A stretch of 64,000 nucleotides of DNA from assembly GCF_006345805.1 (NCBI RefSeq), contig NC_042999.1, forward strand, positions 14,322,001-14,386,000, given 5' to 3'. Shown in pieces: positions 1 through 64,000 of the stretch. Positions within the stretch are counted from its first letter, which is position 1; each line of letters starts with the position of its first letter. The notes beneath the pieces are model-generated. The model worked only from the letters and a program-made list of their open reading frames with translations, had not been told where the DNA came from and made no database searches. The DNA comes from Octopus sinensis (lineage: Eukaryota). A program made the translations under genes and the position numbers.

Positions 1-330
1 GTTGTTGATGTTAGTGTCCAGACATGCTGTTTGTATAGATTACCCGCATAATGAGTTAAAATTTGAGACAAATGTCGAAAGGATTTTGAATAAAGCCCTT
101 CTCTGGTGAGCGTGATCAAAAGAATACCTAGACTGATAACTGTGATTTAGTAGCAGGAGGTGGTAGACGTAAAAATAAAGCTTCGATGAATAGTTGTCCA
201 TGCCGTGTAGTTGTATGTATGTATGTATGTATGTATGTATGTATGTATGTATGTATGTATGTATGTATGTATGTATGTATGTGTGTGTATGTATGCATGT
301 ATGTGTGTATGCGTGCGTGTGTATGTGTGT

Positions 331-437
331 GTTATTCAGTTTTATTTCAAGATTTCTTACCAATAGAGAAAGAACCGGTTTCTAACCTAGGTCCCAGGCT
401 CCTTCATTAGAATTTCAACATCAACAGGGTATTTTTG
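331..437 (-). mobile_element. 3' terminal segment of R4/Dong-like LINE, embedded in (TATG)n
   Basis: Same ~105 bp at ~2930-3066, ~3480-3615 and 13298-13404; the last lies downstream of a REL-LINE C-terminal coding relic. Confidence 0.55.
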
Positions 438-525
438 TATGTATGCATGCATGTATGTATGTATGTATGCATGTATGTATGCATGTATGTATGTATGTAT
501 GTGTGTGTGTATGTTTTGTTTTATG

Positions 526-572
<47 letters not shown>

Positions 573-1180
573 GTGTGTTTGCATACATGTATGTATGTAT
601 GTATGTATGTATGTATGTATGTATGTATGTATGTATGTATGTATGTATGTATGTATTGTTTTCTCTAGTTTCAGCTCAGAGCTGCGGCCATGCTGATGCA
701 CCGCCGTTATGTATGTACTTTCTTGGAATCTTCTGATGAACGAGCTGGTTTCCAACTGTAGTTGGAATGCAGGTAGCAAAAACAAGATCATATTTTAAAC
801 TTGAGAAAGTCTAGTTCATTTCTACTCTTCCACATTCAGATTGTATTATGGCAGGTGCATGTTAGGTAGCTGATTTCCATTCCTGAAAACCACAGCTAAC
901 CCAGCTTGCAGTTGTCCGTAGTTACCCTCTTTATGATTTTCGTAGAGTTATTCATATCAGCGTCACAGCTGATCTCTACGACGGTACATACATTTTTTTG
1001 TCTGTCCCAAACAACAATACCCAGGCTATTATGTTTACACTTGACAAAAGTTTTGATGAGAATGTTCCACAATATATTTTGTGATGTTTGTATATGTATA
1101 TTCTAGGACAGCCCTTTTTTGCGAATGGCATTGTATATTGTTTTGGCGACAACTTCATGTCGCATAGGAAGGTAGTACCT

Positions 1181-1404
1181 ATTTCTTTACTACCCACAAG
1201 GGGCTAAACACAGAGAGGACAAACAAGGACAGACAAACGGATTAAGTCGATTATATCGACCCCAGTGCGTAACTGGTACTTATTTAATCGACCCCGAAAG
1301 GATGAAAGACAAAGTCGACCTCGGCGGAATTTGAACTCAGAACGTAACGGCAGACGAAATACGGATACGCATTTCGCCCGGCGTGCTAACGTTTCTGCCA
1401 GCTC
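1181..1404 (-). mobile_element. SINE family B inserted in the R4-like LINE
   Basis: GAGTTCAAATTCC B-box-like head and GCCTTTCATCCTTTCGGGGTCGAT body; flanking AGTACCT duplication at 1174-1180 and 1405-1411. Confidence 0.85.
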
Positions 1405-1705
1405 AGTACCTTGGTGAAATTTTTGGGAAGCTACTAATCACATGTCTGATGTCTTTCACAGAAATATGATATAACATACAGTTTCATTTGCATCTCGGGG
1501 TTCCAATAGTTTAATTGTCTTTCTTGTTTACTAGCTGTTTTGTAGCAATCGCACGTTCTTAAATTACAAAGCGTAGCCATCGAAGTGTAAAGTGATGTAG
1601 CAGCCACGAATCCAAAAGAGGCTGCACTTCACGTCGCTATTCCTGCCCATGGATAGTCTCTTTTTGGTATGCTGAGCGTTTCACATCCAATTTTTGAAGT
1701 ATGTT

Positions 1706-1925
1706 TAATTTAATTTAATTTAATTTAATTTAATTTTTAATTGGCTCAAAAAGCAAAAGCAAGGCCATGTAGGGGGACAGGGAGTTATGTACAGGGAGGA
1801 TGGTCATACAAAGAGTTCAGGCCATTTCTGGTCAAGAGAGACTTTGAACCGAGCGGACGTCGGCCGGCTGTTTTGAGGATTATATGGGAGGTCATCAGGA
1901 AGAGAGTACTTCCTGAGGAGCTTAC
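1706..1925 (-). mobile_element. 3' fragment of CR1-like LINE with (TTAAA)n tail
   Basis: SLPDD...FKVSLDQKW* C-terminus, short UTR and pentamer tail. Confidence 0.45.
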
Positions 1926-2334
1926 TGCCAAAGGTGTTCTCTTTGTTTTTCAGTACTAAATTTATGTATTTATTTTTGCTGATGTTGTTTAGCAGAAATT
2001 GTCTGAAAGAACATTCGAGAACAGTTGGCACTGATCTCAAACTTCTACTTCCTCCACTTCTACTTGGTAGAGCCTGTTGATATCACTGTTTCTGTGAAAG
2101 TTTCCAGGTGATATCAGAATCTTGCGGGTTATAATGTCTAGGGAATAGATTTCCTCTGTAGACTAGTGAAATATCCCAAGTATTGGAATCAGCACTGCTT
2201 TCCAACATTTGTGGGATTTTGCCATATTAGAAGAGAGAGTTTCGACAGCCATATTTTTCTAAGTCTTTTATAATATTCTCGGATCACTCTATCTTTACAT
2301 ATAGGTATATATATGTTCTCTTCTGTTTTAGATT

Positions 2335-2669
2335 ATTAAAGTTCTTCTTCTTGGGTAGGAGCTGGTTTCTAACAAAGATACAAAAGCTTCATCGTTGGAA
2401 TACAGGTAACAAAGACTGTGCCACATATTAAACTTGGGGAAAGTCTTGCATATTTTTACTCTCCCACTTACAGATATATTTTGCAGTGTGCGAATTAGCT
2501 AGTTGGTTTCTCTTTCAGAAATCCTTAGCTTATCGAGATTGCCACTTATACATTTGCTCACAAAATCAAGTGCACCAGTTATTATTGGTATAAATGTGAA
2601 TCTATAATCTGGATATAGAAACTGGAGGTTTCGAAGCAACTGTCCGTAGTTATTTTCCTTTTTGATCTT
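2335..2669 (-). mobile_element. 3' end of a second R4/Dong-like LINE copy
   Basis: KKENNYGQLLRNLQFLYPDYRFTFIPIITGALDFVSK and LIRTLQNISVSGRVKICKTF; abuts (TATG)n. Confidence 0.75.
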
Positions 2670-2744
2670 GTATGTATGTATGTATGTATGTATGTATGTA
2701 TGTATGTATGTATGTATGTATGTATGTATGTATGTATGTATGTA

Positions 2745-3770
2745 TGCATGTATGCATTGCAAGCATGCATATAGGTAGGTAACGTGGTAAATAGATAAGT
2801 AGGTAGGTAAGGTGGCAGATAGGTAAGTAGGTAGGTAAGTAGGTAAGGTGGTAGATAGGTATGTATGTATGTATTAAGGCAGGTAGGTAGGTACGTACGT
2901 ACATACGTACATATGTATCTATGTCATTGTTTAGTTTTATTTCAAGATTTTATTCCAAGATTTCAGTATATTTCAAGATTTCTTGCCAATAGAGAAAGTG
3001 TCGGTTTCATACCTAGATTCAAATCTCCTTCATTGAAATTTCAACTTCAACAACAGGGTATTTTTGTTTGTACGTGCATACGTATGTATGTATGTATGTT
3101 GTATGTATGTATGTATGTATGTATGTATGTATGTATGTATGTACGTATGTATGTACGTACGTATGTATGTATGTATGTATTTAAGTATGTATGTATGTAT
3201 TTATGTATGTATGTATGTATGTATGATGTATGTATGTATGTATGTATGTATGTATGTATGTATGTAGTATGTATGTATGTATGTATGTATGTATGCATGT
3301 ATGCATTGCAAGCATGCATATAGGTAGGTAACGTGGTAAATAGATAAGTAGGTAGGTAAGGTGGCAGATAGGTAAGTAGGTAGGTAAGTAGGTAAGGTGG
3401 TAGATAGGTATGTATGTATGTATTAAGGCAGGTAGGTAGGTACGTACGTACATACGTACATATGTATCTATGTCATTGTTTAGTTTTATTTCAAGATTTT
3501 ATTCCAAGATTTCAGTATATTTCAAGATTTCTTGCCAATAGAGAAAGTGTCGGTTTCATACCTAGATTCAAATCTCCTTCATTGAAATTTCAACTTCAAC
3601 AACAGGGTATTTTTGTTTGTACGTGCATACGTATGTATGTATGTATGTATGTATGTATGTATGTATGTATGTATGTATGTATGTATGTATGTATGTACGT
3701 ATGTATGTACGTACGTATGTATGTATGTATGTATTTAAGTATGTATGTATGTATTTATGTATGTATGTAT
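2745..3770. repeat. 549-bp tandem duplication bounded by (TATG)n
   Basis: ORFs at 2865 and 3414 are identical over the non-microsatellite part, offset 549 bp. Confidence 0.9.
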
Positions 3771-3853
3771 GTATGTATGTATGTATGTATGTATGTATGT
3801 ATGTATGTATGTATGTATGTATGTATGTATGCATACATGCATGCATGCATGTG

Positions 3854-3887
<34 letters not shown>

Positions 3888-4793
3888 TATATGTATGTAT
3901 ATATGTAAACAACTGCGTATGTTGTTTGTACATCGGTATGAATGTATATGTTGGTATATAAGTAGTTATGGTGTATGCACATATCTATATACGTATATAC
4001 GTATGTATGTATACATTCATGTATGTATACATGTGTATGTTTACGTATGTTTGTATTTATATTTGCATGTATATATTTATAAATACAATTTTCTTTTGTC
4101 ACCCCGAATATATTTATATACGTACGAACGCACCTTTGTATGTATGTATGTATGTATGTATGTATGTATGTATGTATGTATGTATGTATGTTGTATGTAT
4201 GTATGTATGTATGTATACATGTATGTATGTATGTATGTATGTATGTATGTATGTATGTATGTACGTATGTATGTATGCCTGCATGGTATATATTGTATGT
4301 ATGTATATAATACACATACTTATAGTATCCCTGCATATAATAGACATATGAATGGTACCAGAGAAGCTATATAAGCGATAATCTAAAACCACCTCTTTAT
4401 TTTATATGATTTTTGAACACTGGGGTTCAAAAGGATTCCGGAATATCAATGTTATCTTTTATTGGCGAGGCACGCCCAGATCACTTGCTTTAAGAATGCA
4501 CAAAGCATTAGCCACGTCCAACTTCATAAAAACTAACCAAACAAGTCAGTGTCTAAAACAGCCGATCAGAAATGTATATCTCTTGAAAGTGAAACTTTAC
4601 ATTCTATTGAATTTTACGTTTGTAGTTTAGCCTTATGTCAGACCTATAATAAAAAAGTGTTCCACCCATAACAATCCCTTCTTGTTTTCGCACAATTAAT
4701 ATATAAATGCGGGTGGCCTTGTGCCAAAATTTGAAACCAATATCTAAACGAGGCATGGGTGGGTGGCTAAGAAGCTCGTGTGTATATATATAT

Positions 4794-4842
<49 letters not shown>

Positions 4843-4844
<2 letters not shown>

Positions 4845-5212
4845 GTTTAAGAGGACAACAAACATTAAGGTAAGGGAAACATCTCAAGTCGTATACAATA
4901 TTATTATTGGAAAAAATTCAACAAAGTCTTACAGCTGTTTCCGGGATATCGTCGAGAATGGGATATTCCGTCATCAGAGACAAATAAGGATAAGCATACT
5001 CGAGGATATCCCAGAAACAGCTGTAAGACTTCGAATTTTTTCCAATAATGATATTCTATACGGCTTGAGATGTTTGCCTTGCTTTAATGTTTATTGTCCT
5101 CTTTAACTACCGTCTCAGCTATAACTTTGGGTCCCTAGGGATCCGTTACAGCACTTACCTAGCGTGCCTAATCGTTTAGATCACTTGTAAACTAAATTCC
5201 AGTACTTTGTGT
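4843..5212. mobile_element. Fold-back Penelope-like pLTR relic between (TA)n tracts
   Basis: ~100-bp inverted arms (about 4846-4950 and 5003-5106) containing a hammerhead motif; homologous copy at 21703-22274. Confidence 0.65.
4926..4981 (-). ncRNA. Type I hammerhead ribozyme motif
   Basis: Minus strand gtct-CTGATGA-cggaatatc..gatatcccg-GAAA-cagctg-TA-agac: stems I and II, palindromic stem III ACAGCTGT, GUA site. Confidence 0.8.
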
Positions 5213-5233
5213 TCGTGTATACATATATATATA

Positions 5234-5274
<41 letters not shown>

Positions 5275-5276
<2 letters not shown>

Positions 5277-5473
5277 GCGTGTGTATCGTTGACGATTTTT
5301 TTCCCTACGTCTTCCCTTCCTTGGATCTTTCCGTTTTCTGTGTTTCTGACGAAGAGCTCCGCTCGAAACGTTAAATCCTCCTTCTTTCTTTCCTTCTTGA
5401 GCGTCCAGTAATGCTATACTAGTTCCACGTCCTTGCGTTGTTGTGTTTTCTCTTTGTGTTTTTACGTTTGGAT

Positions 5474-5478
<5 letters not shown>
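5275..5478 (+). mobile_element. Short Penelope-like terminal relic between (TA)n tracts
   Basis: Homologous to ~49100-49303; contains a minimal hammerhead. Confidence 0.6.
5343..5375 (+). ncRNA. Minimal type I hammerhead motif
   Basis: ttt-CTGACGA-a-gagc(tcc)gctc-GAAACGT-T-aaa; ACGT palindromic stem III. Confidence 0.65.
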
Positions 5479-5544
<66 letters not shown>

Positions 5545-6281
5545 GTGTGCGCGTGTGGTTGTATGCGTGTATTTTCTGTATTTTGCCTTTAGCCCTGTTT
5601 TTTCTTGTGCATGTGCGTATATAGACGTGTGTATGAATTTTTTGTGCGCTTGTGTGTGTGTGCGTATATAGACGTGTGCGGGTATGTGCGTATATTAGAC
5701 GGGTGTGTGCGTGCATGCGAGTATGTGTATGAACCTTTTCTGTGCGCGTGTGTGTGAGCGTGTATGCGAGTGTGTATATATCTTTTGGTGAATGTGTGTG
5801 TTTCAAGTGAGGGTCGATGAGTATATACATATGTAGGTGGGTGTGCGGGCGTGCATGTGCATGTATAGACATGCACACTTTCGCGATTACTATGAAAATT
5901 TTTTCTCTCTTACCTTCACTCCCTCCCCTTACTTAGCGGTCATTCTAATATCTCTTTTGTCTTCATGGCGTTGGTTACGAAAGGCAAAGTTGATTGACTT
6001 CGGTGGGTCTTGAACTGAAGGAAGACCCTCTGAATACATACCACGACTCGTACAGTTTCATACTTCATTTAACTAATTCGATTTCTGTTTGACATCTAAC
6101 GACACCATTTCTTTTTTTCATTTTTGTTTTGTGTTGTGTTGTTTTACATTTTGCTTCTTATTCACTTGTTGCTCTTAAACCCACTTACAGTTAACACTTA
6201 GCTTTGGTGGGCGCTGAAGCAGTGAGATATCTGTCAGATTACCTTTGTAGTGTAACATTAGGTTTGTTAAATAGTTATTCA

Positions 6282-6672
6282 CTAGCAGTATCGCCCGGCG
6301 TTGCTCGGGTTTGTTTCGACCCTTTAGAATTGGAATTTTTATAAAGTAAAAATTTTGCATTATGTAGCTTGTTATTCTCTTTGTGTCAACATTTTTCTGG
6401 TTGAACTACACCGAAAAATGGCGACACAGCAATCAAAAATCGTAAAAAATAGGGATTTTCATAGAAAAAAAGCACCTTTTTGATGTAGATAATTTTTGGT
6501 GTTAACATGGTCCGATTTGAATTTTTTCTTCTACGGAATGAAGAGCAAGCCTTCTTCTATCATACTCTTAATTTTGGTCAACTTGCGCCGAAGTGTTTCG
6601 GTGGAGAAAGTGTTAGTTGAAGGCTACCAAACCCACCATACACAGACAACTTCAGCTTTATATATTGAGAGA
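6282..6672 (-). mobile_element. Non-autonomous Helitron
   Basis: Minus strand starts TC(TCTCAATATATAAAGCTG) and ends with hairpin CCCGAGCAACGCCGGG then CTAG; inserted between A and T with no TSD. Confidence 0.75.
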
Positions 6673-6912
6673 TGAATAACATGTAGTGGGCTGCGCGTTG
6701 CGTTCAAAGAGGCCACATTAATATTGGTCTCAAATTTTGTTACGAGCCCAGCAATTTCGAAGGAAGGAGTAACTCGATTACATCGACATCAGTGTTCGAC
6801 TGCTACTTATTTTATCGACCCCGAAAGGATGAAAAACAAATTCGACTTCGGTGGAATCTGAACCCAGAACATGAAAACGGACGAAATGCTGCTAAACATT
6901 TTGCCCGGCCTA

Positions 6913-7312
6913 CTCTCTCTTTACTTGTCTCAGTCATTTGACTGTGGTCATGCTGGAGCACCGCCTTTAGCCGAGCAAATCGACCCCAGGACTTATTCTT
7001 TGTAAGCCTAGTACTTATTCTATCGGTGTCTTTTGCCGAACCGCTAATTTACGGGGACGTAAACACACCAGCATCGGTTGTCAAGCGATATTGGGGGAGG
7101 GGAGACAAACACAGACACACAAACATATACACACACACATGTATATACATATATACGATGGGCTTCTTTCAGTTTCCGTCTACCAAATCCACTCACAAGG
7201 CTTTGGTCGGCCCGAGGCTATAGTAGAAGACACTTACCCAAAGTGCCACGCAGTGGGAATGAACCCGGAACCATGTGGTTGGTAAGCAAGCTACTTACCA
7301 CACAGCCACTCT
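6913..7312 (-). mobile_element. SINE family A inserted into the head of a family B SINE (6720-7332)
   Basis: tRNA-like head (GGTTCA-TCCC), CORE-like CCTTGGGCAAGT-type segment, internal microsatellite, CCAGCATGGCC hairpin tail. Confidence 0.85.
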
Positions 7313-8128
7313 TGCGTGCTAACGATTCTGCCTTTAGTGGCCAAACTAATACTGATATTATTTTCCCATACATTTCTATTGACCAGGAACATTTGCATTG
7401 ACATAAATTCGACAGTTGAATAAATAGGACGGCATCTAAGAGATATTGAATGGAACAAGGTTTTACTATATTATATAACTGACATTCCGTCTGTTACGAC
7501 GACGAGTGTTTCAGTTGATCTAATCACCGGAGAAGCTTGTTCTGTGAAATTACTGTTCCAGTGGCTGAGAATTTCACAGACACGCTTACCCTTTACATAG
7601 TTCTCAAGGAGATTCAGAGTGACACAGGATGTGACAAGCCTAGCCTTTTGAAATACAGGTACTCCTCATTTTTGGCAGCTGGGTGGACTGGACAGTATGT
7701 GTATGAACCTTTTCTGTGCGCGTGTGTGTGAGCGTGTATGCGAGTGTGTATATATCTTTTGGTGAATGTGTGTGTTTCAAGTGAGGGTCATAACACCGTT
7801 TACCTGGTTTCCATGGCGTGTAAGTGACCGAGATTACAACATTCCTTCTGTACAGCCCGTTACAGAGTTGCTTATTTATAGCTGAACGGAGTGGAACAAC
7901 GTGAAATGATGTGTTTTACTCAAGACACAACGCATTGCCCGTTCTGGGAATCGAAACCACGATCTTACTTTTTTTTTTCTGTAACGCCCTAACCACCAGA
8001 CCACGTGTCCTCTGTTATCATTTAACATAAATATTAGGAATCAACGAAGGAAAGTCTTTCTTCGTAATTCCTAAATATTTTGTTTACATGCAATGCGTGT
8101 TAGAGCAACGGAAAATGTTTTATCGCAT

Positions 8129-8305
8129 GATATCCTTTGGGTTTATTTACATTTGTGAAGAAAAAAAGATACCCTTCCTCCCACCCCTAACCCTAACCCT
8201 AAAACAGATTGAAATGCAATAGATCGATACAAAGATCATAATTATGGGTGACAATTTCATATAACACCGCTAGATAAAAACTGACGTTCAAACCGAAAAG
8301 ATCCC
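8129..8305. mobile_element. MITE-like element with internal (CCCTAA)3
   Basis: Imperfect terminal inverted repeats gatatcctttgggttt / aaaccgaaaagatcc. Confidence 0.4.
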
Positions 8306-9154
8306 GATCTAGAATTGAACCTAAAAGCCTCAATTGCAAGATTCGAGACACGTGCACATCACCCTCGAATCATGTGGTCTGTCTTGATTATCAGCCAATC
8401 AGCTTGCAGCGATGTCATGCCTTTGAAGTTCTCCCGCTTTTCTTAATATTTAAGCAGTTTCGCGTCAAGAATAAGAGCAGAAGTTTGAGACTGTCACTGG
8501 AAACACACATTCTCATTTCTCGTCACGAGCAAGATTTGTGAGAGATTTGCGAGAGCTATAGAAAACACACACAGCTCGCCTCTTCCCAGGCAACACGAAG
8601 TTTTCCTTCGCTGAATCCAGCTAGAAATGAAAGGAATTCTACTTCGTAATTGCAAACCAATTCTGTTCGACATCTCGAGTCTTATTAGTCTCGATTTTAA
8701 TCTCCTACTTTCTCTATCAGCTGTCATTAGAAGTTTATATTCACTTGTTCCCCTGTACAATAAATCTTGTAATAAAAATATGCAATTATGTCCGCGCCTG
8801 TTCATGTGTGCATAACACGCAGGCCAGCTTACACCAAACAATAACAGTACAGTCATGAACAAATCTCAGCAACCAACGATGACAATATCTTTTCACTGCG
8901 TGAGAAAGTGTTCCCAGAGTCTGTCGTTCAGCTATTACATGCGTCTTACGAGGAAAATAGTTCAGTTAATAATAGAATTGACTGTCGATAATAGGAAAGT
9001 ACCAGAGTGACTTTTTAAATAGGGAATTGTAAAGGAATTTCTTCTTTAATTGGGTCATAGTTAAGACAAAATTTCAAGGACAGTTCTGTTTAATATTTTA
9101 TGAAATTTTAAACATTGCAAAATGAAAGAAAAGGATTTTATATATGTATAAATA

Positions 9155-9535
9155 AGTGGCTGTGTGGTAAGACGCTTGCTGCCCAATGACATTGTTCAGT
9201 CTCACTGCGTGGCACCTTGGGCTATTGTCTTTTACTATAGCCTCGGGGACGACCAAAGCCTTGTGAGTGGATTTGGTAGACGGAAACTAAAAGAAGTCCG
9301 TCATATATATGTGTGTGTGTGTGTGTATTTGTGTATCTGTGTTTGTTCCCACCCATTCACCATCGCTTGACAACCGATGTTAGTATATTTAGGTCCCCGT
9401 AACTTAGCGGTTCAGCAAAAGATACCGATTGAATAAGTACTAGGTTTACAAAGAATAAGTCCTGGAGTCGATTTGTTCGACTGAACGCGGTGCTCCAGCA
9501 TGGCCACAGTCAAAATGACTGAAGCAAGTAAAAGA
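9155..9535 (+). mobile_element. SINE family A
   Basis: Colinear with other family A copies. Confidence 0.85.
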
Positions 9536-9678
9536 AAACAACGAATAAAAGAATATATAAGCGTAGAAATATCTGACTGTGGTTAGAAGCTCGTTTTGCA
9601 ATCACGCGCCTTCCGTTTCAGTCCTAGTGTGCGGCACCTTGGGCAAGTGTCTTCTATAGCACTGGGCCAACACACACA

Positions 9679-9894
9679 CGAGGGGGGGCTGAAAAGTTGT
9701 TGTTTAGGTGTAAAGGAAAATACAGGCGGATCAGTTAATTATGATTTTATTCAACATATTCCCTTCTCAAATTCACATACTTATTACAGCGGTTCTTCAG
9801 TTTTTCTAAGCCCTGTCAAAGAACTTGGAAGGTAGGCCTCCAACCTGACCTTTCACGACACCCTTAAGGCCGGGAATTTATCAACAGCCCCTCG
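9679..9894 (-). mobile_element. Mariner-derived MITE
   Basis: CGAGGGG..CCCCTCG termini; retains the transposase C-terminal relic; copies at 14123-14336 and 30537-30755. Confidence 0.8.
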
Positions 9895-9902
9895 TGTATA
9901 TA

Positions 9903-9961
<59 letters not shown>

Positions 9962-9963
<2 letters not shown>

Positions 9964-10300
9964 GTGGGGGAGCATCATAGCCATGTGTTGAGAGGGATTC
10001 TTTGGGGTTTGAATAATTCACCTCTGGAAACATGGGTGTTTCGTTCAACATCCTTAAGCAACCCTTATTCAGGGACCTTTTGAGCGGAATGGGTTACTCG
10101 ACCAGAAGAAAATTCTAACTGGGCCCCACCTGCAAGGTCATTCGCTATTTATCTTGATATGAGATCACCATGTCACACACATATGGTTGTGATGCATGTG
10201 CCTTGTGTACACATATCAGACGGATATTCATGATGGGTATACTGGGCTTCGTATATTTTATCCCAGCGTCACTTTGATGGCATGTACTGTTCTCTCACTC

Positions 10301-10352
<52 letters not shown>

Positions 10353-10800
10353 GCCCTGATGCAGTACCAAACAGTAGGTCACATGGCTTCTGATCTTAAC
10401 TAATTGGAAGTGATATCGTGTACATTGCTTTGTCTTGGTATAAAAGATAGGGTACAGTAAATATTATGCTCGTATTGAGCATAATATTTACAGATTTGCT
10501 TGTCCGTTGTTTGACCTTAACCAGTTGAGCATGTCTCTCAGTGGCTGACGATATGTGCATCTCTATTCATGAACAGAAGTAGTGGGGGAGCATCATAGCC
10601 ATGTGTGGAAAGGAATTCTTTGGGGTTTGGATAATTCACCTTTGGAAACATGGGTATTTTGTTCAACATCCTTAAATAACCCTTATTCAGGGACCTTTTG
10701 AGCGGGACGAGCTACCCAACCTGAAGGAAATTCTTACTGGGCCCTACCTGCAATGTCATGCGCTGTTTATCTTGATATGAGATCATCATGTCGCGCACAA
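9962..10800 (+). mobile_element. Two tandem partial copies of an (AAT)n-associated retroposon-like repeat
   Basis: 9962-10180 repeated at ~10581-10798; first copy ends CTCTCACTC(AAT)n; similar end on the minus strand at ~15770-15835. Confidence 0.6.
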
Positions 10801-10939
10801 TTACTCTTATGTAGGGGTTGCCTGATATATTGGAATTCCTTTAGAGGGTTCCCTGTTTTGAGAAATATCATCCTGGTAACCATGTCTTGTTTTAAAAATA
10901 AGATGAAATTAAATTAAAGGAAGGTATTGGTTGATGGGC

Positions 10940-11140
10940 GGAGGCGCAATGGCCCAGTTGTTAGCGCAGCGGACTCGCGATCCCAGGATCGTGGTTTCGA
11001 TTCCCAGACCGGGTGTTGTGTGTGTTTATTGAGCGAAAACACCTAAAAGCTTCACGAAGCTCTGGCAGTGGATGGTGGTGACCCCTGTTGTACTCTTTCA
11101 CAACAACTTTCTCTCACTCTCTCTCTTCCAGTTTCTTGAG
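10940..11140 (+). mobile_element. tRNA-derived SINE family C (resembles octopus OR-type SINEs)
   Basis: GGAGGCGCAATGGCCCAG A box and GGTTTCGATTCCC B box; flanking ATTGGTTGATGG direct repeat. Confidence 0.8.
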
Positions 11141-11277
11141 TAACTGGCAGAACAAAAATGGTGGAAAAAAAATTGGTTGATGGAGATGAGTGAATAGATT
11201 AATAGACAAACAAACACAGAAATATATATTTAAAAAAAGGTGTGAAAGGGTGTGGATCTCAACAATTGTAAACGACT

Positions 11278-11503
11278 CGAGCTGGCAGAAGCGTTTGCGC
11301 GCTGGGCGAAATGCTTAGCGGTATTTCGTCTGTCGTTACGTTCTGAGTTCAAATTCCGCCGAGGTCGACTTTGCCTTTCATCCTTTCGGGGTCGATAAAT
11401 TAAGTACCAGTTACGCACTGGGGTTGATGTAATCGACTTAATCCGTTTGTCTGTCCTTGTTTGTCCCCCTCTATGTTTAGCCCCTTGTGGGCAGTAAAGA
11501 AAT
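11278..11503 (+). mobile_element. SINE family B
   Basis: Full-length match to other B copies. Confidence 0.85.
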
Positions 11504-11589
11504 ATATATATATATTTTTAAAAAATGGCTTTGGCGCGATTGGATTGTCTTTCACCATGGGTCTGTTGTCGTATCAGAAGTGACCTAGG

Positions 11590-12640
11590 GTTAACAAAAA
11601 CGATAGCAGCAACAACATGAACACCAAAAACAATAATAATAAACGCAGTAGCAACGAGAGCAGCACCATAACCAATTGCAAGGACAATACACGAACAAGA
11701 AGAAAGACAACAGCAATAAGAAGAAGAATAACAAGAGCAACAGCTGCAGTGAGACACAAGTGACTGAAAGAAAAACTACAGCAACACAACAGCAGCAGAC
11801 AATTATAGCAAGTGCAGCTGTAGGAACAACTGCAGCAGCAACAGCAGATGAGCAACAGCAGCAGCAAGGGGAAAAGCGTAGCAACAGTAAGGTGTATAAC
11901 GACAGCAACATTAGTAAGAGCAACATTAAGTGAAGCAGTAGACAACAGCAGGAACGGATGCAGCACTAACAACAGCAGCAACAAAAGATACAGCAACAGT
12001 AGACGCTACAGTAACAACAGCAGCAGTAGCAGCTGCCGCAGCAAGAACACATCAGTAGCAGAAACAGTAACCACAACAGCAACAACAACAGTTGCAGTAG
12101 CAGAGGCAGCAAAAGGAACAGCAGCAACGCAACAACATCAACAGCAGCAAGAACGGCAACAGCAGCAGAAGCAGCAGCAACAACAGCAGCAACAGCAGCA
12201 ACAACGCAACACAACAGCAGCAACAACGGCAACAACATAGAAGCAGCAGCAGAGGCAGCAACAGGAACAGCAGCAACATCAACAGCAGCAGCAGTAACAG
12301 CAGCAGCAGCAGCAGAGATGGCAGCAACAACAAATACAACAAACGGAAGCGGTGGCAACAGCAACAGTGGCAGAAGCAGCAGCAGCAGAAGCAGCAGCAA
12401 CAGCAGCAACAGCTACAACAACAGCAACAATAACAAGAGAAGCAGCAGCAACAACCGTAGCATCACAAAAATAATAAAAGAAAGAAAACATCATCTAGAA
12501 CAACAACTGTAATAACAACGACAACGACAACAACAACAGCAATAACATCAGCAACTTCAGCAGCAACCTCACTATCACCACCACCACCACCACCACCACC
12601 ACCACCACCACCACCACCAACAACAACAACAGCAGCCAAT
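11590..12640. repeat. Degenerate (CAG/CAA/CAC)n low-complexity tract
   Basis: About 1 kb of trinucleotide-derived sequence with no conserved frame. Confidence 0.85.
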
Positions 12641-13297
12641 AAATCATCAATGTGAAACTGACAACATTTCCTATAGGATAAACAATCTTTTTGAAAGATA
12701 AGCCAGCTTCATCACTTCTCCAAGAGTCGGAACTGTCTCCACACAAGAACATACACTGATAATACTGTTTCACTTTGATTTTAGTGTATTGAATATAAAG
12801 TCGATCACGTAATCAAAATACAACAAATTACGTCATTTCGACATTGAGATGGCGATGGTGATGGCGCGGAGTTATCAGAATCAGAATGGGTGCATGTTTC
12901 TGTAACGGTGCCAAACCTTAACTCTAACAGATATTAATAATGATCACACACTATCGATAAAGTCATATAACTGCAGAGTTGTGCGCCAAGGAGCTGTCCT
13001 GTAATCATTACTATATAATCTTTTATGTTTTAGTTATTGGACTGTGGCTACGGACGGATAACACGCTGAAGGGTTTTTGGCGATCGTATCGACGACAATA
13101 CTTATTTTTAAGTCTTGTGTTTATAAAGATCTCGGTACATCGCACAGCTATCTTACTGTATACAGGCGTCGATTTCAAACGTATCGAAGTACATACGCAT
13201 ACATAAATATATGTAAATAGATATAGATACATAGATATGCAAATACAATTACAGATAAATAAATGCATATTTATATAACATGATACAATGTATATCA

Positions 13298-13987
13298 TTA
13301 TTCAGTTTATTTCAAGATTTCTTGCCAATAGAGAAAGAACCGGTTTCTAACCTAGATCCAAAGTTCTTTCATTGGAATTTCAACATCAACAACTAGGTAT
13401 TTTTGTATGTATGTATGTATGTATGTATGTATGTATGTATGTATGTATGTATGTATGTATGTATGTATGTATGTATGTATGTATGTATGCATGTATGCAC
13501 GTATGTAGGTAGGTAGGTATGTATGTATGTATTTATGTATGTATGTATGTATGTATGTAGGTATGTATGTATGTATGTATGTAGTATGTATGTATGTATG
13601 TATGTATGTATGTATGTAGGTATGTATGTATGTATGTATGTAGGTAGGTAGGTAGGTAGGTAGGTAGGCAGGTAGGTAGGTAGGTAGGTAGGTAGGTAGG
13701 TAGGTAGGTATGCATGTTTGTGCAGATTTGTATGTTTTATGTATTGTTCTCATGCATATAGTTGCATATCTAAACATGTTCATATGTATTTAAATGATAA
13801 ACTTTTGGAAAGTTTTACAGATTTTTACAGTTCCGGTGATTGGATCTGTTGTCTTCGAATTAGCTTACTCTTTTCTGGTTTTGAGAAGCTTAATTTCTCA
13901 AGCTTGGTATTTAGGCAGTGTGTTACATATCCCAGGGCCCCAATAATTGCAGGCATAAACCTGAACTTGTAATCTGGACAGAGTAAT
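13298..13987 (-). mobile_element. 5'-truncated R4/Dong-like LINE with (TACA/TACC)n inside its 3' UTR
   Basis: LCPDYKFRFMPAIIGAP..KLEKLSFSKPEKSKLIRR relic, then UTR, microsatellite and conserved terminal segment. Confidence 0.7.
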
Positions 13988-14122
13988 GTATGTATGTATG
14001 TATGTATGTATGTATGTATGTATGTATGTATACATGTATGTATGTATGTATGTATGTATGTATGTATGTATGTATGTATGTATGTCTACGTACGTACGTA
14101 TGTATGTATATATGCATGTATA

Positions 14123-14336
14123 CGAGGGGTGCTGAAACGTTCCTGGTTTTGAGTAAAAGAAAACACAGGAGGGGCAGTTAATAATGATTTTAGCGAACAT
14201 ATCCCCGTCAGATTCACACACTTATTGCCGTGGTCATTCAGTTTTTCTAAGCCATGTGAAAAAATTCGGAAGGTTAGGCCACCGTCCAGGCATTCGTGAC
14301 ACCCTTCAAGCCAGGACTTTTCAGCCCCTCCTCTCA
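14123..14336 (-). mobile_element. Mariner-derived MITE
   Basis: TA-CGAGGGGTGCTGAAA terminus; GLEKLNDHGNKCVNL mariner C-terminal relic. Confidence 0.8.
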
Positions 14337-14341
14337 TTAAT

Positions 14342-14404
<63 letters not shown>

Positions 14405-14465
14405 GTTTAAATATTTTTTGTGCAAGATTTTTTATGTGAATTCGTGTTGTTGAAACAGATATTGT

Positions 14466-14552
14466 TGTATTTAGGAATGGTCATATTGCCAGTTTAGCCA
14501 ATAGTGCGTGTGTTTATTGGCTAAACTGGCAATATGACCATTCCTAAATACA
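14466..14552. repeat. Perfect 38-bp inverted repeat in a (TA)n-flanked insertion
   Basis: 14466-14503 is the reverse complement of 14515-14552. Confidence 0.9.
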
Positions 14553-14555
14553 CAC

Positions 14556-14598
<43 letters not shown>

Positions 14599-14972
14599 TG
14601 AAATGTGTGTGTGTGTTTTGTGCGTACATATAGGTGTACGTCTGCTGCAGTTAAGTTTTGAGTCCACACATATTATTATCGTCCAGCCTGCTACCAGAAT
14701 AGTGGTTAAGTTATTACTATATTTGGTAGTATTACTATTTACAATAAATAGAGCAAATGCTGAAGAAACGTACGTAGGAACAAATGACGTAAATTGTGTT
14801 TATCGTAATTTTTCCTACGTTTGTTCTGTATGTGTGCGCGTGTGTGTTTACATACATACATACATACATACGTACATACATACATACATGCATACATACA
14901 TACATACATACATAAATACATAAATACATACATACATACATGCATACATACATACATACATACATACATACA

Positions 14973-15003
<31 letters not shown>

Positions 15004-15095
15004 GATACAAAAACAATAAACAGTAAAAAAAACTACACAAGGAAGGTTTAATAAACAATGTATTTAGTTTAGCGCTTAAATAAAAAGCGAAAGTG

Positions 15096-15131
15096 TCTTG
15101 ATGTTTCGGACATTAGTCCTCTATCAGGAAA
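15096..15131 (-). ncRNA. Degenerate hammerhead-like motif
   Basis: CTGATAGA-ggac(taat)gtcc-GAAACATC; one-nt core insertion and weak stems I and III. Confidence 0.4.
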
Positions 15132-15197
15132 AACAGAGAAGTATGGAGTCAGAGAAATAGTCAGTGAGAGAGACAGAGAGTGCGTGCGTGTATGTGT

Positions 15198-15272
<75 letters not shown>

Positions 15273-15766
15273 AGAGAGAGAGATAGGGAAAAAGAGAGAA
15301 AGGGAGGGTGGGAGAGAGAAATTTCCCACAATTTCACTCTCACAAGGGATAAGTCAACCGAAAGTTATTGCAGAAAATTCTGAAACCGAACCTGAAAATA
15401 CTTTATTGCGAAGAGAACATTTTGAACCACATGGCTATACCTGCGCTTATATATTTGAAATAATTTTTACGAGTATTATTTCTTTGGTTGCTATTATAGT
15501 CATCAATATTAATGTGGCCGAATTCTCTCTGCGGCAGCTTGCAGAGCTCTGTGCCGACAAACAACAGAAACCAGGCTTTGATGATGATATTTATCAGGCC
15601 TTTCACAGATCTGATCTTTTAACTTCTCACTGTTTGTGTTAGAAGTGAATTCCATGTTTATAAGAACTTGTGTGGATTCGTCTGTGTTTTAATCTTTAAT
15701 TTTACTAATTCATAGATACGCAACTTTATTAAATACTTCCTCAAGTTTTCAATACCCAAATGGTTG

Positions 15767-15816
<50 letters not shown>

Positions 15817-16442
15817 GAGTGAGAAAGCCGGTACAGACACCGCAAGAAATTTCGATAATTGCTCTATCAGTTTTGTCTGTCGACAACTATAGACAAGCAT
15901 CTTTTTGATTATTTTTTTATCAACCCCCGACATCAGGGCCAGATTCAAATCCATAGAAACCCTAAGCATTTAAAAGATTTTGGCGCTTCCATATATATGT
16001 AAATCAAAATATAAACAATAATAAACCATAAAATAAATTTTCATTATTCAACATAGAACAAAACTGACAATGAGATGGAAAAAATGTTTATTTTTGTATT
16101 TTTCTACTTTATTTATATCTGAAAAGTTTTATCCTACTCTTAATGGCGAAAACTTTGATCAGATCCTCATTATGACACTAGGAACACTTCAAAATTATTT
16201 TTCCGATCATATAAACCACTTAGATTATCATTTTAGCAAGTTTCAAATGATTTTCTTTAGTGCTGTAAACCATTTACCATTTCTGTGGTGCCACATTTTC
16301 CTTGATACCCTAAAGCACGAGCTTATTTTGCGTAATGGTTAATCCAGTGCTGTCCGATATGATGAAATGCAATAATGATCTCTCACAGGGATTTGAACTC
16401 AGCTTAGAGAACCATAACATATACCGAGTGTTATTCTACCCT

Positions 16443-17222
16443 GTTTCTTTACTACCCACAAGGGGCTAAACACCTAGGAGACAAACAAGGACAGACAGAC
16501 GGATTAACTCGATTACATCGACCCCAGTGCATAACTGGTACTTATTTAATCGACCCCGAAAGGATGAAAGGCAAAGTCGACCTCGGCGGAATTTGAACTC
16601 AGAACACAAAGACAGACGAAATACCTATTTCTTTACTACCCAAAAGGGGCTAAACACAGAGAGGACAAACAAGGACAGACAAGCGGATTAAGTCGATTAG
16701 ATCGATACCAGTGCGTAACTGGTACTTATTTAATCGACCTCGGAAGGATGAAAGGCAAAGTCGACCTCGGCAGAATTTGAACTCAGAACATAAAGACAGA
16801 CGAAATACCTATTTCTTTATTACCCACAAGGGGCTAAACACAGAGAGGACAAACAAGGACAGACAAGCGGATTAAATCGATTAGATCGATACCAGTGCGT
16901 AACTGGTACTTATTTAATCGACCCCGAAAGGATGAAAGGCAAAGTCGACCTCGGCAGAATTTGAACTCAGGACATAAAGACAGACGAAATACCTATTTCT
17001 TTACTACCCACAAGGGGGTAAACACAGAGGGGACAAACAAGGACAGACATAGGTATTAAGTCGATTACATCGACCCCAGTGCGTAACTGGTACTTATTTA
17101 ATCGACCCCGAAAGGTTGAAAGGCAAAGTCGACCTCGGCGGAATTTGAACTCAGAACGTAGCGGCAGACGAAATACCGCAAAGCATTTCGCCCGGCGTGC
17201 TAACGTTTCTGCCATCTCGCCG
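16443..17222 (-). mobile_element. SINE family B tandem tetramer (one head plus 184-bp units)
   Basis: Junction GACAGACGAAATACCTATTTC at 16611, 16795 and 16979. Confidence 0.9.
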
Positions 17223-18104
17223 TTATTCTATCCTACAACACTAATGACTCTGCCAATTCGTCACTTTAAACAATAACAACGGACAACAACAACAACAAGG
17301 AAATCTCATTGAGACTCCAGTCTCAAACAACAACAATACAAAAGCGAAGTAAAAGCTACGAACAGTGTCGACAGCCAATAAACAATTCCATCGTCTTTCT
17401 TCTACTCTTCTGTCGAAGAGCAGCAAACGTTGCTCGGAGACATCAGACTTTCTACTCTTCACTGCAATTGAACTAGCTTTTGTGATTTAGCCTTGGTGAC
17501 GTAGACATTGACCAGTTTCCTCGGATTTCGGACTTCACTCTTTGAATAGTGATGTTTTTTTTTTTCTTTTCAAGATGTGTGTTGCAAAGCTGAAAGCACT
17601 GATAGCTCGGAGACTTTGAGAAAATTATGAATTAAGTTAGAACAAAGTCAACAGGATTTATTTCTTGGCAAAACAATGATTTTTCTCAATTCGTAGAATA
17701 ATTCTTACTAAGCCAGGTACCTTCTCCACTGCAAATCTCTATACAGAACTGGAAATATTTAACTTACCAAAAGATATGGTACTTCCCGATAATTCATCTA
17801 CAGCGTATAACAAATGGCTAAATGATATTTTTTTCATATTTCATCTTGTATTTGTTTCAGTCATTAGACGATGGCCATGCTGGAGCACTGCCTTGACAAG
17901 TTTTGGACGAATGAATCCCAATGCATTTTTCAAGCCTGATATTTATTCCGTTGCTTTCTTTTGTGGAACTGTTAAGTTACGGGGACATAAACACACCAAC
18001 ATCGATTGTCAAGCGGTGGCAGGGGACAAACTAACACACACATACACACAAAAACGGAAAGGAAAAAGGAAACAAATGAAGCGAAAAATAATTCTGCACG
18101 TGCA

Positions 18105-18725
18105 ATATTGGTTTTAAATTTTGGCGCAAAGCCAGCATTTTGGGAGAGCGTGGTAAGTGGATTACATCGACCCCAGTGCTCAACTGGTACTTGTTTTGTC
18201 GACCCTGAAAAGATGAAAGGTAAGTTCAACCTCAACGGAATTTGAATTCAGAACGTAGTGACGGACAAAATGCCGCAAAGCCTATTGCTCAGCGTGCCTA
18301 CGATTCTGTCAGCTCACCGCCTTGTCCACACGTAATATTACTGTGGCAAACGGCGGTGGACTGGAAAAATCGTTAGCACGTCGGGCACAATGCTTAGCGG
18401 TATTTCGTCTGCCGTTACGTTCTGAGTTCAAATTCCGCCGAGGTCCACTTTGCCTTTCATCCTTTCGGGGTCGATTAAATAAGTACCAGTTACGCACTGG
18501 GGTCGATATAATCGACTTAATCCGTTGTCTGTCCTTGTTTGTCCTCTGTGTTTAGCCCCTTGTGGGTTGTAAAGAAATAGGTATTTCGTCCGTCTTTACG
18601 TTCTGAATTCACATTCCGCCGAATTCGGTATCGATAAAATAAATATCAGTCGAGTACTGGGGTCGATGTAATCGAATTACCCACTCACCTGAAATTATTG
18701 GCCTTGTACCAAAATTTGAGACCAA
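18105..18725. mobile_element. Head-to-head family B SINEs (minus 18105-18320; plus dimer 18352-18725)
   Basis: Matches to family B on both strands. Confidence 0.75.
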
Positions 18726-19341
18726 TATTACAACTGCGGGTACATTTTCGCTTCATATCTTTTTCTTTGTTCTTTCCGTCGCAAATCATGACTGACTCGA
18801 GCTTGTTGCGATCGACCTGTCACGCTTGCATGCGGCCAAGAAACACTACTGCTTCTTAGGTTTCTCACTCCTGCGAGCCCACGGAAGGAAAAGTCGAAAT
18901 TGAGGACAGTCGCGATTCGTTCGTCGCTCGTGCACCTACGTCCTTTCTTGAACTACTGTCGGTTTGTGGGAACTGGGGGCTTGGTGTTGCCCTACCGCTG
19001 TGTGTATATACCTTCGTCGTCGCAGGGGCTGTGAAACGGAGAGCAAGGAGGAAGAAGCGTAGCAGGTGGCTATATTCGATAAGCCAGCAAGATGGCAGCT
19101 ACCGTGACGTAAATATATGTCCGTATGTATGCATGGGCAAGTATGTATGTATGTATGTATGTATGTATGTATGTATGTATGTATGTATGTATGTATGTAT
19201 GTATGTATGTATGCATGTATGCATGCATGTATGTATGTATGTATTATGTGAGTATGTATCTTCGTATATATGTGTGTATGAATCAACGTATGTATGTAAG
19301 TCTGTGTGTTTGTGAGTATGAATATACATGTGTGTGTGTGT

Positions 19342-19385
<44 letters not shown>

Positions 19386-19742
19386 GTGTGTGTGCATGAA
19401 TCTACATACGTACGTGTGTATAATTCTTTTAGGATTTATTTAATCTTTTGTTTGTCCTCTATAGACTTGAATCACTAACCAGGTGGCAAGCCTCTATTGC
19501 AGCAAGAACCACTGCAAAAGAGGCTTGCCCCTAAAATAATTATACAACTACGTATGTAGATTCATGCACACACATATATATATACGTATATTCATACTCA
19601 CATACAAACACACACACATACAAACAAACACACACACACACACACACACACACGCATACATACATATAGCGACCGGCTTGAACACTCAAGAAGAACTTAA
19701 ATAAAGCTCAAAGAAACAATCACATACATACACACTCCTGCG

Positions 19743-19828
<86 letters not shown>

Positions 19829-20144
19829 GGCGCGGGAGTGGCTGTGTAGTAAGTAGCTTGCTTTCCAACCACATAGTTCCGGGTTCAGTCCCACTGCGTG
19901 ACACCTTGGGCTATTGTCTTCCACTATTACCTTGGGCTGAACAAAGCTTTGTGAACGGATTTGGCAGACGGAAACTGAAAGAAGCCTGTCGTATATTTAT
20001 ATATATATACATACGTGTGTGTGCTCAACTGTTACTATTTCCTCGACCCCGAAAGATTCAAAAGGCAAAGTCAACCTCGGTTGAATTTGAACTCAGAACA
20101 TAAAGACAGACGATATGGCCCAAAGCATTTTGCCCGGCATACTA

Positions 20145-20204
<60 letters not shown>

Positions 20205-20218
20205 CCTTTCTACTACAG

Positions 20219-20509
20219 CAGAGGTTCTCAAACTTTTTGGGCCTCTCATGGCCGCATAATACCCTCAGCGCTCACCCCTATTTTTATGTATAAATAAATA
20301 TTTTATATTTTACTAATTTATATATTCTATGAATCATTTGATATTATATTAAATATTATATCATTTCTATACAATACTATAATAATATTATAAATTCATA
20401 GCGGCCCCCAATCCACCGTCTTCCTCCCAATGCCTCCTTTTTCTCTACCGCCCCCCTTAGACACCAGCTCCCACCTGGACCCTCTCAACGCCCACTTTGA
20501 GAACCTATG
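20219..20509. mobile_element. hAT (Charlie/MER5-like) MITE
   Basis: CAGAGGTTCTCAAA / TTTGAGAACCTATG termini; 8-bp TSD TACTACAG/TACTACAA. Confidence 0.75.
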
Positions 20510-20643
20510 TACTACAAGCACAAAGTCTGGAATTTTGAGAAAAGGGAATAGCATCCACTCCAGTGCTTGATAGATACTTATTTTATCGACCTCGAAAGGT
20601 TGAAAAGCAAAGGCGACCAATAATAATGAGCTTATTGCATATA

Positions 20644-21236
20644 CGATGGTGAATCAAAAAGTAATGCCATTTTGTTTTGGACAGGTATAATTACCAACAC
20701 AGGAACATGTGTCATACATGTTCCTGTGTTGGTAATTATACCTGTCCAAAATGAAGCTGGTCCTCTGTGGATCATATTTCTACTTCTCAACATAGTCACC
20801 GTTTCTCTAATAGCAATATTCCATCTTCGAATGAGAGCATGTATCCCTGCCCTGTAGAATTCTGTTGATTGTTCTTGAGCCACTTCTTCACTACAGTTTT
20901 CACTTCCTCGTCACTGGAATAATGTTTGCCTCTCAAACCCTCTTTCATGGGGCCAAAGAGATGATAGTCTGAAGGCGCTAAATTATTCTAGTGACGAGGA
21001 AATGAAAACTGTAGTGAAGAAGTGGCTCAACTAACAGTCAACAGAATTTTACGGGGCAGGGGTACATGCTCTCATTCGAAGGTGGAACATTGCTATTGAG
21101 AGAAACAGTGACTATGTTGAGAAGTAAGGATGTGATCCACAGAGGACCAGCGTCATTTTGATGTATGATACATGTTCCTGTATTGGTAATTATACCTGTC
21201 CTAAACAAAATGGCTTTAATTTTTGACTCACCTTCG
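20644..21236. mobile_element. Palindromic mariner derivative built from two 3' ends
   Basis: TA TSDs; left arm minus strand LAPSDYHLFGPMKEGLRGKHYSSDEEVKTVVKKWL; right arm repeats the same C-terminus on plus. Confidence 0.85.
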
Positions 21237-21702
21237 TAGTACTCAGATGCACTATAATTCAACGGAAAAGGTAAAACAGGGGACAAAATGCAACAGTTAG
21301 CAATGAAAGCCAAATGTATATGTACTGTTCGTGCCCACAGAGAAAAGCGTAAAAGACAGAAACGTGGGCAGTGAAAGAACCATAAAAAGTAAAAAATGCA
21401 TGAAACATTAGGAGTTGTTTTGGTGAATTTGGGGAAGCAATGAACATTTGCAGGATGCAGTGTTTTCAAAACTGAGAGCTGATGCCCGTCGTTTATTCCA
21501 TGCTTTACAAATGTTTCCGGAAATCATGGGTGGCGCACTTTTTGAAAAAAATTTATTTTATAAGCATTAGGCGCAGACATAGCTGTTTGGTAAGAAGCTT
21601 GCTTCCCAACCACATGGTACCTGCTTGTTGTTCCTACACCTGTCTTCGTCTTTTGTTTTCTGTAAATTTGAACTACACACACATACACACACACAAACAT
21701 AT

Positions 21703-22274
21703 TTGTTAAAGAGGATAACAAACGTTAAGGCAAAGCAAATATCTCAAGTCATATACATTATTATCATTGGGGAAAAAAATTGAAAGTCTTACAGCTGTTT
21801 CTGGGATATCCCAAAGTATGCGATATTCCGTCATCGGAGACAAATAGGGGAAAAGAGAAGGGTATAGATTAATGAAAAGACGACATAGAGGACAAGAGTA
21901 AATGAATAAGGAGATGAAGAGAAAATAAGCATAAAAGTTCACAGTTCAACTTTCCGATCGTGTAGAATGCTTATAAGTAAGTCCGTAAGTCCTTAGGTGC
22001 AATCCTGCGTAAATCCATGTACGTTAAAGTCCTGAAACAGCTGTAAGACTTTGAATTTGTTTTTTTCTAATAACATATATGACTTGAGATGTTTGCCTTA
22101 CCTTCACGTTTGTTGTCCTCTTTAACAATTATATATCCGCTGTATCGGAAATCTGCAATGGTTCCATAACTACCGTCTCAGCTATAACCTTGGAGCCCTA
22201 GTAATCTGTTGCAGCACTTACCTAGCGTACCTAGTCGTTTAGATCACCTGTGAACTAAACCCCAATATTTTGTG
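21703..22274. mobile_element. Fold-back Penelope-like relic, paralog of 4843-5212; hammerhead at 21786-21841 (-) with CCGATGA core
   Basis: Inverted arms and shared downstream CTACCGTCTCAGCTATAAC segment. Confidence 0.65.
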
Positions 22275-22376
22275 TATATGTATATATATATAACAATTGC
22301 AGCGTGGAAGGTGTTTATAAGCCATTTAAGAAACACACAAAAACCGTTAGATTCACTTCAACATTTAAGTTTAATA

Positions 22377-22423
22377 TGTCAAAATATTTTCGTCGCTTTA
22401 AGACCGCGACCTGTTCACTGACA
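22377..22423 (-). ncRNA. Hammerhead-like motif, G3-C8 variant core
   Basis: tgtca-GTGAACA-g-gtcgc..gcgac-GAAAATATT-T-tgaca on the minus strand. Confidence 0.6.
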
Positions 22424-22445
22424 AAAATCCGTGCTGCATCTCTTT

Positions 22446-22491
22446 TGTCAGTGAACAGGTCGCGGATTTTTGCGACGAAAATATTTTGACA
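22446..22491 (+). ncRNA. Hammerhead-like motif, G3-C8 variant core
   Basis: tgtca-GTGAACA-g-gtcgc(ggattttt)gcgac-GAAAATATT-T-tgaca. Confidence 0.6.
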
Positions 22492-22630
22492 ATTTAAACT
22501 TAAATGTTGAAGTGAATCGAACGGCTTTTGTGTGTTTCTTAAATGGCTTATAAACACCTTCCACGCTGCAATTGTTTTCGTTTCAGCACACGATCTCAGA
22601 TCAAATCACTTGCTATGCGAGTACATCTCC

Positions 22631-22662
<32 letters not shown>

Positions 22663-22839
22663 TATATATGTGTGTGTGTGTATATATATATTGATAAAAC
22701 GGTAAGATAACAAAAGAAAGAAAGAGACCTCGATATTATGTAAATAGAGGAAATTATCCGTAAATGTAATATGTGACACATTGTAATATGTCACATATTA
22801 CATTTACATATATATATATATATTATATATATATATATT

Positions 22840-22902
<63 letters not shown>

Positions 22903-23212
22903 CTATGAGTGTGTCTTCGTGTCTGTATTTGTCCCCACCAAGCCCTGACAACTGGTGTGGGTGTGTTTACCTCCCTGTAACTTAGCAGTTCGGTTAAGGA
23001 AGACCGGTAGAATAAAGACCAAGCTTTAAAAGAAAAAGTATCCGAGTCGATTCATTAAACTAAAATTTCTTCAAGGCGGTGCCCCAGCATGGCCGCAGTC
23101 CAATGATTGAAACGAGTAAATAATTAAAAAGATAAAAGATAATAACCGTGAGTGCTTTAGGTGTTTGCATGCATGTATGAACGGAGAGATGGATTGATGG
23201 TTGGACATTTAA

Positions 23213-23629
23213 GGTGGTAAGCTGGCGGAAACGTTAGCACGCCGGCCGAAATGCTTAGCGGTATTTCGTCTGCCGTTACGTTCTGAGTTAAAATTCCGCC
23301 GAGGTCGACTTTGCCTTTCATCCTTTCGGGGTCGATAAATTAAGCACCAGTTACGCACTGGGATCGATGTAATCGACTTAATCCGTTTGTCTGTCCTTGT
23401 TTGTCTCCTCTGTGTTTAGCCCCTTGTGGATAGTAAAGAAATAGGTATTTCGTCTGCCGCTACGTTCTGAGTTCAAATTCCGCCGAGGTCGACTTTGCCT
23501 TTCATCCTTTCGGGGTCGATAAATTGAGTACCAGTTATGCACTGGGGTCGATACAATCGACTTAATCTGTTTGTCTGTCCTTGTTTGTCTCCTCTGTGTT
23601 TAGCCCCTTGTGGGTAGTAAAGAAATAGG
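23213..23629 (+). mobile_element. SINE family B dimer
   Basis: Head plus two units joined at AAAGAAATAGGTATTTCG. Confidence 0.85.
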
Positions 23630-24131
23630 TTGGACAGACGGATGGACGGACGGACGGATGGACGGATAGATGGATGGTTGGCCGGACAGACAGACAGACC
23701 AATGGATGGATGGAGAGCGGGAAAGAGAAATGAATGTAAAAGTACTCAATTGTAACATGTACGTCGTCTTAGCAGCATGTTAGACCCCCGGGTAGTAGGC
23801 TGCAGCACACATAGATCAAAATTTGTCCCCTAGTTTCATGAAAACCCCGGATAATTGGCCAAGTGTGTCCATGCATTAAGAGGACACTATTTATATGTAT
23901 CGAGGTAAATCTGCTCTGGATTTTTCATTGTTCCTGTGACAGGGTCATTAAACTGTTGCGATCAAGGTTTGGAGAAAGTATTACCAGAGAGAGACAGAGG
24001 GAGAGAGAGAGGCTAGCGTCCTATCCAGGAAGTAGAAAGTTATTTCTTTTTCACTTAATATTATGAAGATAAGGCGAAATACCAACTTATGATCTCCAAA
24101 TCTATGTGCATCAAAATAATGAAAATATTAC

Positions 24132-24199
<68 letters not shown>

Positions 24200-24377
24200 A
24201 TCTATCGGCTTCACTCTTTGTAAACGTGTGTGTGTGTGTGCGTGCGTGTATGTATGTACATATGCATTTATTTATATATATGCATGTTTGCGTCTATGTG
24301 TATGTATACACAATATATGTATATATATATGCATACATGCAGGCATATTTTACATATAAGCATACGTTATATATATG

Positions 24378-24410
<33 letters not shown>

Positions 24411-24775
24411 GTATGTGTGTGTGTATACATATATATATATATGTATGTATGTATACACGTAGGCATATTTTTTTATATAAATATACATACTTACATACAT
24501 ACATTGTATATTGTATATATATATATATAGATTGATAGATATATAGATATATATATATACATACATATATGTAGGTATATTTTGTATATAAATATACATA
24601 CCTACATACATTATATATATTATATGTTTATATATACATACATACATTCGATTATATATACATATATACAAACATATATATATATGTATGTATACATAGA
24701 TACACACACACATACATATATGTAGTCTATGTATATATAAATATATGTATATATAATATATGAATATATAATATA

Positions 24776-24821
<46 letters not shown>

Positions 24822-26360
24822 TATGTGTGTATAGATGTACGCCTTCAGACATACATACAAGCATGCATATATGTGCGTATGTATGCGTGTGCATGTGTGA
24901 ACATGTGTGTGTGTGTGCGTGTTTGAGTGTATATGTATAAGATACTTTCAAAGGGAACACATTTCTTGAGGCTGATCACAAAAACATAGAAAAACTAGGC
25001 AATATATTTAAAACACGAAATTGAACTTAACAATATAAGAAATATATATAAAAAAAAGTTTAAAAAATCGCTGTAAAAATACAAAAAAAAACCTTTTTTT
25101 TTTTCTCAGAAAGAACTGGAAAGCACTTTCATATATTGCATATATCTGACCCATATATATATAATTTCTTTCTTCTTCTTTTTTTTTTTTTTGTAATTAT
25201 ATGTAGATTTAAGCTGACTAGTGTGAATACATTTGCTGAGAAGAAAAAAAAAATCGTTAATTATATTGTTATTATCGGAAAACCGCTTTTTCCAGGGAGA
25301 TTGCGATTGTTAGTAAGACAGATACACAGAGATAATTCTATTACAGACTTTTTCCCCTTATATTTTTTATTATTGCTTCTATAATTTCACTATCACACCA
25401 CACACGAAATTACTCCCACGAGATACCTTTTACTCTCTGTTCTGCTCGAATATATTCGGTATTCTTGTAATAAGTTATAAGGTATTTTATCTGTGCTTTA
25501 TTAAGTCTCCGCACACACTCCAGCGTACGAATGTATGTCTGCAAGTAAGTATGTAAGTGCTCTGATCATCTGAGACACGCCATTGGCTATACGATGCGAC
25601 GTCATAGTTTGTGTATGTGAGGAAGGTCAGGTTTCGTTTAGTAGTTCCCGTACTGTGCGGGTCGCCAGTTCTGTAGATAGCATGACCCTCCGTATATACA
25701 GGTCGAGGAAACCAGCGGCATTTGTCCATTTCTTTTGACGCTTAACTTATGTTTTTTTATACACACATCTCACCGGACCAGATGGATTTTAGCCGTTGAA
25801 TATTGATATTTATTTATATTCTTCTACTTCGAGAGCGAACTTTCTTCGTTGTGTTGGTTGCAAGCGTGCATCTGAGTTCGCTTATTTTCACTTTGTCTAG
25901 ATTGCATTTATATATAATAATATACACATACATATGTACATATATATTTAAACATCAATATTTTTTATTTACAAATGCCTCATTGTGCTTAATCTGAAAT
26001 ATCTGTTTGAGAGCAGTTCTTTTTTAACCGGCGAACTACATTTATATACAATTTTATTATCCCACTTGTTGTTGTGTGTGCGTAAGGAAATATCAGCTGT
26101 TACTTTCTTTCATTCATATTGTTTCAAATCGAACTTGGTACCAAATTCGCTTCATAGTCAGCCATTACAGGAGTATTTCATGCGAAAATCCACAACCAAT
26201 TCTGTAAAGAACTGCTATATAGATAAAGTGTCTTTTTTATGTTTGAAGATATTGTAAAGAATATTGAAGAGTAAGCAAGTTGAATCACACGGCAGCGTAG
26301 CAACATTGGTGGTATATTTTTTTTCCGGAGGTAACCAACGACTAGAACTCACTGAAATTC

Positions 26361-26490
26361 GGGACTTTAAGCATGAGAACTTGGATTTTGACTACTCCAA
26401 CCGTAGCGCAGGGAATACCTTCTTGACGTGAGGAATTACAGGTTATTTTAAGTCATAACTGACAAAACCCGCACGGAGTTTATAAATAGG
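26361..26490 (+). promoter_or_regulatory. Putative core promoter of the TNF-like gene
   Basis: TATAAATA 26481-26488; kB-like GGGACTTTAA 26361, GGGAATACCT 26411 and AGGAATTACA 26431; CRE-like TGACGTGA 26424. Confidence 0.45.
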
Positions 26491-26870
26491 AGTGGAACCG
26501 ATACCATCGTGTTAAGCGGGAGAAAAAGCACACCGATTCCAAGTGCAGTTTTATGTGTTTATACTTGTGTTTTGCATGAATGTGTGTATGTATTTACATG
26601 TATGTAGATGAATATATCCGTTGAATACGAGTTTATGAGTTTCAGGGAACTACCGAAAATTACATATATATATATTTTTTTAAATTTGAGATAAAACATT
26701 CTAAGGGTAAACAACCTGGTGGCTACCAACTGGGATCTCATAGGTTGAAACGAAGGGTCGACACAGTGAAAATTGCCAGCACGGTTGATATAACAAAATA
26801 AAGAATTAAGGAAATAATTGAAAGAGTGAGAGAAAAAGTTGCGTGAAAGAGGTGTGATATAAAAAATAAA

Positions 26871-27287
26871 ATGATGTCGAACTTACCCGAGTTTGCCCCT
26901 CTTCAGAAGGGGCAACCTTCGAATGTTGAACATAAGCAACAAATGGATACGATTATGGAAGAACTAAAGGTGCTAAATAATAAGGTTCGTGCACTTTTCG
27001 TCTCGGTTTTAGTCGGCATCGTGGTGTTAATTATTGTTATAGCTGTACTATTCGTAAACTTCAATAGTGAACTTAAGAACCATTCTCATGCACCGAAGGT
27101 CGGGGAACAAATATCTAAAATGTTAAATCGCGAAAACGAGGAATTATGTGTTCCATGTGACAACCTGAGACTCGGTCCCAGTATCGAAGAAGACAGATTT
27201 TTGGACAAGCTTACAAGGAAAGATGATCCTAAAGGGGAGCAGTGTTGTGTTGAAAGTCCAAAACAGTTACTGGATATGCTCAATCTA
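26871..27287 (+). CDS. First coding exon of a type II transmembrane protein, probable TNF ligand superfamily member (TNF domain not in window)
   Basis: 139 non-repetitive codons from ATG in AAAATG context; short cytosolic N-terminus, TM helix ALFVSVLVGIVVLIIVIAVLFV, stalk with LCVPC...CC as I recall for molluscan TNFSF proteins; phase-0 GTAAGT donor at 27288. Confidence 0.75.
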
Positions 27288-27400
27288 GTAAGTCAATTTG
27301 TTTTAATATTTTATTATAAATCAAAGTAACCTTATTAAAACTATGTTGAGATTAACAACAACAACAATAACGACAACAAAAACAGGATCAATGACAAATG

Positions 27401-27433
<33 letters not shown>

Positions 27434-27523
27434 ATATAAAATTAATTAAGGGTAGAAATTGATATTTATCAATTAAAACCAGTGATCTAGCATATTAAAA
27501 AAGAATCCGAAGATTAAAATATT

Positions 27524-27735
27524 TATATATACCAATTAAGGACTGAACACGAAAAGTGGACAGTCAACATGCTAGATATAGACGTCAAATCGCCATTCTC
27601 CACAAAGATTATGTTCTCAAATCAAACTTTTGTGCTGAGTTTGATTTGAGAACATAATCTTGTGGAGAATGGCGATTTGACGTCTATATCTAGCATGTTG
27701 ACTGTCCACTTTTCGTGTTCAGTCCTTAATTGGTA

Positions 27736-27740
<5 letters not shown>
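27524..27740. repeat. Near-perfect ~105-bp inverted repeat in a (TA)n-flanked insertion
   Basis: 27524-27628 versus 27638-27740, 9-nt loop, one 1-nt indel seen. Confidence 0.9.
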
Positions 27741-27766
<26 letters not shown>

Positions 27767-27986
27767 TTATATATTATCATATATTATAATATCAATAGCA
27801 CAGTATCTAACGTGTTGTGGTTCCAAATTCTCATATTTGCTGTTTGCCAGATTCACTTCTCCTTTACATTGTTTGTTGATAACCAAGACTTAGCCGCGCG
27901 CGTGTGTACATACATAGCTTTGTGTTTACGTGTATGTATGACAGAATGTGTGTGTGTGAATGTGTACATGGGTACATCTGTTTATT

Positions 27987-28020
<34 letters not shown>

Positions 28021-28229
28021 GGAGTGTGTACATACGTATTTCTGTTTATGTGTGTATGACCGCGTACATATGTACCTCTGTGTGTGTGTGTAATTCAATG
28101 TGTTTGTGTGACTACCTACATACCTACCTCTGTATATTTATGTGTGATTGGGTATGCATGTATGAGTGTGTACATGTATGTGCTTGTAATTGTGTGCGTG
28201 CATGTTTGTGTGTGCAATCTGTGTATGCA

Positions 28230-28305
<76 letters not shown>

Positions 28306-30356
28306 CATCTACCTATCTATCTATCCATCTAACCATCTATCTATCTATCTATCCCCCTATCTACCTACCTATCTATCTATCTATCCATCCATCTAACCAT
28401 CTATCTATCTATCTATCTATCCATCTATCACAGCGTGAATATATGTACATAATGCGCGTGTGTGTGTGTTTGTGCCCATATATGTATGTATATGCGTGAG
28501 TGCGTGCACGCGAGGAGAAAGAAAGAAATTATTGACATTTCTGTGTTATAGTAAAGCAATCCTGCTACTATCAACAACATTGTGACAGATGGTGGGGGGT
28601 GCGGCGGTGAGCGAACCACTTGCAACGAACCGGTTTCGATATCTGTTTGTAATTGCTTTATTTCACTCACGTGCATCGCTAATTGCCCCAAAGAAAGATG
28701 TGAAACCAATACGACGTTGCCCAAACAATATCGACAACCCTGAAAAATCTGTGTTAAGCCTTTATGCTATTAAAACAAGCCAACTGCAAATAAGAGTTCC
28801 GTATATTTTTTCTATACACTAGCATATCATTCTGTTTATTATCTATCTAACTATCTATATTTCTGCATATCTGTGTGTGTGTGTGTATTTATTGCACACA
28901 CAAGTCTTACCCATAAAACATACATGCGTGTGTGTATATATTCAAACATAGTATAGTTATTCGCACATACTCTTTCTATATATTTTTCACAACTTCCCCA
29001 CCGTTGATTAGTTCTCTACTTTTTACTGCCGAATCTATCGTTTTATGTGTATTATTTTATATAAAACAACCACGCACATCAGTTGGTGTCTTCCGTATAC
29101 TATTCAATATAAAATATCTACTCACAATAGTGTTAAACGTTAAAGTTATTTTATACAAAAACATCTTCACACGCCAATAAACGTCGTTTGTGTGTACCAG
29201 CAGATATACAGACAAAAAAAATACACTACCCCACCCACCCATAACCCTGGGTGAGATAAAGCCGCTGAAGTATGATAAGTAATTAATTAATCTCAATTAG
29301 ATTGTCAAATAACCTGAAATGTATTTACAAGGGTGACAAACAAGTGCTTTTTATGTGTAAAAGTGATTAAGTTGTTTGGTTCGTATCGTCTCTGATCGAA
29401 TCGTCGACATTCTGGCTTTCCTATAATCAGAGATTTATTATTCATTCTAACAAAAACCAGTGCCGACTTTAAGCAATTGCCCGCGGGTACCCGCGGGGCT
29501 AGGGGTTCAATGCTAATCTGTTTATGTTGTTGTGTATGTAGGGGGCCTCCGTACTTTACTTTGCCGGGGATGGGGAGCGGCTATCATTCTGTTAAAATGG
29601 CCCTAGTTGTGGCCGCACACAGCTTTTTTTTTTTCAAGTACAGTCTTACTCTCGGTGTATGTTATCGACTGTCCCACTTTTTCTTTATTTTTTTATTTTT
29701 AATACGGTAGGATGTGATTTGAAGGTAATTTGGCCGCTATTTCCAGCTCGTCGTGCAACCACTTAAAGGCGCCCTCTTGTTAAGCAATGAACTGTAGACT
29801 AGTAAATCCCTGTGAAACCGAGAAGGTTGGCAGAAACGTAGAGTGACGGTCACTTAGTTACGGTCATCCTCCACTTTCTCAGTTCAAATCTCACCGGGAT
29901 CAACGTAGCGTTTTATCTTTGTAGGGTCGATAAACAATGCCGAGGGCCTCACTGGTCTAGGGGCCAGATTCTGATTTATTGTTGTCAATAGATGAATACA
30001 CTGGCCCTCAGTGCATTGAATTGCTTGGGGGCCTATAATGCCCCTAAGACGGCTCAGTCGATAAAATTGGAAAATACTGGGGTCGATTTATATTTTCTTA
30101 CGATGCATAATATGTTGTTTTTGTGTTTTAAATATTCCGGACTCTTTCTCATCCTATTCAAACACTTAAACATCTCCAGAGGAGATGCATGGCAACTATC
30201 AAAGTTGTTATTCTCCCCTCGCCGGTGTCTGAAATCGATAGAAATATTCGCCCATTGGCTGGAGGCCGATGACCGAGTCTATCACACAGCAGCATAAAAT
30301 ACACACACACAAACTGCTTTATATGTGTGCCTGTGTGAACTATATATTATAATATA

Positions 30357-30417
<61 letters not shown>

Positions 30418-30536
30418 ATATACATAATACATACATACACACACAAACATACACTCATATTGTGCATGTGTGTGTGTAGTAAGCAATAACAAAGCATAGT
30501 ATGATTTCAATATACTAGCACACACACACACACACA

Positions 30537-30755
30537 CGAGGGGTTGCTGAAAAGTTTTGGCTTTAAGGGTGCCGCGAAAGGCCTGGCTGGAGGCTCAGCC
30601 TTCCGAGGTCTTTTACAGGGCTTAGAAAAACTGAAGGACCACTGCAATAAGTGCGTGAATCTGAGAGAGGAATATGTTGGATGAAATCTTAATTAACTGA
30701 TCTCCCTGTATTTTCTTTCACCCGAAGCCAGGAACTTTTCCACCCCACCCCCTCG
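30537..30755 (+). mobile_element. Mariner-derived MITE
   Basis: CGAGGGG termini; GLEKLKDHCNKCVNLREEYVG relic. Confidence 0.8.
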
Positions 30756-31801
30756 TGTGTGTATATGTATATATATATATATATATATAAACACATACAC
30801 ACATTCGTATGCATGTATATTATGTTAGTGGTCTACCCTCGGTCTCGAGTACTCTTCCCTATGTTCGCATCTCTGACATACACAGACGCGAGTGCAATGA
30901 TGAGCTATCGGTATGATAAATGTATTTGATGAGGGCGGCCTGTACCGCTCTAATTCGTATGTGTGTGTGTGTGTGTGTGTTTTAAATATAGGGCATCATG
31001 AACAATGATGCTTCATGGGAAGACACATGCATCTGTACTATATAAGGGCTGGATTGAGGAGTGAAATAGGGACCTGCTTAGGGGATGTTTTACACGGCAT
31101 GTTATCATGCGCGCGCACATACATGCATATACACACGCATACACACGTATCAAGATGTGTTTTTTTTACAAATGTAACAGATATTTATGTAAAGGGCAGA
31201 CAAGGGTTTGTGAAAAAACAGCAGGAAGTGCATGGTGTGGGGGAAGAAACGCAGAGGTAATGCGAACACTTCCATCTCCCAGCATGCATGGCATCGTGGT
31301 TTGCATTCATGTGATGCTGGTGGCGTTTCCACAGCATGGTCGCATTGTTATTGTAGTTGGTTAGAGCAGAGGTATAATAAAAAGCATGTGACCATCCCAT
31401 CTTTTTCTTATTTGCAAAGGGACCTAGGACCACGTGGATTTTCATTTTATGGTAACGCTTGATTTGAAAGATATTTAGCTGCTAACTTTAGCAATTCGAT
31501 CTACTACGTAGGGCTTGCCTTAATGGTTTGGCTCTCTACATAGTCCCTGGGCTGTGGTGTAGCAGCAGTGTGTGTGTGGTGCCCGGAGTAACCCTTGAGT
31601 TTGTCAGTTTGTCGTCCTCCCTGCTTCCGGGTTCCCCAAACATATACAAGTTTATAGACGTAACCCATGAGTGCCGCCCACATCGTTCAGGGCGGGCCGC
31701 CCTACTCGTCTACCTCTAGTTACTCTACTGCGCCTGGACAAGTGTCTTTGTTTTCCTGCACAGACTTGAATTATTACAAGCTTTCTGAGTAGAACTGTGT
31801 T

Positions 31802-31879
<78 letters not shown>

Positions 31880-31913
31880 GACAGACTGATAGATAGACAG
31901 ACAGAGACAGACT

Positions 31914-31963
<50 letters not shown>

Positions 31964-31979
31964 CAGACAGAGACAGACT

Positions 31980-32017
<38 letters not shown>

Positions 32018-32196
32018 CAGAGAGACAGACTGATAGACAGATAGATAGATAGGTGTATATATATATATATAAAGACATAATTATATAGTGAAACTGTCCT
32101 ATGTGTCAAAGATTACATTGTGAAATGTAAGGCATTTGTAAGGCATTAAGGGTGTGATTTTCTATTCTACTTCCATTTCTACTTGGTTGAGTGACC

Positions 32197-32229
<33 letters not shown>

Positions 32230-32699
32230 GTGTGTACAATTTGCTTTATACAGTTCCTAACAATATTTATTTATGAAAATTTACTATGAGTTTTTAAAAT
32301 ATTGAATGGTTCTGAGGGTTTATCTGAGCAAAATAGGAATCAAAAAGGTTCATAGGTGAGAAATGGTTGAACCACTTCCTTCTCTGTATAAACACATCAT
32401 GTGTGTATTAGTGTGTGTGTCCCTTGTTTGTTAATAAATCTCATAACTTAGTGGTTGGAGAAATAGAGTTAAAATAAGTACCAGAATTTAAAATAGTGGG
32501 GTCAATTTGATTGACTATATCCTCAAAGGTGGTACCCTAGCTTGACTACAATCCAATGGCTTAAACCAGTAAAATAGTTTAAATATACAGGTCATTCAGC
32601 CAAGTAGAAATAGTAGCCATATTTCCTCCAAATCAAACCCTAATCCATTACAAAGGGCAAGACACATTTCACAATGTAATCTTTGATACATAGGACAGT

Positions 32700-32875
32700 T
32701 TCATTATATCCGGCCATCGGAAAAACACTCATGGATTTCCACCTTGGCATCCGAAACTCAGAGTTTTATCTTGGCTACCGAATAATTGTCACATATTATA
32801 TTTACAGATAAATTCCTCTATTTACATAATATTGAGGTCTCTTTCTTTCTTCTGTTATCTTACCATTTTTACCTA
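32700..32875 (+). mobile_element. Fragment of the Penelope-like family seen at 61821-62103 and 22692-22806
   Basis: Shared CATCCGAAACTCAGAGTTTTAT and downstream sequence; only the 3' half of the hammerhead. Confidence 0.6.
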
Positions 32876-33046
32876 TCATCATTCATTTATATATATATAT
32901 ATGTAAATCAATAAATAGTGGGGTTGTGTTGACCGCACGTGGAGAAATGATAGGCAAGGAAGAATTATAAAAAGGCAGAATGCTAAATTGAAAGAAAATT
33001 TTAATGAAAATGGGTGTATGGAAAATTTTGAAAAATTGATAAAATA

Positions 33047-33427
33047 TCATCATCATCATCATCATCATTTAGCGTCCGTTTAACATACTAGCATGGGTTG
33101 GACGGTTCAACTGGGGTCTGTGAAGCCGGAAGGCTTCATCAGGCCCAGTCAGATCTGGCAGTGTTTCTACGGCTGGATGCCTTTCCTAATGCCAACCACT
33201 CCGTGAGTGTAGTGGGTGCTTTTTACGTGCCACCCGCACAGGTGCCAGACAGAGCTGGCAAACGGCCACGAACGGATGGTGCTTTTACGTGCCACCGGCA
33301 CGGGGGCCAGGCGAGGCTGGCAATGGACACGAACGGATGGTGCTTTTACGTGCCACCGGCACGGGGGCCAGGCGAGGCTGGCAACGGACATGAACGGATG
33401 GTGCTTTTACGTGCCACCGGCACGGGT
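33047..33427 (-). mobile_element. Retroposon family E with (GAT)n tail and internal ~61-bp repeats
   Basis: GGCATTAGGAAAGGCATCCAGC-type body; relatives at 34121-34450, 51302-51714, 52855-53127 and 55198-55530. Confidence 0.75.
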
Positions 33428-33886
33428 GAAGTCTGCCTGCTTGTCTGTCTGTCCATCTACTGTCTATCTGTCTATCAGTCTGACTATTTATCGCTCCGTC
33501 TATCTATCCATCCATCATTCAATCTATCCATCCATCTATCTATTTCTGTATGTATAAGACAAATTGATTAGGCCGGAATGCTTTTGTTCATAGACGTCCT
33601 CAGTCAATGTTGACCTGGCCTAAACCGCAACAACAACCAAAACAACACACACACACACTCAAGTGTGAAAAAAATGAATCTCCAATAGTTTCAGTGATGA
33701 AGATTCAGTTGTTTGAATCACCTTCTCATTGGATCAGCATGTAAATGGCGGAATATTCTCCAGGCATGTGCTCCCTTAATGTAATGCACAGGTAGAATCA
33801 ACTTAACACAGCTGTTAACTGTAGATCATTAATGCATTGACACTTATATGTACAATACATATTTTATGCACTTTGTCTGTGTATGC

Positions 33887-33920
<34 letters not shown>

Positions 33921-34120
33921 ACTCCTTCCTTCTTTCTTTTCTTTCTTCCTGTCTTTATTTTTTTTCTCCCCCTAACCAAGCCTCCAAAAATTCACCACAT
34001 ACTTACAGACACATATATATATATACGCATACACATATAGACTCCAAATAACAAAAGCACATTCTCTTCTCAATTCAACTCCAGATTTGTCCAAACTTAC
34101 ATATATGTATATATATATAT

Positions 34121-34450
34121 CATCATCGTTTAACGTCCGTTTTCCGCGCTAGCACGGGTTGGACGGTTCGACCGGGGTCTGGGAAGCCAGGGCTGCATCA
34201 GGCCCAGTCTGATCTGGCAGTGTTTCTACAGCTGGATGCCCTTCCTAACGCCAACCACTCCGCGAGTGTAGTGGGTGCTTTTTACGTGCCACCTGCACAG
34301 GTGCCAGGGGGGTCTGGTATCGGCCACGATTGGTTGGTGCTTCTAACATGCCACCGGCACGGAAGCCAGCCAAGGCGGCACTGGCATCGGCCACATTCGG
34401 ATGGTGCCTTTTATGTGCCACTGGCACAGAAGCCAGTCGAGGCGGCACTG
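34121..34450 (-). mobile_element. Retroposon family E
   Basis: Colinear with 33047-33427. Confidence 0.75.
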
Positions 34451-35063
34451 ATATATATATAATAGGCATAAATTTTCTGTAAAAATATCATTCTTGATGA
34501 ATCTCTAAAATGAGGTGAACTAAATAAATAATTATCCAAAGTCCTACCTTCTTTTTCTTATATAAAATTTGTACACCACTTCAAACAATCTCTCTCTCCT
34601 TACATATAAATATATATAAATTCATGCCAGCATGAAAGATGGACATCAAACAATGATGATGATGATGATATATATATATATACATATATATATGTGTGTG
34701 TGTGTGTGTGTGTAGGGAAGGCTTGCCTGTGTGGTTAACAACTTTGTTTCCCATCCGTGTGTTTTTGGAAAGTATTTCAAATATACCCCTGACCCAATCT
34801 AATGTTTGTGAGTGGATTTAACTAAGTATAAAAACTAAAAGAAGCCCAAAATATTTATATAATCGTGTGTTTGTGTTTCTCTGTCTTGGCTTCATGTGAT
34901 AGTTGTAAACGAGTGTTACTATCATACAATGTTGTTCATGTCCAGCTGTGGTTAGAAACAAGTGTGGGTTAGTAGCAGCAAGAGCATCTAACTATAGAAT
35001 ATCAGTCTCAAGGAAGCCTATCTGATCCATGCAAGCATGGAGAAGTGATATTGGTGATATATG

Positions 35064-35121
<58 letters not shown>

Positions 35122-35229
35122 CTGTTGTGTCTGGGAAGAGTCATTTTCTTTTTGTGCCTTATCATTTAACACACTCACCAGTAAAATTATAAGGCACAAA
35201 AAGAAAATGACTCTTCCCAGACACAACAG
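35122..35229. repeat. Perfect 41-bp inverted repeat in a (TA)n-flanked insertion
   Basis: 35122-35162 versus 35189-35229; flank related to the 14405-14552 element. Confidence 0.9.
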
Positions 35230-35286
35230 AATATGCTTCAACACACGAACTCAAATAAAGAATCTTGCAAACCAAATCCAAAAGCG

Positions 35287-35325
<39 letters not shown>

Positions 35326-35361
35326 GTTTAAAGGGATCAAAGATCCTTCCCAACCCATAGG

Positions 35362-35805
35362 GACTTAATGTAGCTCCAGAAAAAAAAGTCCTTGGGAGTT
35401 AAATCTGGTGACTGTGGTGCCCATTCAATTGGCTCATGATGCCTGGAAAATGTTCATTCGGAAAATCATGAACCTGTAATGCATAATGGAGTTGAGCCCC
35501 ATCCTGCTGAAACCAGACAGGATTTCCCCTTCCAAGTGAATGCACGTGAGGCATCATCTTGTTGGCAAGAATGTCTAGATACGAATCACCTGTCACAGAG
35601 CACTCAAAATAAAATGGTCCAATTACTTGATGATGCCAAATCCCACACCACACCATTACCTTGCCCCCGCCTTGTTGATTATCTGTCTCCATCCGATGAG
35701 GATTGGTTTGTGAGTAATATCGGCAGCTGTGAAAAGAGATTAAAAAAAAGAGAATTTTAGCAATTTCACATATTGCAGAATGGTGCGTGACTTTATGGCC
35801 ACCCT
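35362..35805 (-). mobile_element. Deleted Tc1/mariner transposon, rosa/DD41D-like transposase fragment
   Basis: KVMVWCGI..IGPFYF..WFQQDGAQLH, then frameshifted WAPQSPDLTP.DFFFW; TIR-like AGGGTGGCCATAAAGTC. Confidence 0.75.
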
Positions 35806-36715
35806 TTTGATTTGAATTTCAGGGATGAGGAATTCTCATTATTTAAACACTGATATATATGGATTGAACCAGTGCCCTCAATTTGGTTGCTATAGTTACA
35901 ATGTTTTAGGGTTACTGTATCCTCCAGCATCCCTCAGGAATCTCTTCTATCTGGACCAAGCCTAAATAATAAACAAAAACAAATAAAACCCCACAAGCAT
36001 TTTGTTAAATAATATAATTCATATTATTTACATTTAAGCACCATTCCCATCAAAATAGTCATCTTCAGAACGTATTCGTGTTTCTTAATGTGTCTTCTAT
36101 ACTTCAAAAACATTGCTGTAGTTCTCTGCCTCGAGTCTGTCTAATGCCACCTGCGATTCTATTTAAACTTATTATCCATTATCTCAAAGCAATGTGCTTC
36201 TTGAACTTTAGTTTCATTCTAAGTAATCTGGTGAAGTGAAGATGCCACTGCTACTTTTGATCAAGTGTGAAGATACAAGGAATTGAACTCATAGCAGTGC
36301 ACTACATGTTTATGTTTTCTATAAGAATCTCAAAGCAGATTGTCTGCACACATATACATGCATGTGCATACATGCATGTGAACACACACACACAGAGGCA
36401 TGGCTGTGGGGTAAGAAGTTTGTCTACCAACCATATGGTTTCAGGTTCAGTCCTACTGTGTGGCACTTTGGATGAGTGTCTTGTGAGTGGATTTGGTAGG
36501 CAGAAACTAACTGACAGCAGTGTATCATATATTTATTTTATTTTATTTTATCTAGTTTCAGCTCACGAGCTGTGGCCATGCTGGGGCATTTATTTAAAAA
36601 AATTTTTTTACTTGTTTCAGTTATTAGACTGTGGTTATGTCTTGAAGAAGTTTTAGTCAAAAGAACTGACCCCCAGAACATTTTTTTTTTAAAGCCTGGT
36701 ACTTACTCTATTGTG

Positions 36716-37020
36716 GTGGCACAATGGCCCAGTGGTTAGGGCAGCGTACTCATGGTCGGAGAATCACGGTTTCGATTTACAGACTGGGCATTGTATGTGT
36801 TTATTGAGCGAAAACACCTAAAAGGTCCACGAGGCACCGGCAGGGGGTGGTGGCGACCCCTGTTGTACTCTTTCACCCCAACCTTCTCTCACTCTCTCTT
36901 CCTGTTTCTTGAATAACACTGCAATAGACTGGCATACTGTCCAGCTGGGGAGGAACACATATGCCATAGAAACCGGGCCCATGAGCCTGGTTAGGCTTGA
37001 AAAGGGCGCATAAGTAAATA
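36716..37020 (+). mobile_element. SINE family C, tail type 1
   Basis: tRNA head as at 10940; tail GACTGGC..GTCCAGCTGGGG..AAAAGGGCGCAT. Confidence 0.75.
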
Positions 37021-37106
37021 AAAACTTACTCTATTGGCCTCTCTTGCTGAACTGCTAAGTTACAAAGACATAAATACACCAACACCAGTTAAGTGGTGAT
37101 GGGACA

Positions 37107-37143
<37 letters not shown>

Positions 37144-37452
37144 CAGGCTTCTTTCAGTTTCCATTTACCAAATCTACTCTTAATGCTTTGGTCAGCCTGA
37201 AGCTATACTAGAAGACACTTACCAAAGTTGCCACACAATGGAACTGAAGTACTAGACTTAAAAAGAACAGAAAAAAAAGTACTGGGGGTGGCAGTGCTCC
37301 AGCATGGTTGAAGTCTAAGGACTGAAACAAGCAAAAGAAAAGATTAAAAAAAGATATGTACATGTATGTATACTTGCATGTGTGTGTATGTAAATGTGTA
37401 TAGGTATGTATAATTTTGTGTCTAAGCGCATATATGTATGTTTATGTGTGTT

Positions 37453-37497
<45 letters not shown>

Positions 37498-37601
37498 GCG
37501 GTGTGTATATATATATATTTGTGTGTATATATATATATATGTTTGTGCGTGTATTATATATATATATATATATTTGTGTGTATATATATATACGTTTGTG
37601 C

Positions 37602-37640
<39 letters not shown>

Positions 37641-38289
37641 TGTGTGTGTGTGTATATATATATATGTTTGTGTGCGTGTATATATATATATGTTTGTGTG
37701 CATGTATATATATATATATGTTTGTGTGTATGTATATATATATGTGTGATTTTGTGTGTATATATATATATATGTTTGTGTGTGTGTGTATATATATATA
37801 TATATGTGTATGTGTGTGTGTATGCATATGTGTATACACGAGTGTGGATTTATCTTGCGAATTTTGCACCTGCTGAGCAATTTGTTACTTTGCGACTTGA
37901 TTGCACATTATTGTGGAGGCTGAAAGCAAGTCTGTTCAGCAATTCATCATTTAATGTCATTGTAAATAATATTAGGATTTTGTGTATCACTGTACAATAG
38001 AACAGTCATCACATATAGAGTTTCACTTCAGCTTTTTTCATGGCAACTATCTTCAAGTAATAATGCTTCTGATATTCTAGAAAAAAAAAAAATTTTCTTA
38101 CAAAACAGAAGTGTATCAGAAAAATCAACAGTATCAACATGTGTGTGTGTGTATAAAATATATGTATGCATATCTATATATACATGTTTGTGTGTATGTG
38201 TATATTTGTGTGTATATCTATATATGTATATATATATAGATATGATGATATATATGCATGTGTGTGTGTATGTGTGTGCGTATGTATAC

Positions 38290-38339
<50 letters not shown>

Positions 38340-38341
<2 letters not shown>

Positions 38342-38492
38342 GTGGATGTGTGGTAAGTAGCTTGCTTACCAACCACATGGTTCTGAGTTCAGTCCCACTG
38401 CATGGCACCTTGGGCAAATATCATCTACTTTAGCCTTGGGCCGACCAAAACCTTGTGAGTGGATTTGGTAGATAGAAACTGAAAGAAGTATG

Positions 38493-38525
<33 letters not shown>

Positions 38526-38700
38526 TTGTGTGTGACAACCGATGCTGGTTCATTTACGTCCCCGTAACTTGGCAGTTCAGCAAAGGTAACTGATAGAATA
38601 AGTATTAGGCTTACAAAAAATAAGACCTGGGATCGATTTACTCGACTAAAGGCAGTGCTCCAGCATGGCCTGTCAAAATTTACTGAAACAAGTAAAAGAA
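38340..38700 (+). mobile_element. SINE family A
   Basis: Colinear with the family. Confidence 0.8.
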
Positions 38701-39150
38701 TAAAATAATATATCTGTACTTCTACAATATATTTATGTATGTGAATATGTATGAGCATGTGTATATATACATGTATGCATGTATATACATGTGTGTATAT
38801 ACATGTATGCGTGTATGTAAGTCTTTAGATAGATTGATAGATGGCTCGTTTTAATGAGGAATGTTTAAAGCCAGTAGGCTATTGAGTGCATGCACACACA
38901 CACAAGCATAATGTCTGAGGCAAAGTAGATTATTCCTCTTGTTTGGTTGGGTGAGCTAAGCTGAAAATTGGTGCAAATACTTAATACTTGCGCAGATCAG
39001 ATAAAACTCCATCTGGCTTCTAAACATTTCTTTACCTCTACATTTACTAAACTACCCAACCCAGTGGACAACAAACAATGAAATGTACTCTAGCGGTACC
39101 CCAGCATGGCCACAGTTTCGGGGCTGAAATGCATAAAAGAATATAAGTAT

Positions 39151-39287
39151 AGGCGCAGGAGTGGTTCCGGGTTCAGTCCCACTGCGTGGCATTTTGGGCA
39201 AGTGTTTTCTACTATAGCCTCAGGCTGACCAAAGCATTGTGAGTGGATTTGGTAGATGAAAACTGAAAGAAGCCCATCGTATATATG

Positions 39288-39320
<33 letters not shown>

Positions 39321-39530
39321 ATATATGTTTGTGTGTCTGTGTTTGTCCCCCCAACATCGCTTGACAACCGATGGTGATGTGTTTACATCCCCGTAACTTA
39401 GCGGTTCGGCAAAAGAACTGATAGAATAAGTACTAGGCATACAAAGAATATTTGCTGGGGTCGATTTGCTCGACTAAAAGGTGGTGCTCCAGCATGGCCA
39501 CATTCAAATGATTGAAACAAGTAAAAGAAT
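39151..39530 (+). mobile_element. SINE family A with deleted head segment
   Basis: Colinear with the family. Confidence 0.8.
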
Positions 39531-40254
39531 ATATATAAGTACAAGAACTATAATGATTGTTAGTTTCTCACACAATAACATTTGGAATCTCATTATAGAA
39601 AACTGTTGTCAATTATTCTTTTTCCTTTGATGATGGCCATATCCATCTAATGATTTTTAAACATCAATTGATGATGTTTGCCAATTAGGGGTTAACTACA
39701 CAGACATGACTGCACCCATGTATGAAATCGTGTTGGACCTTAGGATTTTGGCATTCAAGCTTCTGTTCATTAATAACACTGTTTCTTCGCATCTTTAAAT
39801 CCTGAGAAAGGTTTTATTATACATGTGTTTAAAAATATAAATACTCTACATAGTTTGAATATTTTATCTCTAAGAAAAATTGTAACCCTTGTAAATACCC
39901 TGTGTCCCTTCTTTATGAGATTAAAACACAGGCAAAGGGGTGTCAGTGCCTAGGATAGGAACCACTGCTCTGGTATTTAAAAAAAAATCAATATTTCTCT
40001 AGACACACTGCCTGCTATTGAGGATGATGGGTTAGGATGATAATTGTTTGAAAAGTTTGAAACAAGACCTGAAATTTTAGGGTGGGGGCTGGTCCATTGC
40101 ACTGACCCCTATACTTGACTGTTACTTAATCTTATTAACTATGAAAGGATGAAAGGCAGAGTCAACCTTGGGTGAATTTGAATTCAGAGCTTAAAGCTAG
40201 AAGATATGCTACTAAGAATTTTGTCCTAAATGCCAATGACTATCAATTCACTGC

Positions 40255-40298
<44 letters not shown>

Positions 40299-40479
40299 TA
40301 ACAACAACCACCACCACGTCAATAGAAAACAGAGTGATCATTATGAGACAGCCTTTGATCTTAGTTCAGGGTTGATCTGCTGCCAAATGAAAATATTAGA
40401 GTCCTCAATTGAACTTAATATCATATCATCATTAATATTTTACATTCACTTTCTATGCACACATGGGTCATATATGAGT

Positions 40480-40718
40480 GAATTTGCTAAATGGAAACTG
40501 AAAGAAGCCCATCATGTATACATATATGTGTGTGTTTGCCTCCCCATCATCGCTTGATGACCGATGTTGGTGTGTTTAGGTCCCCGTAACTTAGCAGTTC
40601 AGCAAAAGAGACCAATGGAATAAGTACTAGGCTTACAAAGAATAAGTCCTGGGCTTGATTTGTTTGACTAAAGGTCATGTTCCAGCATGGCCACAGTCAA
40701 ATGACTGAAACAAATAAA

Positions 40719-40755
<37 letters not shown>

Positions 40756-40963
40756 CTTTACCGCCCACAAGGGGCCAAACACAGAGAGGACAAACAAGGA
40801 CAGACCAGACAAAGGGATTAAATCGATTATATCGACCCCAGTGCGTAACTGGTACTTTATTTATCGACCCCGAAAGGATGAAAGGCAAAGTCGACCTCGG
40901 CGGAATTTGAACTCACAACGTAACGACAGACGAAATATGGCTACGCATTTCGCCCGGCGTGCT
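40480..40963. mobile_element. Tail-to-tail SINE A (+, 5' truncated) and SINE B (-, 40751-40963)
   Basis: Family matches separated by (TA)n. Confidence 0.8.
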
Positions 40964-41397
40964 ATATATATGCTATATATATGTGATTCCTGGTTCGATC
41001 CTTCTTTTGTGTCCTGGTTGGATATTTTTTTTTGTCACCTTCAATGAGAAATTCCATTATATATATATGTGCACACACCTATATTTTACAAAATATCCTT
41101 CCTCCTACTAACATGGAATGTAAACTTATAATAGCATGAAATAGTAACAATATCACTTAGTCATGATTAGCATAAGCGAAACCAGTCAAGATATATATTT
41201 GAACAATACAAAATTTTTGTGCATTTTCCTTCTTTTTATATTTTTCAATAGTTTATCATGTGGAATTTTTTTTATGAAACCTCTTCAATACATATATAAA
41301 ACTTCGGTTAATTAAAATATGTTTGTGACATATTTTAACTTTTAAAGGCAAATTCACTGCAGTTACTGTAGAGAAATATAAAGCACTTACAAATATA

Positions 41398-41810
41398 CTC
41401 TCTCTCTTTTACTTGTTTCAGTCATTTGACTGCGGCCATGCTGGAGCACCGCCTTTTAGTCGAGCAAATTGTCCCCAGGACATATCCTTTTGAAGCCTGG
41501 TACTTATTCTATCGGTCCCTTTTGCCGAACCGCTAAGTTACAGAGACGTTAACACACCACCATCTGTTGTCAAGCGATGTTGGGAGAACAAACACAGACA
41601 CACAAACATATACACACATGCATATATATATATATATATATATACATATATACGACAGGCTTCTTTCAGTTTCCGTCTACCAAATCTACTCACAAGGCTT
41701 TGGTCGGCCCGAGGCTATAGTAGAAGACACTTGCCCAAGATGCCACGCAGTGGGAATGAACTCGGAACCATGTGGTTGGTAAGCAAGCTACTTACCACAC
41801 AGACACTCCT
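41398..41810 (-). mobile_element. SINE family A
   Basis: Full-length copy. Confidence 0.85.
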
Positions 41811-41932
41811 GATAATCATATACTATCAACAGCATCATATACAAAAATTGCATAAACATTTGCTTGTTTTGTCTACTAAGCTAAAAAGATATAGAGTTCA
41901 ATTTCTGGCAGTGGGTTCATTATTATTATTAC

Positions 41933-41975
<43 letters not shown>

Positions 41976-42217
41976 AACAATATTCTTGTAGTGTGTATCA
42001 TATCCTGCAATGTTTTTCTTTTTCTCTTCTACCAAGCATTACTAAATGTGCTTATGTGCACATGTGACTAAGTGCATTGTGCAATATAAGTTTAGACACA
42101 GAAAATATGCATACATATATGTTTATCTTTGTTTATTTGCATACATGCTTCCATGCCTCTATAAATAAATTTCCATGTTATGCATACATACACACATATA
42201 TATGGGCATATGCATGT

Positions 42218-42250
<33 letters not shown>

Positions 42251-42325
42251 GCATGGATATATGTACATGCATGTGTGTGGGTGTATGTGTATGTATATAT
42301 AAATATATATATATATACATATATA

Positions 42326-42391
<66 letters not shown>

Positions 42392-42738
42392 CACACACAT
42401 ACATACACATGCACAATGCAAATGCCTTAAGAGCTGTTGCTTGTTTCAGATTTTGTGGCGATAAGATAGGAGATATGTATTTGATCACCAGATAAAATAT
42501 TGGTGCTTGCAAGGCAATCTTCCATATGGTCTGTACCTATTACGAGCAACTAAAAGAGCTGGAGAAATACAAACATAGTAGAAAACCAAACAACACAAAA
42601 CAGAGCAAAAACAGAACAATGAACTGTTGTTTGCCGAATCCCATTGAAACATATGCATCAGATTGATTTGAATTATAAATCTCAGTTCAGGTAGTGCAGT
42701 ACCTTATTCATGAGGCCAGTGCACCTTTAATGCATGTG

Positions 42739-42781
<43 letters not shown>

Positions 42782-42798
42782 ATATATATACATATATA

Positions 42799-42837
<39 letters not shown>

Positions 42838-43560
42838 ATGTGTGTATATATATATTGATTGATTGATTCTAGTTTCAGCTCACGAGCTGTGGCCATGCTG
42901 GGGCACCGCCATTTTGGTGGGGCACCACCATTTGTATATATGTGTGTGTATATGTATATATGTATATATATATATACACACACACACATTTGCACAAACA
43001 TGCGTTTGTATACTCTGGTGTATGTATGTGTGCGTATGAAAGTTTGATTGGTTGCGTATGTCTATGTATGTATGTATGTATGTATGTATGTATGTATGTA
43101 TGTATGTATGTATGTATGTATGTATGTATGTATGTATGTATGTATGTATGTATGTATGTATGTATGTATGTATGTATGTATGTATGTATGTATGTATGTA
43201 TGTATGTATGTATGTATGTATGCTTTGTCTGTGTGTGTATCGATGTATGCTTGTGTCTCCTGTCTGAAGAACCAATTGCATATTGTGGAAATTCCAGTTC
43301 AACAGGCTACTGGATCAATCAGAATAAATTCCGACACTCTTCTACGGTTTTCTGTACATTTTTTCTTCATTTACTATAACCATATTTGTGTGTGCATGTG
43401 CATGTATGCATGCATATATATATACACTCACACATATATATATATATACGTACATACATATATATGTATATACACACACACACATATATATATGGGTTGA
43501 ACGATCTTGACTGAGGGCTGGTGAGCCTGATGGCTGCACTAGGCTCCAATCTTTATATAT

Positions 43561-43608
<48 letters not shown>

Positions 43609-43788
43609 GCATATTTATTTACATATATACATATGCATATATATTCACACATATACATATATATTTACATATATACACATATGCATATATATTTACATAT
43701 ATACATATATATGCATATATATTTACATATATACATATATACACATATGCATATATATTTACATATATACATATATATATACACATAG

Positions 43789-43822
<34 letters not shown>

Positions 43823-43971
43823 ACACACTCACACATACACTTGTACATACGCTTGTGTGAAAGCTCTATTACTAAAATAGCACATATGTGATAAAGAATA
43901 GTTTAAGAAAATATGTACATATATCCCTATATATGTGTGTGTATGTGTGTATGCATGCAATTTATATATAT

Positions 43972-44024
<53 letters not shown>

Positions 44025-44051
44025 TATATATGTGTATATATATATATATAT

Positions 44052-44088
<37 letters not shown>

Positions 44089-44908
44089 GATAGATAGATG
44101 GACAGACAGACATGTAGACGCATTTATTGCTTTTGTCCACATAAATATCTACTAGAAGTTGTGTTTATGTATATATGCATATTTATTCATACATATGTGT
44201 ATACTTATGTAAAATGCTTACTTAAATACATACTTACATGTATGCATTTCATAAATATATATATATATATACATATATAAAATCATGCATACAAATACAC
44301 ACATACTCTTATGTTTCATAAGTAGCTTTACTTCTTTAAAATAACCAACTTTATATTTACGCTTCTTTCCAGGGTTTTTCACTTTCTTTCTTTCTTTCCT
44401 TCTTTCTTTCTTTCACCAATACTCTGGGGAATCAATGTAACTCTTTATCTATCTATATATTTTTCTTGTAAATAATATCTAATATCTTCACTTTGAATAA
44501 ATTGCAATATATAAAGTCGTCAATCTACTTACCGATATCATATGGTATTGCTATTGTGTGTACATTAGTTCATACACAAACACCTCAGTCGGATTTTATT
44601 TTCATGTAAGAGGACTCAGTAAACGTACTTGCTCTCTTTTCTTTTCTTTTTCCTTTTTTTCTCCTTTTTCCTTTTTTTTTTTTTTTTCATTCATAGCAAA
44701 GATAGATTTAAGTGCAGTGGCACAGTTTTTCATTGCTAGTTGCCAGAAAGTTGTTGATAAACTTGGCACAGGTATTGCAAGTGTGATTAATAAGTTCGAT
44801 TTGCTTCCGAGTGGTTCCAGGTTCGATTTAACTCTAAGAAACCACCCACTGTAGTGTCAGGTTGATTTGAATAACTTGCAAATGAATTAGAGACAGTGCT
44901 GAAACCTA

Positions 44909-44950
<42 letters not shown>

Positions 44951-45050
44951 GTAAATTTTTTTGACACAGGTTGTCAATGTGGGAAAAACTTAAAGACACA
45001 CACACAATAATGACCTGCAGGCAAGCGGGCTGGCTTTCACACAGTTTCTT

Positions 45051-45277
45051 GTTTCTTTATTGCCCACAAAGGGCTAAACATAGAGGGGACAAACAAGGAC
45101 AGACAAAGGGATTAAGTCGATTACATCGACCCAGTGCGTAACTGGTACTTAATTTATCGACCCCAAATGGATGAAAGGCAAAGTCGACCTCAGCGGAATT
45201 TGAACCCAGAACGTAAAGACAGACGAAATACCGCTAAGCATTTTGCCCGGCGTGCTAATGTTTCTGCCAGCTCGCCA
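45051..45277 (-). mobile_element. SINE family B nested in an older family A-like copy
   Basis: Flanked by the direct repeat CTTTCACACAGTTTCT. Confidence 0.8.
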
Positions 45278-45592
45278 CCCTTTCACACAGTTTCTATCAA
45301 TCAAATTCACTTACCATGCTTTTTTCCGACTAGGGCTATAGTAGAAGACACTTGCCCAAGGTGCCATGCAGTGGAATTGAACCTGAAACAATGTGGTTAT
45401 GAGTGAACCTTTTAGTCATGCAGCTCTTCCTGTACCTAATAGATTCATGCAATTTAATTTATTTTGTCTTTTGTGTTGTAGAGTTCCAATAGCATTTTCT
45501 ATGAAATGAGCTATAACAAAACAAAAGAAAAAGAAAAAAGACATAAAATAAATTTTAAAAAGTGGATAAAGTTTTAGTGTAAATAAACATAT

Positions 45593-45764
45593 AGGTGTAG
45601 GAGTGGCTGTATGCTAAGTAGCTTGCTTACCAACCACATAGTTCTGGGTTCAGTCCCACTGCATGGCACCTTGAGCAAGTGTCTTCTGCTATAGCCTCGG
45701 GCCGACCAAAGCCTTGTGAGTGGATTTGGTAGACGGAAACTGAAAGAAGCCCCTCGTATATATG

Positions 45765-45831
<67 letters not shown>

Positions 45832-46147
45832 ATATAAAAATAACAGGAACCAAGAGGTGGAACGAAACGACGAATCGGAACGAACCTGACGCGGGGCGCT
45901 GTCATATATATATATATATATGTGTATGTGTGTATGTATATATGTATGTATGTGTTTGTCCCCCCACCATCATCACTTGACAACCAATGCTGGTGTGTTT
46001 ACGTCCCCGTAACTTAGCAGTTCGGCAAAAGAGACCAATAGAACAAGTGCTAGGCTTACAAAGAATAAGCCCTGGGGTTGATTTGCAAGACTAAAGGTGG
46101 TGCTCCAGCATAGCCACAGTCAAATGACTGAAACAAGTAAAAGAGTA
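45593..46147 (+). mobile_element. SINE family A with an insertion in its internal (TA)n
   Basis: Full-length copy. Confidence 0.85.
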
Positions 46148-46221
46148 AATAACTGAACAAACACAGTTTTCCCTATTCCTAGTGGCCTTCTCTGTACTTT
46201 TTCAATGTTTCATTAAACTAT

Positions 46222-47296
46222 TTAATCTTTTAGCATTCATTTTATTCTGTCAAATTTAAAGCCTATTTATTCACATTGTTTTGAATCAATCAATCTCATA
46301 ACTTCGAAATTTCACTGAACTGATTATTTATTTTTAAGATGATACTGTAGGGTGGGTGTGAAAGGCTGGATCAGGCCAGTTTTAACATAAAACAAGAAGA
46401 CCCTTGTGTTAATTCTTTACCATATAAGTTGTCATGTTTCTGTTGAAATCGGCTGCCTTTGCTTCAGTTAGTTTTGAAAATAATGAAGAATTTAAGAAAA
46501 TGGCCAAATCACGTTGAAAGCACCGGTTCTCGTCTGATCACCGAGGTTAAGCAACGTCGAACCTAGTCAGTACTTAGATGGGTGACCGCTTGGGAAACCT
46601 AGGTGCTGTAAGCATAGCACATTTCAGCGGTGGTGCCCCAGCATGGCCGCGGCCTTCGGGCTAAAACATTTTTAAGGATTTAAGGATTGTAAAAAAGGTT
46701 TTTGGAACATAAATTAACAATGCAAAGTTTTTATTTCGATAATAATTGCAAACAGGAAGTTTGTATCATAGATACAATCTCTGATGGGTTGATATCAATA
46801 GGGTTAATGGTTACATTTAATCTTTTTGTTACCATGTTTCTGTTGAAATACACTGAATTTGTTTTAATTAACTATGAAAATAAGCAAGTATTTGGTAAAA
46901 TATATTTTTAATCATTAAACTAGTGTTTGGAACTTTGCTGTTATTAACCCTTTCGTTATCAACCTGGCTGAAACCAGCTCTGAGTATGAATGTCTTGTTT
47001 TCATAAGTTTTGAATTAAAATCTTCCACCAAACCTTAGTCACATTTTATGTGCCTAACACTGGCTTAATGATAACTAAGTTATTTTACTAAATTCCTGGT
47101 TATATTTAAAACTAACTGAAAGAAACACAGAGCATCTCGAAATAAATAGAGTAATGAAAGGGTTAAGTTAGTGCTTGGAACATAAACTAATGTGAAATTT
47201 TGGTGTAAGGTCTTTAATTTAATTTAGATCATTTTAAAACAAGATTGTATCACAGAGCCAGGAGCAGTTTCAGATGGTTTAGTATCAAGACGGTTA
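46222..47296. mobile_element. Cluster/nest of piggyBac-like MITEs
   Basis: TTAA-CCCTTT...AAAGGG-TTAA at 46944-47166 nested in a related copy (46817-47296); other relatives at 46410-46806, 52727-53225, 54542-54772 and 56421-56645. Confidence 0.65.
46501..46614 (+). rRNA. 5S rRNA-like sequence, 5'-truncated; likely pseudogene or SINE head
   Basis: GGCCAAATCACGTTGAAAGCACCGGTTCTCGTCTGATCACCGAGGTTAAGCAACGT..GTACTTAGATGGGTGACCGCTTGGGAA matches metazoan 5S; single copy, no oligo-T terminator directly after. Confidence 0.85.
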
Positions 47297-47654
47297 AGTT
47301 AGCCAAGCCCTGAATTATTGCTGACTAAAACCTATTTAAGATTACATGAGGTTAACAAGAGCCTTGGGTCAAAAAACTATCAAATATTAAAACCTTCAAC
47401 TACAATCTATATTTTTCTAAGAAAATTACAGTGTTTTAGTTTATTAGGAAAAATGATAAAAGAATTTCTTGGAAATAGTTGTTATATATATTTTCATTTT
47501 CTGTACCTTATTCGATTTTGTCTACTGTTACATTATTAAACAAGTTTATAAAACAGCCTGGAGTTATATTGTTTACCTTCAGAAATTTCAATGTTATTCA
47601 TGTTATAAAATATACATTGAGGATTTTCTTTTTTTAATATTAACACTTTACTGT

Positions 47655-48063
47655 ACTCTTTCTTTACTCTTTTACTTGTTTCAGTCATTTGACTGCGGCC
47701 ATGCTGGAGCACCGCCTTTTTTTAGTCGAGCAAATCAACCCCGGGACTTATTCTTTGTAAGCCCAGTACTTATTCTATCGGCCTCATTTGCCGAACCGCT
47801 AATTTACGGGGACATAAACACACCAGCATCGGTTGTCAAGCAATGCTAGGGGAACAAACACAGATACACAAACACACACACATACATATACAGATATACG
47901 ACAGGCTTCTTTCAGTTTCCGTCTACCAAATCCACTCACAAGGCATTGGTCGGCCCGGGGCTATAGCAGAAGACACTTGCCCAAGATGCCACGCAGTGGG
48001 ACTGAACCCGAAACCATGTGGTTGGTTAGCAAGCTACTTACCACACAGCCGCTCCTGCGCCTG
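47655..48063 (-). mobile_element. SINE family A
   Basis: Full-length copy. Confidence 0.85.
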
Positions 48064-48525
48064 TAGTTGGTTTTGATGAGTAAGTTTGTAACATTAAAGC
48101 TAGGTTGGTGTTGTGTAGGTTGGCAATGAAAGGATTAAGTGTCTGTATTCCTTGTGACAAAGGTATTTGGTTACTTATTTGTCTCTTCAACATGACACAC
48201 CAACTTTTTTTTCTATATAAACTGGATTAATCTGGTCTTGTTATCCCTCCTTCCCAGCTGAGGTTAGCCTGAAAAGGCTCCAGGCACTTCCTCTCTTTAG
48301 AGTTAATCCTTTTATGCTTTTATTCTTTTAATCATTGTACTGTGGCCATGCTGGGGCACTGCTTTAATGGGATTATTTAATCAAATTGGCTTCAACACTT
48401 ATTGTAAGTTTCCTTTATTGGTCATTCTGTGCCTGACCCCTAGCTATCAGGAATGCATACAAACCACTACCAGTTGGCAAATGATGAAAGACAATCATAT
48501 CCACACACACACACACATACATACA

Positions 48526-48559
<34 letters not shown>

Positions 48560-48750
48560 CATACATACATACATACATACATACATACGGCAAGCTTCCA
48601 GTAAATTCCTCACACCTTGACAACCTGTCCAACCCATGCCAGCATGGAAAGTGAACATAAAAATAATAATGTTACTAATATGGCAGTGCCCCAGCATGGC
48701 CACAGCTCGTGAGCTGAAACTAGATAAAAAAAAATAATAAATAAAATAAA

Positions 48751-48790
<40 letters not shown>

Positions 48791-49063
48791 AGATGGCATG
48801 GACAGGCTTTAATCACAAATCACAATAATTGTTACTGTGCATTGGTAACAACCTGATAGTTGCTGAGGTTTCCATATCACACTTTTAAAGCTTGTTTATT
48901 CCATCTTCTTGTTTGATAAATTTTTATAAAAATTCCGCATATACTAACAGATTCCCATATTTATACCTGGTAACAGGAGTAATCCTTCTCTATGATGGCA
49001 TATGGTTGCCAATAGCTGTATAGGAGTTTTGAAATGCACACTATAAGGTTATTTACCCAAATG

Positions 49064-49098
<35 letters not shown>

Positions 49099-49169
49099 GT
49101 GACTGCGTGTGTATCGTTGGTGATTTTATTTCTCTGTCTTCCCTTCCTTGGACCTTTCCTTTTTCTATG

Positions 49170-49202
49170 TTTCTGATGAAGAGCTCTGCTCGAAACATTA
49201 AA
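49170..49202 (+). ncRNA. Minimal hammerhead motif, decayed paralog of 5343-5375
   Basis: ttt-CTGATGA-a-gagc(tct)gctc-GAAACAT-T-aaa; ACGT changed to ACAT. Confidence 0.5.
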
Positions 49203-49315
49203 TCCTTCTTCTTTTTTTCTTTTCCTGAGCGTCCAATAACACTATACTTGTTCCACGTCCTCGCGTTGTTGTGTTTTCTCTTTGTTCATGTTTGGATTAA
49301 CTATATATATATATA

Positions 49316-49603
49316 GGAGGCGCAATGGCCCAGTGGTTAGGACAGTGGACTCGTGGTCATAGGATCGCGGTTTCGATTCCCAGACCGAGCGTTGTGAGTG
49401 TTTATTAAGCGAAAACATCTAAAAGCTCCACGAGGCTCCGGCAGGGGTGGTGATCCCTGCTGTACTCTTTCACCATACTTTCTCTCACTCTTTCTTCTGT
49501 TGGCCTGCTCGCTTAGCCAGCGGAGTGGCGTCATTTGAAGGCTAAAACAATGCGAACGCATTGTGACCAACGATGTGTAACAACATCTGATGGTCTGGTC
49601 GGT

Positions 49604-49612
<9 letters not shown>
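49316..49612 (+). mobile_element. SINE family C, tail type 2
   Basis: Same head and body as 36716 with a different tail ending GGTCACGTGATA. Confidence 0.8.
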
Positions 49613-49646
<34 letters not shown>

Positions 49647-51301
49647 AATACACAGAGAAATTTTTGAATTTAGACTCAAATTAAATAAGAACTTCATTAA
49701 ACAAAATACAGGCAATAAAGCTGAGGTGATCATTTATTTTATCTGCATTGTCCTTGTTTGGTACAGGAGTTGATCTAAAACTGTACTGAAGCTAAAACCA
49801 TTACATCATGAATTGAGTCAGTTTAACAAAATAAGATGAGGCTAAAACTGCTTCAGTCACTTTCCATTTATTTGTTAAAGTATCAATATTTTCGTCACGT
49901 TTTTTTTTTTGATTTTTTTTTTCAACTTGATTATTATCACAGTTCTACAACAATTCCACTCAGAAACCCATTAAAGGTTCTAAATATTAAATGTGCTTGT
50001 AATCCTGATTATCTCTAGCACTTTTTATATATGCTCTGGATAATCCACACTTTCGTTGATGACAGTACGGGTGAACCTTTTTTTTAAAACCTGACATGTT
50101 GAATTCTAAATTTAAAAAAAAAAACAATCCTATCACTGATGCATCCCTCTCCCTCTCTTTCTCTGTCTATCTATCTGTCTGTTTGTCTGTCTATCTGTCT
50201 GTCTCATGTTCATTAGTTTGCTCATTCACACAATGTTTGCTTTCCTGTGCTGGAATGGGTCAGATGGGGGAGGAATTATTTGAGGAAGGATTTTATGGCT
50301 GGATGCTCTTCCTGTCATCAACACTTACTTTTTTCTTCAATTAAATTTTTTTTTTTTATCCCAGAGGTTTTCAAAAGTGCGATGCAACTAGTCAGCATTT
50401 TGCTCAAATGATGACAAGTAAAGAATATCAACAGTCATTGTACATGCACACACCCACCCACCCACACACAAAATGAGGTTTCTGCTGTTTCCTCCTATCA
50501 AATTTACTCTCAAAGCATTTGTTGGCTTCATCCCGGGGCTATAGTAGAAGGCACAGTGGGACTGAACCTGAAACAACATTGGCTTCTTTCAGTTTCTGTC
50601 TACCTGAAACCATACGATAAAGAAAGCAAACTTTTTAATCACACAGCCATGCTTGTGCCTATCAAAAGGAAAAAAAAACGATAGAAATGTGGTGCAGCGA
50701 TGTTATAATCTATCTCAATGCATTCTAGCACAATGCATCTGTCAAAGTGCATCTGTCAAGAGACCATATGACAATGAAATGTGAACAAAGAAAAAAATGC
50801 TTGCTTGCATAGACTGGAAAAAGAATGAGATTTATGTGGTCTGCTAGGCATAGGAAATTTTTTTTATCAAGTGTGTTACTAACATGAACCTGTCATGGAG
50901 ATAGAACCAGAGTGGTTCTGTGATTTACAGAGGATGACTACTCACCCTCTTGATCATGTGTCTGTAATTTAGTATTACAGCAATCACAATGTATTCTTGA
51001 GCGGTAAATAAATTCTATTCTTGCAGAAATGGTAGAATCAGTGGAGTGAAGGACTAAAAACCTTGCAGTATTTCATTTTGTTCTTTTACTTTCTGAGCAA
51101 GTTCAAATTACTTCATTGCACCCAAAATCTGATGGTCCTACTTGAAATTGCTATATGGAAAGATATAGGTTTAGCGATGCAAATAGGTAAAGTAGAACTC
51201 AAAACATGAGTTTATATACTGGTAAGTGTCAAGGTATGAAACTCTTGGACCTTGAGTTACTCTGTTGCTTCTGCTAAATATTAATAAAAACTATATATAT
51301 A

Positions 51302-51714
51302 GTGGAGCACGAAGAGCACCATCCGAGCCTGATCATTTCCAGAGCAGCTAACTGGCTTCCGTGCCAGTGACACATAAAAAGCACTATTCGAGCATGATTG
51401 TTACCAGTGTCGTCCTACTGGCATTTGTTCCGGTGGCACATGAAAAAGCATTCAAGCAAGGTAGTTGCCGGTGGCATGTAAAAAACACTATTTGAGCGTG
51501 GCCATTGCCAGTACCGCCTGACTGGCCCTCATGCCAGTGGCGTGTAAAAGCACCCACTACACTCTCGGAGTGGTCGGCGTTACGGAGGGCAACCAGCTAT
51601 AGAAACTTTGCCAGATCAGATTGGAGCCTGGTACAGCCATCTGGTTTACCAGTCCTCAGTCAAATCGTCCAACCCATGCTAGCATGGAAAGCAGACATTA
51701 AACGATGATGATGG
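51302..51714 (+). mobile_element. Retroposon family E
   Basis: Internal repeats and (GAT)n tail. Confidence 0.7.
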
Positions 51715-51753
<39 letters not shown>

Positions 51754-52854
51754 ATAAAATAGTAGTCACTTGTTTAAAAAAAAGCAAAACTAAAAAAATC
51801 CTACATTTTCTAAAACTGATTCAAGTTGTGTTCGGATAGTAAAATGGTTGTAAAAAAAGAAAAAGCAACTGAATGAAATAACAAGCTGTTATTTGTTTGT
51901 ACAAATAACAGTTAACTTGTTATTTGTACAAACCTTGTGAAAGTGAGAAATGTTTGTAGAGTAGAGTTGAACATATGTAAATTGAACATAGTAAATTGAG
52001 AAACTTCAATTATCTAAGATTATTCAAGCAATTAATAGACAATCTCCCCCACCTCTCTCTCTCTCCTTCTCTCTCTCTCTCCTTCTCTCTCTCTCTCCTT
52101 CTCTCTCTCTCTCCTTCTCTCTCTCTCCTTCTCTCTCTCTCTCAGGGCCACGATGTATTTAGATATATCCATCTCTTTTTTAAGATGGTAGGGTATGGTT
52201 TATGATGTGAGGGAGATATAACTGATACTTTTAGCAAGATAATTGACTGCATAAAGGTTCTATCATTGGTTTACTTGTTTATATATTTTGAAAACATGTA
52301 TGGATGTAAATAATGATTTTCTGTTTTTTAAACCACTCAGAATAGGTGGGTGGAGCTATGCCCCACAATTCTTAAATTTCTCAGAATCTCTGAAACCAAA
52401 GACTTAGCCCAAATGCTAGGGACCCAGAAAATTCTGTTTAAGAGACCTAAGAACTAGGTGGTGGTAAGTGTTAAACTGGGCAATGGTTTGACCCTTGGTT
52501 CTCAGCCAGAATTCATATCTATTTTGGGGGTCCACATAAGATTTTGTTGTTAAAGTTTATGTGCAATAAACTGGTTATTCTTCTACAATATATAAAATAT
52601 TTTAACAAGTTTTTGCATGTTCCTGATAATATTTAAAACATCAAGTGGCTACAAGGGTTCACTTGAGTAAAATAGGAATCAGGGCCTCCAGAGGTAAAAA
52701 AATTTAAATGGTTGAGGGCCACTGGTTTAACCCTATAGCATTTGAACCGACCATGACTGGCCCAAATATTCTACTCATTTTATGTTCAAGCCAGCCACAT
52801 TTGGCCTCTGACACCTAACCTACAACGTCATTCTAAAAATAAATAACCACATAG

Positions 52855-53127
52855 ATCGTTACCAATGTCACCTTACTGGCACCTGTGCTGGTGGCATGTG
52901 TAAAAAGATTCGAGCGAGGTCATTGCCAGTACTGCCGGTGGCACGTAAAAAGCACCCATTACACACTCGGAGTGGTTAGTGTTAGGAAGGGCATCCAACT
53001 GTAGAAACTCTGCCAAATCAAGATTGGAGCCTGGTTCGCCAGCCCTCAGTCAAAATCTTCCAACCCATGCTAGCGTGGAAAGCGGACGTTAAACGATGAT
53101 GATAATGATGATGATGATGATGATGAT
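52855..53127 (+). mobile_element. Retroposon family E nested in a piggyBac-like MITE
   Basis: (GAT)n tail; MITE halves on both sides. Confidence 0.7.
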
Positions 53128-55197
53128 TGAAATCTCAAAGCTACAAGATAATGCAGGATTAAGTCAAAATGATGTAAACAAATAAGCATTGCATTTGATA
53201 GAGGAATCTGAATGCTAAAGAGTTTGGACAGTGGTCTTCAATTGAGGTCCATAAGACTCCAGTGGGCCCAAATAAGATTTTTGGGCCCCACACAAGCAAA
53301 ATAGTAAATTAGGAATCAACAGTAGTATATTAAGGGTCCCTGACAAAATGTTACTTTATATGTATTTGTGGCAAGAATCTGCTAGATTTCTTTCTTGAAC
53401 ATTTTACATGGTTCAAGTTATACAGGTTAATGTGTGGCTAACAAAACTGGAATTTTGAAAGAAGTATCTAAAAGCTTAGTTTTTAAATATTGAATGGCTA
53501 TGGGTTGAACAAATATTTAATTGTATCTTGTTTAACTCTGTAACAATTCTGCCAATCCACAACCTTGGAATAGTAATTTATTTTATCAATCGTAAAAGCA
53601 TGAAAGGCAAAGTTGACTTCAGTGGAATTTGAACTCATAGCACAGAGAGCCAGAACAAATACTACAAGGTATCTTGTCCTACACTTGAGTGGCTCTTGTT
53701 AATTCACTGCCTTGTTATATACAACATCAACAAAAAACAAAAAAGTGAATTTGTAGTCTTTAGACACTCCTAGATTTGTCCTCAGAAAATTTAATTTAAT
53801 TTGTGTAATTAATTAGATATAGAGTTTAAAAACAACAACAACAAGATCAATAACAGCAGCAACAACAGTCTTATAATTAATTGATATCAAACTATTATAG
53901 AAACTTAGTAAAGTTTAGAATAAAAGTGAGTGTTGCATGCAGTATATGTATTTGTGTGTGTGTGTGTGTGAAAAAGGAGAAAAAGAGAAGGTGAGATTAG
54001 AGAGAGGGGTAAATGGAATAATGTTAAAAATGTTTTTGCATTTTTGTGCTTATTTTGGCCTCTTGGCTATGACCATGCTACAGGAATGCTGTTGTTATTG
54101 TGGTAATAATAGTAAATAAGATCTCACAACTGTTTGTGACATCTGTTCTGATTTGTCTAGATAGGAGAACAAAGAGAAAACTAATGAGAAAATCACACCA
54201 ATGTAAATGTTGCCAACATTCATAACACAGTGTGAGTTGTGACTATTTCCTTCTTAACAAGAGCAGTAGATCATTTAATGATCATGAAAGAATTCCTGCT
54301 GGTTTTGGCCATCTTTTTGATAAGTCTTTCCTACTCATTAAACAGTTTACTGAGCATTCTCACACCCCATCCAGCCATTAACCATCCAATCTCTAAATGT
54401 TATCTAGAATAGCCCTACCCCCACCCTCATACCACTGGTGGTGGGACATTTGTTTTCTGTATTTTTTTATTTATTTCCTTTAGTCTTTATTTATTTGTTT
54501 TGGACAAATTGTTGTTCTGAGAAAGTCGATAAGTCACGGACTTAACTCATTTGTTACCATATTTTTATCGAAATACTCTAACTTTGTTTCAATTAACTTT
54601 TTAAAAAAAGAATTGTGTAAAATATCTTTGTTATGAAACAAGTATTTATTTAGAACATGAATGAACATGAAATTTTTATGGAAGTCTTTAATTTAGATCA
54701 CTTTAAAACAGGCAGTTTATATCATAGAGACAACAGGGATAGTTTTGGGTGGGCTGGCATCAGAAGGGTTAAATAAAGTTTGAAATAGTCACTACAAAGT
54801 GGAACACTGAGCAACACCTACATTCAATATCATCATCATCATCAGTATTATATATGTGTTTTTCTAAGCTGACATTGGTTGGTCTGGTTGTAGTATCTTA
54901 CCACACTCCGTGGTCCTTCACGTCACCCACTGTTGTCCACTGTCCTGACCCTTACCCTATTGGGGTCCTTTGTTCTCATCTCATATTGCAGTTCTTTATC
55001 TTGCCTTGTGTTGTGGCCCTTTGTATCCACTCCCTCACCTGTTGCCATCCTTAGTGTCATTACCAATTGTGGTCCTTCACCTCACCAACTATCCATAGGT
55101 TTTCATCTTGGCTTACCCGTTATCCTCCTCCACCAGCTTAGTCTTTCATATCACTTACATGCCACAGCAACATATACAAACCAGGTACTGTGGTGGT

Positions 55198-55530
55198 CAT
55201 CATCATCATCATTTAATGTCCACTTTCCATGCTAGCATGGGTTGGACAAATGACTGAGGGCTGGCAAACCAGATGGCTGCACCAGGCTCCAATCTTGATC
55301 TGGCAGAGTTTCTACAGCTGGATGCCCTTCCTAACACCAACCACTCCAAGAGTGTAGTGGGTGCTTTTACGTGCCACCAGTATGGAGCCAGTCAGGCGGT
55401 ATTGGCAACGACCTCGCTCGAATCTTTTACACATGTCACTGGCACAGGTGCCAGTAAGGCAATGCTGGTAATGATCACGCTTGAATGGTGTCTTTTAAGT
55501 ACCACTGGCACTGAAGCTGGTTAGCCGCTC
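55198..55530 (-). mobile_element. Retroposon family E
   Basis: Colinear with the family. Confidence 0.7.
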
Positions 55531-56799
55531 TGTCAATGTGGTGTTTATGTTATTATTATTGGTATGGGTTTTACAGATGGAAGCCCTTGTATTGGCGCCC
55601 AGCATTTTAGACTGGTTTCTATTGTTTTAGCTTAGAGGTCACATATCTCTATAATGTAAAGCTGGGTTTAGAACCATGACATTCACGGCAGCAAGTCTAC
55701 TGTTTTTAAATGTGCCTCTGTTCTGTTGGTAAGTAAATATAGGGGGTTTGATAGAGACAGATCTAAAGTGATAATGTCTTGATGGATCTACATGCTGATG
55801 GTTGTGGGTGGAGAGGTGTTTAACCATCAAAGTGGTTTAACTAGATGCATTAAAAGTTTGGTTTAGGAGGTGGCTTATGCCACTCAACAAAATAACTGCT
55901 TATTTGCTGATCTACAAATAACCAATTAATTAAACTCTATAATCTATATCTTCCCAAGGCTATAGATATTGATTGATTGGTTATTGGTAGTTTTCCTGCT
56001 ATTGGGAAAATATTACTCCAGGCAGTCAAAGGTGACGTGCTGGCAGAATTGTTAGCATGTCAGACAAAAAGCTTAGCTGCATTTCTTCCAACTTTTTACA
56101 TTCTGAGTTCAAATCTTACTGAGGTGAACTTTGCCGTTCATTTTTGTAGGGGTTTGATAAAATAAAGTATGTCAAGTACTGCAGTTGATGTAATCAACCA
56201 GCCCCTCTCCTCAAATTGCTGGGCTCTTACTAAAATTAGAATTATTTCAGGCAGTCATTTAAGAATTTTTTTAAAATGCTGTCTCCCAATATCAAAACAT
56301 TAGAAGAACTGGCTTGTTTGATGCTATTAATAGAACAGTTGGATGCAAACTTATCTTAACCCAGAAAAACAACAGATGTAAACATAGACGCCTTACTTAG
56401 CTTACAGAGTGTAATTAAATCAACCCTTTTGATACCAACCCATATGAGACCACCCCTGGTCCTATGACACAAATTTTCTGTGTTAATGTGTTTTAAATTA
56501 AATCCTTCTGTCAAAATTCCATGTTAATTTTGTTCCAAAGCCCAGCTTAATAATGACAGTTATTTTGATATATCTTTATTATTTTTTAAATTAATTAAAA
56601 CACAAGCAGTGTTTTTCAACAGAAATACAGTAGCAAAAGTGCAACCAACGTAAAACAACAGTGTTTTAGGTGAGAGTACTGGTTGGAGAGATACCATGCA
56701 GTTCTAAGTCATTTATAGTTTTGTAGGAGGAAATATGCTGAAACTTGTAGCAGTACTCAACCTTGCTTAGTTTTTTTAATACCTAATCATGTAAATTGA

Positions 56800-57132
56800 A
56801 GGTGCATGGCTTAGTGGTTAGAATGTTGGGCTTCCAGTCATGAGGTTGTGAGTTCAATTCCCAGACGGAGTTGTGTGTTATGTTTTTGAGCAATATACTT
56901 TATTTCATGTTGCTCCTGTTCACTCAGCTGTAGAAATTAGTTGCAATGTCGCTGGTGCCAAGCTATTTCAGCCTTTGTCTTTCCTTTGGATAATCTCAGT
57001 GGTATGGAGAGGAAAGACTGGTATGCATGGGTGACTGTTGGTCTCCCACAAAAAACCTTTCCCAGACTTGTGCCTGGAAGAAGAACTTTCTAGGTGCACC
57101 CACATGATCATTCGTGACTGAAGGGGGTCTTT
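56800..57132 (+). mobile_element. tRNA-headed CORE-like SINE (family D-related)
   Basis: TGGCTTAGTGGTTAG A box, GAGTTCAATTCCC B box, TTGAGCAA..ACTT core. Confidence 0.65.
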
Positions 57133-57298
57133 AATCATGTGAATTTACAGTTTCAAATAAATTGTTTTAAGGTCATGTTGATAATTTTTAGTAGGTCATG
57201 GAATGGTGGTGTACTCAGAACTATTGCATCCAAGCAATTTTGAAACTGGTTCTAGTCAAACTTTATAAAAATGACCAAAATTAGAAAGAAAAACAAAG

Positions 57299-57342
<44 letters not shown>

Positions 57343-57638
57343 TATATTCTGGCTAAAAGTAACATACCCTGTGAAGTTTTCTTTGTAAAGATGTCTCTCT
57401 TTCTAAAATTTCAGCTACTTTGGGGAAAAACTGGGGTGCATGACTTGGAATGGACATTTGTAGCTCTGGTACCCAACCTTTCCTGGGTTTATAAAAAGTA
57501 TTTAAAAAATGTGTTGTCTTTGACCCTTAACATGCAACGATGTATTCCAGTGTAAACTTTCAGTTACCTGGCTGGAAGATTGTAGCCTTGAGCATAGAAC
57601 ATATATACACACATGCATATATATGCACATACAAATGT

Positions 57639-57679
<41 letters not shown>

Positions 57680-57955
57680 CACTTACATTTATACAAATAA
57701 TAATAGGTGTACTTGGTTTAGTGAGTAAATGCCTAAGTGACAGCCTGGAAAAGTTTGGGTTTTCATTAAAAACATCGGCCAGTTACTGTGCATATAATAA
57801 ATACAATCTATAAGTGGAACAGTTAAAATATGCAAGACTTTCCTCAAATTTAAAATCTGACATTGCTTTTATTATCTAAATTTCAATTATAGTGATTTGT
57901 ATCTTTATTAGAAACCAGCTCCTTTCTTACAGGAATGATTCAAATAATTAAAACT
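57680..57955 (+). mobile_element. 3' fragment of R4/Dong-like LINE
   Basis: TFIQIIIGVLGLVSKCLSDSLEKFGF..ISGTVKICKTFLKFKI*, then TTAGAAACCAGCTC UTR motif. Confidence 0.7.
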
Positions 57956-58947
57956 CTCTCTCTCTCTTCCATACACTAAGATGTGTCCCAAAGATAAAAT
58001 ATCGATGCTTTCATGTTACTGAAAATATCTTCACAATGGGGGGAATATCTTTATAAAATTAAAGGACTATAATGAGTTTTTGAAGAACTTATTAGATCTC
58101 TCAGTGCTTCTGTGAAACATGGTTATTTATAAATCTCAAGATTGCGTTAGATATAGATATTTTTAAAATCTTAGCAAGGGACTGATAAGAAACGTGCAAA
58201 GAGAAGCCATGATGAGTCAGATTAAGTTGACATGTTCCTGTAAATAACCTGCGGAAATTTCCTAAAGGATTTTAAAGACTATTTCATAATCTTGGGATAA
58301 AATCAGAAAACTGTTCTGTCAGGAATTATTTAATAATATTCTGTTGGATATGCAAATTTCACTTTTAAAATTTTGATTAAAGGTTGGGGCTTTTTTTTTG
58401 TGTTTCTATTTTTAATTTTCTTTGATTTGAAATGTTCTCTTTCAATAAAACTGAAATATTTTCATAAAACTGAACTTAGTAATGAGGGGGGAAAGCTGAA
58501 AAGAAAATTCAAACCCAAATTTTAATTCAATTAAGAAAAAAAAGAAAAACGATTTTTTATTATTAATTTTGAGTTTTATTTTTATTTATTTATTTAAAAG
58601 AAAAAAATTAAATTGGAATTTTAGTTTAAATGAAAACCCAGGCTGGATTTATATTGGGTTTGAAGAGCAAAATGGAAAAATAAAAAAAAAAACCCATCAT
58701 GACAAACATTTGAATTAATATTCCTGTGTTATGAAAAAGGATTGCATGCAAGAGTTAAGCGAGGGTATGAGGATCAAAGATACAGTAATGTCAAATGTAA
58801 TTGACGAGATCTGAAATAGTTTTGGTCACATATTGATGTCTGCTATATTGCTGTGTGCAAAATTGCCATGAGTTGATAAAAGATACACAGAGCATGACAA
58901 ACTGGAAAGGGAGTAGAAATAGTGACATAGATATTCATAATCATATA

Positions 58948-59172
58948 TATTTCCTTATTGTCCACAAGGGGCTAAACATAGAGGGGACAAACAAAGACAG
59001 ACAAACGGATAAAGTCAATTACATCGACCCCAGTGAATAACTGGTACTTAATTTATCGACCCCGAAAGGATGAAAGGCAAAGTCGACCTCGGCGGAATTT
59101 GAACTCGGAACGTAATGGCAGACGAAATACGGCTACGCATTTCGCCCGGTGTGCTAACGATTCTGCCAGCTC
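58948..59172 (-). mobile_element. SINE family B
   Basis: Full-length copy. Confidence 0.85.
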
Positions 59173-59349
59173 ATTATATGATTATGGTACTGCCACTGCA
59201 CACAATCAACTTACAACTAAAACTATTACATCACTGTGTTGACCAGACCATCAGATGTTGTTTGACACCACTGGTCACAATGTGCTTCCAATCATGTCTT
59301 CATTGTGCCAGTCTTTTCCATCCTGACCCAAATTACTTAATTAAATCAA

Positions 59350-59609
59350 TATAAATAAATAAATGCACCCTTTATAAAGCCTTTAAGGCTCATGGGCCCG
59401 GTACCTCAGTTTTTATGGCATATGTGTTCCCCAGCTGGACAGGACGCCAGTCCATCGCAGCGTTACTCATTTTTGCCAGCTGAGTGGACTGGAGCAAGGT
59501 GGAATGAAGTGTTTTGCTCAAGAACACAATGCGTCACCCGGTCCAGGAATCGAAACCACAATCTTACGAACATGATGCTGATACCTTAACCACTAAGCTA
59601 CATGCCTCC
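59350..59609 (-). mobile_element. tRNA-headed CORE-like SINE family D with the same tail as 36716
   Basis: GGTTTCGATTCC B box; GCGATGGACTGGCGTCCTGTCCAGCTGGGG tail. Confidence 0.75.
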
Positions 59610-59647
59610 ACTAATTAAATCAATACCATTACATATTTAGTATAAAT

Positions 59648-60104
59648 ACAATATTCACTCACCATATCGTGGTTCAACTAACGTGACCTCAGTACATCAC
59701 AGATTTTCCTGGCTAATTTATGTAAATTTATGTTGTGGACGCCTCAGTATATGATGGATTTCTGCAGCTGATAGGATTAATATTTGTTTAAATTTTAATT
59801 ATTTCTGTGGTAAAATAAGCATTTTTACGCCTAAAAATTAATAAATTAAATTACAGTACAGTACTGCACTGTATAACACATTAATTAAAATATATTAAAA
59901 GAAAATATATAGTGTACCGTAGATGTATGGAAAACAAAACTCAGAAGGTGAATGTGTGGTGTTTTGCATTTATTATAAATATATACAAATTATTAAAAAA
60001 AAACATATATATATATACAATACAGTACTGCTTCTACTTTGCAGATTTTCACCTATCACTGGGGGTTTTGGAACATAACACCTGCAATAGTCGAGGGATT
60101 ACTG
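59648..60104. mobile_element. pogo/Tigger-like MITE relic
   Basis: Right end CGAGGGATTACTG-TA; degenerate left end. Confidence 0.45.
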
Positions 60105-60384
60105 TACTATGTGTCAGAATCTTTGGTGATTTCTTATGCTGGCCACAAACATGGCTAAAACTGAGTCTTTTCTCCAGAACCAGTATTTCAATATTGAATA
60201 GCCACCAAGACACAGATGTATTCCACAATAAGAATACTGCTCACATATCTATGGTAGATGCTTGCTATATACATTCTAGACAACACCAAAAACAATGCTG
60301 CATAAAATTATTGGTAGATTTCCATTCACTAACACTCGGTATCCTTCCCCTATCTCTTCTACCTTTGCTATAACCCTTCCTCTT

Positions 60385-60592
60385 TTAGAGATCTAGCAAG
60401 CCATGTGCTTTCTGCTTTACAGTGCTAGCAAACCATTTCCTTGCTGCTTTACAGAACTGGTAAAACATGTGTGCTCTGCTTTACAGAGTTAGAAAACCAT
60501 ATGATTTCCTCTTTACAAATCTAGCAAGCCATGTGCTTTATTTTTCAGAACTAGCAAGTCATGTACTTTCTGCTTTTCAGAACTAGCAAACC
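60385..60592. repeat. Degenerate ~32-bp minisatellite (6-7 units)
   Basis: Repeated CTAGCAAGCCATGTGCTTTCTGCTTTACAGA-like unit. Confidence 0.8.
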
Positions 60593-61469
60593 TTGTTCAG
60601 TGGTTAGCAAGGTTGCATACCACCCAGAGCAGCCCTTGGGTTTGTTACCCTTCCTCCAGGCTCCCAAGCCTATACTGGCTTACATAACAGACCCAAATGT
60701 GCTGTCCCCATAAAAATGTCACCCACAGCAGACTACCTCCCTACCCTGCCCAGCTACACATCTGTCCATGTGCTTTCTACCCTTCAGAATGAGCAGAACT
60801 ATATACCACTGCCACTTGAGCTTACTTGACAGACTTGCCTGCTCATCTCTTGTCATATTAACTATCTCATAGGCACTTAAATCATATACCAAACATTTAT
60901 TCCTATCTCCCAAATTTTCAGCCTTCATGCAAGCCTTGAAACTTTATTGACATGGCTAGCCTTGTAAACCCCTGCATAGTCTATGAGCATTGATTTTTCT
61001 TCCTTTATTTCTGGACTAAATCACGCACGCACACACTCACATACACAGAGGATCCGATATGATCAAGAAAGCCAGGCAGTTGTTATATTAGGCTTCTCTG
61101 ATGTATACCAGTGTGGCCAAATGAATGATCAAGTGATGATAACAACAGTATATTAGAAATATGGGAATTTAAAGTAAAAAAAAAATATTGAAGGCAAAGA
61201 AGAATCAATTTTCTAAGTAAGTATTGGGTTTCATCTGACAACATATCGGAATAATAGTACAAGCATACACTGATAAAAGGTGTCGTATGGAAAGAGATGA
61301 AAGGTATATGTAGTGTGATCACAGCTCACATGATATCATATGATGATAATTCACATTTCTCTATTGAGCAGATAGACAAATCCAATAAAAAGCTCCACCA
61401 TCAAAATGTAGGCTGCAGGTAGCACAATGGCTAACTCTATCTCTCTCTCTCTTTCTCTCCATATATATA

Positions 61470-61509
<40 letters not shown>

Positions 61510-61749
61510 AAATATATATATGTGTAATTTATTTGAAGCATTGCATAGAATTAAGTGACTGAGAAAACCACATTATGCAATGCAGCTTGTCAGAATAGCA
61601 TTCCACTCTTCACCATTTAGGTTGCATGCTCGAAATATTGAAATAGATAAATGTATAAAGCCTTATTTTTGTTTCGCTTCCTTTATTTCTAACAAACACT
61701 TTTTTAAAGATTTCCTCAGTTTGTGTGTGTGTGTGTATATATATGTATG

Positions 61750-61820
<71 letters not shown>

Positions 61821-61824
<4 letters not shown>

Positions 61825-62100
61825 GTAAATCTAATATGTGACAATTATTCAATAGCCATGATAAAATTCCGAGTTTCGGATGTCGGGGTGGAAATCCATG
61901 CCGCCATCTCTTCAGTTATTTGGCCATCCAATGGATGGATAACTGAAGAGATGGTGGTGTGGATTTCTACCCCGACATCCGAAACTCAGAGTTTTATTAT
62001 GGCTGCTGAATAATTGTCATATATTAGATTTACAGATATATTCCTCAATCTATATAATATCGAGGTCTCTTTCATTCTTTTGTTGTCTTACCATTTCTAT

Positions 62101-62103
<3 letters not shown>
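61821..62103. mobile_element. Fold-back Penelope-like relic in (TA)n with two hammerhead motifs (61861-61919 -, 61939-61997 +)
   Basis: ~100-bp inverted arms. Confidence 0.7.
61939..61997 (+). ncRNA. Type I hammerhead motif
   Basis: ataa-CTGAAGA-gatg..catc-c-GAAACTC(a)GAGT-T-ttat. Confidence 0.65.
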
Positions 62104-62141
<38 letters not shown>

Positions 62142-62459
62142 AGATAGATGGATAGATAGATAGATAATCAAACAGATATAGATCAGTTGCAGGATTCCTT
62201 AGAATTTAAGTATATCAACATGTAGGGCACCAGGATTGGCTGGGTACTACATTGAGCTTGTTTTTTGTTGTTTTAGTCCACTCAGCTGTCCATGGATAAT
62301 CCTGCAATGGACTGCCATTCCATTCAATGGGGATGTTGGCCAGACACATGTTTCAGAGAAGACTAGAAACAAACAGCATCACTTTTATCAAGGTGATGTT
62401 CATTTACGCACACACACACACACACACACTTGCCATGTATATACATATGTGTATATATT

Positions 62460-64000
62460 CTTTTATTCTTTTTACTGTTGCAGTCATTTGCCTGTGACCA
62501 TGCTAGAGTACTGCCTTTAGTTGAGCAAATCGACCCCAGGGTTTATTCTTTGTAAGCCTAGTACGTATTCTATCAGTCTATTTTATTGAACCACTAAGTT
62601 ACTGGGATGTAAATGCACCAGCATCAGTTGTCAAGTGATGTTGGGGTGGTGGGACAAACACACACACATACATATATATAAACAGGAGTTGGACAAAATA
62701 ATGGAAACACATTAAAATTTCAAACAAATTTATTTTAATATGGGGTAGGATCACCTTTGGCAGTAATTGCAGCTTGAATTCTGTGAGGTATGGACTTGTA
62801 CAAAGTTTGAATTGTTTCCAAAGAAATTTTTGTCCATTCTTCAGCTAAAACTGTCTCCAGTTCTTGTAGTGATTATGGTGGAGGATATTGACTCCTTACT
62901 TATTTTTCTAAAAAGCACCATAAATATTCAATAATATTAAGATCTGGGGACTGTGGTGGCCAGATAAGATGTTCAACTTCAGTAGAATGTTCCTTGTGCC
63001 ATTGAGTAACAACTTTAACTGTGTGAATTGGTGCATTATCATCCTAAAAGACTGTGTTTCCCCCTGGAAACAGGTCTGCAGCCATAGGATGAATTTGATT
63101 AGATAAAATGCTTAAATAGTTTTGACTATTAATTCTGCCATGAAGGCAGTCTGGGTCAAATGCTTCTTTTGGTAGTCTCTACATGTATACTCGGCCAGTG
63201 GTCGGAAATAAGGTACAGGATGACTCGTTCAAGAAAATAACATTCTTCCACTGTTCTAGGTTCAGTAGGTTTTTATTCCATTCTAAATTCTTTGCAAAGT
63301 TTGTTTTTGAAAGTAGTGGTTTTCTGATTGCAGCCCTCCTGTGAAATCCAGTTTTGTGCAGCTCCTGGCAAACAGTTTTTCTGGAAACTGGGTTCTTGAG
63401 GTGGTCATTAAGCTCTGCAGTAATTTTGGGAGCTGTACTTTTGTGATCCTTTCTAACAATTGGCATAAGAGTCCAACGGTCCCTATCTGAAAGATTTGGT
63501 TTTCTTCTGGAGTTTTGTTTTGACGAGGAGGTTTTTTTTTCTTTCTCAAAGGTTGTCATTACTTTCGAGGCAGTACTTCTTGATACGCCAAACATTTCAG
63601 CTAATTTCGCTACACTAGCACCTGCCATATGAGCACCAATAATTTGACCTCTTTGAAAGTACGATAGATCTGTCATTTTAATGAATTTTTAATTACCTTT
63701 TTCTGATGATATCTGAAAAGGAACAGCAATTTTAGCAAAACATATTAAGCAACACTAATAATAAATCAAAAGCCATAAAAATAAATAAGCTGTTGATGGT
63801 TTTATAGATATTTGAAAATTATGATGCTATGTGTTTCCATTATTTTGTTCACCCTGTGTGTGTGTATATATATATATATATATAATGGGTTTCTTTCATT
63901 TTCTGTGTACTAAATCTACTCCCGAGTCTTTGGTTGGCCCAAGGCTATAATAGAAGACACATGTCCAGGGTGTCACGCAGTGGGACTGAACCTGGAACCA
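62460..64000 (-). mobile_element. SINE family A split by the Tc1 insertion
   Basis: 3' part 62460-62670; 5' part 63885-64000. Confidence 0.75.
62683..63856 (-). mobile_element. Defective Tc1-like (DD34E) transposon
   Basis: TIRs CAGGAGTTGGACAAAATAATGGAAACAC / GTGTTTCCATTATTTTGTTCACCCTG; HTH ORF 63179-63676; downstream DNAPIH and WPPQSPDLNIIEYLW; stops and internal deletion. Confidence 0.9.

What the first reader, a model, noticed from the sequence alone, without database searches (positions are those of the whole stretch)
22377..22491. Hammerhead architecture with a compensatory G3-C8 core (GUGAACA instead of CUGANGA)
Seen: both arms have a perfect 5-bp stem I (tgtca/tgaca), a 5-bp stem II (gtcgc/gcgac) with different loops, GAAA and palindromic AATATT, but the 5' core reads G-U-G-A-A-C-A. 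Established: positions 3 and 8 form a Watson-Crick pair in the active hammerhead fold, and swapped pairs can rescue activity. Inference: a natural swapped-pair variant that standard CUGANGA searches would miss, with a predicted UUU cleavage triplet.
Basis: partly seen in the sequence, partly recalled or inferred. Interest (0 to 1): 0.8.

Follow-up and report, generated by a model that had tools for sequence, protein, structure and literature searches.

The report
Octopus retroelement hammerhead with swapped core
Thousands of copies of an octopus Penelope-like retroelement carry a hammerhead-shaped RNA whose core pair reads G3-C8 where sister elements have the standard C3-G8, and it is likely a slowed but still working self-cutter, since most copies were written from likely capped RNA that had not been cut.

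Summary
Observation confirmed. 22292-22630 is an inverted pair of 5'-truncated ends (pseudo-LTRs) of a Penelope-like element (PLE) in an octopus. The motif lies in sense about 1 kb behind an RT plus GIY-YIG frame, where PLE hammerheads belong. G3-C8 is the family state: 5,965 of 6,613 core 17-mers. Sister PLE families keep the same layout with canonical C3-G8, and the stems covary, so this is a natural pair swap. I found no natural G3-C8 in print; natural U3-A8 and a partly active engineered C3G/G8C are published. Lünse 2017 could not be read. This scan noted unverified G3-C8 candidates in two other genomes. Cleavage is not shown. 31 of 42 copies ending 18 nt upstream carry an extra G, likely a copied cap, with the motif intact, so templates were mostly uncut. 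Copy starts at the predicted UUU site are enriched in one test (13 of 28, p about 0.004) but weakly or not in two controls. The two arms are not independent evidence.

The parts
22292..22630 (.). Whole insertion: two 5'-truncated pseudo-LTR copies of one Penelope-like family, joined at their 5' ends, in a TA-rich site
   Evidence: longer copies carry an RT plus GIY-YIG frame upstream
22292..22442 (-). Left arm: short 3' end (no tail), older subfamily type (loop II GGTCTTAAA)
   Evidence: L001: 5 of 9 diagnostic sites differ from the right arm
22441..22442 (-). Likely transcription start (A at 22441, 18 nt before stem I) with an extra G at 22442 where the element has C; likely a copied cap
   Evidence: 31 of 42 copies ending here have G; commonest 5' end; loose ends at this place in three organisms
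22377..22423 (-). Hammerhead motif, type I, G3 (22418) and C8 (22413); predicted cut between 22382 and 22381
22443..22630 (+). Right arm: long 3' end with tail, younger subfamily type (loop II GGATTTTT)
22446..22491 (+). Hammerhead motif, type I: stem I, GUGAACA core (G3 22451, C8 22456), extra G, stem II, GAAA, palindromic AAUAUU, predicted cut after UUU between 22486 and 22487
22575..22630 (+). About 55-nt tail present on one arm only; matches the two reverse-transcription start sites described for PLEs
   Evidence: 109 of 124 inverted pairs have the tail on exactly one arm; PMC11167929
22631..22652 (.). (TA)n target flank; a shorter TA run lies at 22281-22291

Best explanation
This is the 3' pseudo-LTR of an octopus Penelope-like retroelement, holding a minimal type I hammerhead motif whose 3-8 core pair is G3-C8 where sister families have C3-G8, and it is likely a slowed, dimer- or protein-assisted self-cutter that would cut after UUU in only a small share of RNAs. 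Shown: element identity, sense position behind the RT-GIY-YIG frame, G3-C8 as family state, covariation with sister families, two 3' ends, and a sharp 5' end with an extra G. Inferred: RNA is capped and starts 18 nt before stem I; the RT starts internally about 145 or 200 nt downstream and copies back to the 5' end, writing the short copies with the motif intact; slow cutting leaves most RNA usable as template; U17 avoids a G3-C17 mispair that the C17 of some sister families would allow.
For: Motif in sense behind the frame in all 7 fetched loci of L061-L069 where one search lists ORF pieces; GIY-YIG hit E 1.4e-5. 5,965 G3-C8 against 378 and 270 single-site departures. All 4 C3-G8 hits inspected belong to other PLE families with the same layout; a C3-core pattern finds 3,107 sister copies. 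In 21 hand-picked rows the 3-8 pair is CG 13, GC 6, UG 1, unpaired 1, with double changes also in stems I and II. The G3 family is one clade, 100/100. Of 16 subfamily-diagnostic sites, 1 falls in the 38 structural positions and it keeps the pair as U-G (my count; about 3.4 expected, suggestive only). An engineered C3G/G8C double mutant of a lizard PLE hammerhead regains part of its activity, needs the PLE protein, and unprocessed RNA is the main substrate (PMC11167929). TA-flanked copies: 13 of 28 begin at the predicted site class (p 0.001-0.004).
Against: No cleavage assay. 8,568 copies span the site intact against an estimated 59-70 starting there. All-junction controls give 33-38 and about 70, so the excess is 1 to 2-fold. 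The same TA test on the sister family was mixed: 4 of 15 at its site, 4 two bases upstream. The hammerhead-shaped dimer (-22.0 kcal/mol) is less stable than another dimer (-33.7). The young sister family has replaced the conserved A9 by C, which suggests loose constraint on these cores. The extra nucleotide is G where the published consensus is H. No G3-G8 or C3-C8 intermediate clade was found.
Confidence: 0.6

Rival explanations
1. The motif is a catalytically dead descendant. The swap arose by two unselected changes on a long branch, and the hairpins persist by descent or as a binding or promoter element.
For: Templates mostly uncut; sister family lost A9 yet amplified; hammerhead mutants do not hinder insertion in vitro (PMC11167929); cleavage-site excess is weak in controls.
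Against: A second change at position 8 restoring the exact pair is unlikely by chance among the changes on one branch; core and stems unchanged through several subfamilies while loop II changed; TA-flanked starts cluster at the site.
Confidence: 0.3
2. The G3-C8 motif is an efficient ribozyme that routinely trims the transcript, and genomic copies come only from the minority of RNAs that escape.
For: Copies sample only RNAs that were reverse-transcribed, so they may under-report cutting; perfect 6-nt palindrome and 5-bp stems.
Against: Cut 3' fragments still hold both RT start sites and should leave copies starting at the site, which are about 1%; minimal PLE hammerheads are slow in vitro (PMC4209133); the engineered swap is only a partial rescue.
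Confidence: 0.08
3. The likeness to a hammerhead is chance within a fold-back or MITE-like repeat.
For: No Rfam hammerhead hit at any E-value up to 10.
Against: Linked to an RT-GIY-YIG frame; canonical sister motifs align column for column; Rfam misses those too; 0 hits in 20 shuffles.
Confidence: 0.02

Closest known systems
Minimal type I hammerheads of metazoan Penelope-like elements (Cervera and de la Pena 2014, PMC4209133)
   Same: Type I, in the pLTR in sense, extra nucleotide between 9 and 10.1, G10.1-C11.1, short palindromic helix III, UH site, many solo and opposite-strand copies.
   Different: G3-C8 core; none of the rows of their Fig. S3 that I read has G3. Extra nucleotide is G, not H. 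Activity untested here.
Natural U3-A8 hammerheads (Schistosoma Cercyon PLEs, PMC4209133; PMC3088659)
   Same: Natural covariation of the 3-8 pair.
   Different: U3-A8 needs two transitions and keeps pyrimidine-purine order; G3-C8 needs two transversions and reverses it.
Engineered C3G/G8C mutant of the Anolis PAc hammerhead (PMC11167929)
   Same: Same swap in a PLE hammerhead; two RT start sites giving a tail; AT-rich targets; uncut RNA as main substrate.
   Different: Laboratory mutant in a Poseidon element; here the swap is natural and fixed in a family of more than 8,000 copies.
Neptune/Nematis-type EN+ PLEs (PMC8557442)
   Same: C-terminal GIY-YIG, CX2-5CxxC linker (CQSNCAVC), inverted 5'-truncated copy, tail on one end, microsatellite targets.
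   Different: Clade placement not tested; tail about 55 nt against 30-40 nt described.

Membership tests
Hammerhead ribozyme, minimal type I | Stems I and II around a three-way junction, G10.1-C11.1 | tested here: met
   (helix II 96%, helix I 80% of cells paired; double changes in both)
Hammerhead ribozyme, minimal type I | Literal C3 and G8 of the CUGANGA box | tested here: not met
   G3 and C8 in 5,965 of 6,613 core 17-mers
Hammerhead ribozyme, minimal type I | Watson-Crick 3-8 pair with U4 G5 A6 and A9 kept | tested here: met
   G-C here, C-G in sister families
Hammerhead ribozyme, minimal type I | GAAA box, palindromic helix III, NUH site | tested here: met
   GAAA, AAUAUU, UUU
Hammerhead ribozyme, minimal type I | Site-specific self-cleavage | not testable with these tools
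   Indirect genomic test inconclusive
Rfam hammerhead families | Covariance-model match | tested here: not met
   a canonical sister motif also fails
Penelope-like element, EN+ | One frame with RT and C-terminal GIY-YIG | tested here: met
   793-aa frame with YVDD and YIGET; GIY-YIG E 1.4e-5 on the C-terminal 112 aa; RVT_1 only below cut-off in homologues; whole frame had no Pfam hit
Penelope-like element, EN+ | pLTR with inverted truncated copies and a tail on one end | tested here: met
   (109 of 124 pairs)
Neptune clade | CX2-5CxxC linker between RT and EN; microsatellite targets | tested here: met
   CQSNCAVC; (TA)n flanks; feature list from PMC8557442; Nematis also has a linker
Neptune clade | Phylogenetic placement with named Neptune elements | not tested
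   no named reference sequences in hand
Non-LTR retrozyme | Head-to-tail tandem monomers, no linked ORF | tested here: not met
   copies are solo or inverted and continue into an ORF-bearing body

The most novel reading that the evidence does not exclude
First natural, fixed G3-C8 hammerhead: a self-cleaving ribozyme with its core pair inverted, carried by more than 8,000 retroelement copies in several octopus-related species, tuned down so that capped uncut RNA serves as template; young PLE families in this genome dampen their ribozymes by separate routes (G3-C8 in one, A9C in another).
Probability: 0.45. Interest if true: 0.72.

Novelty: new variant of a known kind. Interest (0 to 1): 0.55.

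Why it matters
The 3-8 pair is the signature of the active hammerhead fold. A natural G-C inversion beside C-G sister families with the same stems is evolutionary support for that pair, and shows that CUGANGA-based searches miss whole families of thousands of copies. The genome offers a matched set (G3-C8, canonical, A9C) to test what PLE hammerheads are for, which is an open question. The cap-like G and two-subfamily arms add direct clues to PLE reverse transcription.

Tried and rejected
Rfam at gathering and E-value level: no hammerhead, nor for a canonical sister. RVT_1 search of the genome listed other RTs and was not followed. PDB search empty. Intermediate hypothesis (C3G8 to G3G8 to G3C8): G8 makes 41 of the first 100 non-C8 hits and 6 and 10 of 100 in older subfamilies, but the 25 G3G8 copies scatter over the tree, several have a C8 partner arm, and C8>G is 4 of 223 in an unselected set; rejected. 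Expression: no RNA holder on record; laid runs are contigs and RNA status is a guess, so no evidence either way. One search was a mis-designed control and served only as a family count. One search timed out. Hammerhead states in other animals' homologues could not be read, as no DNA around those proteins was available. Papers not held: Lünse 2017, Martick and Scott 2006, Przybilski and Hammann 2007b. An earlier count gave the start site as 22428; the correct place is 22441.

Full report
Observation. The described sequence is present at the stated place. Each arm reads stem I, GUGAACA, one extra G, a 5-bp stem II, GAAA, AUAU, UU and the stem I partner. Each folds into stems I and II on its own. 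A strict descriptor finds these 2 sites in the window and none in 20 shuffles. The arms are on opposite strands of an inverted repeat, so they are two copies of one repeat.

What it belongs to. The genome is an octopus: P0001, annotated Octopus vulgaris, matches it at up to 99%. The core 17-mer occurs 5,965 times and a 24-mer across the predicted cut site 8,568 times. I fetched 14 stretches with paired copies. One search lists ORF pieces in 7 of them, with the motif in sense about 1 kb downstream. The best frame is 793 aa with YVDD, a CQSNCAVC linker and YIGET. Pfam gave no hit on the whole frame, GIY-YIG on its last 112 aa (E 1.4e-5), and weak RVT_1 in homologues. Copies have two 3' ends about 55 nt apart and sit mostly in (TA)n; 109 of 124 inverted pairs have the tail on one arm. 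These are the PLE traits described in PMC8557442 (passages) and PMC11167929 (passages and part 2 of the main text).

Is G3-C8 the family state? With the other 15 letters fixed, G3-C8 has 5,965 hits, G3 with another base at 8 has 378, and non-G3 has 270. In 308 copies not picked on the core, G3 is 205 of 212 and C8 205 of 223. Contigs from four coded organisms carry the repeat with no listed change at 3 or 8; that table is depth-weighted and can miss rare variants.

Covariation. I inspected the 14 hits of the first 100 that had G8 or C3-A8; 12 belong to other, older PLE-end families, including all 4 C3-G8 hits. A sister family with a 55% identical protein has CUGAUGA in older and CUGAUGC in younger copies. 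A C3-core pattern finds 3,107 such copies; by my count 23 of the first 100 have A9 and 77 have C9. On 21 hand-picked rows the 3-8 pair is CG 13, GC 6, UG 1, unpaired 1; stem II shows G-C to A-U and stem I U-A to C-G; slid controls fall from 89% to 24-52% paired. These rows are related, so each change is about one event. A tree of 106 of 184 copies, built without positions 3-9, puts all G3-family copies in one clade (100/100) on a long branch, with G3-G8 copies scattered inside it. The swap is therefore one event with no surviving intermediate found. Direction (C3-G8 ancestral) rests on the universal consensus, not on a rooted tree.

Constraint. From I count 16 subfamily-diagnostic sites; 4 are in loop II and 1 is in the 38 structural positions, an A to G that keeps stem I as U-G. 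About 3.4 would be expected there. This is suggestive only. Against strong constraint, the young sister family lost A9.

What RNA is copied. The commonest 5' end is the A 18 nt before stem I (loose ends there in three organisms). Of 68 copies with that stretch, 26 run on upstream and 42 end there; 31 of the 42 have G as the next base where the element has C (p 4e-11 against 25%). An extra G is the known mark of a copied cap (my knowledge). So the element is likely transcribed in the hammerhead sense from this A, and RT copies back from an internal start across an uncut motif. The window's left arm is such a copy. This agrees with PMC11167929, where unprocessed RNA is the main substrate. One search found no paper with untemplated or non-templated G for PLEs.

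Does it cut? A cut RNA should leave copies starting at U1.1. One search found 124 copies with a non-T at position 17. Of 71 rows examined, the script flagged 45 as truncated; I dropped 6 by eye (one decayed intact copy, one ambiguous, two internal duplications, two duplicates), leaving 39 of 69, or 33 without a 7-nt microhomology class: 59-70 copies. Control 1, 20 nt downstream (178 hits): 13-15 of 70, or 33-38 copies. Control 2, two bases downstream (484 hits): 10 of 69 after dropping a subfamily insertion and duplicates, about 70 copies. Intervals overlap. Among TA-flanked junctions, 13 of 28 loci fall in the two classes expected from a start at U1.1 (p 0.001-0.004), but the site lies in a T run, and the sister-family control was mixed. 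A wider window gave 9 of 39 listed loci. At most about 1% of copies start at the site. The hammerhead-type dimer is not the lowest-energy dimer. I read this as weak support for rare cutting.

Literature. PMC4209133 (parts 1-2 of 4 of the text; supplement 2, parts 1-2 of 3; supplement 1 not searchable) defines these minimal motifs, reports natural U3-A8 and low activity, and shows no G3 row. PMC3088659 (passages) reports natural U3-A8. PMC3884650 (passages) notes that engineered G3-C8 works better with G17 than C17; my inference that U17 avoids a G3-C17 mispair rests on this. PMC6765202 and PMC6155905 (passages) and bioRxiv 2026.07.22.740005 (part 1 of 5) gave no G3-C8 case in what I saw. Searches listed no natural G3-C8 hammerhead. 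Lünse 2017, the largest survey of these variants, was not held and could contain one. Figures are not searchable. Two earlier notes of this scan describe G3-C8 candidates behind Penelope-like RTs in other genomes; I did not check them.

Verdict. A new natural variant of a known ribozyme kind in a known element class. Homology and the swap are well supported (about 0.95). Residual activity is inferred (about 0.65). Interest 0.55.

Noticed in passing
window 22292-22630; L010, L028, L313: The two arms of one inverted insertion can come from different subfamilies (window: 5 of 9 diagnostic sites differ; 12 of 98 pairs differ at 3 or more, not fully deduplicated). This suggests two RNA templates per insertion, or later gene conversion.
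   Followed up: partly
window 22441-22442 (-) and copies: Extra G at the 5' end of 31 of 42 copies, likely a copied cap; the start lies in TCAGAT, which resembles an initiator motif (recalled).
   Followed up: partly
L105:4630-4675 and L205-L234: A young sister PLE family has an A9-to-C core (CUGAUGC) while its older copies keep A9; a second derived core in the same genome.
   Followed up: partly
window 22575-22587: The tail begins with TTTTCGTTTCAG, which looks like a 3' splice site; PLE 5' introns are known. Not tested.
   Followed up: no
window 16440-17177 and 23260-23630: 184-nt tandem repeats (4 and 2 units) with a B-box-like stretch; common near other loci; no hammerhead descriptor or Rfam hit.
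   Followed up: no
window 46496-46614: 5S rRNA match, 93 bits, with unpaired ends; likely a pseudogene or 5S-derived repeat.
   Followed up: no
window 21699-22132: 65-nt inverted arms 304 nt apart, 88% complementary; MITE-like.
   Followed up: no
window 11970-12455: Long imperfect CAG/CAA array, possibly a polyglutamine exon.
   Followed up: no
L052, minus strand: A 239-aa open frame resembling a Tc1/mariner transposase near a family copy (likeness recalled).
   Followed up: no
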